Shown here: positions 1 to 64,000 of the stretch, piece by piece
Numbering within the stretch: position 1 is the stretch's first letter
How the letters are laid out: each line of letters opens with the position of its first letter
Source: an uncultured Chloroflexia bacterium
GTDB lineage: Bacteria > Chloroflexota > Anaerolineae > CG2-30-64-16
Reading direction: 5' to 3'
Length of the DNA stretch: 64,000 nt
NCBI GenBank assembly: GCA_963774265.1
Contig: CAVZDU010000001.1
Span: forward strand, 192,001 to 256,000
Notes under the pieces: generated by a model
Databases searched by the model: none
The model's input: the letters and a program-made list of their open reading frames with translations, nothing else
What the model was told of the DNA's origin: nothing
Program-made: the position numbers and the translations under genes

Positions 1-1374
1 TGCGCTGGGCGCCGTCCGCGAGGGTGACCTCGAAGCCGACCCGCTCCAGCTCTTCCTTGATCAGGTCCTCGATGCCGGCCTTGGCCTTGTAGATGCCGAA
101 CTTTTCCTCGAGCTTCAGCACGTGCAGCTCGATGCGCTTGTGCGTCTCAGGCCGAATCGGCAGCTCATTCCTGGTGTTCTTGACCAGCGAGATGCACTTG
201 TCGGCCGCGTCCTCGGCCAGGGCCAGGTGTTCCGCGCAGCCCACGGTTGCCAGACCCTCCACCGGCGGCGTCAGCTTGCCTTCCCCCTGGGCCTTGTGGA
301 GGCCGATGGCCGCCTTGACGGCCAGGATGCGCCGCAGCGCGTCGATCAGGCGTTCTTCCGTGATGACGCCATTGCGGTAGCCGTCCAGCATGTAGCCGAA
401 ATCCTCTTCTTCGTCGCGGAAGAACAGGAACATGTCGCAGCCCGCGGCGATCGCGCCCGGGACGGCATCTCGGCGTTTCATCGCGCCCGCCAGGCCCAAC
501 ATGTGCGAGGCATCCGTGGTGACCAGGCCGTTGAAATCCAGCTGCGTCTTGAGCAGGCCGTTGATCAGCTCGGGCGCCAGGGTGGCCGGCATCACCTCAT
601 CATAGGTCATGCCCGGCACGAGCTTGTAGGAGTAATACGGCAGCGCGATGTGCCCGGCCATGATCGACATCAGCCCGTCGCCGATCAGCTTCTTGTAGAC
701 CTTGCCGAAGGTGGCATCCCATTCCTCGGGGCTCAGCTCGTTGACCCCGAGCACGATGTGCTGGTCGCGCTCTTCGGTGCCGTCGCCGGGGAAGTGCTTC
801 ACGCAGACGGCGAGACCGCTGTGCTGGATGCCCTTGATGTACTGGGTCGTGTATTTGAGCACCGTGTCGGCATCGGTGCCGTAGGCGCGGGTGTTGACGA
901 TGGTGTTGCGCCAGTTCGTGAGGATGTCGACGCACGGGTCGAAGTTCCAGTTGACGCCGATGGCTGCCTCTTCGCGGCCGGCCACATAGCCGACGTTATA
1001 AGCCACTTCCTCGCTGCCGGAAGCCTCCACCGCCGCGGCCGACGCGATATACGTGCCATCGCCGCAGCAGCCGTCCCCGCCGTTGTCGCAGTTGGCAGCG
1101 ATCAGGAGGGGATCTTGCTCTCAGCCTGGACGCCCTTCAGAAACTCATAGATCTCTTTCGAGTCGCTCCCCGAGTCCTTGTAGCGCTGCCCGCCGTAGTG
1201 GTATTTCTGGAGGGTTTTCCTGGCCGTCTCGAGGTTGAGGTTGTGATTGTGGCTGATGAAGAGCTGACCGATCTTCTCCTCCACCGTCATGCCGGCGATG
1301 GTCTGTTCCACCCACGCGATCGCCTCGTCATCCAAATAATACGGTTTCGCCTTCAGGTTGACCAACTTGCCCAT
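1..1374 (-). CDS. Glycoside hydrolase family 3 (beta-glucosidase/hexosaminidase); runs off the window, apparent frameshift near 1105
   Basis: N-terminus MGKLVNLKAKPYYL..MTVEEKIGQLF; downstream frame has VKHFPGDG, IMAGHIALP and LGFNGLVTTDA, typical GH3 motifs. Confidence 0.85.
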
Positions 1375-1426
1375 CTGATTCTCCTCCTTCTGTAAGCTGC
1401 ACAAGAACAATCCGCTCCGATACGCA

Positions 1427-2266
1427 CTATTTGAAGGGAGTTGTCTTCATGCCGGTGAAAGCGCGCACCTGGGCGGTGATCCCGCGCTCGACGGGCAGGC
1501 GTTCCATACTGGTCGCGCCGTAGAACCCGTTGATGCCAGGCATGCGCTGCAGCGCCCCGGCCACGTTCTCAGGATCATCAAACGGCCCGCCGTGGCAGAT
1601 CACCAGGATATCCTTGCGGATGCTGCGCGCCGCTGCTGCGATTCGGGTGGTGGTGTCAATAGCCTCGTCCATGGTCATCGCCACCGCCGCGCCGATCGTC
1701 CCGCCTGTCGTCAGGCCGACGTGCGCCACGATCATATCCGCACCGGCCTTGGTCATCGCAATGGCTTCTTCTTCGGTGAAGCAGTACGGTGTGGTCAACA
1801 GATCCATCTCGCGCGCCAGGCGCACCATCTCAACTTCTTTGTCATAGCCCAGTCCGGTGGCTTCCATGTTCGCGCGCATCTTGCCGTCAAACAGACCCAC
1901 GGTGGGGAAGTTCTGCACGCCCGAGAACCCCGTTTCTTTGACCTGCTTCAGGAACACAGGCATCAGGCGGAAGGGGTCAGTGGCATTCACGCCGGCCAGC
2001 ACAGGCGTCTTTTTAACCACCGGCAGCACCTCACCGGCCATCTCCATCACGATCGCGTTCGCGTCGCCATAGGCGAACAGCCCGGTGATCGAAACGCGCC
2101 CGGCCATCCGGTAGCGCCCGGTGTTGTAGATCACGATCAGATCAATTCCGCCGGCCTCTTCACATTTAGCCGAAATACCCGTCCCGGCGCCTCCACCAAT
2201 GATGGGGGTGCCCGCGGCAGCTTTGGCATACAGCTTCTTCAGGATCTCTTCACGCGAAATAGCCAT
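1427..2266 (-). CDS. Phosphoenolpyruvate-hydrolase-like TIM-barrel protein (TIM-barrel signal transduction family)
   Basis: GGGAGTGISAK..GGIDLIVIYNTGRYRMAG, GVQNFPTVG, CHGGP, GFYGATSMERLP. Confidence 0.85.
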   Translation of the reverse strand: MAISREEILKKLYAKAAAGTPIIGGGAGTGISAKCEEAGGIDLIVIYNTGRYRMAGRVSITGLFAYGDANAIVMEMAGEVLPVVKKTPVLAGVNATDPFRLMPVFLKQVKETGFSGVQNFPTVGLFDGKMRANMEATGLGYDKEVEMVRLAREMDLLTTPYCFTEEEAIAMTKAGADMIVAHVGLTTGGTIGAAVAMTMDEAIDTTTRIAAAARSIRKDILVICHGGPFDDPENVAGALQRMPGINGFYGATSMERLPVERGITAQVRAFTGMKTTPFK

Positions 2267-2292
2267 TCTTGATTCTCCTGTCTGTCGGTTTC

Positions 2293-3519
2293 CTAGCCTT
2301 TTTTCAACATCGCCAGCAGCGTTTCTGCCACCCTGCCCGAAAAGGCCGGATTGTTCACGTCCAGATCGCTGATTTCCACCGGGATATCCGCGCGCAGATC
2401 GGCGGTCAGCGCATCCACGAAGGCCTGGTCGGCTTCCGGCCACCAAAAGGGCTTGCCGGGAAAATCCACCTCGGAAAAGCCGCCCATCGGAATGAACACT
2501 CGCACCGGTCCGCTGGCCGCGTTGAGCTTCTCTGCGAATACGCGCCCCATGCGCCGGTTTTCTTCGATATTCGTGCGCATCAGCGTCACGTTGGGGTTCC
2601 ATTTGTAGAATAGCCGGTCAGAGTACCTGGTCGGGATGGTTTCCGGCGCCCAAAAATTGCACATATCAATACAGGCCGGGGTGACCACCTGCGGCACGCC
2701 CGCGCGACCAGCGGCTTCCAAGCGGTGTGGGCCGGCGCTCAATACGCCCCCGCACACCTCATCCGCCCACTCAGTAGTCGTCAGATCCAGTACGCCGTCA
2801 AAATAGCCACTGTCGGTCAGCATTTCCATCGTCTTGCCGCCCGCGCCAGTGGCATGGAAGACCAGCACCTCGTAGCCGGCCGCTTCCATGATCTGGCGGG
2901 CGTGATCCACCGCCCGGGTGGTGTTGCCAAATTGCGTCGCGGCGATCAGCGGGCGTTCCTGCTCGGCGCCCGCCGTCTCGGCGACTGCCACACCGCTCAC
3001 CAAACCGCAGATGGCCCCGGCCGCGTTGGTAAAGATCGTGCGGCTGATGCGGTTCAGCCCGGCCACATCGACGATCGAGGGCATCATGGTGATGTCAGTG
3101 GTGCCGACATAGGCGCTGGTATCGCCCGAAGCCACCGTGCTGACCATCAACTTGGGCACCCCCACCGGCAGGGAGCGCATGGCGCTGGTGCCCATCACCG
3201 TGCCGCCGCCTCCGCCCATGGAAATCATGCCGTCGAACGCGCCCGTGTCATAATACTTGCGCGCAACGACAGCCACGCCGCGCACCATCACCGCCATGGC
3301 CTCACCGCGGTCTTTCTTCGCGATCAGCTCGGCCAGGGACGCGCCCCCGGCTTCAGCCACTTCAGCCGCGCTGATATCCGGCGCAAACGCCGGCTCGCCC
3401 AACACACCCACGTTGATCACCAGCGTGCGGCAGCCGCGCTTTTCAATCTCCGCTTTGAGAAAAGCAAACTCCGGCCCTTTGGTATCCAGGGCAGCCACGA
3501 TCGCCACGGTTTTTGCCAT
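2293..3519 (-). CDS. Tm-1-like ATP-binding protein (UPF0261)
   Basis: LDTKGPE, GGGGGT, LPVGVPKLMVST, SIVDVAGLN, VFHATGAGG. Confidence 0.85.
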   Translation of the reverse strand: MAKTVAIVAALDTKGPEFAFLKAEIEKRGCRTLVINVGVLGEPAFAPDISAAEVAEAGGASLAELIAKKDRGEAMAVMVRGVAVVARKYYDTGAFDGMISMGGGGGTVMGTSAMRSLPVGVPKLMVSTVASGDTSAYVGTTDITMMPSIVDVAGLNRISRTIFTNAAGAICGLVSGVAVAETAGAEQERPLIAATQFGNTTRAVDHARQIMEAAGYEVLVFHATGAGGKTMEMLTDSGYFDGVLDLTTTEWADEVCGGVLSAGPHRLEAAGRAGVPQVVTPACIDMCNFWAPETIPTRYSDRLFYKWNPNVTLMRTNIEENRRMGRVFAEKLNAASGPVRVFIPMGGFSEVDFPGKPFWWPEADQAFVDALTADLRADIPVEISDLDVNNPAFSGRVAETLLAMLKKG

Positions 3520-3530
3520 TGGAAAGCCTC

Positions 3531-4233
<703 letters not shown>

Positions 4234-4241
<8 letters not shown>

Positions 4242-4998
4242 AGGAGCTCCCCAGATATACTTCTTGCACTTCCTGATTGGCGCGGATCTCTGCCGGGGTT
4301 CCTTCGGCGATGACCTTGCCACGGTTTAGCACGGTGATGCGGTCAGCCAGGTCGAGCACGATTTCCATATCGTGTTCGATGAGAATCAAGGTCACATCCC
4401 GCGGTAGTTCGCGGATCAATCCGGACAGGATCACCCGCTCGGAGGGAGACAAGCCCGCGGCAGGTTCGTCCAGCATAATCAGGCGCGGGCGCATGGCAAT
4501 CACCATGCCCACTTCCAGCTGGCGCTGCAGCCCGTGCGACAGGTCAGCCACCTTGTGGTCGAGATAATCGGCCAACCCTACCTGTCCGGCGACCTCGCGA
4601 GCCCATTCGCGTTCTGCTTTGCGGCCCTGCCACAGGTTGAGAAAGTGAAATGTCAGTCCCTGGTTGGCCACGCTCGCCAAAAACAGGTTTTCTTCCACTG
4701 TCAGGCTGAGGAACAACTGCGAAATCTGGTAGGTGCGCCCCAGCCCCATGCGGGCGCGCTGTTGGACGGACTTACGGGTGATATCGTGATCAAAAACAAC
4801 GATGCGCCCCTCGTCGGCCGGCAGCTCGCCCGCGATCACGTTAAATAGGGTGGTTTTACCGGCGCCGTTGGGGCCGATCAAAGCACGCCGTTCTCCGATG
4901 GGCACGGACAGATGAACTGACCGCACCGCTTGAACGCCACCAAAGCTTTTGGAGACAGACGTTACCACGAGGGCATGCTTCTGATCGGGCTTATCCAT
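4234..4998 (-). CDS. livG: Branched-chain-type ABC transporter ATPase (LivG-like)
   Basis: GPNGAGKTT, LSHG, LDEPAAGL, IEHDM, C-terminal VQEVYLG. Confidence 0.85.
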
Positions 4999-5058
4999 TG
5001 GGTTGGCTACTCCTGGTTGCAACTCACTGGCTTCCAACCCCCTCTCCGCGCCGGGGTC

Positions 5059-5092
5059 GCCCTCGCCTCCGGGCATTGCCGGAGGCGAGGGC
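5059..5092. terminator. Intercistronic 14-bp stem-loop downstream of the SBP gene (mRNA stabiliser or attenuator)
   Basis: GCCCTCGCCTCCGG-gcattg-CCGGAGGCGAGGGC, perfect inverted repeat with no U-tract. Confidence 0.55.
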
Positions 5093-5124
5093 ACGCAAAG
5101 CGGGCGCCGAGGGAGAGCTCGGTT

Positions 5125-6576
5125 CTACTTGCCGAACTGGACGTAGGTGTACGCGCTGTCGGCCTTCAGCATATCCGGCGCCATATCCGAGCACTTGTCA
5201 GGCGGGAAGGTGTTGCCGTCGGGCTTCTGCGCCATGTAGATATCCGGATTGTATGGGCCAAACTGGCTGACATTCGTCACCGTCAACAGACCCTTGTTGT
5301 ATAACGTGCCGTCGGCAGCCTTGGTCACCTCGCGGATATACACGTTCTCGATGGCGGCATGCCACTTGGGATCCAGCTTGACAGGTCCGCGTGGATCGTC
5401 CGTCAGATCGACGGCCAGCATGGCATCCACCAGCGCGGTCTTGTCTGTGATGTCACCCTTGCGAGCGTCGATCGCGCGCAGGATGACGAGCATGGAAGAA
5501 TAGGCGAACTCGGAGGCCGCCGACGGAGAATGGCCCCATTTCGCCATGAACGCGTCCTTGAACTTGGTCCATTCGGGAGTCGCCAGGTCATCGGCCGTGT
5601 GATGTGGCGAGAGCGAACCGGCGATGTCGGCGGGCATGGAATCCAGATCGGGTTTTTCGAAGGTGTTCGACTGCCCGACCAGGGGCATCTTGGCAACCAT
5701 GCCGAGCTCGGCGTACTGCTTGATGAAGTTGACCGCATCGCCGCCCGCGCCGTTATACAGCACCGCGTCGTAGCCCTTATCCAGCGGGATGGACGCGATC
5801 ATCGAGGAGAAGTCAGAGGTGGTGCCCGGAGGGAACCACACGCTGGTCACTTCCTCGCCACCGCCGCGGCAGAAGCCGCGCTTGAAACCGCCGCCCTGAT
5901 TCCAGGGGTAGGAGTAGTCTTCACCGATTTGGTAGATCTTCTTATAGCCCTTTTCCTTGGCCAACCAGTAACCGAACACGTCCATCGACTGGGCGCCGGT
6001 CCAGGTGGTGCGCACGATCATCGGGTAGAACGAGCGCATGGTCATGTCCTCGGAAGCCGAGTACATGGGCACCACCGGAATGCCCTTGTCCTTCATGTAA
6101 TCGCCCACGGCCAGGCCTTCATCGCCCGAGACCATACCGGTCAGGATGTCAACCTTATCCTGCTCGACCAGTTTCTTGGCCTTGGTGACGGCCTGCTCGT
6201 TGTCGAGCTGATCGTCTTCGTAAATGACGGTGATCGTCTTGCCGCCGGCCGTGTACTTGGCCTGCTCCAGCGCCAGTTCCGCGCCTTCCTTCTGCATCTT
6301 GCCGAAAGAAGAGAACACGCCGGTGAACGCGCTGATGAAGCCGATCTTGATTTCGCCGCCCGCCGCGGGAGCCGCCGGGGCCTCAGTGGCTGCGGGGGCC
6401 GCCGCAGGGGCCTGGGTGGCCGCCGGGGCTGCCGCAGGGGCCTGGGTGGCCGCCGGGGCTGCCGCAGGGGCCTGGGTGGCTGCCGGGGCTGCCGGAGCCG
6501 GCGCGGGCGCGCAGCCCGCAAACAGCATCGAGGCCATGAGGATCATGGACAGCACGACAAAGAATTTCTTGTCCAT
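5125..6576 (-). CDS. ABC substrate-binding lipoprotein (LivK/LivJ-like) with Ala/Pro tether
   Basis: Lipobox FAGC, then APAAT repeats, IKIGFISAFTG, YEDDQ. Confidence 0.85.
   Translation of the reverse strand: MDKKFFVVLSMILMASMLFAGCAPAPAPAAPAATQAPAAAPAATQAPAAAPAATQAPAAAPAATEAPAAPAAGGEIKIGFISAFTGVFSSFGKMQKEGAELALEQAKYTAGGKTITVIYEDDQLDNEQAVTKAKKLVEQDKVDILTGMVSGDEGLAVGDYMKDKGIPVVPMYSASEDMTMRSFYPMIVRTTWTGAQSMDVFGYWLAKEKGYKKIYQIGEDYSYPWNQGGGFKRGFCRGGGEEVTSVWFPPGTTSDFSSMIASIPLDKGYDAVLYNGAGGDAVNFIKQYAELGMVAKMPLVGQSNTFEKPDLDSMPADIAGSLSPHHTADDLATPEWTKFKDAFMAKWGHSPSAASEFAYSSMLVILRAIDARKGDITDKTALVDAMLAVDLTDDPRGPVKLDPKWHAAIENVYIREVTKAADGTLYNKGLLTVTNVSQFGPYNPDIYMAQKPDGNTFPPDKCSDMAPDMLKADSAYTYVQFGK
6391..6496 (-). 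repeat. 30-bp coding tandem repeat (~3.5 copies; AAAPAATQAP)
   Basis: gccgcaggggcctgggtggccgccggggct repeated. Confidence 0.85.
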
Positions 6577-6643
6577 TTTTCTTCTCCTTTAAATCTAGTC
6601 AGTCTGATCGAAGCATAGGGTCACCTCAGGGAGCAGTTACAGC

Positions 6644-7660
6644 TCATCCGCCTCCTTTCTCCTGTGGCCCACTTCCCTGAGCGGGCCGCCCGAAAAAGCC
6701 GCGCAGGAAGGCCAGCTTCTCGCCTTTGCGAATCGAATCCAGCAGCCCCAGGATACCTGTCGGGGAAAACAGCACCGTCAGGACGAAGATGATGCCAATG
6801 ACCGTATTGTAGCGCTCGGTCACCTGGCTGATGAGCACATCCAGCCAGACTGCAATGACGGTGCCCACCACCGGGCCCCAGAAGTAGCTGGCCCCGCCCA
6901 GGATCACCATGAGCAGCACCCAGATGGTGCGGCTGAGTTGGATGGTCGTAGGGGTGATAATGCCGGTGTTGTACGTCGCCAGGATGCCGCCGATCCCGGC
7001 GTAGACCGCGGCGATCAGGAAGGCCACCACGCGGATCCAGTAGACCGGGTAACCCAGCGCAGCCATCCGGCGGGGGCTCTCCCGCACGCCGTTCAGCACC
7101 AGGCCAAAAGGCGAGCGGGTGATGCGCCGCAACAGGACCAACCCCAGCACAAACAGCACCAGCGAAGCCCAGTAATAGTTGCTCGTATTGTTGAAGTTCA
7201 CCCCTAAGATGGTGAAAGGGCGAATGCCGCGGATACCCGCCCAGCCGTGCAGCAATGTAGTGTTCTGCTGCGCAAAGGCCCAGCAGATTTGCCCGAAGGC
7301 CAGGGTGATCATCAGAAATACAATCTTGTGGGTGCGCATGGCGATCATCCCGAAGAACAACGCCAGCAGCAGCACCACGCACACGGCAATGACATCTGCC
7401 AGGGGGAAGGGGATGCCGCGCTCGTAGCCCAGCAGGCCGATCGCATACCCCGCCGTGCCAAAGAATGCGCTCTGCGTCAGGCTGACCATGCCGCCCTGTC
7501 CGATCAAGAAACCCATGCTCAGGGACAGGAAACCGAAATAGATGATGCGGATGAAAGTAGTGATGGTGTATTGCTGCGCATATAGCGGCAGCAATACCAA
7601 CAGCACAGCCGCCACCAACCCTAGTGCCAGCCTGGGGAGATTTGCGCGATTCAGGCTCAT
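6644..7660 (-). CDS. livM: ABC permease (LivM-like)
   Basis: GQGGMVSLTQSAFFG, SPFGLVLNGVRES, MVILGG. Confidence 0.8.
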   Translation of the reverse strand: MSLNRANLPRLALGLVAAVLLVLLPLYAQQYTITTFIRIIYFGFLSLSMGFLIGQGGMVSLTQSAFFGTAGYAIGLLGYERGIPFPLADVIAVCVVLLLALFFGMIAMRTHKIVFLMITLAFGQICWAFAQQNTTLLHGWAGIRGIRPFTILGVNFNNTSNYYWASLVLFVLGLVLLRRITRSPFGLVLNGVRESPRRMAALGYPVYWIRVVAFLIAAVYAGIGGILATYNTGIITPTTIQLSRTIWVLLMVILGGASYFWGPVVGTVIAVWLDVLISQVTERYNTVIGIIFVLTVLFSPTGILGLLDSIRKGEKLAFLRGFFGRPAQGSGPQEKGGG

Positions 7661-8518
7661 AGCTGCCTCCCAAGCAGACCCTGAGGACGGATCGCCAGCA
7701 CCAACGCCATGGGGATGAAGATCAGGAAGTACGAGTACTGCGGCATATAGGCCAGCCCGAAGGAGATGATCTGCCCCAGGATGAGCGAACTGACAAATGC
7801 GCCTGCCAGGCTGCCCATCCCGCCCAGAATGATCACCACCAGTGAATAGGTCAGGATGGTGGTATCCCCGCCAGGGGAAAGCTGCAGGTACGAACCGCCC
7901 AGCACCCCGGCGAAACCCACCAGCAGCGAGGCCAGCACAAACACGAAGGTGTAGATTACGTTGATATTGACGCCCAGCGCGCTCGACCGTCTCGCGGTCA
8001 TCCACGCCCGCGCGCACCGCCGCGCCCAGCTTGGTCCGATACAGCACCAACCACAGCACGACTGCAATCAATACCGCCAGCCCCATGAGGACATAGCGAA
8101 ACCCGGGATAGGTGACGCCCAGGATGGTGATGGACGGGTTGAACACTTTGGGCACATTCAGCGTCAGCGGGTGGCGTTCCCAGAAGACCAGCGCCAGGTC
8201 TGCGATAATCATCGAAAGTGCCACGGTTAGCAGCGTTTCGGGCAGATCGCCGCCGCGCACGCGCGCCAGCATGGTGCGCTCAAAGACAAAGCCCAGCAGC
8301 GCGATCGACAACCCACCCGCCAGCAGCGCCAGCGGCCAGTTCCCCGTGGCTTTGACCACCGAGTAACCGATGTACCCGCCCAGCATGTAAAACGCGCCGT
8401 GCGCCAGATTGACCACGCGCATCAACCCGAAGGCCAGGGTCAAGCCGCTGCCCAGCACGAACAGGATGGCCGCCTGCGTCAGGCCGTTGAGGATCAAGAG
8501 GGCTAGTTTAAGCTCCAT
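7657..8518 (-). CDS. livH: ABC permease (LivH-like), apparent frameshift near 7980
   Basis: GLTLAFGLMRVVNLAHGAFY, TKLGAAVRA, then LGVNIN..GGMGS..RPQGLLG in a second frame. Confidence 0.8.
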
Positions 8519-10033
8519 CGCTTCTTCCAGATCTTCCTTCGGGGATAAGGCCGGCTTGTGCGCGGCTGCCACATTATACAGCAAAATTGTCTGCGCCGCC
8601 CAACCTACCTGCAACGGACTCTTCAACTCTGTACAATGTGGTATCATGTTGGTCAGCCACGGACCAAGTTGAGCCCACTCGTCGACCCTGCCGTAGGAGG
8701 AAGTTCCATGCTCCACGCGTTCGCCATCCCGCTTCTCGCCCGGCTTGGGCTCGTCATAGCACTCCTGGCGCCCCAGGGCCTGCCTATGACCCAACTGGCG
8801 CCCCCGGCGCACCCGAAATCTGCCCCCGCGGTTGAGCGGCCTGCCGTTCCCGCGGCGCCGCAAAGCGAGGTCACCCTCAACCCCGCCGCCGACGCCACGA
8901 TCTCCGTTGGCTCTCCCGACACCAACCTCGGCGGCGACGCGCTCTTGTGGACGCAGATGGGCTCCTTCATGAAGGTCCAGTCAGATCCCGCTGCCGGCGT
9001 CAACACGGGCCCGCGCGAACAGGCGCCGAGGAGCCCGGCCTGGGAGCCGACGCAACGGGCCTTGCTGCGATTTGACCTGCCGGCCGGCGTCGTGATCGAT
9101 GCGGCGCGGCTCCTCCTGAAGCCCGATCAGGCGGGGGGTGCGGATTCCGTGGTGCTGACCGCCTACCAGATCACCTCGGACTGGACGGAGATGGGCGTCA
9201 CTTGGAATAACCAGCCGCCCCGGGGGTCGCTCTACGCGCAAGGCACCGTGGGTGTGGCAACCTCGTGGGTCGCCTGGGACGTCACGGAGATCGCCCGCGC
9301 CTGGCAGGCAGGTCCGAACTACGGCCTGTTGTTGGAGCCCGCGGAACCGACTACCGTCGTCTGGTACCGGTCGTTTCTAAGCCGGGATCGGAATCCCGTC
9401 CAGAACCTGCCGCAGTTGGTGGTCACCTACCATCTTCCCAACGCCACCCTCTACGCGCCTCCCGGCGGACGGCCCGGCGCCGAGCTGCCGGTGGCGGGGC
9501 AGAACTACCCGCCCAGCGCCGCGATCACCCTGCAGCTGGAGCGCGGCGGCAGCAGTTGGTCGTGCGGCAGCGCCAACGCGGATGGCGCGGGCACACTGCA
9601 GTCGCGTTGTACCGTGCCCCTGGCCCTGCCGGTCGGCGAGGCAGTCCTGAGCGCACGTTCGGTGAGTGGCGCCCTGCTGGCCTCAGCCGCGGTGCAGATC
9701 CTGGCGGGCCCCGGCTTGCAGATTTCCCCGGCGTCCGGCCCGCCTGGCACAGTGGTCCAGTACTCCGTCACGAACCTGGTCGCCGGCAGCCTGCGCCTGG
9801 ACTACGACGGTGTGCCGCTGGTCGGCCCGCGGCCCGTCGCGAGTGGCGCCGCCAGCGGCTCGTTCGTCGTGCCGGCCGACCGGCCATCGCCGCTGGGCAG
9901 CGCGACCGCGGTCAAGGCAGTCAACATCGCCGGCCGCCAGTCTGCCGGCGCGGCAGAGGTCGTCTTCCGGTCACAACCTGCCACGGCGCCCCCGAGTTTT
10001 CAGTTCACCTCGGCCAGTGCGTCCGGGGCCCAC

Positions 10034-11229
10034 CTAGTGCAGAATCAGGCCACCTTTTCGGTGACAGCAAGATGTGACTCATGATCACAGCCAAAGTGCG
10101 CACAGACCCGGTCGGCCAGTTCCTGCGCCGTGAGCAGGCGAGCCGGCTCGACGACCTTGCGCTTGCCGTGCACCCAGTGCGGCTCGATGCGATTGAGCCA
10201 GGGGCTCTTGCTGGGCAAGTAGCAGGCGACGATGCGCACGCCCTGGCCTTGCTGCCTGACCGCTCGGTTGTGCGTCGCGCATCCAGTGCGCACCTCTTTG
10301 CTGATGTGCCAGGAGGCGTTGTCCCAGATCATGAGCAGCGCCTTCTTGCCCAGCTTGGCCAGCTTCTCGCAGCACCAGGCCAGGTACTGCGTGGTGACCG
10401 CACTGATCGGGCGGTCCTCGACGAAGCGCAGCCAGACCTGTTCCGGCAGGGTCTCGGGCGCCGCCGGACAGGAAACCAGCAGGCCGTAGCAAGCCAGCGC
10501 CTTGCGATCAGGATCATCCTTGGGCGCCGTCTGCTCGATCAGGCGCAAGGCCTGCGTCCTCGTCAGCCCAGGCGTGCAGGCTGCGGTTGCGTCACCCGGC
10601 TCCACCAGACCTCATCCTGAAAGCCCAAGGCGTACTCGGGATGGCGCTCGGCCAGTGCGATCAGTCGGTCGCGGTCGCTTTTTTTCGCGCATACGCCGGA
10701 TCAGGGCTGGTGATCCACTGCTTGGCCCGCTTCCAGCGCACGCCCAGCCGCTGCAGGGCCGTCCGCACCGCTTCCCGGCTGACCCGTTCCGGCGTCAGGC
10801 CCTGCTCGAAGCTGACCTCGGCGGCCAACTCCAGCGTCCACAGGCTGGTCTCTTTGCCGAAGTTGCGCGGACTCTGGTGCAGCAGCGCCCTGCAGTTGCT
10901 CGGCCTGGGCCGCATCAAAGCCACGCTCGATGGTGTGCGCTACCGACGAACCGGCCGTCAAGCGCCTCCAGCCCCGCCCGGTTGAAGGCATTGATGGCAT
11001 TGAGGGCCGTATCGGTGTCACAGCCCAACTCGGCCGCAATCTGCGAGGCCCGCTTGCCGCTCGCACTCGCCAGCAGAATCTGGCAGCGCCGCAGCACGAA
11101 GGCATCACGCGAGCGCAGCCCGGCCGTCAAGGCGGCTCGCTCCTCATCGGTCAATTGTCGAACGTAGATCGGTGCTCTTGCCATGCCGCATAGATAACAC
11201 ACCGATCACCCGATCTGCAACTACACTAG
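10034..11229 (-). mobile_element. IS630-family element inserted at (C)TA(G)
   Basis: CTAG at 10034-37 and 11226-29; ends GTGCAG / rc GTGTAG; excision restores the host ORF. Confidence 0.9.
10045..11184 (-). CDS. IS630 transposase (HTH + DDE), split over several frames; A7 slippery site near 10680
   Basis: RRCQILLASASG, WTLELAA, WDNASWH, LPSKSPWLNRIE. Confidence 0.85.
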
Positions 11230-14200
11230 CGCCCGGCGAAACCTTCACCGTGACCGGCCACATCAGCCCGGCCGCCGGGGCCGCGCTCCAGGGTTACCAG
11301 GTGCTGGCGATGTGGCAGGACAGCGCAGGTCACGCCATCCCCATCAGTCTCCAGCCCGGTACGATCGGCGCCGATGGGCAGTTCCGGGTGCACGCCCGCC
11401 GCGCCCAGCCTGCGCTTGGGCGATGCCTGGTCGAGCGCAGGCTCCGCCGAAGGACTCCACCTGACGTTGTTCGAGCCCGGCTCCGAGAAAAGCGCCGATT
11501 TCCGCACAGCGTACACCGGGTCCTTCTCACTGGCCCTGCAGGTACACGTGACCAGCAGCCTGGACGGGCACGAGATCGAGAATGCCGTGGTGAGGATCGA
11601 GGACTACGGCGGCTTGAAACCCCAAACTCGGGACGAGACGAATCAACTCGGAGGCTGGGCCAAGGCTCAGTTTGGGAACCTCGATCTAAAGAACTACCTC
11701 TGCAGCAAACCGTGGGCGCAGGAGACCACGCCGGCGGGAGAGGCCCTGGTCCAGTTGCCCCATGCCGAGGCGCTGGAAGTCAATCCCTGGTACGGCGACC
11801 TGGAAGCAGATGTCTTTAAGAAGGTGACAGCCCTGTCGGTCCAAGCGAGCAGCGCCACGGCCCCAGGGGGCGCCAGAGAGGCAGACGCGGCAGGCGCTGC
11901 CACCCACGAACCCGCCGACCGGCTCCCAATGGAAGCACAAAACGATCCACGTGAATGCGTTGCTGGCAGGGTTCGGCGTGCTCGGTGCAGATGGCCAATG
12001 GTACGGCTACACCACGGACGTGTACTTCAACACGCAGACCGGCGAAATCGTGGATGCCTGGAGTCACGCCCTCGGCAATCCATTCGAGGTGGTGCTCGAT
12101 CCCATCCCGGCGGGCGAGATTCCCTTCAAGTTCTCTCCCGTGCTGACCGCGGGGATTCCGGAGCCGGGCACGGACCCCACCATCTACGGCAAATTCCTGA
12201 GCTTCACCGGCATCTCGGGCGGGCTTGTGACGCTGCCGTCTGAGCTGGCCAGCGTCCAATTCGCGATCCCCTGGAAGCTGAATGATTACGTCGAGAAGGT
12301 GCGCGTGGAGCTCGCGGGGCAGGTCCTCGTGCAGGCTCCGCCGCTTCAATATCCGACGGCCGGGATGTGCAGCACGTCAGACCCCCAGATCGGCGAATGG
12401 GGGCTTTACGACTTGAAGCTCCCGTACCCGGCGATCGCGGCCGGAGTCCACGAGCTGAAGATGATCGTAAAGCTGAAGACCGGCGCCGAGGTGCCCCGGC
12501 TGCTGAAATTGCGCTTCGTCGATGCGCCGGCATGGTTCCGCATGTCGGCGGCCGGCCGGCGGTGGGCGGAGTGGAAGGGCGGCGGCTACGAGCTCCGCGA
12601 AGAACTGATTGGGCCTGAAGCAGGGACCGTCGACGCCTCGTCTACGGCAGCGGAGACGCCGAAGAGCGGCGCGGTCACCAACAAGGCAACGCTGAAAACT
12701 GTCCACACCGAGCAGATTGGCTTTGGGGGCGACGCCACCGGTGCGGCAGAGTACAGCGCTACCGGCATGAAGGTCCTGAATCAAACGGCCCAGAATGTGA
12801 CGGGCAAGGCGCAGGGGGAGCAGTCCACGGCCCTGGTGTCCGTCCAGGCGGCCAGCTCGCCGGACTCCAACTACACAATCCCGATCAACTTCTCCGAGGA
12901 ACTCTTCGACACCGGCACCCTCCCACTCATGCAAGGCGCACTCAACCTGCTGGACATTGTCGAGGTGACGGTGGGGGCAGAGGGCGGCTCGTCGGCCTGG
13001 TTGGGCATCCAGGGCAGTGTGACCGTTGGGGACGGCGCGCAGGCCATCGATCTCACGATCAAGCCCGAGGCCAGCGTATGGGGCACCTACTCGCTCGGGG
13101 TTTCTTTCCTGACGGTCGTCGCAGCCGCGAAGGCGGAGCTTTCCGCCAATCTGAATTCCCGGCTGACACTAAATGTGCACGACTACGACGTGGGCCTGGA
13201 TGGCGTCTGCTTCACGTACCAGGGTGGGACCAGGTTCTGGGCCGGGCTCATCTGCGTTCCCTACACCGAAGTTTGCCTCCTCGATGGTGAGACTGTCGAT
13301 CAGTGGCCGACATTCAAGGCGCCTTCCGGCTGCACCGGCTCGACCCAGGCGACTGCGGCGACCGCGTCACCGCCAGACTCAACGCCTGGGCCGCCGGTGG
13401 TGGGTGCGGCGCTGGCCAGCGATGGCTTCGGCCACAGCGCGGCCATCTGGCCGGGCGACCGTCAGCGCGTTGACAGCGCAGTTCTTTGACGGCGTCACGT
13501 GGGCCAAGGCCTACACGATCCCCACCGGGGTCGGCCCGGACGGTCCGGCGCTGGCCTTCTTCGCGCCGGACCGGGCAATCGCCGCCTGGTCCGAGAGCTC
13601 GCTTTCCAGCGCCGCGATCCCTCTGCCAACCTCAGCCTACACCGACGTTGTCCGATCCTATCACATCGCCACCAGCGTCTGGGACGGCTCGGCCTGGTCG
13701 GCGCCGCAAGACCTGACGCTGCCCACGACGCCGGCCACCGGCGAGGGTAGAGTGGCGCTGGCTGCCTGCCCGTCGACGGCCGCGGGCTGCCCGGCGGGCG
13801 GCGCGGCCACCGCGGTGTGGGTGCGCGACGTGGCCGGCGAGCCGGCCCAACGCGAGTTCCGTCTGTTCTACGCCACGTTCCAGGGTGGGCAGTGGAGCGC
13901 GCCGCTGCCCGTGGACCCGTCGAGCACGGGCGCCGATATGCAGCCGTCGGTCGCCTACCGGCAGGGCAAGCCGGTGGTCGCCTGGGTGCGCGACGCCGAC
14001 CGCAGCGTCGCCACCGTGTCGGACCGGCGCATCGCCTGGCGCGTCCTGGATGGCTCCAGCCCGGTGGTTGTGCCGGCCGGCCTGCCCGAGGGTATCGTGC
14101 ACCTGGCGTTGGCGGTCGACGGCGCGGGCATTCCCCAGCTCGCCTTCACCCGTGTCGACACACCCGGCGTGGCCCTGATTGACTCGCGCCATCCGCTGCA

Positions 14201-15428
14201 CTATGCCCAGGAGGCCTGCACGGGGATGACCTGCGTCTGGAGCTGGCAGAAGCTGCTGGACAGCCACGGCCGCGCGATCTACGCGGAGCAGCCACGGCTG
14301 ACCATCGACAAGCTCGACCGTCCCACCATCACCTACCGGGCTCTGGGCCTCGGCCCCGACCCGGCGGCCAGCCAGCATGCGTACCCGGAGGACACGGCCG
14401 GCGTGATCGCCCACACGGGTGACCTGGCCCAGGTGGAGCTGCCGGCGGTCACGGCGGGCCCGGCCGTTGAGGCCTCTGCAAGACCTCGCAGGTCTTACGG
14501 AGAGGCAAACGTCGGCCGTCAGCCCCAGCTACCTGACGGCGGACGGCGCGGTGAACTGGGAACCGCTGGCGGCGTACGATGCGCTCAGCGATAGCACAAT
14601 TGCGCTGGCCGTGCGCGGTGCAGCGCCGGCGGGTGCGGCGAGCCTGGCCGCGCAACTGCAAAAGACCAACACCGCGCAGGCGCTGGCCGCCGGGGAGCCG
14701 ATTGTGGCGGCCAATGTGGCGCGGCTGCCCGACTTCGCCGTGGTGACGGCCACGGTCTCGTCACGCTACCCGGCGCCGGGCCAGCCGCTGACGCTGACGG
14801 TTGCGCTGCGCAACGATGGCGTGGGCTGGCAGGGCGCCTCGGGCCAGCCCCTGGACCTGGCCGCCACGTGGGATGGCGGACCGGGCCTGGGCGCCACGGC
14901 CGCCTCCACAACCGTGGCCACGTTGGCTGCCGGTGAGGTTGTGACCCTCACCCTGCCGTTGACAACGCCACCGCCGGTCTCGCCGGGCGCGCCCGCCGCG
15001 TCTTACGCCGCACCGCACACATTGACCGTGACCGCCAACCCGAACCAGGCCGCGGCCGAGCGTAACGGGGCGAACAACGACGTCACGCTGCCCGTCGGCG
15101 GCCTGCCAATCCCGGAGGCGCTGACGGCTGCTGCGACGGGCAAAGGCGCAGTCCTCCTGCAGTGGATGGCGCCACCGGCGGGCGCTGTCGCCGGCTACCG
15201 CGTCTACCGCTCTGCCGACGGCGGTCCCAGCCTGCCGGCCGGCAGCAGCTTCGTCACCGGGTGGGTGGACGTGACGGCACAACCCGGCCACCGCTACCGG
15301 TACACTGTCGTCAGCTACGCCGCGAACGGACTGGAGGGGGAGCCAAGCGCAGGAGCTGAGGCGAGCACGCCGCGGGATTCCGACCGCATCTTCCTGCCGC
15401 TGGTGGAGCGGGGACGCTAAGCCGAACT

Positions 15429-15570
15429 TCAGTCTCGCGTTGTTCCGACCCCGATTGGTTGAAACCTGCTGTTGAGGATCACCTGGACGTCCACCCCGCG
15501 GTTGCGGGCCTGGATGAGCGCATCGACGACGCTGTCTTCGTGCTCGCCGGTCATTTCGCCGATGCGGAAT
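15429..15570 (-). pseudogene. Short remnant resembling a phospholipase-D-fold segment
   Basis: VVDALIQARNRGVDVQVILN resembles the PLD-like 'L..A..RGV.V.VI' segment; no HKD motif. Confidence 0.45.
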
Positions 15571-15610
15571 AGGCGTGGATTGAAAGCTCCAAGATAATAG
15601 CACAGCCCTG

Positions 15611-16743
15611 CTATAGCCACTTCCGATACACGCGATACCGTTTGTAAATCCGGCACCCTAGGTGCGCGGCCAGCTCCGGCGTGCGCGGGTTGTCGTCGGA
15701 CGTCAGCGACAGATCGGCCCAGCGGTAACCCCTGGCGGTCGCGCGGCGCGCCATCTCGTCGAAGAGCAGCACGGCCACCCCCGTGTCCCAGTGTTCAGGC
15801 AGCACCAGCACGCTCTTGATGGCGATGCACGCGACCGGCCGGCGCAGGCGCCACAGGAGCGGCAGGTATTGCCACGGATAGCGCAGCCCGCCGGCATGGA
15901 TGAAGGCCTCGTTGAGGTTCGGGATGCCGGGAAACCAGCCCACCGCTTCACCCCCGGTTGTCTCGGCAAACAGGATGAGCTCCGGGTCGGCGATCTCCTT
16001 GAATGGCGCCAGCAGCGCGTCCAGGGCCGACCGCTCCCACGGGATGAAGCCGGGGAGGTGCGCCAGGCACCGGTTCATCAGCGTAAGGATCCGCCCGGTC
16101 TCCTCCTCCCAGTTCGCCAGGTCGGCCCTGCGCACGCGGTAGCGGCCGCGGCCGCGCACCCGCTCGGCCAGCCGGGCCAGCCGCTGCATAGGAGGCGTCG
16201 CCAGGTCCAGGTCGATCGCGAACGCCAGGTTATCCCCCGCGCGGGCTCGAAACCGCACGACTCGAAGAACCCCTGGTAGTAGGGAGGCGTGTGGCCGCAC
16301 AGGATGGCCGGCGGCCGGTCGCGGCCCTCGATCAGCACGCCATACGCATCCTCGTAGTCCAGGTTGAACGGGCCGTGCAGGGCGTCGAGCTTGCGGCCCC
16401 GCGCCCACGCCGTGGCATGGTCGAACAGCGCCCGCGCCACCGTCTCGTCCTCCACGCACTCGAAGAAACCGATGACCGCGTCCTTCCACGGATGCGCCGC
16501 GTGGCTGGCCCGATCCTCCGCGCAGCAGATCGTGCCCACCGGCTCGCGGCCCCGCCAGGCGATGAAAAACTCGGCATCACCCCGCTCGAACCATGCCCCG
16601 CGGCGCGGGTCGATCACCTTCTCCCGCTCGGGCAGCAGCGGCGGTACCCAAAGGGGATCGCCGCGGTAAATCCGCCACGGAAAAGTGAGAAACGTGCGCC
16701 GCTCCCGCGCGCTCGCCACCGGCCGTATTACAACCTCACTCAT
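15611..16743 (-). CDS. Double-GNAT protein (YghO-like), apparent frameshift near 16240
   Basis: FLTFPWRIYRGDPLWVPPL, IGFFEC, GPFN, GIPNLN, ADLSLTSDDN, IYKRYRVY. Confidence 0.8.
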
Positions 16744-18093
16744 GATGACGAAGCCTTGCGCCGCGACTCCAGCTCCGCCGCGATCTCCGAATACCCTTCG
16801 CGGCCCAGGGGATACACCAGCGCGAAGAGGATCCCGGCGCAGAGCAGGACCGCGGGAATGGGCCCCGCGACGATGCGGATGCCCAGCAGCGCGGCGTCCG
16901 GCTGGACGGCATTGGCCGCGTTGTAACCGGTGAACTTGAGCACCAGCAGCGCCAGCGGCACCGCGACCGAGCTGGCGATCTTCTGCGCCAGCGTGACCAG
17001 GCTGTAGAACATCCCCTCGTGGCGCTCGCCGGTCCGGTATTCGCCCCACTCGATCGCGTCGGGGATGATCGACCAGGGCAGGACGTGCGCGGCCGAGACG
17101 CCGATGCCGGCCAGCACGCACAGCGTGATAATGATGGGCAGGCCGGCCCCCGCGCCGACCGCGGCCAGGACGATCTGCACGACGGCCCAGAACGAAATAC
17201 CAGCGATGTAGGCCAGCCGCTTGTTCAGCCGCCGCGAGGCCCACTGCCACAGCGGCAGCGCACAGATAGCCACCACGAAGATCGTCCCCATGATCATGTC
17301 GCTCTGCGCCTCGCGCCGGAGCACATATTTAATGAAGAACAAGAGGATCGTCTGCAGGATGTCCATTGCCATCCAGGTGAACAGGTAGATGCCGGCGCTG
17401 AAGAGAAAGGGCCGGTTGCCGAGCGCCGCCCGGACCGAGTCCTTCAGGCCCGGCTGCGCCTGCTGCATCAGCTCCGGCCGCTTCGCGCGTGGTGAAAAAG
17501 ACCAGCAGCAGTGGGAGCGCGGATGCCAGGCCGAACGCGACCGCCATCAGCAGCACCCGGCCCGCGTTCTCCGGCCGGAAGCTGCCGACGATCATCAGCG
17601 GGACGGTGAACGCGACCAGGCTGCCCGCGATCGAGAAGAACATGCGGGTGGCGGTGAGGCTGGTGCGCTCGTCGTAATCGGGGGTGAGTTCGGGCGTGAG
17701 CGCGAAGTAAGGCATGTAGACGAAGGTGGCCGCGATGTCGAAAAACACATAGGCGGCCGCGTAATAGATGGCCAGGCCCAGGTCCCCCTGCAGCGGGGGG
17801 CGCCACCACAGCAGCATGAACGCCAGCGCAAACGGCAGGCTGCCGAACAGCAGGAACGGCCGGCGCCGGCCCCAGCGCGTGCGCGTACGGTCCGAGATGT
17901 AACCGATCAGGGGGTCGTTGATATAGTCCGACGAGCGGCCGATAAAGATGGCCGCGGCCGCGATCGCCGGATCGACGCGCACCACATCGGTGAGAAAGAT
18001 GGCGAAGTAGGCACTGACGATGGTCAGGGTCAGGCTGAAACCGGTGTCGCCTGAGCCGTAGATCCAGCGCTGCGAGCGCGAGAGTCTTTGCAT
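16740..18093 (-). CDS. MFS transporter of the GPH (MelB-like) family, apparent frameshift near 17480
   Basis: YGSGD, DPLIGYISDRTRTRWGRRRPF, PYFALTPELTPDYDER, GERHEGMFYS. Confidence 0.85.
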
Positions 18094-18202
18094 GGCGCGC
18101 CTCAAAACCGGGGATAAACGCGTAACAAATGGCTTGCGCGGTATGGTAAGTCACAAGACGAAGGAGCACAACTTGAGGCCGGTCCAAAGTCACTTCGTCA
18201 CG

Positions 18203-18231
18203 TTGACACCATGTGGAAGTGATAGGATAAT
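18203..18231 (+). promoter_or_regulatory. Sigma70-type promoter of the redox operon
   Basis: TTGACA-17 bp-GATAAT. Confidence 0.55.
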
Positions 18232-18261
18232 TGCGCGACCAATCGCGTGGATGGAGGCCGC

Positions 18262-18510
18262 ATGCCCCTCTTCGACCTGTTCCGCCGTGACCGCGCCCGC
18301 CGGCAGGCCGCCGTGTCAGCGCAGGTCGTGCCTGAACAAGGCCGCTGCGTCCAGTGCGGCATCTGCTCGTTCTACTGCCCGATCAACATCGACGTCCGCC
18401 TGCACGCCTGGGAGGGTGCACCCGTGGTGGAAAGCTACTGCCTGACCTGTGGCGAGTGCGTTACGCGCTGTCCGCGCGGTGTCCTTCACTTCGAGCGCTC
18501 GGCGCCATAG
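18262..18510 (+). CDS. 2x[4Fe-4S] dicluster ferredoxin-like protein
   Basis: CVQCGICSFYCP and CLTCGECVTRCP; RBS GGAGG. Confidence 0.9.
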   Translation: MPLFDLFRRDRARRQAAVSAQVVPEQGRCVQCGICSFYCPINIDVRLHAWEGAPVVESYCLTCGECVTRCPRGVLHFERSAP

Positions 18511-18546
18511 AGCGCCTGCGGGCGGCGCCTCCACGAAGGAGCACCC

Positions 18547-19854
18547 ATGCCAACTCGTTACCTCATCATCGGCGCCGGCGTCGCGGCGGTGGCTGCCGCG
18601 GAAGCGATCCGCCAGGCGGATCGCAGTGGTGAGCTCACGCTGCTTTCCGACGATCCCAACGGCTACTATTCACGACCCGGACTCGCCTATTACCTGACCG
18701 GCGAGGTCAACCGGTCGCTCCTCTTCCCCTTTAAGGAAGCCGCCTGGGATCGGCTCCCCGCGCGCCGTGTGCTCGGTCGCGCCGCGAGCATCAACCCCGC
18801 GGCGCACCGCGTCACCCTGGTTGACGGCGCGACGCTCCCGTACGACCGTCTGCTCGTCGCCACTGGTGCGTCGGCCGTGCAACCTGTGCTCCCAGGCATC
18901 GATCTGCCCGAAGTGGTCAAGCTGGACAATCTGGAAGATGCGGATCGGATGATTGCGATCGCGGCCAAGGCGCGCGCCGCGGTTGTGGTGGGCGGCGGCA
19001 TCACCGCGTTGGAGATCGTGGAAGGGCTGCGCAACCGCTGCCGGCGCATCCACTATTTGCTGCGCGGGGATCGCTATTGGGGCAATGTGCTGGACGAGGA
19101 GGAATCGAAGCTGGTCATGTCACGCCTGACGCATGAAGACATCCGGCTCCACACCCGTACCGAGCTGGCCGCGATTGAAGGCACTGGCGGCCATGTCTCC
19201 GCCGTTCTGACGACGGGAGGTGAGCGCATCCCGTGTGGCATGGTGGCAGTCGCCATTGGCGTCAGCCCGCGCGCCGAACTGGCGCGCGCGGCGGGACTGC
19301 CCCTCGACCGCGGCATCCTGGTCGACCAATACCTCGCAGCAGGCCTGCCCGATGTCTTCGCGGCAGGCGACGTAGCCCAGGTGCATGACCCGCGGTCAGG
19401 CAGGGCAATCCTGGACACGCTCTGGAACTCCGCGCGCGGCCAGGGGACCGTCGCCGGCCGCAACATGACGGGCGCGAATGAGCGTTATGTGAAGACGACG
19501 GCGCTGAACGTCACCCGCCTGGCGGGCCTGACTACCACCATCATCGGGGCCGTGGGTTCGGGCCGTGATGCCGACCTGGTGGGCATCGCTCGCGGCGACA
19601 GCGAGGCGTGGCGCCAACTGGGCGACGCGCTGGTTGCCGAGGATCATCATGAGGTCAACCGCCTGCGCCTGTTGGTCGGACCTACAACGCTCGTGGGAGC
19701 AGTGGTCATGGGCGATCAGACACCCTCGCGGCCATTGCAGCGGCTGATCGCCGATGGTGTTGATATCACGCCCGTACGCAGCCGCCTGCTTGCGCCGCGC
19801 GCGCCGCTGGCCCAGATCATCACGGAGTTCGCCCATGCGACCCAGCGCGCGTGA
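18547..19854 (+). CDS. FAD-dependent NAD(P)H oxidoreductase (rubredoxin/ferredoxin reductase, NirB-N-like)
   Basis: IIGAGVAA, YYSRP, YDRLLVATGA, VVVGGGITALE, VFAAGDVAQ. Confidence 0.9.
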   Translation: MPTRYLIIGAGVAAVAAAEAIRQADRSGELTLLSDDPNGYYSRPGLAYYLTGEVNRSLLFPFKEAAWDRLPARRVLGRAASINPAAHRVTLVDGATLPYDRLLVATGASAVQPVLPGIDLPEVVKLDNLEDADRMIAIAAKARAAVVVGGGITALEIVEGLRNRCRRIHYLLRGDRYWGNVLDEEESKLVMSRLTHEDIRLHTRTELAAIEGTGGHVSAVLTTGGERIPCGMVAVAIGVSPRAELARAAGLPLDRGILVDQYLAAGLPDVFAAGDVAQVHDPRSGRAILDTLWNSARGQGTVAGRNMTGANERYVKTTALNVTRLAGLTTTIIGAVGSGRDADLVGIARGDSEAWRQLGDALVAEDHHEVNRLRLLVGPTTLVGAVVMGDQTPSRPLQRLIADGVDITPVRSRLLAPRAPLAQIITEFAHATQRA

Positions 19855-20494
19855 ATTGTGGTGGGCGCTCGCGATCATCGCAGGCGTCACGGCTGTCTAC
19901 CTGCTTGCCGTCCGCGGTCTCGGCCTCGATGCGAAATCGCGGGGCCTGCTGGGCCACGGTATCGGCATCCTTGGGTTCGTATTGATGCTGATGACGGAGA
20001 CCCTCTACTCTCTGCGCAAGCGCTCGCGACAGGCGCGCTGGGGTCGCACGGCGAACTGGCTGCGCTTTCACATCGTGACCGGCCTGGTTGGCCCGTACAT
20101 GGTGCTGCTCCACGCCGCGTGGCGTTATAACGGCCTGGCAGGGCTGGTCACGCTGATGACAATCATCGTCGTGATCAGCGGGTTTGTCGGCCGCTACATC
20201 TATACGCGGGTGCCCCGCAATGCCGACGGGCTGATGCTGGAGGCCGGAGAATTGCAGGCGCAGATCCAGGCGGCCGTCCTGGCGCTAGCTCAGGGGGATC
20301 AGTTGCAGGCGGCTGAAGTCCAACGGCTGACCGCCCGGCGTCGACTGCTTGAACGACAGGCCGCGTCCCTGGTCACCGTCCGCCGCACGATGGGCGTCTG
20401 GACCTCCGTTCATATCCCGATCGGCGTAGCACTGTTTACCGCGGCGTTCGTGCATGTGGGCGCCGCGCTCTACTACGCCACACTGCTACACTAG
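19835..20494 (+). CDS. Integral membrane protein, putative di-heme cytochrome b (ferric-reductase-like TM domain)
   Basis: About 5 hydrophobic helices; two H-x13-H pairs: HIVTGLVGPYMVLLH and HIPIGVALFTAAFVH. Confidence 0.75.
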   Translation: MRPSARELWWALAIIAGVTAVYLLAVRGLGLDAKSRGLLGHGIGILGFVLMLMTETLYSLRKRSRQARWGRTANWLRFHIVTGLVGPYMVLLHAAWRYNGLAGLVTLMTIIVVISGFVGRYIYTRVPRNADGLMLEAGELQAQIQAAVLALAQGDQLQAAEVQRLTARRRLLERQAASLVTVRRTMGVWTSVHIPIGVALFTAAFVHVGAALYYATLLH

Positions 20495-20520
20495 ACCGCA
20501 GACCGCGGCAGGCATCAACG

Positions 20521-21963
20521 ATGAACCGACGTCTCGGCTGTCTCACCGGCGGGGGCTTGCTGGCTGCCGGAGTCACGCTCGCCCTGGTGCTGGCGTTCTT
20601 CCTGGCGACCGGCGGCCGCATGTTTAGTCCAGGGCCGCTCAATGTGCTGGGCAATGAACCGCTCGGCCAGGTCCGCTCCCACGCGGAGACGGGCGGCCGC
20701 TGCCAGGCCTGTCACACGTCGCCCTGGTCAAGGATCACCCTGTCCGATCGCTGCCTGGCGTGCCACACATCGGTTGCCGACCAGCTGCAAACCGGCAAGG
20801 GCCTTCACGCAGGGATGCTGAGACAGGACGCCGCGATCGACTGTCGCGACTGCCACACCGAGCATCGGGGGCCAACCGGTGCGCTCACCGAGATCGATGC
20901 GGCTACGTTCCCCCATGCAGCAACAGGCTATGCACTCACCGGCCATCAGAAGATGACCGACGGCCGCGCCTTCGTGTGCAGCGACTGCCACACAGGCGCC
21001 ACCTTCGAATTCGCCGTCGCCGCCTGCACCGACTGCCACCGGCAGCTCGATGCGGCGACTATGACAACCCACATTGCGGATTTCAGTGATGCCTGTCTCG
21101 GGTGTCACGACGGCGCGGACCGGTATAGCCGCAATCGTTTCGATCACAACGCGCTCGCTTTTCCGCTGCAGGGCAAGCATGCGCAAGCCGGGTGCGGCCA
21201 GTGTCATACTGGCGCGGCCACGGTCGAGGACCTGCAAGGCACGCGCAACACGTGCGTGGATTGCCACCTGAAGGACGACACGCACAAGGGACAGTTCGGG
21301 ACGGATTGCGCGGGGTGCCACAACACGACCGCCTGGCCCGACGCGACCGTCGATCATGGTCAGACGGCGTTCCCGCTGACCGGCAAACACACGGGCGTCC
21401 AGTGCCAGGACTGTCACAAAAGTGGCGTGTTCAAGGGCACGTCACAGGCGTGCATGGATTGCCACGAGAAGGACGACGCGCACAAGGGGCAGTTCGGGGG
21501 GGATTGCGCGGGGTGCCACAACACGACCGCCTGGCCCGACGCGACCTTCGATCATGGTCAGACGGCATTCCCGCTGACCGGCAAACACACGGGCATCCAG
21601 TGCCAGGACTGTCACAAAAGTGGCGTGTTCAAGGGGACCGATACAGACTGCGTTTCCTGCCATGCCGACCCCGCTTTTCACCGCGGCGTCTTCGGGACGA
21701 CGTGCGCAGACTGCCACACCGCGCTGGGCTGGACGCCGGCGACCTTCAACCTGCGCCACACTTTCCCCATCGACCACGGCGAAGAGGGACCTGCGGCGTG
21801 CCGCGCCTGTCACCCCGACAGCATCTCAGCCTACACTTGCTACGGCTGCCACGAACACAACCCGGTCGAGATCGCCGCGAAGCACGCGGAAGAGGCGCCG
21901 GGCGACATCTCGAACTGCGTGAAGTGCCACCCCACGGGGCAGAAGGAAGAGGGAGGTGATTGA
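20521..21963 (+). CDS. Multiheme cytochrome c (18 CxxCH) with N-terminal signal/anchor
   Basis: 18 CxxCH motifs counted; repeated 'FPL.GKH' spacers; N-terminal hydrophobic helix followed by FSPGPL. Confidence 0.92.
   Translation: MNRRLGCLTGGGLLAAGVTLALVLAFFLATGGRMFSPGPLNVLGNEPLGQVRSHAETGGRCQACHTSPWSRITLSDRCLACHTSVADQLQTGKGLHAGMLRQDAAIDCRDCHTEHRGPTGALTEIDAATFPHAATGYALTGHQKMTDGRAFVCSDCHTGATFEFAVAACTDCHRQLDAATMTTHIADFSDACLGCHDGADRYSRNRFDHNALAFPLQGKHAQAGCGQCHTGAATVEDLQGTRNTCVDCHLKDDTHKGQFGTDCAGCHNTTAWPDATVDHGQTAFPLTGKHTGVQCQDCHKSGVFKGTSQACMDCHEKDDAHKGQFGGDCAGCHNTTAWPDATFDHGQTAFPLTGKHTGIQCQDCHKSGVFKGTDTDCVSCHADPAFHRGVFGTTCADCHTALGWTPATFNLRHTFPIDHGEEGPAACRACHPDSISAYTCYGCHEHNPVEIAAKHAEEAPGDISNCVKCHPTGQKEEGGD
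21271..21640 (+). repeat. 198-bp near-identical internal tandem duplication (3-heme module)
   Basis: aaggacgac..cacaaggg..ttcaaggg begins at 21271 and again at 21469. Confidence 0.85.
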
Positions 21964-22070
21964 CGAGCGCTGATCGTCCCCTTCATCCCGTTGACGAGAC
22001 CCCCCGCTTGCGCTAGAATCTGGGTCAGCGTGTCAGCCAGGCGCGCCCAACTCGCGTTTACCAGGGGGAG

Positions 22071-23762
22071 ATGGCCATGCGTAAAGTTCTCACTCTCGCT
22101 TCGCTCGTGCTTGTTCTTGTCCTCGTGATCTCCGCGTGCAGCCCCGCGCCGGCGGCGACCACACCGGCCGCGGCCCCGACTGTTGCGCCCGCGCAGCCAC
22201 CTGCGACCGCTGCCCCCGGGACGAGTGCAACTGCTGAGGTGGCGCCCACGGCCGAGCCTCCACAGGCCGAGGTTGCCGCTGCTCCGCCCACCCTGCGCCT
22301 GCCCGATCTCAAGGGCCGCAAGGTGCGCGCGGTCACCGAAAACGCCTACACCCCGCTGAACTTCGTCGACCCGCTCACCGGCAAGGCAATCGGCTGGGAG
22401 TACGACGCGGTGAATGAGATTTGCCGCCGGTTGAACTGCACGGTGGAATGGGGCATCACCTCGTGGGACGCCATGATCCCCGCGGTCAAGGACGGGCAGT
22501 TCGACGTGGGCATGGACGGCATCACCATCAACGACGAGCGCAAGCAGCAGGTGGACTTCTCCGTGCCTTACATGGTGTCGCAGCAATTCATGCTAGTGCG
22601 CGCGGACGAGACCCGCTTCGCGACCGCCGCAGCGTTTGCGACCGACCCGAAGCTGCTGATTGGCTCGCAGGCGGGCACCACCAACTTTTATACCGCGGTG
22701 TACAGCGTGCTGGATGGCGACGAACAGAACCCGCGTATCAAGCTGTTCGAGACGTTCGGCGCGGCCGTGCAGGCCCTGCTGGGGGGCGATGTCGACACAG
22801 TCCTGATGGACAAAGCCTCGTCGGCGGGCTACATTGGCGCAAACCCGGACAAGCTCAAGATGCTCGACGAGGCGTTGGGGACCGAGCAGTTCGGGTTCAT
22901 CTTCACGCCCAAATCCGATCTGGTCGCGCCCTTCAACCAGGCCATCAACCAGATGAGGGCGGAAGGGTATCTCGACTATCTCAACAGCCGCTGGTTCTTC
23001 TTCACCGACCCGAACGGCGAGGATATGTATGACAAGCTGCCCGACCTGGCGGGCCGCACCGTCCGCGCGGTGACCGAGAACGCGTACACGCCACTCAACT
23101 TCGTGGATCCCGTCACGGGCAAGGCCGCGGGCTGGGAGTATGAGGTCACCGAGGAGATCTGCCGGCGCCTCAACTGCAAGGTGGAATGGGGCATCACATC
23201 GTGGGATGCGATGATCACGGCAGTGAAGGACGGCCAGTTCGACGTCGGCATGGATGGCATCACGATCACCGACGAGCGCAAAGGGCAGGTGGACTTCTCC
23301 GACCCCTATATACTATCGCAGCAGTTCATGCTGGTCCGCGCGGACGAGACCCGGTTCACCACCGCCGCGGCGTTCGCGGCAGACCCGAAGTTGTTGATTG
23401 GCTCGCAGGCGGGCACGACGAACTTCTACGTTGCCGTGTACAACGTACTGGACGGGGACGAGGCGAACCCGCGCATCAAGCTGTTCGAGACGTTCGGCGC
23501 CGCGGTGCAGGCGCTGCTGGGCGGCGATGTTGACATGGTGCTGATGGACGCTGCGTCCTCGCGCGGCTACATCGGCGCAAATCCTGACAAGCTTAAGGTG
23601 CTCGACGAGGCGTTGGGCACCGAGGAGTTCGGCTACATCTTCACGCCCAAGTCTGACCTGGTTGCACCATTCAACGCCGCCATCCAGACGTTGCAGGACG
23701 ACGGATTCCTCAACAAGATGAACATGCGCTGGTTCTACCTGTATAACGCGAGCGCGAAGTAG
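22071..23762 (+). CDS. Polar amino-acid ABC substrate-binding lipoprotein with two tandem SBP domains
   Basis: Lipobox ISAC, Pro/Ala tether, VTENAYTPLNF..GMDGITI..GSQAGTTNF occurring twice. Confidence 0.9.
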   Translation: MAMRKVLTLASLVLVLVLVISACSPAPAATTPAAAPTVAPAQPPATAAPGTSATAEVAPTAEPPQAEVAAAPPTLRLPDLKGRKVRAVTENAYTPLNFVDPLTGKAIGWEYDAVNEICRRLNCTVEWGITSWDAMIPAVKDGQFDVGMDGITINDERKQQVDFSVPYMVSQQFMLVRADETRFATAAAFATDPKLLIGSQAGTTNFYTAVYSVLDGDEQNPRIKLFETFGAAVQALLGGDVDTVLMDKASSAGYIGANPDKLKMLDEALGTEQFGFIFTPKSDLVAPFNQAINQMRAEGYLDYLNSRWFFFTDPNGEDMYDKLPDLAGRTVRAVTENAYTPLNFVDPVTGKAAGWEYEVTEEICRRLNCKVEWGITSWDAMITAVKDGQFDVGMDGITITDERKGQVDFSDPYILSQQFMLVRADETRFTTAAAFAADPKLLIGSQAGTTNFYVAVYNVLDGDEANPRIKLFETFGAAVQALLGGDVDMVLMDAASSRGYIGANPDKLKVLDEALGTEEFGYIFTPKSDLVAPFNAAIQTLQDDGFLNKMNMRWFYLYNASAK

Positions 23763-23789
23763 AAAGCTCGAACGCCATTTCGGGACAAT

Positions 23790-23841
23790 TGTAGAGACGT
23801 AGCATGCTAACTGTAGAGACGTAGCATGCTACGTCTCTACA
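23790..23841. repeat. GTAG-family REP palindrome with a partial upstream copy
   Basis: TGTAGAGACGTAGCATGCTACGTCTCTACA (23812-23841), perfect palindrome. Confidence 0.8.
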
Positions 23842-23863
23842 GTCCCAACCCCTTGGGGGTTTT

Positions 23864-24724
23864 ATGACCTCTCAACGATACGCTGCGCGGGAATCGCGCA
23901 TGCTTCCATTCACGAACCGGCTTGCGCGCCTGCCCTATTGGCTTCTCGCGACGATCCTGCTGGGCGTCATCTTCCTGTGGATCATGCTGGCCAACGCCGA
24001 TTATCGCGTCATCCTGAACGCGGTGGCGCGGGGCGTCGGCACGACCGTTTATGTAACATTTGTTGCATATCTGCTGGCAATCTTTATCGGGCTCGTCATT
24101 GGGCTGATGCGGGTGTCACAGGTTCGGATTGCGCACGAGGTCTCGACGTTTTACGTGGAGATCCTGCGCGGTGTGCCCATGCTGGTGATCCTCTACTACA
24201 TCGCCTTTGTCGGCGCACCGGGCCTGGCCCATGCTATCAACGCCGTCGGACAATTGCTGGCCGGCGCCGGGCCCCTGGCGGGCCTTGGCCGGGCGCTGAG
24301 TGGTTTCCAGGTGCGCGACCTGGATTTCACGACGCGCGCCATCATCGCGCTGACGCTGGGCTACAGCGCCTTCATCGCCGAGATCTTTCGCGCGGGGATC
24401 CAGTCGATCGGCCGGGGGCAAATGGAGGCGGCGCGTTCTCTGGGGATGTCCTACCGGCAAGCCATGGAAAGCATAATCCTGCCCCAGGCCGTGCGCACCG
24501 TGCTGCCGCCGCTGGGCAACGATTTGATCGCCATGTTGAAAGACTCGTCGCTCGTGTCGGTGCTGGGGGTGCAGGACATCACCCAGCTCGGCAAGGTCTA
24601 CTCCGCCAGCACGTTTCGTTTTTTTGAGACCTACAACGTGGTGGCTTTCCTCTACCTGGTCATGACCCTCGGGCTGACGCTGTTCGTGCGCTGGATCGAA
24701 CGACGTATGGCTCGGCGCGCCTAG
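23864..24724 (+). CDS. Polar amino-acid ABC permease (HisM/GlnP family)
   Basis: [40 protein letters not shown]. Confidence 0.9.
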
Positions 24725-26320
24725 CAGCCTGTCGGGGAGTTGCCACTGTGGGACAGGCTGAATCGTGATACACTGGTCGCATGACCAGAAAATTCAAGAC
24801 GGTTGACTACGAAGCGGCTCTCGATCAGACGGTCAGTCTGCGAGAAGCGTTGCCGGCCAATCATCTGGCTCGGTTCGTGGTAGAGTTGGTGGCCCAGCTG
24901 GATTTAACCAACATCTACCAACGCTATGGAGCACACGGCGGCGAAGCCTATGCGCCGGAGATCCTGCTGGCGCTGTTGTTTTACGGCTACGCCACTGGCG
25001 TGTTCAGTTCCCGCAAGATCGAAAGGGCGACCTACGAGACGTTGCCTTTCCGGTTTGTAGCGGGCGGGCTGCATCCCGATCACGACACGCTGGCGAACTT
25101 TCGCAAGACGTTTCGGGTCGAGATCAAAGAGCTGTTCGTGCAAGTGCTGTTTCTGGCCCAGGCTACTGGCTACTTCAAGCTTGGCAACATCAGCATGGAT
25201 GGCTCCAAGGTGCATGCCAATGCTTCCAAGAGCAAGGCGATCAGCTTCAAACGGCTACTGGAACTGGAAGCCCACTTGCGGGCCGAAGTGGACCAGTTGT
25301 TCATCCTGGCTGAACAGGCGGACCGCCACGAACTGTCGGACGCCATGAATGTCGCCGACGAGATCACTTTACGACAGGAACGTCTTGAGCGGTTGGCCGA
25401 GGCCAAGAAGGTGCTGCAAGCCCGGGCGCAGGAGCGGCAGGCGGCCGAGCAGGCCGAGTACGAAGCCAAGCAACGTGAGCGCGCTGGCCAAAGCCAAGCG
25501 CTCAGGACGCAAGCCGCCGGGACGGCCGCCAACGCCGCCGTCTGGCGAGCCGCAGGACAAGGACCCGTACAACTTCACCGACCCTGAGTCGCGGATCATG
25601 AAGTGTTCCAGCAGCGCCGGGTTTGAGCAAGCCTACAACGCCCAGGTGGCAGTAGACCAGGATAGCTTGTTGATCGTCGCCTATAGCTTGTCCAACCACC
25701 CGAACGACAAAGCCGAGGCTGAACCAACTCTGGAAGCTCTGCCACCGGCCCTGGGCACGCCCGCAGCGGCGGCGCTGGACAACGGCTTCTGGAGCGAGAA
25801 GAATCTCGCTGCTCTGGAAAAGCGGCGCATCGAGCCTTACATCGCCACGGGCCGCGAGCCGCATCACAAGAGTTGGCAAGAGCGCTTCACCGCCGAGCCC
25901 GAGCCGCCAGCGGAGGATGCCAGCCCGCAGGTCAAGATGGCCTACAGGCTGCGTACTGAGATCGGCCAGGCGATCTACCGCTTACGCAAATGCACCGTCG
26001 AGCCGGTGATTGGCATCATCAAAGCGGTGCTCGGCTTCCGCCAGTTCTCGTTACGCGGCCTCAACGCCGCCGATAGCGAATGGGCCCTGGTCTGTTTGGC
26101 CTTTAACCTGAAGCGCATGCATACGTTGAGCTTGGCCTAACCGCGCCCAGCGCATGCTGGAGGCGGCTCGATGCAGCGCCGCCCGCCTGAGTTTGGGATG
26201 TTAAGGATCATTTTCGATACTCGCCTGCCGGAGACCGTCACTACCAGCCGCTAACGTTAGCCCTTTGGGCTTACCGTACCGGCTGTTAGCCAGCCAATAA
26301 CGCTCCTCTCCGACAGGCTG
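24725..26320 (+). mobile_element. IS1182-family element with CTAG target duplication
   Basis: Terminal IR CAGCCTGTCGG(G/A)GAG at both ends; CTAG at 24721-24 and 26321-24. Confidence 0.9.
24781..26140 (+). CDS. IS1182 transposase, apparent frameshift near 25480
   Basis: YGYATGVFSSRKIE, PDHDTLANFR, DGSKVHANAS, TDPESRIM, YNAQVAVD, RKCTVEPVIG. Confidence 0.9.
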
Positions 26321-28140
26321 CTAGAGCCACAGCACCAATTGCGCGGGGGAATCCAGCACCAGGTCCGCCTCGTTGAAGTCGCCATCCTGGCCGAAGCCAC
26401 AGCGCACCCCAACGGCCAGCGCGCCGGCCGCCTTCCCCGCGTGGACATCCACGACGGTGTCGCCCACCATGATGCACTGTTCCGCGGGCACGCCGAGCAG
26501 CTCGGCGGCCAGCCGCACCGCCATCGGATGGGGTTTCATGTGCGGAACGTCCTCGCGCGTCACCACTGCACCGAGCAGGCTGCGCACCCCAACCTGGTGC
26601 AGGATGGCTTCGGTTTCTCCGCGCTCGCGATTAGTGACGATCCCCAACAGGTAACCGCGGCTGCGCAACACGCGTAGTGCGTCCGTGACGCCGGCCACGC
26701 TCTCACAACACGGCAGCTCAGCCTCGCCGGTGACGCGGCGGACCCAGCGCCGGACGCGGTATGCGGCATCGTCCAGGTGGACGCGGTCCAGCAGGGTGAT
26801 CGTCAAATTGGCCGGGCCTTCCAACACCATGACGGCCCGGCGGGCGAGCGCGAGCCGCTGCGTTTCGGACAATAACTGCCTGAAGATGGTCATCTTGCTG
26901 GCCGCCCAACGCGAAAGGTAATCGTCCGTCTCGACCAGCGTGCCATCGATATCGAAAAGGATCGCCGCCACCGCGCGCTTCTGGACGGTTTCGCCCCAAA
27001 TCAGCCGGTGGTCGGGCGTTTCAGGCTCGACAAACGGCTCCTGGTCAAACAGCTTGCGCAGGACATACCCGCCCAGCACACGCGTGCCCGCGATGGTCGG
27101 CGCGGCGAGGAGGATGCCGAGGATGCCGCCCAGGGCGCCGCCGGAAAAGGCGCCGATGATCACCACGGCCGGATGCAGGCGAATGCGGGCGCCGACGACG
27201 CGCGGCAGCAGATAGAGGTTCTCAACCTGTTGGACGAGGATGTAAACCAGGGTGACGAGAAGCGCAAACCAGATATTGGGCAAGGGCAGCCACGATGAGC
27301 CCAGCACCAGTGCAAAGGCAACGCCGGGGATCGCGGCGAGCACGGGGCCGATGGATGGCACGAATTCGAGCAATGCAGAAATCACGCCCAGCATCGGGGC
27401 GTTGCGCACCCCCAGGACCGTCATCAGGAGCCAGACGACCACACCGACGATGATGCCGAGCAGCACCTGGCCCCGGACAAACGAGTCCCAGATCAGGGAA
27501 AGCTCACGCCAGAGCCGCCCCAACTCAGGCCGCCAGGGATCGGGAACGCGTTCAGAGATGAACCGGCCGAAGCGCGGTCCGTCGCGCGCCGTGTAAAACG
27601 CGACAACGAGGATGACGAAGAACCAGACGATCCCGTTGACCGCGCCCTGAGCACGGTCGTGAGGCCGCTGGCGAACGGGGTGACCAGGGTCTGCATGTTG
27701 CTGATGTTGCCGAGCTCAGGCCCCACCACCGACTGCAGCCATTGGTTGATCGGCTGGTAGAACGGACCGAGGTTGATGACCAGGTCCGGGGTGATCTCGA
27801 TGGGCTTCGGCGTGACACTCAACAGCTCGTTGACAACCTTGGTAAAGGTGACGCTGAACGCCCCCACCGCATTGACGAGCCGCGGGGCAATGGCGGCCGG
27901 CAGCGCAAATAGCACCAGCACCGCCAGGACCTGCACGACGGCCACCACCGCCGTGCGTGACCAGCCGGTGTTGCGCTGCGCCCACGGAATGGGGACAGAC
28001 ACCAGGTAGGCCAGGAACAGGGCGATGATCAGGGGTGCGATGATCACGCTGACGCGGGATAGCAGGAACACCACCGCGACCAGGAGTGCCACGGTGACGA
28101 GCTGCTTGACAAAAGGCGTCCAGTGCGTGTCCGAATGCAT
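26321..28140 (-). CDS. AI-2E family transporter fused to a C-terminal HAD hydrolase; apparent frameshift near 27640
   Basis: FVRGQ..EFVPSIGP..QQVENLYLLPRVVG..LHP, then FDIDGTL, IVTN, KPHP and MVGDTVVD within one ORF. Confidence 0.8.
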
Positions 28141-28189
28141 GCGCGAAATCTTACCACATGCGTCCCAACCACTCAATTCGGGCGCCATC

Positions 28190-28221
28190 AAAAAAACCTC
28201 CGAGGCGACCTCGGAGGTTTA
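28190..28221 (-). terminator. Rho-independent terminator after lepB
   Basis: aaaaaaacctccgagg-cga-cctcggaggttt. Confidence 0.75.
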
Positions 28222-28243
28222 TTGCGATTCTGCTACGACCGGC

Positions 28244-28819
28244 TCAATCCACCGGCCCGATCTCTTCCAGGGGCCAGTAGCGGAAGAGCGCCCTGCCGAT
28301 CAACTCTTCCATCGGCACGGGGCCGAAGGTGCGTGAGTCACGGCTGGCCGAGCGGTTGTCGCCCATGACGAATACATTGAAAGGAGGCACAACCCACGAA
28401 CGGCCGCTGCCCTGCGTCGGTTGATCCAGGTACGGCTCGGAGATCGGCGTGCCGTCGACGTAGACCCTGCCATCGGCAAGGGTCACCCGTTCGCCGGGCA
28501 ATCCGACGATACGCTTGATCAGCAGTTCCGGGCTGCCGCCCGGGTCGCGCAGCACCACCACATCGCCCCGCCTGGGACCGTGGAGGTGGTAGCTGAGCTT
28601 CTCGATCACCAATCGTTCGTTGGTGTGGAGATTCGGCTCCATGCTCTGGCCGTAGACGCGTGTCGCCTGGGCCAGGAACAGATGAATCAAGAGTGCGATG
28701 ACGATGGCAGGCACGATCGTGCCCACCATGTCCCGCAGTACTGCCCCTACCCACGAACCGAATTCAGACTGCGGTTTCGGTTCGTCCGGCGGAGGCAGCA
28801 CCGGCAGCTCATTAGCCAT
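28244..28819 (-). CDS. lepB: Signal peptidase I
   Basis: GQSMEPNL, IKRIVGLPGE, GDNRSASRDSR. Confidence 0.95.
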   Translation of the reverse strand: MANELPVLPPPDEPKPQSEFGSWVGAVLRDMVGTIVPAIVIALLIHLFLAQATRVYGQSMEPNLHTNERLVIEKLSYHLHGPRRGDVVVLRDPGGSPELLIKRIVGLPGERVTLADGRVYVDGTPISEPYLDQPTQGSGRSWVVPPFNVFVMGDNRSASRDSRTFGPVPMEELIGRALFRYWPLEEIGPVD

Positions 28820-28842
28820 ACATCACCCACGGAGATAGGATT

Positions 28843-31086
<2,244 letters not shown>

Positions 31087-31219
31087 TGAAAACCCTGAAC
31101 CTCTCTCCTGCTCGCGGCAGGATTTGCCATAGTGAGGGCATACGCATCCAGGCGCATTCCTCATAGTATCTGTCCGGAGAAGTTCAGGGACTGGGGACTG
31201 GGGCCTAGGCTGGATCCTT

Positions 31220-31277
31220 GTAGAGACGTAGCATGCTACGTCTCTACCCATGCTACGTCTCTACCCATGCTACGTCT
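31220..31277. repeat. Second GTAG-family REP palindrome with 17-bp partial tandem copies
   Basis: GTAGAGACGTAGCATGCTACGTCTCTAC (31220-47), then ccatgctacgtctctac and ccatgctacgtct. Confidence 0.8.
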
Positions 31278-31344
31278 GTGCCACCCCTAGGTTCCACTCC
31301 CCAATTCCTGCGCCCTCCGGCCCAATCAAACGTCTAACCACCAA

Positions 31345-31376
31345 ACGAGTAGATACGACAAATCGCATCTACTCGT
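31345..31376 (-). other. Stem-loop between rpsO and pnp (terminator or RNase III-type site)
   Basis: ACGAGTAGAT..ATCTACTCGT, 10-bp inverted repeat. Confidence 0.5.
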
Positions 31377-31419
31377 CAATGGGGCCGCTTACGATTTGGA
31401 TCGCTTCAACCGCTTTCGT

Positions 31420-31690
31420 TTACTTGCGCAGGCCCAGGCGCTCGATCAGCTCCTGGTAGCGCTCCGGGTCCTTCGTGGCTCAGATACGCCAGGTGCCGGC
31501 GGCGCTGGCCGACCAGCTTGAGCAGACCACGGCGCGAAGACTGATCGTGCTTGTGCGTCTTCAGATGATCGATCAGTGCATTGATGCGCGTCGTCAGGAT
31601 CGCAACCTGCACTTCCGGCGACCCCGTATCACTGGCGTGTACGTGGTATTCCTGGATGATGGCGTTCTTTTCAATCTTTGAGAGAGCCAT
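31420..31690 (-). CDS. rpsO: 30S ribosomal protein S15 (1-bp indel near the 3' end)
   Basis: [38 protein letters not shown]. Confidence 0.95.
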
Positions 31691-31770
31691 TGCAGAACAC
31701 TCCTTTCGTGATAGTGACCGGGGCACCGCTGGAATACCAAGGCGCATGTCCCAGTCGACTTACGGGTGAG

Positions 31771-31799
31771 AGTATACCACGCGATCCGGCGAGAGGCAA
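31771..31799 (-). promoter_or_regulatory. rpsO promoter
   Basis: Minus strand TTGCCT-17-TATACT. Confidence 0.5.
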
Positions 31800-31899
31800 A
31801 ACGGGGCCGCGCGTGCTGCTGCGGGGGCGCGAGGGGGCTACTGCTTCCTGGCCGGGGGCCGCCGGCCGCTGCGCACCCCGCAGACCACAAGAGCTCGCC

Positions 31900-32213
31900 G
31901 GCCATCGGCCTGCCTGCGCAAGCCCAGCATGTAGGAAAGCGGTGCTGCGTACGCCCTCTGGGTAGAGCCGTTCCTGAGTTGCCTCCGGAACTCCTCCAGA
32001 TCCTCTCGTAGCGAGTACATGCCTCGCTCCTTTCCCGTTGCGGCCAGAACGCCGTCAATGGAAGTCGCCGCCCACCGCATAGGTGAGCTGCCGCCACTTG
32101 ACGGCGGACTCCAGGGGGGCCGCGGCGCGGATGGCCGCGTCGATTGCGGCCACGACGGGTGCGGCGTCGGGCCGCGTCCCAGCCAGAAACTCCGAAAGTG
32201 CAGACTCGCCCAT
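31900..32213 (-). pseudogene. Fused gene remnants: DUF1801-like N-terminus plus a truncated hypothetical protein
   Basis: AIDAAIRAAAPLESAVKWRQLTY then a stop; MYSLREDLEEFRRQLRNGSTQRAY fragment with its own RBS. Confidence 0.5.
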
Positions 32214-32375
32214 GTGTCTTCCCCCTGTCAATCGGCGAAGGCCCAATGCCCTCGCGCCGCCACTTGTTGGGCAGGGTGAGCGCCCGCAAATCCCAGAACG
32301 CCAGAGGCGCCAGGACGCCGGCCGCTGTCCAAACGGTGGGCAGGGGCGCAGGCTGCGAGCGTGTACCAGACCGTC

Positions 32376-33326
32376 TCATTCAAACCGCTCAAGACGCGGG
32401 AGCCCGAGTTCCTTGCATAGGCGTTGCGTATCGGCGAGATGCTCTGCGGTGGATCGGGCATACTCCAGACACCAGAGCAGCTGGTAGATGGCACGCCGTT
32501 CTTGATACAACGGCGCTATAGGACAGATTGCCTCATACGGCCCCCAGAACTCAGCGCTCGTCATGCCTTTCCACAACTCAAGCCGCGCCAGGTCTGTCTC
32601 GTGATGGCCGGCCCAGGCCTTGTCGAAGTCCAGAATCGTTGCCAGGCGCCACTGCCCCCGGTCGCGCCGGAAAAGGATATTGTGCATGTGAAGATCTTCA
32701 TGACAGAGGCTTGCCTTACGAACATCCAGGAAGAGAGGCCTCTGTCTCTCCAACGCCGAGAAGAAAAGATCACGCAGGCGGGCGCTTCTGATAATGGACC
32801 GAGCGTGTTTCTGCAACGCTGCCGGGTAGGGTTCATCTCCCTGAACACAGCCATCAGGGGCAAGTTCACCAAATGCGGGGAAATGAATCGTGTGCAGTTG
32901 AGCAACCGCGCTGCCGATCTGCCGGTAGGCGTCGGACAACTGCTCCCTGGTCATCTGTCGCCGCGCGGCTGCCCACTCCTGTCCCGGAATGTACGTCTTG
33001 ATGAAGTATCGCCAGGGCCAGGCCTGGCAGGACGTGTCGACGGCCAGCACTTCGGGCATAGGGATGGTCGTATGCGTCGCCACCAGGCGCTGGAACATGG
33101 CGGTGCGTTCAAATGCAGAAGCCAGTGGCGCGTCGGGCCCGGCCAGTTTTGCCACCACCTTCATGGAAGGGCGGCGGAGTTGGAGGAGCAGAACAAGGTA
33201 ATCGTGCTGCTGGTTGCCGATCTTGCAGCCGGCCAATTCAACCCCGGCGCCGAGTATCTGCTTCAGCAATTGCAGTAACAGGTCATGCGGGATAGCTGTT
33301 CCGGTTTGCGCTGGTCCGATACTCAT
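32376..33326 (-). CDS. Aminoglycoside-phosphotransferase-like (APH/choline kinase fold) protein
   Basis: IPMPEVLAVD, LCHEDLHMHNIL, ILDFD. Confidence 0.85.
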   Translation of the reverse strand: MSIGPAQTGTAIPHDLLLQLLKQILGAGVELAGCKIGNQQHDYLVLLLQLRRPSMKVVAKLAGPDAPLASAFERTAMFQRLVATHTTIPMPEVLAVDTSCQAWPWRYFIKTYIPGQEWAAARRQMTREQLSDAYRQIGSAVAQLHTIHFPAFGELAPDGCVQGDEPYPAALQKHARSIIRSARLRDLFFSALERQRPLFLDVRKASLCHEDLHMHNILFRRDRGQWRLATILDFDKAWAGHHETDLARLELWKGMTSAEFWGPYEAICPIAPLYQERRAIYQLLWCLEYARSTAEHLADTQRLCKELGLPRLERFE

Positions 33327-33488
33327 GATGGTAGTTGCTCTCCAAGACCCAGACTGCCCGCAAGAGGACGCAGGCTGGCGAAATGGCCTTCGCCGGTCTA
33401 TCGCACGCGGCAAGGCCAGGAGCAGCGGGTTACGTTCACGGTCAATACTGATTCTACGCCGGCGACCTCACTGCCGCCATGACTCCTG

Positions 33489-33795
33489 TCATGTGGGCTC
33501 GCCGAACAGCTCGACCAGCAGCCCGTACAGATCGTTGGCGTCATCGGCCCCGAAGCCGAGGAAGCGCTCGTCCTCGAAGTTGACGTAGTAGAACTTGTCT
33601 TCGCGCAGACGGTGGGCCAACTGCGCCAGCAGGGTTGACTTGCCGGCCCGGCGCAGGCCGGAGATGATGACGGCGTGGAGCAGCGGCGCCGCGCGCTCGA
33701 GGTCGCCCAACTGGGTCCGCTCGATGCCGGTGTCGCGGCGCCAGAAGGCCTCGAACTGCTCCAACAGCATGGCGCGGATCTGGTCCCTGGACCAT
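33489..33795 (-). pseudogene. Truncated AAA_14 ATPase (N-terminal ~100 aa only)
   Basis: IISGLRRAGKST, YVNFEDERF, then an abrupt stop. Confidence 0.75.
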
Positions 33796-33821
33796 CTGGT
33801 TATCCAATGATCGTCAGTCAT

Positions 33822-33866
33822 ACTGAAATCATTCTGATGTATGATTTCAGTGTCAATGAAATCATT
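33822..33866. promoter_or_regulatory. Palindromic operator-like site upstream of the truncated AAA gene
   Basis: ACTGAAATCAT-8-ATGATTTCAGT, adjacent minus-strand TTGACA, extra half-site TGAAATCAT at 33857. Confidence 0.55.
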
Positions 33867-33919
33867 ACCAGGGAGAAGCGGTTTCATGAGCACGCTGCGT
33901 TTCGACCGTGGGATGTGCC

Positions 33920-35047
33920 TTAGGAGGCGAGGAAGTCCAGGTAGTTGGTCCGGTTGACCAGGTGTGTCTCGCTGCCCGGATACGCGGCGGTGAAGGCCGC
34001 GGGTGGGCGCCACCGCGCGGCCGTCCACTTGCACTCGAACCCGGCCAGGCGGCCCCCCTCCTCCTCCAGGTAGTCCAGCTCGGCACGGTCATAGGTGCGC
34101 CAGAAGTAGGTGTTGACGTGCCTGCGTCCGTTGTGGTTGAACTTCAGGCGTTCGCTGACGAAGAAGTTCTCCCACAGCGCGCCGCTGTCGCTGCGCAGGT
34201 CCAGTGGATTGAGGTTGTTGATCAGCGCGTTGCGGATGCCCAGGTCGTAGAAATACACCTTACGCAGCCTCGCCAGCTCCTTGCGCAGGTTGCGGCTGAA
34301 CGGCGGCAGGTGGAAGACGATGAACGCCTTCTCCAGTAAGGAGACGTAGCGCTCTACCGTCACCCTGTCTATGCCCAGCAGGGTCGCCAGCTCGTTGTAC
34401 GAGACCTCGCTCCCCACCTGGAGTGCTAACGCCTGCAGCAGCCGGCGCAACACGTCCGGGTTTCTCACCGACTGATACTCCAGCACATCGCGATACAGGT
34501 AGCTGGTCGCGATCTCCAGCACGGGCTCGGCCGGGTCATCGGCCAGGACCACGCCGGGATACATCCCGTAGCGCAGCCGGCGCTCCAGCAGGCGGCCTGC
34601 CTCCAGCGGCGTCTCCTGCGTCAGCAGCTCGGCGACCGACAAGGGATAGAGGCGGAACTCGGTCTTGCGACCCGTGAGCGGCTCAGAAATCGTGGTGGAG
34701 AGCTCGAAAGATGACGACCCGGTGGCAATCACCTGCAGTTCGGGATAGGTGTCGACCAACAGCTTGAGCGCCAGGCCAATGTCGCGCACGCGCTGGGCCT
34801 CGTCGATGACAACCAGGGACCGTCGTCCCACCAGCGCCCGCAGCTCCGTGGAGGTGCGCTTGGTCAGGGCATCCCGGATGTCCGGCTCGTCGCAGTTGAG
34901 GTAGAGGCCGCGGTCGGGGTAGTGGCTCAGAATCTCCCGCACCAGCGTGGTCTTGCCCACCTGGCGAGCGCCGTAGATCACCACGACCTTTCCCTTGAAC
35001 AACGCGGCTTCAACAGCTGGCTGGATGGCACGCGGGTATTGGATCAC
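33920..35047 (-). CDS. AAA_14 ATPase with DUF4143 (PD-(D/E)xK-like) C-terminus
   Basis: GARQVGKTT, IDEAQ, ATGSSS, KVYFYDLGIRN, GALWEN, ELDY..FECK. Confidence 0.9.
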   Translation of the reverse strand: MIQYPRAIQPAVEAALFKGKVVVIYGARQVGKTTLVREILSHYPDRGLYLNCDEPDIRDALTKRTSTELRALVGRRSLVVIDEAQRVRDIGLALKLLVDTYPELQVIATGSSSFELSTTISEPLTGRKTEFRLYPLSVAELLTQETPLEAGRLLERRLRYGMYPGVVLADDPAEPVLEIATSYLYRDVLEYQSVRNPDVLRRLLQALALQVGSEVSYNELATLLGIDRVTVERYVSLLEKAFIVFHLPPFSRNLRKELARLRKVYFYDLGIRNALINNLNPLDLRSDSGALWENFFVSERLKFNHNGRRHVNTYFWRTYDRAELDYLEEEGGRLAGFECKWTAARWRPPAAFTAAYPGSETHLVNRTNYLDFLAS

Positions 35048-35072
35048 AGAACTATCCTAAATCAAGAGACTA

Positions 35073-35105
35073 GACTCTCCTAATTTATACCTAATTAGGA
35101 GAGTC
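35073..35105. promoter_or_regulatory. 13-bp perfect inverted repeat overlapping the promoter of the AAA-DUF4143 gene
   Basis: GACTCTCCTAATT-7-AATTAGGAGAGTC; minus-strand TTGACG at 35105-10. Confidence 0.55.
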
Positions 35106-35144
35106 GTCAAGTCATGCCCCACCAGTGCACCTCCCAACACCTGC

Positions 35145-36416
35145 TCACCTCTCCCACAGCGCGACCGTCTCCACACGACAGGTCTGCGGGAAGAGGTCGA
35201 TCGGCTGGGCCTCAACCAGGCGATACCCGGCGGCCGTCAGGTGCACCCCATCGCGCGCCAGGGCTGCCGGGTCGCTGGCCGCGTACACGATGCGCCGGGG
35301 GCCCAGAGCAACCAGGTCACGCAGCACATCCGGCCCCGCGCCCGCGCGCGGCGGATCGAGGATGACCGCATCGACGCGCTGCTCTGCCCCAACCAGGACG
35401 GGAAGGATCTCTTCGACCGCGCCCTCGTGCAGCTCCACGTTCTCGCGCTCCCCCACGTTGGCCGCGAAGTCTTCGCACGCGCCCGGCGAAGACTCCAGAC
35501 CGATCACATGGCTGCCCGCATCGGCCAGGGGAATCGAGAACAGGCCCACCCCGCAATAGGCATCGAGGACGGCATCACCGGGCTTGACGCCCGCGTACGC
35601 GAGCACCGTGTCGACCAGGGCGGCCGCGCCGGCCGTGTTGGCCGGAAAATAGCTTGTGGCGGACACCCGATACCGGCGCCCATCCACCTCTTCGAAAAGG
35701 AAGGGCTCGCCGATCAGCGGCTGCACCCCCTTCACCGTTCGCACGGCCACGGCAGCGGGCAGATCGATCTCCAGTTCGGGCTGATCCTCTGCGGAAGACT
35801 GGAACAACACTAGGGCGTCGTCAGTGTTGTCGCTCGCGCGCACCTTGATGCCCTCCAGCTCGGACCAGGCCACATCCAGGGCCGCCTGGATCTGATCTAT
35901 CCGTTCGTTGGCCAGGAGGCAATAATCCACCGCGATCAGATCGCGGCCGTTCGCGCGGCGCAGCGAGATGCGCCCTTCACGATCGACCACGAGGTCGATC
36001 TGGTTCAGATATCCATAAGTCAGAAATGCCGGCCTGTCTTGGGGTGCGTCGGGGTCAGCCAGCGCCAGGATGTCGGCCACCGGCGGCTGCGCCAAACGCC
36101 CCAACCTGCGCAGTTGATCCGCGACGATCTCCTGCTTGAGCTCCGCCTGCCGTTCGTAGGCGATGTGCTGCCACTGGCAGCCGCCGCACTTGTCCTGCCC
36201 GAAATAGGGGCAGGGCGGCTCGATCCGATCGGGGCTGGGATCCAGCACCCGGACCAGCCTGGCGCACGCCCAACGCTCTTTCTCTTCGAGAATCTCTGCA
36301 GTCACACGTTCCCCAGGTATGGCGTAGGGCACGAATACCGCCTTGCCTGCGTGCCGGCCGATCGCCTCGCCGCCATGTGCGATGGCATCCAGTGTGAGTT
36401 CGATGATTTGTCCCAT
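35145..36416 (-). CDS. rlmD: 23S rRNA (uracil-5)-methyltransferase with TRAM domain
   Basis: AIPGERV, CPYFGQDKCGGCQWQH, DAYCGVG, ILDPPRAG, DLFPQT. Confidence 0.85.
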   Translation of the reverse strand: MGQIIELTLDAIAHGGEAIGRHAGKAVFVPYAIPGERVTAEILEEKERWACARLVRVLDPSPDRIEPPCPYFGQDKCGGCQWQHIAYERQAELKQEIVADQLRRLGRLAQPPVADILALADPDAPQDRPAFLTYGYLNQIDLVVDREGRISLRRANGRDLIAVDYCLLANERIDQIQAALDVAWSELEGIKVRASDNTDDALVLFQSSAEDQPELEIDLPAAVAVRTVKGVQPLIGEPFLFEEVDGRRYRVSATSYFPANTAGAAALVDTVLAYAGVKPGDAVLDAYCGVGLFSIPLADAGSHVIGLESSPGACEDFAANVGERENVELHEGAVEEILPVLVGAEQRVDAVILDPPRAGAGPDVLRDLVALGPRRIVYAASDPAALARDGVHLTAAGYRLVEAQPIDLFPQTCRVETVALWER

Positions 36417-36440
36417 CTGACCTCTCAACGATTGCGGTGA

Positions 36441-38764
36441 CTACGCCAGAGAACGCGACCGCGCGCGCTTCATCTCCGCTCATCACCAGGTCCAAGCGCC
36501 GCCCACCCGTGGTGGCCGGCACATCGATTATCCTTACATAATCCGACCACTGCGCATCGACGGGCAACAGCACGGGCAGCGCGTTCATGGCGTCTTCAAA
36601 GAAACTCCGCTTGAACGGATTGCCCGGTTCGCCCGGGAAGATCGCGAGCGGATAGATGCGTGATTCGACCAGGTCCTGGAAGAAGTGCGTGCCGTAGGAC
36701 AGGGTGGGACGGTTCCTGCCCTGGCCCCAGCCGATCTCGACCAGCGCGCGCGTGTTGTAGAAATCCGCGTATCCCACCTTGAGCCCCAGGTCCGGGTTCG
36801 AGCTGCCCCATCGGCCCGGACCCATCAGGATGAACACCTTCCCTTCCAGTCGTTGGTTGATGCCGCGCGATCAAGCGCGCCAACTCGAGTTTCTGGCTAG
36901 GATTGACCAGGGCATACTTCTCAGGGTCCACGTAGACGACGTAAGCGATCTGCTTGACGATCCCCGTCGGCACCAGCTTGGCGGTGCCGAAGATGATATC
37001 GCTGTCCGCGATCTTATCCGGAATGCGCACGTGTTCGGACTCACTCGGGTTGCTGTGAGGCCGGCATTGCAGGAGATGCAGGTTGACGGTGGGCTTAGGA
37101 TATGCGCTGCCGATGCTGAGGGTGAATTCGATATCCACCGGGTGGCTATAGCTGAATTCCAGCGCCTTGAGCACTGTCTTCAGATCCGCCGCAAAGGAGG
37201 TCTGGGCGAGCATGCCATCCATGGTAATCACCAGCGAACGCGGATCGAGGCTGCGATCCATGAGCAGCATGGGGCTGATGTAGTCGCCGTTGTCCACCGA
37301 GGCCAGCAGCCGCAGGCCCGGGTAATCGCTGCGCAACACCTCACTCACCGGCAGCGTCTCGAGCTGGTTCGTCTTGAGATTGATGACATCCATGAAATAC
37401 TGGGAGTAATACTTGATTTCCTTGGGTCCGTTCTCCGGGCGCAGGTTGGGATGGCTCAGCGCCACCATGCGCGGATAATCCTCGCCCACACGCTCCACCG
37501 CGCGCGTCCCCAACCCCGTCACCAACCGCACGAAGCCATCTTCCCGGCGCAGCTTAGGATTCCAGACGAAGGGATTGCGGCTATAAGCCACGCCGGCGGC
37601 CGGGGGGAAATAGAAGTCCCCATAGCGCTGGCCCTGCACCACCTGCAATAGGATCGCCATGCGCTCATCGAAGTCGAGCACCTTCTGCTGCTTACGGTAG
37701 AGCAAGACGTCCGGGTTGTAGATGCTGGCGTAGACACGTGCAATCGCCTGGATCAGGAATTGCAGATTCTCAGCAAGCGTCCCCTGGTTCGGGCAGAAGA
37801 CAGCTTTCGTACATGCCCGCGAACGACAAGTCGAAATTGTCCTCCAACAGGCTGGACGAGCGCACGATCATCGGTTTGTTGCCGACTTGCTCCAGCAACT
37901 CCTCCAGCCGCCGGATCACATCCGGCGGGAAGCGGCCCTGCGCATGCCCGCCTGGATCTCGGGATAGTCGTGCTCGATCTGGTCCATGTCCTTGTACTTT
38001 TGGTTCAGATACTTGACCAGATCGTTAATCTGCAGGAATTCGTAGCTGACGTCTGCGCCGACAAAGTAGGTTTCGGGCATGATGAGGTTGATTTGCTGGC
38101 AGGTGTCACAGAAGCGGTCCAGCGTGGACTGAAGGATCTTCCACGCCAGCACCAGGCCGGCCGCCTTGCCGCCGATCTTGCCACGGCCCACCCGGTGTTG
38201 GCGTATCCATGCCAGATCCTCGTAGTCAAGATACTCCTTCGCCACCCGCACGAAGTCAAGCTCATCGCTGATGAGCGCCTTGATCAAAACCACCTTCGTC
38301 TCTTGCATGTGATGCCGCGAGCGCACCTGTTCCTCGGGCGGCAACCTCGAGAAGCTCTCGAGCTGCTGGAACAGGATCTCCATGGAAGCCATTTCCGGGT
38401 TCAAAGCCAGCACCTGCTCCACGGTCGGGCGCTGGTTCAGCACCTGGCGCGCCAACTCCTCGAAAAGCTGCGGGCTGAGGTTGTACGCCCAATAGAACTC
38501 GGTCAGGCTGTCCCGCACCTTCGCCAGGCGGCGCTCCCACACGTCAGCCGATTCATCCTGATAGGGATTGACCACGCCCTCGCGCCTCTGAGACGCCAGC
38601 GCGCGCTCGCGCACCTCTTCCTCGAAGCGTTCCTTGGTGATCACCCCGCGGCGGATCAGTTCCTGGCGCATGCGCTCGCGCATCACGTCGCCCAGGATCG
38701 GGAACGCGCCGAGCAGCATGTGGATGCGATGGACTTTAGGGATGTAGGTCGTATCGTCAGGCAT
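36441..38764 (-). CDS. PEP/pyruvate-binding (PPDK_N ATP-grasp) domain protein; several apparent indels, 3' end approximate
   Basis: GKIGGKAAGL, VRSSSLLED, GLGTRAV, GPGRWGSS, SYGTHFFQDLVE. Confidence 0.8.
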
Positions 38765-38930
38765 ACAACGGTCTCCGCTGCTTCTCTACCAGGTATCACC
38801 TTGGTATGCAATACCCCAGTATACCGTCTCTTGTGCCCCAATCCAACCTGCGCGACAATAGATCGCAGACCGCGCGTTGTCCTGGTGGTCGCCCCATCGC
38901 ATGGCGTCGTCGACATCCTGGGGACCACGT

Positions 38931-41198
38931 ATGACCCTCGTCTATCTTGCTGTTGCCTTTGCCGGCGGCATCCTGGCGGGGCATTTCCTTCGCCTGGCGG
39001 GAGTGCTGTCGTGTGGCACGCCCTCCTGGCTGTTCCCCTTGGCGGTCGCACTCACCCTCTCGGCCCTCCTGCTGGTCCGCAAGCGCCCTTCCGCGCGCTT
39101 GGCCGCGGCGCTGGTCCTGTTCATCGTGCTCGGCGCATGGCGCTATGGCGGCAATCCGTTCGAACGCTGCCTGAGTCCGGCCGACCTTGCGACCTATCAC
39201 CGGGGCGAGGACGGCGTCTGGGCGACCGTGGAAGGGGTTGTGATCGGCTACCCGGACGTGCGGGACCGCGGGACGCGGTACCAGTTGGACGTCGAACATG
39301 TCGTGGTTGACGGGCAGGCGCATGCCGTTCACGGCCGGGCCCTGATCGAGGCCCCCCGGCAGCCGCTCTACGCTTATGGCGACCGGCTGCGCGTGGACGG
39401 CGTATTGCTCACCCCACCCGTCTCCGACGACTTCAACTACCGCCGCTACCTCGCCGCACGCGGCATCCACAGCCTCATCCGACGGCCGCAAATCGGGCGC
39501 CTGGGGTCGGGTGAGGGCCAGGTTTTCTGGCGGGTGCTGTATGAGGTGCGAAGCCGCGCATCCGAAGTGCTGAATCACATCCTGCCCGAACCGGCCGCGG
39601 CGCTGACCAACGGCATGGTGCTCGGCATCGAGGGCGGCATCTCAGATGATGTGAGCGACGCCTTCAAGGCGACGGGCACGACACATCTCATCGTCATCTC
39701 GGGCAGCAACATCGCATTTCTGTCGGGCGCTCTGATCGCGGCCCTGGGCGGACTGATGGCGCGCAGGCGCGCTGCAATGGTGGCTGCGCCGCTCGTCATC
39801 CTCTACGTGCTGTTGGTCGGCGCGGACCCACCGGCCCTGCGCGCGGGGGTGATGGGACTGCTCGGCCTGGGCGCGGTTTTCTTCGGCAGGCAGAACACGG
39901 CCTACGTCTCATTGTGCGCCGCGGGCATGGTCATGACGGCTATCAATCCCCTGGCCTTGTGGGACATCGGCTTCCAGCTCAGCTTCGCCACCAGCCTCGG
40001 GTTGATCCTGTTCAGCCGGCCGCTGGGTGAACGGCTCACCTCCCTGCTGCGGAGGCGCCTGTCGCACGATGAGGCGAGGCGGGTCGTCCGTGCGCTTAAC
40101 AGCACGCTGATCGTCACCGTGGCCGCGCAGGCGGCCGCGCTCCCGCTGATCCTCTATTACTTCGGTCGGCTTTCACCCATCTCCCTGCTGACGAACTGCC
40201 TTGTGCTGCCGGTCCAGCCCGCGATCCTGGCGAGCGGCATCGCATCCTTGCTTGCAGGTGCGGCATGGCTGCCGCTTGGACAGCTCGTTGCGGCGTTGCC
40301 CTGGGCCTTGCTGAGCTACACCGTGGGCGTGGTCCACGCGACGGCGGGCGTGCCCTACGCGTCCGTAGACGTGGGGCCGATCAGCCCGCTCTTCGTAATC
40401 GGGTGGTATGCCCTGCTTGCAGCCGTGCTGATGTCCCCCCGCCTCGTTCGCACCCTGCTTCCGCCGGTCCCCCCGGGCCCGCGGGCTGACCTGCGCCGCG
40501 CCGGCGCGTGGACCGCGCTGTTCCTCCTTCCGGCGTGCCTCTCGTGGTTCGCATGGCGATCGCTGCCCGATGGCCGGCTGCACGTGCTCTACGTTCCGGG
40601 GGATGATACCGAGGCGGTGCTGATCACCGCGCCGGGCGGCCGCTCCGCGTGGCTGTGGGATGGCCGCGGGGATGGCGAGGCGCTGATGCGAAGGACGCTC
40701 GCCGCGCACGCGATGGCTGGCAAGCCAGGCGTGGTGTTGGCCGATTGCGAGGCGAACCCCTGGCAGGAGGGGCCGTGCGTGGATCCTGCCGGTCTCCCGG
40801 CGGCCGCGTCCGTCGCGCTGGCGCCTGAGGTCCTGCTCCAGCGCATGGACACGGGCGCAGCGCCCGCGCTGCTGCTGACCTATGGCCAGTTTCGGACGCT
40901 GCTGCCCGCGACGCTGGCCCCCGGCGCCCAGGCCGCGGTACAGGACCAGGTCCACGGGCTGTCCGTGTTGAAGGCCGCGGGGCCCCGAACCGGCGCGTGG
41001 CCGCCGGTCAGCTTGCTGGCTGCCGCCGAGCCTCAATTGGTGCTGTGGCCGCAGGAGACGACCTATCCGCCCGAGGTGAGCGAGTATTTGGCGACCCAGG
41101 TCGCCGCAGCGCGGGTGGAGGCGGACGGCATTGTGGAGGTGGTGTCGGACGGCGCCCAGTTTTGGGTAGTGCGCCGCAGCGCGGTGGGGCCGCGGTGA
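38931..41198 (+). CDS. comEC: ComEC/Rec2 competence channel with a degenerate MBL tail
   Basis: OB domain (YGDRLRVDG, FNYRRYL), TGTTHLIVISGSN, PPALRAG, DIGFQLSF. Confidence 0.9.
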   Translation: MTLVYLAVAFAGGILAGHFLRLAGVLSCGTPSWLFPLAVALTLSALLLVRKRPSARLAAALVLFIVLGAWRYGGNPFERCLSPADLATYHRGEDGVWATVEGVVIGYPDVRDRGTRYQLDVEHVVVDGQAHAVHGRALIEAPRQPLYAYGDRLRVDGVLLTPPVSDDFNYRRYLAARGIHSLIRRPQIGRLGSGEGQVFWRVLYEVRSRASEVLNHILPEPAAALTNGMVLGIEGGISDDVSDAFKATGTTHLIVISGSNIAFLSGALIAALGGLMARRRAAMVAAPLVILYVLLVGADPPALRAGVMGLLGLGAVFFGRQNTAYVSLCAAGMVMTAINPLALWDIGFQLSFATSLGLILFSRPLGERLTSLLRRRLSHDEARRVVRALNSTLIVTVAAQAAALPLILYYFGRLSPISLLTNCLVLPVQPAILASGIASLLAGAAWLPLGQLVAALPWALLSYTVGVVHATAGVPYASVDVGPISPLFVIGWYALLAAVLMSPRLVRTLLPPVPPGPRADLRRAGAWTALFLLPACLSWFAWRSLPDGRLHVLYVPGDDTEAVLITAPGGRSAWLWDGRGDGEALMRRTLAAHAMAGKPGVVLADCEANPWQEGPCVDPAGLPAAASVALAPEVLLQRMDTGAAPALLLTYGQFRTLLPATLAPGAQAAVQDQVHGLSVLKAAGPRTGAWPPVSLLAAAEPQLVLWPQETTYPPEVSEYLATQVAAARVEADGIVEVVSDGAQFWVVRRSAVGPR

Positions 41199-41299
41199 CG
41201 TGCGCCGCACTTCGCGTCTCTACGGTCTCGAAGGCGCCGCAGCCTGAACCGCAAACGCGGACGCGCCGAGCAGGATCAACGAAAGCCACACCGCAACGA

Positions 41300-41398
41300 G
41301 CGCCCGACCCCGTCGCGCACGAATGCGCCCCAGAGGATCACGAGGACGTTGTAGCCGAGCACGAACCACGCGAACGCTGCAGAGCGCCTGCTCGCCAT
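41300..41398 (-). pseudogene. N-terminal remnant of a COX15/CtaA heme A synthase-like gene
   Basis: FAWFVLGYNVLVILWGAFVR then loss of similarity; RBS GGAGG present. Confidence 0.5.
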
Positions 41399-41436
41399 GC
41401 GATGGCCTCCCTCTGAGCGTCTGACGCTGCGACCGG

Positions 41437-42270
41437 CTAGGCCAATCCCACCAGCGAGCGAAACGCACGGTAGGCTTCGGGCATATCGCGGGCAACGAAC
41501 GTCACGCACCGGCCCTCCGCGCGGCGTGCGCCGGGCATCAGGCTGGCTGTATCGGCCATCTCCGATTTGACGAACTCGACCGTCACGGTGATCGGCGGTT
41601 CGAGGCGGAGGGGCCGCGGGGCCGGCTCCGAAAGCAAGTGCTCCACGCCCTTAGCCGCACACTGCTCGATCAGCTCAGCGGCCTCCGTTGGGTGCAGACA
41701 CTCGGCCGCGTTGCGCCCCTTGGCTTGCTTGACGACCGCGGTCACGATGCCGGGAAACAGCGCCGCAGCTTCTGCGCAGGCGGTCTGGTCGCCGGAGATC
41801 ATGACGACCGGCGCACCGAAGTGACCGCACACCGCGCCGTTGAGCCCGATTTCGCCTACGGCTTGTGCGGCGCCGCCCGCGGGCGCCAGCCATAGGCCAT
41901 TCACCCGGCTGCTCGACCAGGTGTGATCCAGGATGGCGTTCGGCGATCCGACGCGCGCGTGGTAGCCCACAAATAACACGCCGTCAATGCCGGCGTCAAT
42001 GCCCTCGACCATCGAGTAGGGCCGCGGCGTCCCCGAGTTGAGGCTGGCGCGCGGATCAAGCAGCTCGATCAGGATGTTCGTCCCGTCCCAGTGGCCGTCA
42101 CTGACGACGACTTCGTCCGCGCCCGCCGCGAACGCGCCGCGCACGGCCGCGTTCACATCTGCGGTCATCAGGCGGCGGAACCGATCGTATTCCGCGTGCG
42201 TTGGCGTCACCTGGTCGAAGTTAACCACGCCGGTGATGCCTTCCATATCGGCGGCAATCAATATCTTCAT
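41437..42270 (-). CDS. dppA: M55 family D-aminopeptidase
   Basis: ADMEGITG, VSDGH, FVGYHA, LDHT, ISGDQ. Confidence 0.9.
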   Translation of the reverse strand: MKILIAADMEGITGVVNFDQVTPTHAEYDRFRRLMTADVNAAVRGAFAAGADEVVVSDGHWDGTNILIELLDPRASLNSGTPRPYSMVEGIDAGIDGVLFVGYHARVGSPNAILDHTWSSSRVNGLWLAPAGGAAQAVGEIGLNGAVCGHFGAPVVMISGDQTACAEAAALFPGIVTAVVKQAKGRNAAECLHPTEAAELIEQCAAKGVEHLLSEPAPRPLRLEPPITVTVEFVKSEMADTASLMPGARRAEGRCVTFVARDMPEAYRAFRSLVGLA

Positions 42271-43136
42271 GCCTGACCTATCCCTCCAGTGAGGGTCGGA
42301 TCGTAGCCGACCCATTCAATGTCGTCCACACCTTGAAAGCGCCGCGCCATGACCTCCAGTGCGGCGGGATTGTCATCGACCAGGATGAACCGGCGGCCCA
42401 AAACCAGGCAGGCCGCGCCCGCCACACCGCTGCCCGCGAAGAAATCGAGCACCACGCCATCGGGTGGCGACGAGGCGGCCACGATGCGCTTCAGGATGCC
42501 GATGGGCTTCTGGGTTGGATAGCCGGTGCGCTCTGCGCCGTTGGTTGGCACGATGGTGTGCCACCACGTGTCGGTGGGCAGCTTTCCGCGCGCGGTCTTT
42601 TCCGGTCCCACCAGCCCGGGTGCCATGTACGGGATGCGTTCGACTTCGTCCGTGTTGAACAGGTAGTGATCGGGGTCCTTGACGTAGACCAGGATGTTAT
42701 CGTGTTTGGGCGGCCACTTGCGCGTGGTGCGTGCGCCGTAGTCATAGGCCCAGATGATCTCGTTGAGAAAGCAGTCCCGGCCGAAGATGCCGTCGAGCAG
42801 CACTTTGCAGTAGTGCACTTCGCGATAGTCGATGTGAAAGTAGAGGGAGCCGCGCGGAGCCAGCACCCGCCGCGCCTCGACCAGCCGCGGCTCGAGAAAC
42901 GCCAGGTAGTCGTCGAACACGTCCGCGTACGCTCGCGTGGCCAGCTTCGACGTGCGATAACGCCGGCCCGCGAAACCGGTGCGGTCGCCGTCGTCACTAC
43001 GGACGGTCTTGAGCTGCGTGCGGCGCTGCGTCTTGCCCGTGTTGAAAGGTGGGTCGATGTAGATCAGATCGACCGACGAGTCGGTCATCCGCTGCAACAC
43101 AGGCAGGTTGTCGCCGAAGATCACCCGGTGCTTCAC
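42267..43136 (-). CDS. N6-adenine/N4-cytosine DNA methyltransferase (beta class), orphan
   Basis: IYIDPPFN, YPTQKP, VLDFFAGSG. Confidence 0.88.
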   Translation of the reverse strand: MKHRVIFGDNLPVLQRMTDSSVDLIYIDPPFNTGKTQRRTQLKTVRSDDGDRTGFAGRRYRTSKLATRAYADVFDDYLAFLEPRLVEARRVLAPRGSLYFHIDYREVHYCKVLLDGIFGRDCFLNEIIWAYDYGARTTRKWPPKHDNILVYVKDPDHYLFNTDEVERIPYMAPGLVGPEKTARGKLPTDTWWHTIVPTNGAERTGYPTQKPIGILKRIVAASSPPDGVVLDFFAGSGVAGAACLVLGRRFILVDDNPAALEVMARRFQGVDDIEWVGYDPTLTGGIGQA

Positions 43137-43140
43137 AGCC

Positions 43141-44326
43141 TCAATGTTCCCGCAAGTACTCCCGAATCATCAGCGCGGCGGTGGCGCCTTCGCCGGCTGC
43201 CGCGGCGGCCTGCTTGGTGCTGCCCGAGCGCACATCGCCGGCAGCGAACACGCCGGGCAGGCTGGTCTCCAGGTTCAGGTTCGTCGTGACGAAGCCGAAC
43301 TGTCGCGCTGAACCGCTTCAGGCAGCCAGTCGCTGTTGGGGCTTAGGCCGATGAAGATGAACACGCCATCGGGCCCCCATGTGCTCTGCTTGCCGGTTTC
43401 GCGATCCATCACCTCGACGCCCAGCAGCTTGCCGCGCTGGCCGCGGAACGCCTGGATGGCGTGGTTGGTGACCACGCGCATCCCCGGCTCCTTGGCCACC
43501 GCTTCTTGCAGCAGCTTGCTGGCCTTCACCTCCGGCAGAAACTCGACGATGGTCACGCTCTTGGCGTACTGCTTGATGAAGAGGCCTTCCTGGAAGCCGC
43601 TGTTGCCGCCGCCGACCACCAGCACGTCTTTGTCGCGATAGAACGGCGCGTCGCACATGGCGCAGAAGTGGATGGCCGAGCCGATGAGCTCGCGCTCGCC
43701 GGGGACCATCAGACGGCGGTAGCGCGAGCCCGTGGCGATCAGCACGGCCCGCGCGCTGTACTCCGCACCCGAGGTCGTCTTGATGCACTGGTACTGCCCG
43801 CGCGGCCGATCCCCTGGACGCCCTCGGCCTGCACGATTTCGACGCCGAACTTTTTCGCTTGCCTGGTCAGGCGCTGTGCGAACTCCATGCCCGATATGCC
43901 CTCGTCGAAACCGGGGTAGTTGTCCATCATCATGGTGCTGCTGACCTGGCCGCCGGCCGCGCCGCGTTCGAGGATCAGCGTGTTGATGCCTTCGCGCGCG
44001 GCGTAGATGGATGTGGTGAGCCCGGCCGGGCCTGCACCGATGATGATCAGGTCATAGAAGCTGTAACGAGCCGCGGAAACCAGGCCCAGCTTTGGAGCCA
44101 GGGCCTCGTTGCTCGGCTCGACCAGCACCGCGCCATCGGGAAAAACGATGGTGGGAACGCTGCGGTTGCCGTGGTTGAGTCGCTCCACCTCGGCCTGCGC
44201 GGCGAGATCCTGATCGATGTCAATGTAGTCGTAGGCAACGCGGTGCTCGCCCAGAAATTGCTTGCAGCGGCGGCAGTCGGGGCACCAGGGGGTGCCGTAT
44301 ACGATCAGCGGCCTTTCCTGTCCCAT
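43141..44326 (-). CDS. trxB: Glutaredoxin/mycoredoxin-like domain fused to thioredoxin reductase; apparent indels near 43800 and 43310
   Basis: WCPDC..SVPTI, then [35 protein letters not shown]. Confidence 0.85.
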
Positions 44327-44335
44327 CTCGGCTCC

Positions 44336-44388
44336 TTGACACGGGTTTTGGCGGGGGCTAGTATAACACACGGGAGGATCTGGTCCAA
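44336..44388. promoter_or_regulatory. Overlapping divergent promoters
   Basis: Plus strand TTGACA-17-TAGTAT; minus strand TTGGAC-17-TATACT; the -10 elements overlap. Confidence 0.45.
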
Positions 44389-45239
44389 TGCTCAAGCGGT
44401 TTTCGACCTGGCGCGTGCTCCTCGTGCTGGTCTTGCTCGCAGCGATTGCCTGGTTTGCCTTGCGTGGCTTGCCGGACGGGAGGCTGCATGTCTGGTTCCT
44501 CGACGTGGGGCAGGGGGACGCGATCCTGATCCAGGCACCCGATGGCCGGCAAATCCTGGTGGATGGCGGGCCGAGCCCGGCCGCCCTGCTCGACGAATTG
44601 GGCGAGGTCCTGCCGTTCTGGGATCGATCGCTCGACCTCGTGGTGCTGAGCCATGGCGATGCCGATCATGTCTCGGGGCTGATTCCCCTGGTGGAACGCT
44701 ACCGGGTGACGGCTGCGGTGGACGGCACGCCCTCTGGCGATGAGGGGGGCGCCGCGTGGCTGGCGGCCGTGCAGGATGCGGGAATCCCCCGCATGACCGC
44801 GACGCGTGGGACGCGGTTGGCCGCCGGGGCCATGGTGCTCACGGTCCTCAACCCTGGCGCCCAGGCTCCCGGAAGTGCGGCGGACGGCAACGACGCAAGC
44901 CTGGTGCTGCGCGTGGACTATGGGGAGACGAGCCTGCTGCTGACCGGGGACGCCGAAGGGGAGGCCGAGCAAGCCATCATGGACGCAGGGCTGCCGCTGA
45001 CTGCGGATGTGCTGAAGGTAGGGCATCACGGGAGCGGGCGCAGCACATCGGCTGCGTTCCTGGCCGAGGTCGCTCCCCAGGTCGCCGTAATCTCGGTCGG
45101 CGCGGAGAATCGCTTCGGGCATCCCAGCGCGGAAGTGCTCGCTCGACTAGCCGGCGTGCAGGTGCTGCGGACGGACGAGCGAGGTCGGGTAGAGGTGATC
45201 AGCGACGGGAAGAAGCTGAGCGTGCAATGGGAGCGCTAG
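44388..45239 (+). CDS. Stand-alone ComEC-type metallo-beta-lactamase-fold nuclease with N-terminal TM anchor
   Basis: [38 protein letters not shown]. Confidence 0.9.
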
Positions 45240-45506
45240 AAGGCTCTCGCCATTGCGCTGCCGCGAACAGCTTCTCTGCGACCTCTTCCCCTTCCTGTAA
45301 GTGAGGTTGCCCGGCGTTTGCTAAGATCAGGCCGTCTTGCAGGCGGAGGTCGGCGCGATGGTCTGGGAGGCGAGTTGGGAGAGTCCGCTTGAGGCGTATC
45401 TGAGCAGTTACACTCTTTTGTCCCTTGCATGCGACGTGGTAGAATCTCGATGCTTCCGCTCTTGGTTTAGCAGAGTTCATCAACCCCCAAGTGAGCAATA
45501 TCGGCG

Positions 45507-47660
45507 ATGTCGACCTTCCTGGCGCAGTGGCTTTTGTTTGTCTACCTCAATTTGTGCGCAGGCAGTATCGCGTTCGTCTTGGCCTGGCAGGACGAGACGC
45601 GCCGCAACAACTCGCTCGGTTTCCTGGTCTCCTGGGCGACCTTCTTCCTTTCCGCCATCGTTCTCTTCGAAACCGCCCTGGGCATACTGCACCTGCTCAC
45701 GCCTGGGGCGCTGGCGATCGGGCTCGGCGCAGGCGCAGTGGCAGCCTGGTTAGCGTTTGTCAAGCGCGGCTCCGTGTTCGCCGTGCCGCCGGGGTGGCGC
45801 GATACCTTGAACCGCGGCCGCCAGGCTTTGGTTGAGGGCCAGGTCCCGGTCTCCCTCGTGCTCGTTCCCTGGCTGGCAGCAACTTTCCTCGTTTCCGCGT
45901 TGGTCGAGCCTTCTGGCCTGGTCGATTCTTTCATTTATCACCTGCCCATGCCCATCGACTGGCTGCAGCACGCCGCGTTGACGCCGACCTACATTCCCAT
46001 GGCCGAAATCGCAAACAGCTACTTCCCGGGCAATGCCGAGTTGCTGTACTTCTGGATGTTGGCGCCTTTTCGCAACGACCTGCTCGTGCGCCTGGTCCCG
46101 GTCGGCATGTGGACCCTGCTCGGACTCGGCCTCTACCGCCTGTGCCGGCAGGCCGGAGCGCAGCGCGTACCGTCGGTGATCGGCGTCGTCATCTTCCTCT
46201 TCACCCCGCTAGTCCTCAGTGAGTCGGCGGACCTCTGGGCCGATGTGACTGCCACTGCGCTGTTCGTGCTGGCGCTTGGATATCTCTTCGAGTATGCGCG
46301 GCGACCTGCACTATCAACGGCCGCGCTGTTCGGCCTGGCCAGCGGCCTGTTCCTGGGCGTCAAATACTCCGGCCCCGCGTTTCTGGCCCTCCTGCTGAGC
46401 GCTTTTGCGATCGTCGTCCTGGCTTCGCGACGCTCCATCGGCGTCACCCTCATGTGGCGTTCGGCCCTTGTCGTCATTCTCACGGTCACTGCCACCGGCG
46501 CTTACTGGTACCTGCGCAACCTGGTTCTCGCGGGCAATCCGTTCTATCCGCTGGGCGTAAGCATCGCCGGCCGGCAGATCTTCCTGGGACCAGGCGTGGG
46601 CAGCGGTGACACGCTGTGGGACTACGCGGGCTCTGTTCATCCGTGGGACATGATCTCCGCATTGGTGATGGGCTATGGTGTCTTCTTCTGGCTGGCAATG
46701 GGCATGACGCTCGTCTCCGTCGCCTGGGGGCTCCACACCGCCCGTCACAACTCGTCTGCGCCGCGCCCGCGCCCGTGGCCCGGTATGCTTGCCCTGATCG
46801 CCGGACTCACGATCGCTGGCCTGCTGCTCTATCTCAGGACACCCTACTCGGTCATGCGTTTCTCTCACTCCATCCCGATCACAGCGCTGGAGCTGGTCAG
46901 AGGAATGCGCTTCAGCCTGATCACAGGCGCCGGCGCGACTGTGCTCCTGGCCACCGGCCTGAACTATATGTCCAAGCGCCTGAACCCTGCCTGGGTTGTG
47001 GCCACCATGGCGCTGATCGAAGGTCTCCTCGCCGGCTACCATATCCGATTTTTTGATTTCTTCACATTGCCGCGGCTCCTTGCGACAGGAGTCTTCATCT
47101 GCGTGGCGCTCTTCGCATTGCGCGGGCTGGCGGAGGTGAATTGGCAGCGCGTGGCGCGGCTACGCGCCTGGCATCCGCCGCGTGTTTGGATCTCTGCCGC
47201 TGTTGTTGCCGTGCTTGTAGCTGGGCTGGGCCTGGCGTATCTCATGCAGTATCGTGAGGCTTTCCGCTACGCGATTTATGAAAGCCGGTATGGCGAAACA
47301 GGGCTTGCCTGGCGCTGGATTGACGACAACATCAACCATGCCAGGGTCGCCTATATAGGCGATGACCCGCGGATGCTCGGCGCATATGGCGTCGACCTGA
47401 GCAATGAGGTCCGCTATGTCAACATCGCAGGCGATCTGGTAGAGCGCCACGACGACTTCTACCGCCGGGGAACATATTATCGCGCAAACGGCAACTATGA
47501 GGTGTGGCAGCGCAACCTGGCAGCTTGGTCCGCAGATTACCTTGTCGTTACGTCGCCGTCTGTAGAAGAAGAGAAATGGGCGTCTGAACATCCGGAGGCG
47601 TTCAACCCGGTCTTCGAAGCTGGTCCAGTGAAAATCTACCGGATTGGCATGCTCGAATAA
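45507..47660 (+). CDS. Polytopic membrane protein, probable GT-C (family 39-like) glycosyltransferase
   Basis: DSFIYHLP, YFPGN, GVK, WYLRN..GNPFYP, many TM helices. Confidence 0.65.
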   Translation: MSTFLAQWLLFVYLNLCAGSIAFVLAWQDETRRNNSLGFLVSWATFFLSAIVLFETALGILHLLTPGALAIGLGAGAVAAWLAFVKRGSVFAVPPGWRDTLNRGRQALVEGQVPVSLVLVPWLAATFLVSALVEPSGLVDSFIYHLPMPIDWLQHAALTPTYIPMAEIANSYFPGNAELLYFWMLAPFRNDLLVRLVPVGMWTLLGLGLYRLCRQAGAQRVPSVIGVVIFLFTPLVLSESADLWADVTATALFVLALGYLFEYARRPALSTAALFGLASGLFLGVKYSGPAFLALLLSAFAIVVLASRRSIGVTLMWRSALVVILTVTATGAYWYLRNLVLAGNPFYPLGVSIAGRQIFLGPGVGSGDTLWDYAGSVHPWDMISALVMGYGVFFWLAMGMTLVSVAWGLHTARHNSSAPRPRPWPGMLALIAGLTIAGLLLYLRTPYSVMRFSHSIPITALELVRGMRFSLITGAGATVLLATGLNYMSKRLNPAWVVATMALIEGLLAGYHIRFFDFFTLPRLLATGVFICVALFALRGLAEVNWQRVARLRAWHPPRVWISAAVVAVLVAGLGLAYLMQYREAFRYAIYESRYGETGLAWRWIDDNINHARVAYIGDDPRMLGAYGVDLSNEVRYVNIAGDLVERHDDFYRRGTYYRANGNYEVWQRNLAAWSADYLVVTSPSVEEEKWASEHPEAFNPVFEAGPVKIYRIGMLE

Positions 47661-47791
47661 TACCGGAACTGCTCGCCTACACCTCCGGTCCCGGCTTCGC
47701 TCTGGCTGCAGTCTTGTCGGTATTGGTGGCCTTGGTATGGCCCGTACCGCCGAAATCGGCCCATCTCGGGTCGGACAGCGCCTCCTGCGAC

Positions 47792-47835
47792 TTGACAGTT
47801 CACAGCCTCAATGCTAGTATCCCCCCAGGGGGATA
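47792..47835 (+). promoter_or_regulatory. Sigma70 promoter with overlapping CsoR/RcnR-type operator 1
   Basis: TTGACA-17-TAGTAT; TATCCCCCCAGGGGGATA at 47818-35. Confidence 0.8.
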
Positions 47836-47975
47836 TGATGGTGAGCACTCATTTCCGCTCGATCGCAAACGCCATTTTAGCCCACACCCCGGCAAAAATG
47901 CCATGCTTGCTGTCGGGCAAACCTCGACGGCCGGTCACATGAGTTCGTCACGATGGAAGAGACCACAGACGGACA

Positions 47976-47994
47976 TATCCCCCTAGGGGGGATA
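47976..47994. promoter_or_regulatory. CsoR/RcnR-type operator 2
   Basis: TATCCCCCTAGGGGGGATA. Confidence 0.75.
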
Positions 47995-48027
47995 GACTCA
48001 ACTCGCGCGCCACTCGGAGGTGATAAA

Positions 48028-49992
48028 TTGACGAGCATGAATGAGACGATGGTAGACCAGGGCCAGTTCTGCGAGACCTGCGGCGTGACGCCCCCGGGAT
48101 TCTTCCAGCGCTATCGTGGTTTCCTGCTCTCCACCGGCACGTTGATCACCGTCGCGAATGTACTGCTCTTGCTCATTGGCTTCGCACTGCAGCTCACGGG
48201 ATACCCCGGGGTGGGCAAGTGGTTCTATCTGGCCTCGGCGCTTGTGGGCGGATCCCCGATCTTCAAGCTCGCCGCTGTGAACGTATTCACGCGCTTCGAT
48301 CTCACCGCGGGCGTCATGGTGAGCATCGCGATGATCGCCGCGATCATCATCGGCGAGTATAGCGCGGCAGCGCTGGTGGCGTTCATGATGCTGGTGGGCG
48401 AGATGCTGGAGAACTTCACCATGGCGCGCGCAGACAACGCCTTGAATGAGCTCTCGAGTCTCGTGCCTGAGACTGTGACGCTGCTGCGAGACGGCCGGGA
48501 AGTCGCCACACCCGCGCTGGCTGTCCGCCCGGGCGACGTCGTCCTGGTGCGCCCCGGCGGCCGAGTCCCTGTCGACGGCCAGGTGCTGCGCGGCCATGCT
48601 GCACTCGATCAGTCGGCCATCACCGGCGAGTCCCTGCCGATTGACAAGATGCCCGGCGACGCCGTATTTGCGGGAACACTGTGTTCCGGGGGTGCACTCG
48701 AGGTACGCGCGACGCAAGTGGGCGAGGAGACCACGCTCGGCAACATGATCCGGCTGGTGCGCGACGCCCGCGCAACCCAGGCGCCCGTGCAGCGGATCGC
48801 CAACAAGTACGCGCAATACCTGATCCCGATTGCGATCAGCATCGCGATCATCGTCTATCTGCTCACCGGCGAAATCGTGCGCGCTATCACGGTGCTGATT
48901 GTCATCTGCCCCTGCGCGCTGGTGCTTGCCACGCCGACAGCTTTGGTGGCGGCCATCGGGAACGCAGCCCGCCGCGGGGTGCTGGTCAAACACGGCACCG
49001 CAATGGAGCAGATCGGCCGGGTTGACGTGGTGGCGTTCGACAAGACCGGCACCCTCACACTTGGCGAGCCGCGGGTGATGAAAACCGTGCCGCTCAACGG
49101 CCTGGGAGACCGGGAGTTGCTCCGCCTGGCCGCCAGCGCGGAACGCCTGAGCGAGCACCCGCTGGCGCGGGCTATCGTGTCGGCCGCACAAGAGCAAGGC
49201 ATCGAGATGCAGTTGCCTGACGATTTCGAGACCCTGCCCGGACACGGGGTCCGTGCCCGGGTCGACGGCCGACTGGTGATGATCGGCGACGGGATGCTGG
49301 CCAAGGCCAACGTCAAAGTGGGGGCAACGGCTCTGGCGGAGACGCAAGATCACGCGGCCCAGGGACAGAAAGTGATTCCGGTGGCCGTGGACGACGAGGT
49401 AGTCGGTCTCCTTGTGCTGGCCGATTCAGTACGACCGGAGTCGCGTGCTGCCGTAGCGCGTTTGAAGGCATTGGGAATCAAGGAGACGGTGCTGATCAGT
49501 GGGGATAACGCGAAGGTCGCCGAAGGTGTTGCGCAGGCACTGGGCGTCGATCGCGTCCACGCGAACGCCCTGCCCCAAGCCAAGCTTGACCTGATTCGCG
49601 CGTACCAGGCACAAGGCCAAAGGGTCGCCTTCGTCGGTGACGGGGTCAACGATGCGCCTGCGCTGGCTGCGGCCGACATCGGCATCGCGATGGGCGCAGC
49701 AGGCACTGCCGTGGCAATGGAGACGGCTGACATCGTACTGCTGACCGATCAGTTGGATCGCGTGCCATTTCTGGTAGAATTGTCGCGCGGTGGACTCGGT
49801 GTTATCCGCAACAACGTCATCTTCTCCATGTCGTGGAACGTACTAGCCGTTCTGCTGAGCGGGTTTGGCGTCATCGGGCCGGTATTCGGTGCGGTCATGC
49901 ATGAACTCTCCGCACTGCCGGTGGTTGCCAATTCCGCCCGGTTGATCAATTGGCAGCCACGTCGTGGGGAAGCACCCGACCGAATGCATTGA
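48028..49992 (+). CDS. Heavy-metal P1B-type ATPase
   Basis: TGES, CPC, DKTGTLT, SEHP, GDGVNDAP, TM8 HELS; N-terminal CETC. Confidence 0.92.
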   Translation: MTSMNETMVDQGQFCETCGVTPPGFFQRYRGFLLSTGTLITVANVLLLLIGFALQLTGYPGVGKWFYLASALVGGSPIFKLAAVNVFTRFDLTAGVMVSIAMIAAIIIGEYSAAALVAFMMLVGEMLENFTMARADNALNELSSLVPETVTLLRDGREVATPALAVRPGDVVLVRPGGRVPVDGQVLRGHAALDQSAITGESLPIDKMPGDAVFAGTLCSGGALEVRATQVGEETTLGNMIRLVRDARATQAPVQRIANKYAQYLIPIAISIAIIVYLLTGEIVRAITVLIVICPCALVLATPTALVAAIGNAARRGVLVKHGTAMEQIGRVDVVAFDKTGTLTLGEPRVMKTVPLNGLGDRELLRLAASAERLSEHPLARAIVSAAQEQGIEMQLPDDFETLPGHGVRARVDGRLVMIGDGMLAKANVKVGATALAETQDHAAQGQKVIPVAVDDEVVGLLVLADSVRPESRAAVARLKALGIKETVLISGDNAKVAEGVAQALGVDRVHANALPQAKLDLIRAYQAQGQRVAFVGDGVNDAPALAAADIGIAMGAAGTAVAMETADIVLLTDQLDRVPFLVELSRGGLGVIRNNVIFSMSWNVLAVLLSGFGVIGPVFGAVMHELSALPVVANSARLINWQPRRGEAPDRMH

Positions 49993-50010
49993 AGGTAAAG
50001 AAGGTTGGTG

Positions 50011-50289
50011 ATGGCAGCAGTAATACATAAGCACAACGAGCGCCAAGCCATTTTGAATCGCCTGGCCCGGATCGAGGGCCACGTGCACAAGATCCGTTCG
50101 ATGGTTGAGGAGGGCCAGGACTGTCCCGCGATCCTGATGCAGCTCGCAGCCGTGCGGTCAGCCATCAACAAAGTCGCCCAGGCCGTGCTGGAAGATCATG
50201 TGGACTCCTGCCTGCTGGGTGCAGGTGACGCGGCTGAGACTGAGCGGGCATGGGCGGAATTAAAAGACGCTTTTGATGTCATCTTCTGA
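50011..50289 (+). CDS. CsoR/RcnR-family metal-sensing repressor
   Basis: RLARIEGHV..DC..QLAAVRSA..HVDSC. Confidence 0.9.
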   Translation: MAAVIHKHNERQAILNRLARIEGHVHKIRSMVEEGQDCPAILMQLAAVRSAINKVAQAVLEDHVDSCLLGAGDAAETERAWAELKDAFDVIF

Positions 50290-50404
50290 TACTACACCCG
50301 TAGATTTGTCGGTCGGCTAGCGCTCACCTACCTTTGACAGGCCGCACGGGTGATGCTAGACTACTGCCAACTGAGAACCGCACGGCCTGCAACGATGGGC
50401 AGCC

Positions 50405-50518
50405 GCGAGGCAGGGGGAGCTGGGTGGAGCCCGGCTGAGAGGTTGGCGCCGATCCGCGGCGGATGGGCATGCCGACGACCCCTTGAACCTGACGGGTAAT
50501 GCCGGCGAAGGGATGCGA
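50405..50518 (+). ncRNA. TPP riboswitch (boundaries approximate)
   Basis: GGGGAGC..GCTGAGA..ACCC..GAACCTGA.GGGTAATGCC.GCGAAGGGA; lies upstream of thiamine genes; promoter TTGACA at 50334. Confidence 0.9.
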
Positions 50519-50530
50519 CAGATGGCAGAG

Positions 50531-50557
50531 GCGACCCGATGAGGGTCGCTTTTTTGT
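50531..50557 (+). terminator. Riboswitch terminator
   Basis: GCGACCC-gatga-GGGTCGC-TTTTTT. Confidence 0.8.
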
Positions 50558-50576
50558 TGCTGCTCTGGAGGAACGC

Positions 50577-51233
50577 GTGAGGGTGTTTGTGGTGGCGGGG
50601 AGCCCTGCGGCGCGGCAGCCGGATGGGCTGACACCTGAACCAGGCGACCGCGTGATCGCCGCCGATCTCGGCGCGCAGCACGCCGTGCGCTGGGGCTGGC
50701 ACGTGGACCTGCTGGTGGGCGATCTCGATTCGCTGCCGCCGGACATGGCACGCGACCTCGAAGCCGCCGGTGTGGAGGTCCTGCGCGTCCCCGCAGCCAA
50801 AGACCAGACGGATACCGAGCTGGCCGTCACGCGTGCGCTGGAGATGGGTGCGGAACAGCTCGTCATCTGCGGTGTCACCGGCGGCCGGACCGACCATCTG
50901 CTGGCGAATGTACTGCTGCTGGCGCATCGGGCGCTGGCCGATGTGGACGCGTTCCTGGTCGATGGTGGCGAGACGCTGCGACTGCTTCGAGCGGACGGCG
51001 AACTTGTGCGACTGGCGATTGAAGGCGCAGCGGGCGATCTGCTGTCCCTGTTGCCCCTCGGCGCGGATGTCGCCGGGGTCTCGACCGGGGGTCTGCGCTA
51101 TCCGCTGAATGATGAGACGCTGCACCTTGGCGAGGCCCGGGGAATCAGCAATGTATTAACACGCAGCCGGGCGCACGTCAGCCTGCGCCGCGGCTGCTTG
51201 CTGGTCATTCACAACAGGACGGAACCAAAATGA
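50577..51233 (+). CDS. thiN: Thiamine diphosphokinase
   Basis: [37 protein letters not shown]. Confidence 0.9.
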
Positions 51234-52398
51234 AACACAATTTGCTCCTCATTACGCTGCTACTGGCGGCCACCATGGTGGCGGCCATGATGGCGGCCTG
51301 CACGACCGTGCCCCCGGCTTCGCCCACCGCGCCCGTGGCTGTGACCGCGGCGCCGGCGGCCGAAGCCACAGCAGAGCCGGCCACTCCGGTGATCGAACCG
51401 ACCACTGCGCCCGGGACCAGGACGCTTACGGTCATGACGCACGATAGCTTCAGCGTCAGCGAGGATGTCGTCGCCAAGTTCCAGGCGCAGTGCGGCTGCA
51501 CGGTGCAGTTCCTCAAGTCGGGCGATACGGGGCTGGCGCTGAACAAGGCAATCCTGAGCAAAAACAACCCGCTGGCCGATGTCTTCTACGGCGTCGACAA
51601 CACCTTCCTGAGCCGCGGCCTGGCCGGCGACATCTTCGAGCCGTACGCATCGCCTGCGCTGGCGCGGCATGCCGGCCGAGCTGAAGCTCGACCCCAGCAA
51701 CCGGCTGCTGCCGGTCGACTTCGGCTACGTGACGCTCAACTACGACAAGGCCTACTTCGCCGAGAACGACCTCCCGCTGCCGCCGACCCTGCGTGACCTG
51801 ACCAGATCCCGCATACAAGGGCCTGTTGGTCGTCGAAAACCCGGCCACGTCATCGCCCGGCCTGGCCTTCCTGCTGACAACGATCGCCACCTTCGGTGAG
51901 ACGGGGCGACTACACCTACCTGGATTTCTGGCGCGATCTGCGGGCAAACGATGTGCTCGTCACCGATGGGTGGGAGGACGCGTACTACGGCCAGTTCAGC
52001 GGCGGCAGCGGGGAGGGCGACCGTCCGCTGGTCGTCAGCTATGCCACCAGCCCGGCCGCCGAGGTGTTCTTTGCCGATCCGCAGCCGGCCGAATCGCCCG
52101 ACCGGCAACCTGCTCATGCCCGGCGGCAGCTTCCGGCAGGTTGAGTTCGTGGGCATCCTGAAAGGTGCGAAGGAACCCGAGCTGGCGCGGCAGTGGGTCG
52201 ACTTCATGCTGGGCGAGTCTTCCAGGCCGACATCCCGCTGCAGATGTGGGTTTATCCCGGGCTGCCCGGCGCCGGCTGCCCGAGGTGTTCACAAAATACG
52301 CGCAGGTGCCCACTGACGCCGTGACGGTGTCGCCCGACCAGATCGAGGCGGGCAGGGAGAAATGGCTGCAGGCGTGGACCGACGTCGTGCTGCGTTAG
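51230..52398 (+). CDS. thiB: Thiamine ABC substrate-binding lipoprotein (several apparent indels)
   Basis: [35 protein letters not shown]. Confidence 0.85.
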
Positions 52399-54044
52399 TC
52401 CGGGGGCTGCTCCACCTCCTGCCGCTCGGTTTCCTGGGGGTCTTCTTCTTCTATCCCCTGCTCGCGGTGGTGGTGCAAAGCTTTGCGCCGGGGGGCCAGC
52501 TCAACCTGGCCCCTATGGCCAACCTGTGGCGTGAGCCGTATTTCGGCCGCGCCCTGTGGTTCACCACCTGGCAGGCGACCCTCTCTACAGGGCTGACGCT
52601 GGCACTGGGGATGCCGGCCGCTTTCGTGTTCGCCCGCTACCGCTTCCCCGGCAAGAGCGTGTTGCGCGCGCTGACCACGATCCCGTTCGTGCTGCCGGCC
52701 ATGGTCGTCGCAGCTGCGTTCACCGCGCTGCTGGGCCCACGCGGCTGGCTCAACGGCCTGCTGATGGCTTGGTTCGAGCTGGCGCGGACCCCGATTCGCC
52801 TCCAACAGACCATCTGGCTGATCCTGCTCGCCCACGCTTTCTACAACACCACCGTCGTCGTGCGCATCGTGGGCGGGTTCTGGGCCAACCTGGACACCCG
52901 GCTGCCCGAAGCCGCGCGGGTGTTGGGGGGGAACCGGGCACGCGTCTTCTGGGAGGTCACGCTGCCGCTGCTGCTGCCGGCCGTCGCCGCGGCAGGGCTG
53001 CTGGTCTTCCTCTTCTGCTTCACCAGCTTCGGGGTGATCCTGATCCTCGGCGGGCCGCGCTTCGCCACGCTGGAGGTGGAGATCTACCGCCAGGCGGTGA
53101 CACTGTTCCGCCTGCCCGAGGCAGCGGCGATCAGCCTGGCGCAGATCGTGCTGACCTTCGTGGTCATGGCCATCTATACCCGCGCGCAGGCACGCGCCTC
53201 GCTGCCGCTGAACCTGCGACCGGCCGCGGCGACCGAAGTCCCGCCCACCACGCCGGTCCACAAGATCCTTGTGGGCCTCACCGCCGTCGGGCTGCTGATC
53301 TTTCTCGTGGCGCCGCTGGCAGCGTTGGCCCTCCGCTCGCTCGCGCCCGGCGACCCGCTGCGCTACTACCGCGAGTTGTTCGTCAATCGCACGAATTCGA
53401 TCTTCTATGTGGCGCCGGGCATTGCCATCCGCAACAGCCTGGTCTTTGCGCTGATCACCACCGTCCTGGCGTTGATCATCGGGACCTTAACGGCCGTGCT
53501 GATGTCGCGGGCGCGCACGCTCGGCGCCGCGCTGCTCGATCCGCTCGTCCTGCTCCCCCTCGGCACGTCCGCGGTCACCCTGGGTTTCGGCTATCTGTTG
53601 ACCATGGGGCAGCCGCCGCTCAACCTGCGCGCCTCGCCGGTGCTGGTGCCCATTGCGCACACGCTGGTCGCGTTTCCTTTTGTCGTGCGCACCTTGCTGC
53701 CGGTCATGCGCGGGATGAACCCCGACTGGCGCGAGGCCGCGGCCGTGCTCGGGGCATCGCCGTGGCGCGTCTGGCGCGAGATCGATCTGCCCATCGTGGG
53801 CCGGGCGCTGATGGTCGCGGCCTTGTTCGCGTTCACCGTCAGCATGGGCGAGTTCGGCGCAACCTTGCTGATCGCGCGGCCCGAATTCCCGACCATGCCG
53901 GTGGTGATCTACCGGCTGCTGGGCCAGCCCGGCGCGCTGAACTACGGGCAGGCGATGGCCATGAGCACGCTGCTGATGCTGGTGTGTGCGGTTGCGTTCG
54001 TGCTCATCGAGCGCTTCCGTGTCGGTCAAGTCGGGGAGTTTTAG
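52362..54044 (+). CDS. thiP: Thiamine ABC permease
   Basis: PFVLP, AHAFYN, two EAA..LG motifs, SMGEFGAT. Confidence 0.85.
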   Translation: MAAGVDRRRAALVRGLLHLLPLGFLGVFFFYPLLAVVVQSFAPGGQLNLAPMANLWREPYFGRALWFTTWQATLSTGLTLALGMPAAFVFARYRFPGKSVLRALTTIPFVLPAMVVAAAFTALLGPRGWLNGLLMAWFELARTPIRLQQTIWLILLAHAFYNTTVVVRIVGGFWANLDTRLPEAARVLGGNRARVFWEVTLPLLLPAVAAAGLLVFLFCFTSFGVILILGGPRFATLEVEIYRQAVTLFRLPEAAAISLAQIVLTFVVMAIYTRAQARASLPLNLRPAAATEVPPTTPVHKILVGLTAVGLLIFLVAPLAALALRSLAPGDPLRYYRELFVNRTNSIFYVAPGIAIRNSLVFALITTVLALIIGTLTAVLMSRARTLGAALLDPLVLLPLGTSAVTLGFGYLLTMGQPPLNLRASPVLVPIAHTLVAFPFVVRTLLPVMRGMNPDWREAAAVLGASPWRVWREIDLPIVGRALMVAALFAFTVSMGEFGATLLIARPEFPTMPVVIYRLLGQPGALNYGQAMAMSTLLMLVCAVAFVLIERFRVGQVGEF

Positions 54045-54048
54045 CCTG

Positions 54049-55221
<1,173 letters not shown>

Positions 55222-55247
55222 CGGGGGCTGACGGGCCCCAACGGGCA

Positions 55248-55296
55248 CGAACGGTCGTTCTGAATATTTGACTTTTCGGTCCGATCGGTGTATCCT
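55248..55296 (+). promoter_or_regulatory. Putative LexA box and ssb promoter
   Basis: cGAAC-GGTC-GTTCt at 55248-61; TTGACT-17-TATCCT. Confidence 0.55.
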
Positions 55297-55371
55297 TACG
55301 CCAAGGTCCGACGATGGGCCATGCACGAAAACCATGATTTCACGCCGAGCATTTTGAAGGAGAACACGCAC

Positions 55372-55782
55372 ATGTACCAGAAAACCGTCGTCATCGGACA
55401 CCTCGGGCGGGACCCCGAGATGCGCTACACCCCCACTGGCGTCCCCGTCACCAGCTTCAGCGTCGCCACCACGCGCAAGTGGACCAACCAGAACGGCGAA
55501 TCGCAAGAGAAAACCACCTGGTTCCGCGTCACGTGCTGGCGAAAAACGGCAGAATTGGCCGCCCAGTACCTTAAAAAGGGCCGTCTAGTGCTGGTCGAGG
55601 GCGACGTCGACGCCTCGGCCTATACCGACCGCGAGGGGGCTCCACGCGCCTCGCTGGAACTGACCGCAACCACCCTTAAGTTCCTGGGCGGCTCGCGGGA
55701 GGAAGGTGGCGGCGCACCGGGCGCCGGGCCCGCCGGCGGCGGCGAGGATTTCCCCGCCCATGAGGATGACCTGCCGTTCTAA
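55372..55782 (+). CDS. ssb: Single-stranded DNA-binding protein
   Basis: IGHLGRDPEMRYT..YLKKG..EDDLPF. Confidence 0.95.
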   Translation: MYQKTVVIGHLGRDPEMRYTPTGVPVTSFSVATTRKWTNQNGESQEKTTWFRVTCWRKTAELAAQYLKKGRLVLVEGDVDASAYTDREGAPRASLELTATTLKFLGGSREEGGGAPGAGPAGGGEDFPAHEDDLPF

Positions 55783-55806
55783 CGGATCCAGGGCAGTCCC
55801 ACTCCA

Positions 55807-55836
55807 CGGCACGGCGCGCTGCGTCGTGCCGTTTTT
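55807..55836 (+). terminator. Terminator after ssb
   Basis: CGGCACGGCGC-gct-GCGTCGTGCCG-TTTTT. Confidence 0.65.
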
Positions 55837-55909
55837 GTGCCCTTGCAGCGCGTTGACGCAGGCCCCCGCTTGGGGTAGACTGTTCGCAGATTCCCCTTAG
55901 GAGGCCCAC

Positions 55910-56221
55910 ATGGCCCAGCCCACTCAAAACCAGCCCCAGATCAATATCGAATTACCCGCGGATCTGGAAGCGATCTACAGCAACTTCGCGATCATCAGCC
56001 ACTCGCCGTCCGAGATCGTCATCGACTTCGCGCGGCTGTTGCCAGGCTCGCCCAAGTCGAAGGTGCTCACGCGCATCATCCTCACCCCACTCAACGCGAA
56101 GCTCCTCCTGCGGGCGCTGCAGGAGAACCTGAACAAGTACGAGGAGAAGTTCGGCGAGGTGCGCACGCCCAGCGACACCGGGTTCGAGACGCCGGATCGC
56201 ACGCTCGGCTTCAAGCACTAG
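55910..56221 (+). CDS. DUF3467 family protein
   Basis: [32 protein letters not shown]. Confidence 0.85.
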
Positions 56222-56253
56222 CAGCGCAGCGCCATCAAGGGAGACGGCCCATC

Positions 56254-56964
56254 ATGCCCCTCAACGAAGCCCTCACCGAATACTATCCCACCATCAAGGA
56301 ACTGCCCGAAGGCGAGCGGCCGCGCGAGCGGCTGGAGCACTACGGCCCATCCGCGCTCAGCAGTGCGGAGCTCATTGCGATCATCCTGCGGGTGGGCACG
56401 AAGGACGAGAACGTCATCCGGCTGGCCCAGCGGCTGCTGACGGGTTACGGCGGGCTGGCCGGGCTTGCCCAGGCGCCATTTGTGGAGCTGACCGAGATCA
56501 AGGGGCTCGGCCCCGCGAAGGCCACGCAATTGAAGGCGGCATTTGAGCTGGGCCGGCGCCTGCTGGTTGCCGCACCGCACGAGCGCCCCGTGGTCAAGTC
56601 GCCCGCGGACGCAGCCAACCTGCTCATGATGGAGATGGCCCCGCTGGAACAGGAACACCTGCGCACCGTGATCATGGACAGCAAGAACCATGTGCTGAAG
56701 ATCCACACGGTGTATGTCGGGTCATTGAACACGGCCGTGGTGCGCGTGGGCGAACTGTTCCGTGAAGCGATCCGCCTGAACGCGGCCGCACTGATCGTCG
56801 CCCATAACCACCCCTCCGGCGACCCGACCCCGTCACCCGAAGACGTGCACGTCACGCGCCAGATCGTGGAGGCGGGGAAGCTGCTCAACGTCGACGTGTT
56901 GGACCACCTCGTGATCGGCCAGCAGCGCTGGGTCAGCCTGAAGGAGCGCGGGCTGGGATTCTGA
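56254..56964 (+). CDS. radC: RadC (JAB domain) protein
   Basis: [35 protein letters not shown]. Confidence 0.95.
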
Positions 56965-56972
56965 GGTAGTGT

Positions 56973-57767
56973 ATGACTGTTGTCGAAATACCCCCCGCCC
57001 TCGAGCTTGACCCTCAGGTCGAAGCGGAGGTCTCAGCACTGCTGTTTGAGCATTTCGCTCCCGGCTATGGCGCCGCTACGCCGGACCATATCGCCAACTT
57101 AATGGCCCACGATCACTATTCGGCCGGTTACTACTATCTGAAGTCGCTGGTCGGACCGGAGATCTTCAACGGCCAATCGCGTGTCCTTGTCTCCGGCTGT
57201 GCGGCAGGCGGCGAGATGATCGCGGCGCGGCAGTGGGGATTTGGCGAAGTATTTGGCGTAGAAGTAGACCCGATCTAGGTCACCGCATGCGAGAAGCGGA
57301 TGGCGGGCCTTCCAGGCATGCATGTCGCGTGCTACGAAGCTCTTCGTCTGCCGTATGAAGACGCGATGTTCGACGTCGTGAGTTCGATTCACGTCATCGA
57401 GCACGCCTGGGATCCGAAACTGTATCTCGCCGAACTGCTCCGGGTGCTTAGGCCGGGCGGGTACGTGGTCCTGGAGTACCCGACCCGCTATCACCGGGAG
57501 GAACTCCACACGAGATTACCCTCGCTGGAGTGGTTGCCTCGCCCCTTGCGCAACGCAGGATACCGTCTGCGTGCCAACCGGTTTTCCCGGATACCAGAGG
57601 AATCCAAACAACGCTATCGCAACATCTACGAAACGAATCTGCGCCAGATCAGCTATCCCGCGATCAGGTGGTGGGCAAGGACAAGCAGGTATCGCGCCGA
57701 GTTTCTGAACCTCACGAGAGTTTCGCCCGGCATCATTCGCCTGCTCATCCAGAGGAAGGCTGACTAG
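56973..57767 (+). pseudogene. Class I SAM methyltransferase with an in-frame TAG at 57276-78
   Basis: VLVSGCAAG..GVEVD then TAG; the same frame continues LPYEDAMFDVV..VIEH..RVLRPGG. Confidence 0.75.
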
Positions 57768-58062
57768 AAGTTTTCGGAAGCACGGTCGCGCCAAATGGAT
57801 GGATCAGATCCGAAATCGCTCGATCAGACCTACGAAGCCGTGTGGGAAACCTTTGTCTCAGCGGGCAGGATCGAGCTTGCGTCCGGCTCGCGCAAGCGTT
57901 CCCTCAATGTCGGGGAAGGAGAATCCCTCGGTGAAGCGCGCGTACACGCCGGCCAGGCTACCGAGGATGAAGACTGGCAGTTGGGCCAGACGGCGTGCCA
58001 CCCCTTTCGACGCATTTGTGGTATCATTTGTGATGTACTTTCACCGACTATAGGCAGGTCAA

Positions 58063-58221
58063 ATGCCTTATCGTTTCGAATGGAATGGTCGTAAGGCAAC
58101 TCTCAATATCGGAAAACACGGGGTTAGTTTTGACGAGGCCAGCACCGTGTTCGATGACCCGTTGGCAGCCATCTTTGACGATGAAGCGCACTCAACATAT
58201 GAAGACAGCCTCAACTCCTGA
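58063..58221 (+). pseudogene. Truncated BrnT-family toxin (52 aa)
   Basis: FEWNGRKATLNIGKHGVSFDEASTVFDDP..DEAHS; C-terminal half absent. Confidence 0.75.
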
Positions 58222-58481
58222 ATCCGAACAAGACGCAGTTGATGATCTGCGCCCAGAGTATAACTTCGACTACAGCAAGGCCCGTCCCAACCGATTTGCA
58301 GGGGAGGTTGATAAGAGCCAGGTGGTCGTAATGCTCGATCCGGATATTTCCGAGGTCTTTACGACCCCTGAATCGGTAAATGCCGTCCTGCCGCGCGCTC
58401 ATCAAAACCATGCCGACAACACAAGTTAAGCCCCGTCGCAAGACGTCATCAGAATCAGCGCGTAAACCGGCTTTTCGCTAG
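58199..58481 (+). CDS. BrnA-like antitoxin (1-bp indel near 58391)
   Basis: DDLRPEYNFDYSKARPNRFA..LDPD..F..VNAVL. Confidence 0.7.
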
Positions 58482-58633
58482 TGGATGGCAGTGGTGAGGT
58501 CGAAGTGGTGTTCGGTTGAGCACGCTGCACGAGTGCTCTTCTTTCCTCCTGCGTGAGTATCAGCTATTCCACGTCACTCCAGAACCTCGTAACAGTAAAT
58601 GGGTAAATGATTCCCCTTGTGAGGCTTTGAAGC

Positions 58634-59221
58634 ATGGGAGCAAACGTTTTCGCCACGATTGCGCCGTTCTACGGCCTGTTCTACGATCTTCAAAAGCGAA
58701 GTTTCGACGCAGTTCTGGACAGGGTGCAGGCCGATTTGGCGCTGTCCGCATACAAAAGCATCATCGATGTCGGGTGTGGGACCGGCGCGCTCTGCTCCGT
58801 GCTTAACCGGCGCGGGTTCATCGTCACGGGGGTGGATCCGGTGCAAGGCATGCTGAGCGTCGGCGCGCAGAAGCAGGAAAACCGGGGGATTGAATTCGTA
58901 CAGGCCAGCGCTACCGAACGAATGCCCTTCGAAGACAAGAGCTTTGATGTCGCGATTGCGTCCTATGTGGCCCACGGCTTGAAGGAGCCCGAAAGACGCC
59001 TGCTGTACGCGGAGATGAAACGGCTTTCGAAGCACCTCGTGGTCATCTACGACTACAACGGGAACCGATCAGCCTTGACGGACATCGTGGAATGGCTGGA
59101 GGGCGGCGACTATTTCAATTTCATCAAAAAGGTGAAGGGCGAGCTGGGGGAGGTGTTCGGCGAGGTCCGCACGATCGACGTGGACGTGCGCGCGACGTGG
59201 TATGTCTGTGCACCGGACTGA
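58634..59221 (+). CDS. Class I SAM-dependent methyltransferase
   Basis: IDVGCGTG, PFEDKSFD. Confidence 0.85.
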   Translation: MGANVFATIAPFYGLFYDLQKRSFDAVLDRVQADLALSAYKSIIDVGCGTGALCSVLNRRGFIVTGVDPVQGMLSVGAQKQENRGIEFVQASATERMPFEDKSFDVAIASYVAHGLKEPERRLLYAEMKRLSKHLVVIYDYNGNRSALTDIVEWLEGGDYFNFIKKVKGELGEVFGEVRTIDVDVRATWYVCAPD

Positions 59222-59269
59222 CGCGCAGCCCATCCAGCTCAAGTGCGTGACGTAGCAATATCTGAGTTC

Positions 59270-59989
59270 CTAAGCGTAGCCGCGCTGCCTGGCGGCCTCG
59301 AGGATCGCGGCCGTGGCCGTGGCGCCGATGCGGGTGACGCCCAGGCTGCGCACGCGCAACACATCGTCGAGCGTGCGGACGCCACCCGCGGCCTTGATCT
59401 GCACCTCGGCCGCGCTGTGCTGCCGCATGAGCTTCAGCACGTGATCCGTCGCACCCTGGTAGTTGTAGTCGCCGTTCGGCTTCTTGACGAAGCCGTAGCC
59501 GGTGGATGTCTTGACGAACGCCACGCGGTGCTCGGAGCAAATCTCACAGAGCCGGACAATGTGGCGATCCTCCAGGTAGTCCGTCTCGAAGATCACCTTG
59601 AGAATCGCCCTTTGCGTGAGCGCCGCGTGGTTGATGGCCTTGATCTCCTCCGATACATAGGCCCAGTCATCACCTAGCGCTTTCCCGATGTTGATGACCA
59701 TATCCACTTCGGTCGCGCCATCCGCGATGACGTGCAATGTCTCGGCGAACTTGATGCGTGGGTTGCTGTTTCCGTGAGGGAAGTCGATGACCGCGCAGAC
59801 GCCGACATCCGAACCCGCTAACAGGTCACGGGCCATCGACACCGCGTAGGGCTTGACGCAGACCGTGGCGACGCCATAGCGCCGCGCTAACTCACACCCC
59901 TCCCGGATGACCGCATCGGTCATCGTCGGGTGCAGGAGCGAGTGGTCGATCATCTTCGCCAGGCTGCGCAGCGTGATCGTATCTTCCAT
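59270..59989 (-). CDS. deoC: Deoxyribose-phosphate aldolase
   Basis: IDHSLL, EVDMVIN, KVIFET, FVKTSTG, KAAGGVR, RIG. Confidence 0.93.
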   Translation of the reverse strand: MEDTITLRSLAKMIDHSLLHPTMTDAVIREGCELARRYGVATVCVKPYAVSMARDLLAGSDVGVCAVIDFPHGNSNPRIKFAETLHVIADGATEVDMVINIGKALGDDWAYVSEEIKAINHAALTQRAILKVIFETDYLEDRHIVRLCEICSEHRVAFVKTSTGYGFVKKPNGDYNYQGATDHVLKLMRQHSAAEVQIKAAGGVRTLDDVLRVRSLGVTRIGATATAAILEAARQRGYA

Positions 59990-59995
59990 GGAAGC

Positions 59996-60697
59996 CTACG
60001 GGTTGTTCTTGGCCGCGACCTCGTCGAAGAGCGCTTCGAGCGCACGATACTCCGGGGTCTTGATGTTCTCGCCCTTGCCCCCGCCGCGCAGCCACTTCTT
60101 GACGCCCTTCGTATCCAGCACGGGCACGACCGGCTCGTTGATCTGGAGGTCCGCGCGCGGATCGATGAAGATGATCGCGGGCTGGGCGGTGACGGTGCTG
60201 TCGGGCAGCTTGCCCCGAATCCACTCGGTCAGCTTCGCCGCGTTGGCCTGGGCCTCCTGCGTGGGGTTGCCCATGCCCTCCTGGCTGAACGCCATCAGCA
60301 GGCGGCCCAGGCTGAACTTGCTCTTCCACTGCGCGCCGTTGACACTGATCTTGCCGGTCTGGTCGCGCGTGAGGAAGGTGTACAGCCCCTGGGGCGTGAG
60401 GAGCACGAACGGGGCCGGCAACGACCATGAGTAGAGGTGGTAGCGGTCGTCGAAGCCCTTCAGGCTCTCCTCGATGATCTGGTCGGGCCGGGGCGAGCGG
60501 CCATACCGGCGCAGGTTGTAGTTGCCGTACTGCGCGAGCGCGAAGCCCGCAATGAGGGCAAGCATCGAAACCCACACGAAGCGGGGCTGAAAAGATGCGA
60601 ACATGCCAAGCCCCAGGACGGCGATGCCGCCAAGGCTGGCATAGGTGCCGAGACGAGACCGGCGTTTGACGAGTTTGGTGTTGGTGGTGACGCGCAT
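59996..60697 (-). CDS. Two-TM protein with NERD-like soluble domain
   Basis: Two N-terminal helices; VLLTPQGL..GNP. Confidence 0.6.
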   Translation of the reverse strand: MRVTTNTKLVKRRSRLGTYASLGGIAVLGLGMFASFQPRFVWVSMLALIAGFALAQYGNYNLRRYGRSPRPDQIIEESLKGFDDRYHLYSWSLPAPFVLLTPQGLYTFLTRDQTGKISVNGAQWKSKFSLGRLLMAFSQEGMGNPTQEAQANAAKLTEWIRGKLPDSTVTAQPAIIFIDPRADLQINEPVVPVLDTKGVKKWLRGGGKGENIKTPEYRALEALFDEVAAKNNP

Positions 60698-60751
60698 ATG
60701 CTTCTTTCTATCGATTAATGGAAGATTGAAGATAGAAGATTGTGTAGATCC

Positions 60752-61784
60752 TCAATTGGAGATCGCCTCCTGGATGGCCTGCACCAGGTTCTGCTGCACG
60801 CTCTTTTCGGCCATGCGGATCATGCTCCGGATGGCTTTGACATCGCTGCGGCCGTGGCCGATGACGACAACGCCATTGACGCCCAACAACGGCGCGCCGC
60901 CGATCTCACGCCAGTCCATGCGCTGGCGCAGCTTCCTTGATGCCCGGCCAGAGCAGGGCCAGGCCGGGCAGCGCCAGGATCAGGCCCGGGATCATGAGCA
61001 ACAGGCCGAGCTTGTTGCGCAGGCCACCGGTGAACTGGCGCTTGAGGAATTTGAGCAGGAACGACACCACGCCTTCGGTCAGCTTGATGATCACGTTGCC
61101 GGTCAGCCCGTCCGTGACCACGACGTTGGCCTGCCCGCGGCCGATGTCCTTGCCCTCGACGTTGCCGACGAAGTTCAGGCCGCTGGCCTGCAGCAGCGGG
61201 TAGGTCTCGCGGATGAGCATGCTGCCCTTGTCGGCTTCTTCGCCGTTGGAGACGATGCCGACCTTGGGCTGCTCGATGCCGAACATGACCCGTGCGTAGG
61301 TGTGGCCCATGATCGCAAACTGCACCAGGTACTCCGGCTTGCAGTCGGCATTGGCGCCGATGTCGACGATCAGGCACGGCACGGGCGCGGCGGGGTAGAT
61401 GCTGCCGAGCGCCGGCCGCTCGACCCCGCGAATGCGGCCCAGCCCGAACAGCGCCGCGGCCATCACCGCGCCGGAATTGCCCGCGGAGGCGAAGGCGTGC
61501 GCCTCGACCTTCCTTCACCAGCCGCATGCCGACCATGAGGGAGGAGTCCTTCTTGGCCTTGACGGCCATGGTGTGCTCCGCCATCTCGACGACTTCGGAC
61601 GCGTGGACGATCTCGATGGGCAGGCTGGCGGTGTCGCCCTGCTTGGCGAGCTCAGCCCGCACCGACCTCCTCGATGCCGACCAGGATGATCTGCGGTCCC
61701 GCGCTCGCGCGCCTCAGCCACTGCGCCCGCCACGACCACACCCGGCGCGTGATCGCCGCCCATGGCATCCACGACGATCTTCAT
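60752..61784 (-). CDS. plsX: Phosphate acyltransferase (several apparent indels)
   Basis: VDAMGGDHAP, RPAL, DIGAN, NGEE..KG, FVGNVEG, DG.TGN, HGRS. Confidence 0.88.
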
Positions 61785-61785
61785 G

Positions 61786-62633
61786 CTATGCGTCCTCCAC
61801 CCGATGGCAGGCCAGACCGAGCAGGCCGGGGCCGCCCAGCGCGGCGAGCATGCCCAGGTCAAAGATGACGTGCTCTCTCACGTTGATGCCGCGCCCGCAC
61901 ACGCTCGAAGAACGCGGCGACCTCGTCGGGCACATTGCAGTGGCCCACGGCGACCCGGGCCGGCGCGCCACCGAGCGCAGTCGCCATCAGGTCGATCATA
62001 TACTCCTGGGCCCTGCGCTGGGTGCGCACCTGGGCCACCGGCTCCAGCCGGCCTTCCTGCGTCACCATGATCGGCTTGATGTTGAGCAGGTCTCCGACCG
62101 TCCCGCGGAACCGCGGCACGCGGCCGCTGGCGATGATGTATTTCAGGTTGGCCGGCGTGAACGCCATATGGACATCGTCCCGCATCGACTCCAACCGGGC
62201 GAGAATGGCCTCCACGGAGAAACCGTCGCGCACCATCTCGGCTGCAGCGATGGCCAGCCAGCCCGCGGCCATGGAAACGTGCAGCGCATCCCACACGTGC
62301 ACCGGCACGGCCGCGGATTCGGCCGCGAGCACCGCCCTGTCATAGGTTCCGCTGGCGCGGCTGGACACCGTCACCGCGATGATTTGCTCGGCGCCCTCAT
62401 CCGCAGCACGCTGGAAGGCCTCGGCAAACTGCTGGGGTGGCGGCTCCGCGGTCGTCGGCAGGCGGTCGGCGCTTGCCAGCCGGCGGTAGAACGTCTTCCA
62501 GCGAAAGCTCGACCTTGTAGAGGAAGCTCTCCTGCCCGAAATTGACGACTGCAGGCGCCTCAACGATATTGAGCCGCTGGAGGATTGCCTCGGGGATATT
62601 CGTGCTGGAGTCGGTTACGATGCGGACGCGCAT
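61786..62633 (-). CDS. DegV family fatty-acid-binding protein (apparent indels)
   Basis: IVTDSS, PTT, SS.ASGTY, SGR, LNIKPI. Confidence 0.85.
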
Positions 62634-62798
62634 GCTCGTCTTTCGCAGATCATTCTGCAGCGAAGTAGTCTCGAGAGTATACGACAGGTCACCCGCCTTG
62701 GCAAACGTCCTTCGGCTCGCTCTGAGAAAGCCAAAGCATCCTGAGCGGAACGCATTGCAGCATAAGACACAAAACCACCCGGTTTTCGAAACGATGAC

Positions 62799-62887
62799 TT
62801 GACAGCCGCCCGGCGCGGTGCTAAGATGCCCTGCGTCTGGGGAGAATCAAGACTTTTGTTTGACAAAGCTGGGAAAGGGGCTATAAT
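62799..62887 (+). promoter_or_regulatory. Tandem sigma70 promoters for the tRNA
   Basis: TTGACA(62799)-17-TAAGAT and TTGACA(62860)-16-TATAAT. Confidence 0.65.
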
Positions 62888-62901
62888 CTTTCCCACAAGA
62901 T

Positions 62902-62984
62902 GCCCCCGTGGTGGAATTGGTATACACGGCAGGTTGAGGGCCTGTGTCCATATGGACGTGCCCGTTCGAGTCGGGCCGGGGGCA
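62902..62984 (+). tRNA. tRNA-Leu(GAG); CCA not encoded
   Basis: GCCCCCG/CGGGGGC acceptor stem, anticodon loop TTGAGGG, long variable arm, TTCGAGT loop. Confidence 0.95.
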
Positions 62985-63267
62985 TCCGCAATACTCTTCT
63001 GAGTTCCCCCGACGCAGCGAATGCCGACCGGTTGTACGACAACCTGTCACATGATGAATCCACAGACGGCCTACCCGGGGTGCAGTGCGCCAGGGGGCCG
63101 CCTTTTTGTGTCCGGGCCGTACAGGGAGCCGCATCGTCGCAGCAGTCGCACCTCCCATTGCTCCGAAGAGGCTCCTCATAGGCGACTGGACCTGCGATCA
63201 GCCGGTTGCAGGGCCGCGGAGCATGAGCAACTTCCGTTCTCAGCGCACTTACAACGGGTGAGGCCAG

Positions 63268-64000
63268 ATGAAAGACCAGTTGTTACGGAAAATACAAGAG
63301 CGCAAGGCCGTGGTGGCCGTGGTGGGCCTGGGTTACGTGGGCCTGCCCCTGGCCGTCGCCTTTGCCGAGCAAGGTTTCCCGGTGGTCGGGATCGACGTGG
63401 ACCCGAACAAGATCGCCGCGCTGCAGCGCGGGGAATCCTACGTCCAGGACATCCCCTCGGAACGGCTCGCGGGCATCCTGCCGTCCTTCTCCACAACCAC
63501 GGACTACGCGGCCCTCGCCCACTGCGATGCAGCGATCATCTGCGTGCCGACGCCGCTGAACAAGACCCGCGACCCGGACGTGCGCTTCCTGATCGCCGCC
63601 GGCGAGTCGGCGGCCAGTACATCCACCCCGGCATGTTGGTCGTCCTCGAATCCACCACCTATCCCGGCACGACCGAAGAGCTGCTGCTGCCGATGCTGAC
63701 CGCGCCGGCCGTGCTGCAGCGCCTCGGCATCGACCGCTTCGAGGTGGGCCGGGATTTCTTCCTGGCCTTTTCGCCCGAGCGCATCGACCCCGGCCGCCAG
63801 GACTACACGGTGGAGAACACGCCCAAGGTCGTCGGCGGCGTGACGCCCGCGTGCCGCGAAGTTGCCGTCGGCCCTCTACGCTCAGGCCATCCAGCGCATC
63901 GTGCCGGTCTCCTCGACGCAGACGGCCGAGATGGTCAAGCTGCTGGAGAACACCTTCCGCGCCGTGAACATCGCGCTGGTCAACGAAATGGCGATCATGT
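63268..64000 (+). CDS. Nucleotide-sugar dehydrogenase (UDP-GlcNAc/GalNAc 6-dehydrogenase family); partial, with indels
   Basis: [46 protein letters not shown]. Confidence 0.9.

Follow-up and report, generated by a model that had tools for sequence, protein, structure and literature searches.

A conserved four-gene cassette of Chloroflexota combining a candidate dihaem membrane protein with an 18-haem cytochrome c

The stretch of DNA analysed here (the window, 64,000 nucleotides from an uncultured Chloroflexia bacterium) carries a cassette of four + strand genes at 18262-21963, encoding in this order a ferredoxin, a flavoprotein, a membrane protein and a cytochrome. We consider it reasonably likely that the products of these genes assemble into a single membrane complex through which electrons from NAD(P)H flow outward independently of quinones. 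Such a wire, leading from NAD(P)H and ferredoxin through a dihaem-b protein to a chain of c haems, was proposed in the initial annotation, and it is supported by synteny, invariant histidines, remote haem-b homology and predicted docking, all of which are computational lines of evidence. The features of the cassette lie far beyond chance, with 18 haem motifs, eight ferredoxin cysteines and four histidines conserved across relatives.

Layout and recurrence of the cassette

The promoter and the closely spaced or overlapping genes described in the initial annotation were recovered as a promoter-like site and four + strand open reading frames (Table 1). Intergenic distances along the cassette are 36 nt, -20 nt and 26 nt, the negative value being an overlap of 20 nt shared by the flavoprotein and membrane-protein genes. 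Two promoter-like sites occur in the region 17900-22300, compared with 0.5 expected from shuffled sequences, and the second of these lies 3' of the cassette (21991-22019); a scan of the same region found no terminator-like site. The cassette contains no porin, NapC/CymA-type or NrfD gene, again as annotated, and two NrfD-type genes are present elsewhere in the same genome. The genome also encodes complex I and a haem-copper oxidase, and its matches to CcmF, CcmC and CcmH indicate that it is able to make c-type cytochromes.

Table 1. Positions of the cassette features in the window.
Feature	Coordinates	Strand	Basis
Promoter-like site, sigma-70-like candidate	18203..18231	+	TTGACA-17-GATAAT, 11/12, consensus match only
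Small 2x[4Fe-4S] ferredoxin, 82 aa	18262..18510	+	Two CxxCxxCxxxC motifs, Fer4 families
FAD/NAD(P)H flavoprotein, Pyr_redox_2 type, AorC/PadH-like, 435 aa	18547..19854	+	Pfam profile
Five-helix membrane protein, candidate dihaem cytochrome b, 219 aa	19835..20494	+	His pairs, AF2 model
18-haem c-type cytochrome, 480 aa	20521..21963	+	18 CxxCH, Cytochrome_C7 profile

The membrane protein has relatives in 550 species genomes; the 80 best-matching loci all come from Chloroflexota metagenome-assembled genomes. A survey of synteny across the phylum, which the initial annotation had called for, showed that the four-gene set recurs: all four genes lie on one strand in 69 of these 80 loci, and nine of the 11 incomplete loci are interrupted by a contig end. 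The gene order of the window is found in 46 loci, whose median span is 3.8 kb. Among the 69 complete loci, which span sequence divergence to about 45% identity, the cytochrome gene is placed upstream in 17; in another five it separates the ferredoxin gene from the flavoprotein gene. All four close-type genomes added from a sample of the phylum carry the complete set. The flavoprotein and ferredoxin genes occur together with the membrane-protein gene in nearly all of the 80 loci, with one clear exception (L077), and in ten of ten loci from distant relatives the flavoprotein, ferredoxin and membrane protein are kept and the cytochrome c is absent. Clustering of the neighbourhoods of the relatives' loci revealed no other widely shared gene, and ApbE was not found among the conserved neighbour clusters scanned against Pfam. 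The cassette thus recurs in many related genomes, yet our literature searches found no published description of it, in agreement with the initial annotation, which did not recognise it as a named system.

Properties of the four proteins

The membrane protein has the same start Met as its relatives, with GGAG upstream, and contains two H-x13-H pairs, His79/His93 and His193/His207. All four members of this quartet, already picked out in the initial annotation, are invariant in 53 sequences with identity down to 28%. The AF2 model (pLDDT 93.3, pTM 0.85) has five membrane helices and places the pairs on helices 72-93 and 159-216, with His79 and His193 near the cytoplasmic face and His93 and His207 near the outer face. 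In Pfam searches, 17 of the 53 family members matched PF01292 (cytochrome b561) at E ≤ 0.01 (best 6e-8), and some database relatives carry this annotation precomputed; the window's own protein gave no PF01292 match. DUF4405 (PF14358) was matched by 10 of the 53 at the same threshold (best 1.7e-6). It was also the only Pfam match of the window's own protein, confined to the last helix (E 0.0014-0.0019), where the 19.1-19.5 bits obtained fall short of the 26.7-bit gathering score for membership. Ferric_reduct (PF01794) was matched by a single member of the 53 (E 5.5e-4) and not by the window's protein, which does show the feature looked for in ferric-reductase domains, namely a His pair with a spacing of 12-14 residues on each of two transmembrane helices.

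A Foldseek search of the membrane-protein model against the PDB returned no match at E ≤ 0.001; DUOX1 appeared at E 1.9, within the noise of helical bundles. The matches that span the helix bundle of the model are dihaem proteins, headed by CybB (5oc0_A; Z 9.1, rmsd 3.7, 132 residues aligned, 15% identity), followed by the designed two-haem protein 4D2 (Z 8.9), STEAP1 (Z 8.7, rmsd 4.5 and, with 152 residues, the longest structural alignment), cytochrome b561 (Z 8.5) and Dcytb (Z 8.3), but Z values of 8-9 fall in the range (under about 13) reached by helical bundles with no relationship to one another, and equally high scores are obtained with coiled-coil proteins. By the Pfam matches of its family, the membrane protein is distantly related to dihaem cytochromes b and is a candidate haem binder. 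The initial annotation had proposed comparing it with FRD, MsrQ and cytochrome b folds; the remote haem-b signal was found, in PF01292 and DUF4405, whereas membership of the NOX, ferric-reductase or MsrQ families is not established, and the Pfam signal appears to favour cytochrome b561 and DUF4405.

The cytochrome contains exactly 18 CxxCH motifs, as first counted, among a total of 37 His residues, and its sequence has no CxxxCH, CxxxxCH or CxxCK motif. In an alignment of 25 sequences 17 of the 18 motifs are fully invariant, and the His of the remaining one is kept in at least 90%. A further 15 His residues are conserved (13 invariant and two nearly so), which fits a wire of mostly bis-His haems. 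The protein is built of c7/c3-like units and belongs to the c7/c3 type, with Cytochrome_C7 (E 7.7e-24, in seven stretches) and Cytochrom_c3_2 (E 6e-21) both over their cut-offs. Most haem counts among its relatives are divisible by three (12, 15, 18, 21, 24, 33, 36, 42), as expected for tandem trihaem units. A single hydrophobic helix at the N-terminus (residues 10-29) could be either a signal anchor or a signal peptide, consistent with the exported or anchored protein annotated at the outset. Scores against the NCBIfam models HmcA (28.1 of 400 bits), DmsE (21 of 192) and nanowire_3heme (14.9 of 40) lie below the respective cut-offs, and comparison with solved multihaem chains gave no significant match.

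The ferredoxin could start at ATG 18262 or GTG 18247; because GGAGG is found 4 nt upstream of the ATG, 18262 is the likely start. With two CxxCxxCxxxCP motifs and Fer4-family matches (best E 1.2e-8) it belongs to the bacterial-type 2x[4Fe-4S] ferredoxins, and all eight cysteines are invariant in an alignment of 49 sequences. The flavoprotein matches Pyr_redox_2 (E 2.4e-49, over the cut-off) and Pyr_redox (E 9.6e-13), and its N-terminus lacks a redox-active Cys pair. Its GxGxxA and GGGITALE motifs are invariant among relatives (G9/G11 and G149-E156), and the profile match, together with these dinucleotide-binding motifs, assigns it to the ferredoxin/rubredoxin-reductase-type, AorC/PadH-like members of Pyr_redox_2. 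The nearest solved relative is AorC (8c0z_E, E 9.8e-62). The top NCBIfam match is PadH (E 2.8e-50), although at 171.4 bits, compared with a 475-bit cut-off, the protein is not assigned to the PadH equivalog (NF045765).

Predicted docking and the path of electrons

A complex of three chains, the flavoprotein, ferredoxin and membrane protein, was modelled and the membrane protein scored. The median score was 0.66, compared with 0.26 for the best control (a control with the flavoprotein replaced still reached 0.26); in the calibration 58 of the 80 solved complexes reached this mark, as did 2 of the 110 mismatched pairs, counts that are only a rough guide here because three chains and custom alignments were used. 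At least 78% of contacts agree between runs, and the pLDDT of the partners is at least 73. On the ferredoxin the contacts involve residues 37-42 and 56-62, including the invariant C39, P40, C60, L61 and T62, and on the membrane protein residues 62-76 and 119-128, including the invariant K62 and P127. The contacted loops of the membrane protein are cytoplasmic by the positive-inside rule and come within three residues of H79. The ferredoxin is predicted by the model to dock on these cytoplasmic loops beside His79. Multimer modelling, suggested in the initial annotation as a check, thus places both ferredoxin and flavoprotein at the cytoplasmic face, and the positive charges agree with this placement.

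Haem binding, the sequence of carriers, outward flow and the physiological acceptor are inferred, as follows. A hydride from NAD(P)H would be taken up by the FAD of the flavoprotein, which would pass electrons one at a time to both [4Fe-4S] clusters of a ferredoxin seated on the membrane protein's positively charged loops at the cytoplasmic face. From there electrons would traverse the membrane by way of two b haems, the inner held by His79/His193 and the outer by His93/His207, and enter the 18-haem cytochrome c, whose N-terminal helix would tether it to the outer face. The final acceptor could be Fe(III) or Mn(IV) minerals, humics, oxygen, other cytochromes or partner cells. The outward direction is favoured on thermodynamic grounds, since NAD(P)H has a potential of about -320 mV and electrons moving outward are helped by the membrane potential. 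Flow in this direction has a cost, as in NADPH oxidases: each electron exported through the dihaem wire would dissipate membrane potential, so that the benefit to the cell is not obvious. Given the complex I, NrfD-type and haem-copper oxidase genes noted above, the cell would not be forced onto such a route. Because 2x[4Fe-4S] ferredoxins are usually lower in potential than NAD(P)H, one step of the outward path would also be uphill.

The same complex might run in reverse, with an outside donor such as a cathode-like mineral, a partner cell or reduced shuttles supplying the cytochrome c, and the b haems and ferredoxin passing electrons to a flavoprotein that reduces NAD(P)+. This reading draws on a point that counts against outward flow: AorC and PadH, the closest characterised relatives of the flavoprotein, physiologically reduce NAD+ with electrons from [4Fe-4S] clusters. 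A cultured member of the Chloroflexota, Ardenticatena maritima, gives both anodic and cathodic current (PMC5808234), and flow in this direction would add to the membrane potential instead of draining it. We nevertheless judge it quite improbable. By general thermodynamics electrons would have to be pushed against the membrane potential to an acceptor at -320 mV, so that the donor would have to be far more reducing than most of those naturally present outside cells, and the conserved gene set, as defined by the neighbourhood clusters, includes no hydrogenase or formate dehydrogenase gene.

There are two further readings. The membrane protein might act as a quinol:cytochrome c oxidoreductase or a cytochrome c:quinone reductase, comparable to CymA, CbcL or ImcH; it would then link the menaquinone pool to the 18-haem protein, with the ferredoxin and flavoprotein as accessory or alternative input. 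PF01292, the strongest Pfam signal of the family, has known members that react with quinones (CybB and the b subunits of hydrogenases and formate dehydrogenases), CybB, the top bundle match, is a superoxide:ubiquinone oxidoreductase, and a genome with complex I presumably has a quinone pool. This possibility is weakened, and in our view unlikely, given the near-constant co-occurrence of the flavoprotein and ferredoxin genes with the membrane-protein gene, their retention in all ten distant loci without cytochrome c, and the docking of both proteins on the cytoplasmic face in the model. Alternatively, the four proteins might share an operon and no more, with the ferredoxin/flavoprotein pair, for example, working in the cytoplasm and the membrane protein and cytochrome in an unrelated reaction. 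A shared operon alone does not prove contact, the modelled chains are the flavoprotein, ferredoxin and membrane protein, and the position of the cytochrome gene varies. Such an arrangement is nonetheless very improbable in view of the joint occurrence of the four genes across divergent loci, the overlap of the flavoprotein and membrane-protein genes, and a three-chain model that passed its controls with invariant residues at the contacts.

Relation to characterised systems

In the proposed outward path the cassette resembles NOX, FRE and STEAP proteins, and MsrQ with the flavin reductase Fre, in which electrons pass from cytoplasmic NAD(P)H and flavin through two stacked b haems to the outside and each of two helices supplies a pair of His ligands, spaced by 13 residues. 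It differs in that the membrane protein has five helices instead of six and a family in which Ferric_reduct is matched only once, the flavoprotein is a separate Pyr_redox_2 enzyme where those systems have a fused domain of the FNR type, a 2x[4Fe-4S] ferredoxin would stand between flavin and haem, and the acceptor would be the 18-haem cytochrome c. Prokaryotic cytochromes b561 (PF01292; E. coli CybB superoxide oxidase, 5oc0) have a dihaem four-helix core, whereas the membrane protein carries two His on each of two helices; to our knowledge no PF01292 member has a docked ferredoxin.

The DUF4405, MsrQ-like, PepSY-like and FezC cytochromes are also small, with four central conserved His, and are proposed transmembrane electron carriers; one purified DUF4405 protein binds haem b. 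As presented in that study (PMC11334425), however, they have six helices and are tied to ApbE flavinylation and extracytoplasmic flavoproteins rather than to multihaem cytochromes or a ferredoxin/flavoprotein pair. The tungsten aldehyde oxidoreductase AorABC and the phenylglyoxylate dehydrogenase PadEFGHI share with the cassette an FAD subunit and a ferredoxin-like subunit, but are soluble and NAD+-reducing; the cassette lacks their tungsten or thiamine catalytic subunit and has a membrane cytochrome b as the putative partner. The FAD of AorABC exchanges electrons with NAD and with the [4Fe-4S] clusters of the bound ferredoxin-like subunit, one of which lies 9.5 Å from the FAD of AorC (bioRxiv 10.1101/2023.01.23.525143).

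The window's cytochrome differs from GSU1996-type nanowires in its putative N-terminal helix anchor, in the location of its gene beside that of the candidate dihaem-b protein, and in a nanowire_3heme match (E 0.023) under the cut-off; both have c7-type units in tandem, GSU1996 of Geobacter being a tandem c7-type 'nanowire' cytochrome. An outside multihaem cytochrome c joined to a haem-b or haem-c membrane subunit also characterises Tmc, Hmc and DsrMK in sulfate-reducing bacteria and CymA, CbcL and ImcH in metal-reducing ones, and in Tmc, Hmc and Dsr a cytoplasmic iron-sulfur protein is docked on the membrane subunit. These systems use NarI- or NrfD-type membrane subunits with HdrD-like CCG proteins, or are quinol oxidases, and we know of none among them with an NAD(P)H flavoprotein.

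A conserved four-gene cassette in Chloroflexota

The cassette consists of four genes on one strand, encoding a ferredoxin, a flavoprotein, a membrane protein and a multihaem cytochrome, preceded by a promoter-like site (see table). The promoter-like site, open reading frames and motifs are as the initial annotation had described them. Two promoter-like sites occur between nucleotides 17900 and 22300, against 0.5 expected. The listed ferredoxin start is the best candidate because a GGAGG ends 4 nt before it, and that of the membrane protein was chosen because all relatives begin there and a GGAG precedes it; the flavoprotein and membrane-protein genes overlap by 20 nt. Both flanks carry genes unrelated to the cassette. 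The divergent transporter on the 5' side is split, which may reflect a frameshift, a pseudogene or an assembly indel. On the 3' side is an amino-acid ABC system, with a permease gene directly after the solute-binding protein gene, and beyond it lies a transposase that may be frameshifted.

Features of the window, with other loci of the same genome (G000; C, contig) and of the cytochrome-free variant (L, locus)
Feature	Position	Strand	Remarks
MFS_2 (sugar) transporter, divergent, two overlapping ORFs	16740-18105	-	profile positions 1-197 and 208-426
Promoter-like site TTGACA-17-GATAAT	18203-18231	+	11/12 matches; consensus match only
Ferredoxin	ATG 18262 to 18510	+	two CxxCxxCxxxC motifs; Fer4 families, best E 1.2e-8
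Flavoprotein, 435 aa	18547-19854	+	Pyr_redox_2, E 2.4e-49
Membrane protein, 219 aa	19835-20494	+	His 79/93 and 193/207, two H-x13-H pairs
Cytochrome, 480 aa	20521-21963	+	exactly 18 CxxCH; 37 His in total
Cytochrome residues 1-8	20521-20545	+	include Gly6 and Cys7
Second promoter-like site	21991-22019		behind the cassette
Solute-binding protein, 563 aa	22071-23762	+	two tandem near-identical SBP_bac_3 domains
Insertion-sequence transposase, two overlapping ORFs	24781-26140	+	DUF772 N-terminal part and DDE_Tnp_1 part
Multihaem loci outside the cassette	C8:207913-210691; C8:251185-254043; C1:1248562-1250605		G000
Haem-copper oxidase subunit I	C3:106288-107567		G000; five pieces in different frames, TGA inside one
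Three-gene variant, example	L086:6634-9788	-	
Three-gene variant, example	L083:4829-7961	+	

Relatives of the membrane protein are numerous. At least 3701 were found at E ≤ 1e-3 among 8000 candidates scored from a 90%-clustered collection, nearly all of them unnamed, and among 1.84 billion 50%-identity representatives there were 2467 at E ≤ 1e-3, 1000 at E ≤ 1e-10 and 93 at E ≤ 1e-30. A search of the ESM Atlas returned unnamed clusters only (best score 0.91), with Pseudomonadota the commonest source. Several long relatives (P0203, P0126 and P0185) were considered as natural fusions and rejected, as they look like frameshift read-throughs of adjacent genes. Five others (P0127, P0129, P0131, P0142 and P0144) are extended at the N-terminus by 60-130 residues that contain CxxC...CxxC zinc-ribbon-like motifs, and two of these also have a GYF-like stretch.

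When one genome was taken per species, 550 stretches encoded a relative, and the best 80 of these all come from Chloroflexota metagenome-assembled genomes, including those of Ca. Amarolinea aalborgensis and Ca. Aquidulcis (L045 and L024). The four-gene synteny, which the initial annotation had proposed to survey across Chloroflexota, is complete and on one strand at 69 of these best 80 loci, as judged by tblastn with the four window proteins. The window's order of ferredoxin, flavoprotein, membrane protein and cytochrome is kept at 46 of the 69 (median span 3.8 kb); the cytochrome gene comes first at 16, lies between the ferredoxin and flavoprotein genes at five, and two loci have other orders. 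Among the 11 incomplete loci, nine have a contig end on the expected side of the missing gene; L051 has no cytochrome gene in the 5.6 kb downstream, and L077 has neither a ferredoxin nor a flavoprotein gene within 6 kb on both sides. Clustering of every ORF in the 80 loci revealed no fifth widely shared gene, only neighbours present in subsets: an ECF-type sigma factor and a DUF5666/DUF5667 protein at 13 loci each, a response regulator at 11 and an unnamed 298-aa protein at 18. In a phylum-wide sample, 57 of 401 genomes match the membrane protein at E ≤ 1e-10, 23 with a close type (E < 1e-40) and 34 with a distant type, and a single copy is present in the window's own genome, which is 84% complete at 5.5 Mb in 10 contigs. 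The cassette is real and conserved. It is also apparently undescribed, its parts being of known kinds and their arrangement new; like the initial annotation, which had not recognised it as a named system, we found no description of it in the literature searched, where supplementary tables of Chloroflexi papers might list the genes uncommented.

The membrane protein and its probable cytoplasmic partners

The initial annotation had rested its reading of the membrane protein on four paired histidines, and these (H79, H93, H193 and H207) are invariant in 53 sequences down to 28% identity, together with Y58, K62, G86, G100, G116 and P127; His41 is invariant in close relatives only. An AlphaFold2 model (pLDDT 93.3, pTM 0.85) has helices at residues 6-29, 38-63, 72-93, 100-124, 137-152 and 159-216. 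Lysine and arginine residues are concentrated at the N-terminus, within the 61-71 loop and following helix 4, so that the positive-inside rule predicts an N-in, C-out topology in which histidines 79 and 193 lie close to the cytoplasmic side and histidines 93 and 207 close to the outer one. This predicted placement is what two stacked haems need.

Against Pfam the window's protein gives only a sub-threshold match to DUF4405 (E 0.0014-0.0019, 19 bits). The 53 relatives include 17 that match PF01292 (prokaryotic cytochrome b561; best E 6e-8), 10 that match DUF4405 (best E 1.7e-6) and one that matches Ferric_reduct. In one study a purified DUF4405 protein was shown to bind haem b and was grouped with MsrQ-like, PepSY-like and FezC cytochromes (PMC11334425). 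A Foldseek search of the PDB with the model gave nothing at E ≤ 0.001, the top rows being BAR domains and ABC transporters because of a long helical hairpin in the model; the family profile run against PDB sequences retrieved coiled-coil noise only (haemagglutinin HA2, ATP synthase b). A wide VIA search also matched coiled coils to the hairpin (Z 9-10), and its matches over the helix bundle were the dihaem proteins CybB (5oc0_A; Z 9.1, rmsd 3.7, 132 aligned), STEAP1 (6y9b_C; Z 8.7, rmsd 4.5, 152 aligned), cytochrome b561 (4o6y_A; Z 8.5) and Dcytb (5zlg_A; Z 8.3), and a designed two-haem protein (7ah0_A; Z 8.9). Every one of these bundle matches scores below the Z of about 13 from which VIA is informative for helical bundles, and the fold comparison is weak. 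The protein is probably a dihaem cytochrome b, belonging to that clan as a remote relative. The comparison with ferric reductases, NOX and MsrQ made in the initial annotation holds for the invariant paired histidines; the protein failed the profile test of the ferric-reductase family and is at most a possible member of it.

Among 49 sequences of each probable cytoplasmic partner, the ferredoxin keeps all eight cysteines and the proline after each motif, and the flavoprotein its FAD motif (G9, G11), a second dinucleotide motif (G149-E156) and an AAGD motif; an N-terminal redox-active cysteine pair is absent from the flavoprotein sequence. Its Arg173, where the second beta-strand ends, is a hint that the substrate may be NADPH. 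Its top NCBIfam match is PadH, at 171 bits far below the 475-bit cut-off, and its top solved relative is AorC (8c0z_E, E 9.8e-62). AorC carries the FAD of an aldehyde oxidoreductase from Aromatoleum; this FAD exchanges electrons with NAD and lies 9.5 Å from a [4Fe-4S] cluster of the ferredoxin-like AorA (bioRxiv 10.1101/2023.01.23.525143). This arrangement is a structural precedent for such a flavoprotein acting on a bound 2x[4Fe-4S] protein.

A complex model of the kind suggested in the initial annotation combined the flavoprotein, the ferredoxin and the membrane protein, with one alignment per chain; the score was taken for the membrane protein. Three controls scored no more than 0.26, and the model reached a median of 0.66; in calibration, this mark is reached by 58 of the 80 solved complexes and by 2 of the 110 mismatched pairs, figures that hold roughly only, since the model used its own alignments and three chains. 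The runs had at least 78% of contacts in common, with partner pLDDT at least 73. Confident contacts join ferredoxin residues 37-42, 56-62, 65 and 69 to membrane-protein residues 62, 65-68, 71-76, 119-120, 124-128 and 187, and flavoprotein residues 51-55 and 58 contact membrane-protein residues 65-68. These sites on the membrane protein are predicted cytoplasmic loops a few residues from His79, and invariant residues lie at the modelled interface on both sides (K62 and P127 of the membrane protein; C39, P40, C60, L61, T62, E65 and R69 of the ferredoxin). The model supports docking of the ferredoxin and flavoprotein onto the membrane protein.

The cytochrome and the cytochrome-free variant

Of the 18 CxxCH motifs in the cytochrome, 17 are fully invariant in 25 relatives and the remaining one keeps its histidine in at least 90%; a further 13 histidines are invariant and two nearly so. 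With 37 histidines for 18 haems, most haems are probably bis-His ligated, as in a wire and not a catalytic protein. Pfam matches are to Cytochrome_C7 (E 7.7e-24, seven stretches) and Cytochrom_c3_2 (E 6e-21). Among cassette cytochromes from 74 loci, haem numbers are mostly divisible by three (12, 15, 18, 21, 24, 33, 36, 42), with a mode of 18, which fits tandem trihaem c7-like units. The window's protein has two near-identical 66-residue trihaem units at about residues 245-310 and 311-376, and this, together with the multiples of three, suggests that growth and shrinkage proceed by unit duplication. The 25 relatives also share a juxtamembrane motif (G31, F35, P37, G38, L40, N41), and Gly6 and Cys7, which lie cytoplasmic to the protein's one N-terminal helix, are invariant. 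A lipobox at Gly6-Cys7 was ruled out, there being no hydrophobic stretch ahead; these residues possibly contact the membrane protein or the ferredoxin. Solved multihaem proteins gave no significant sequence match, only a weak c3 match (E 0.005, PDB sequences). The AlphaFold2 model of the cytochrome is poor (pLDDT 63.5, pTM 0.38) and unusable for shape or length, and a Foldseek search with it returned nothing usable (best E 1.1, the 16-haem HmcA, TM 0.08).

Fourteen loci were taken from the phylum sample, four of the close type and 10 of the distant type. All four close-type loci have the four genes in the window's order. At all 10 distant-type loci (L082-L091) a Pyr_redox_2 gene is followed by a ferredoxin-like gene and then a gene for a four-His membrane protein, and within about 7 kb there is no ORF with at least two CxxCH motifs. 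The distant membrane protein is about 30% identical to the window's and 320-350 aa long; encoded beside it are a 612-aa Pyr_redox_2 protein, which has a long extension at its C-terminus, and a protein of roughly 100 aa with two CxxCxxCxxxC motifs. Small unnamed exported and membrane proteins flank this variant. The conserved unit is therefore the core of three genes, with cytochrome c as one possible outer partner.

Proposed electron path, alternatives and known systems

Electrons would pass from NAD(P)H to FAD, through the two [4Fe-4S] clusters to the inner and then the outer haem b, and along the 18 c haems to an external acceptor. The initial annotation had cautiously proposed a wire of this kind, from NAD(P)H or ferredoxin through a dihaem b protein to c haems, and an outward wire is the best-supported reading here, one that we consider reasonably probable. 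The direction is suggested by thermodynamics, since NAD(P)H is a strong reductant and an inside-negative membrane potential aids electron exit. Several points complicate it: 2x[4Fe-4S] clusters are usually lower in potential than NAD(P)H, electron export by this path would dissipate membrane potential, and the homologues AorC and PadH act towards NAD+ reduction. That last point would favour inward flow through the cassette, but a donor far below -320 mV would be needed to reduce NAD(P)+, and we regard inward flow as quite unlikely.

The membrane protein might instead be coupled to quinone, for example as a quinol oxidase serving the cytochrome. The cytochrome-free core weakens this idea, and we think it unlikely. 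The same core makes the association of the cytoplasmic pair with the membrane protein more secure. That the cassette products form no common complex seems very improbable.

The outward wire would resemble a split NADPH oxidase or MsrQ-Fre pair in its way of working, but differs from that family in failing its profile test and in having five helices, another class of flavoprotein and an added ferredoxin. In Tmc, Hmc and DsrMK, as is predicted for the cassette, an iron-sulfur protein docks on a membrane subunit that carries haem b and faces a multihaem cytochrome, yet no families are shared (the HmcA model gives 28 of 400 bits). Known extracellular routes use quinol oxidases (CymA, ImcH and CbcL, in Gram-negatives), which unlike the proposed wire lack an NAD(P)H input of their own, or a special NADH dehydrogenase (Ndh2/EetAB, Listeria). 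Its predicted functional steps would place the cassette among transmembrane dihaem electron conduits, with relevance to extracellular electron transfer research. Tentatively, and with rather more doubt than confidence, we propose that the three-gene core represents an as yet unreported family that exports electrons from NAD(P)H across the membrane without quinones, a bacterial equivalent of NOX in split form that predates its link to cytochrome c and is coupled in Anaerolineae-type Chloroflexota to modular trihaem-repeat cytochromes (12 to 42 haems), as the main route charging their extracellular cytochromes.

Sediments, aquifers, digesters and activated sludge harbour abundant Anaerolineae and related Chloroflexota, whose genomes encode many very large multihaem cytochromes. 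By bypassing quinones, a compact cassette of four genes would offer cells with a single membrane a different solution; it would supply a marker gene for electroactive Chloroflexota in metagenomes and a small portable module wiring cytoplasmic NAD(P)H to electrodes. In the accessible parts of two studies, extracellular electron transfer by Chloroflexi is merely inferred from large cytochromes, with no membrane route feeding them named (bioRxiv 10.1101/2021.08.23.457424, PMC7399161).

The window's genome has 14 ORFs with at least three CxxCH motifs, the cassette protein being the largest. Further multihaem loci hold adjacent 9- and 8-haem ORFs, a 7-haem ORF beside an NrfD-type gene, and a 10-haem ORF; they could be partners of the cassette or parallel routes. 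System I cytochrome maturation genes are present, and ResB of system II was not found in this 84%-complete genome. Complex I, two NrfD-type genes and a haem-copper oxidase are also encoded, so the cassette would be an extra outlet and not the sole one. The fragmented oxidase gene indicates that the assembly may carry indel errors and that split genes need care; despite this, the four cassette genes are intact.
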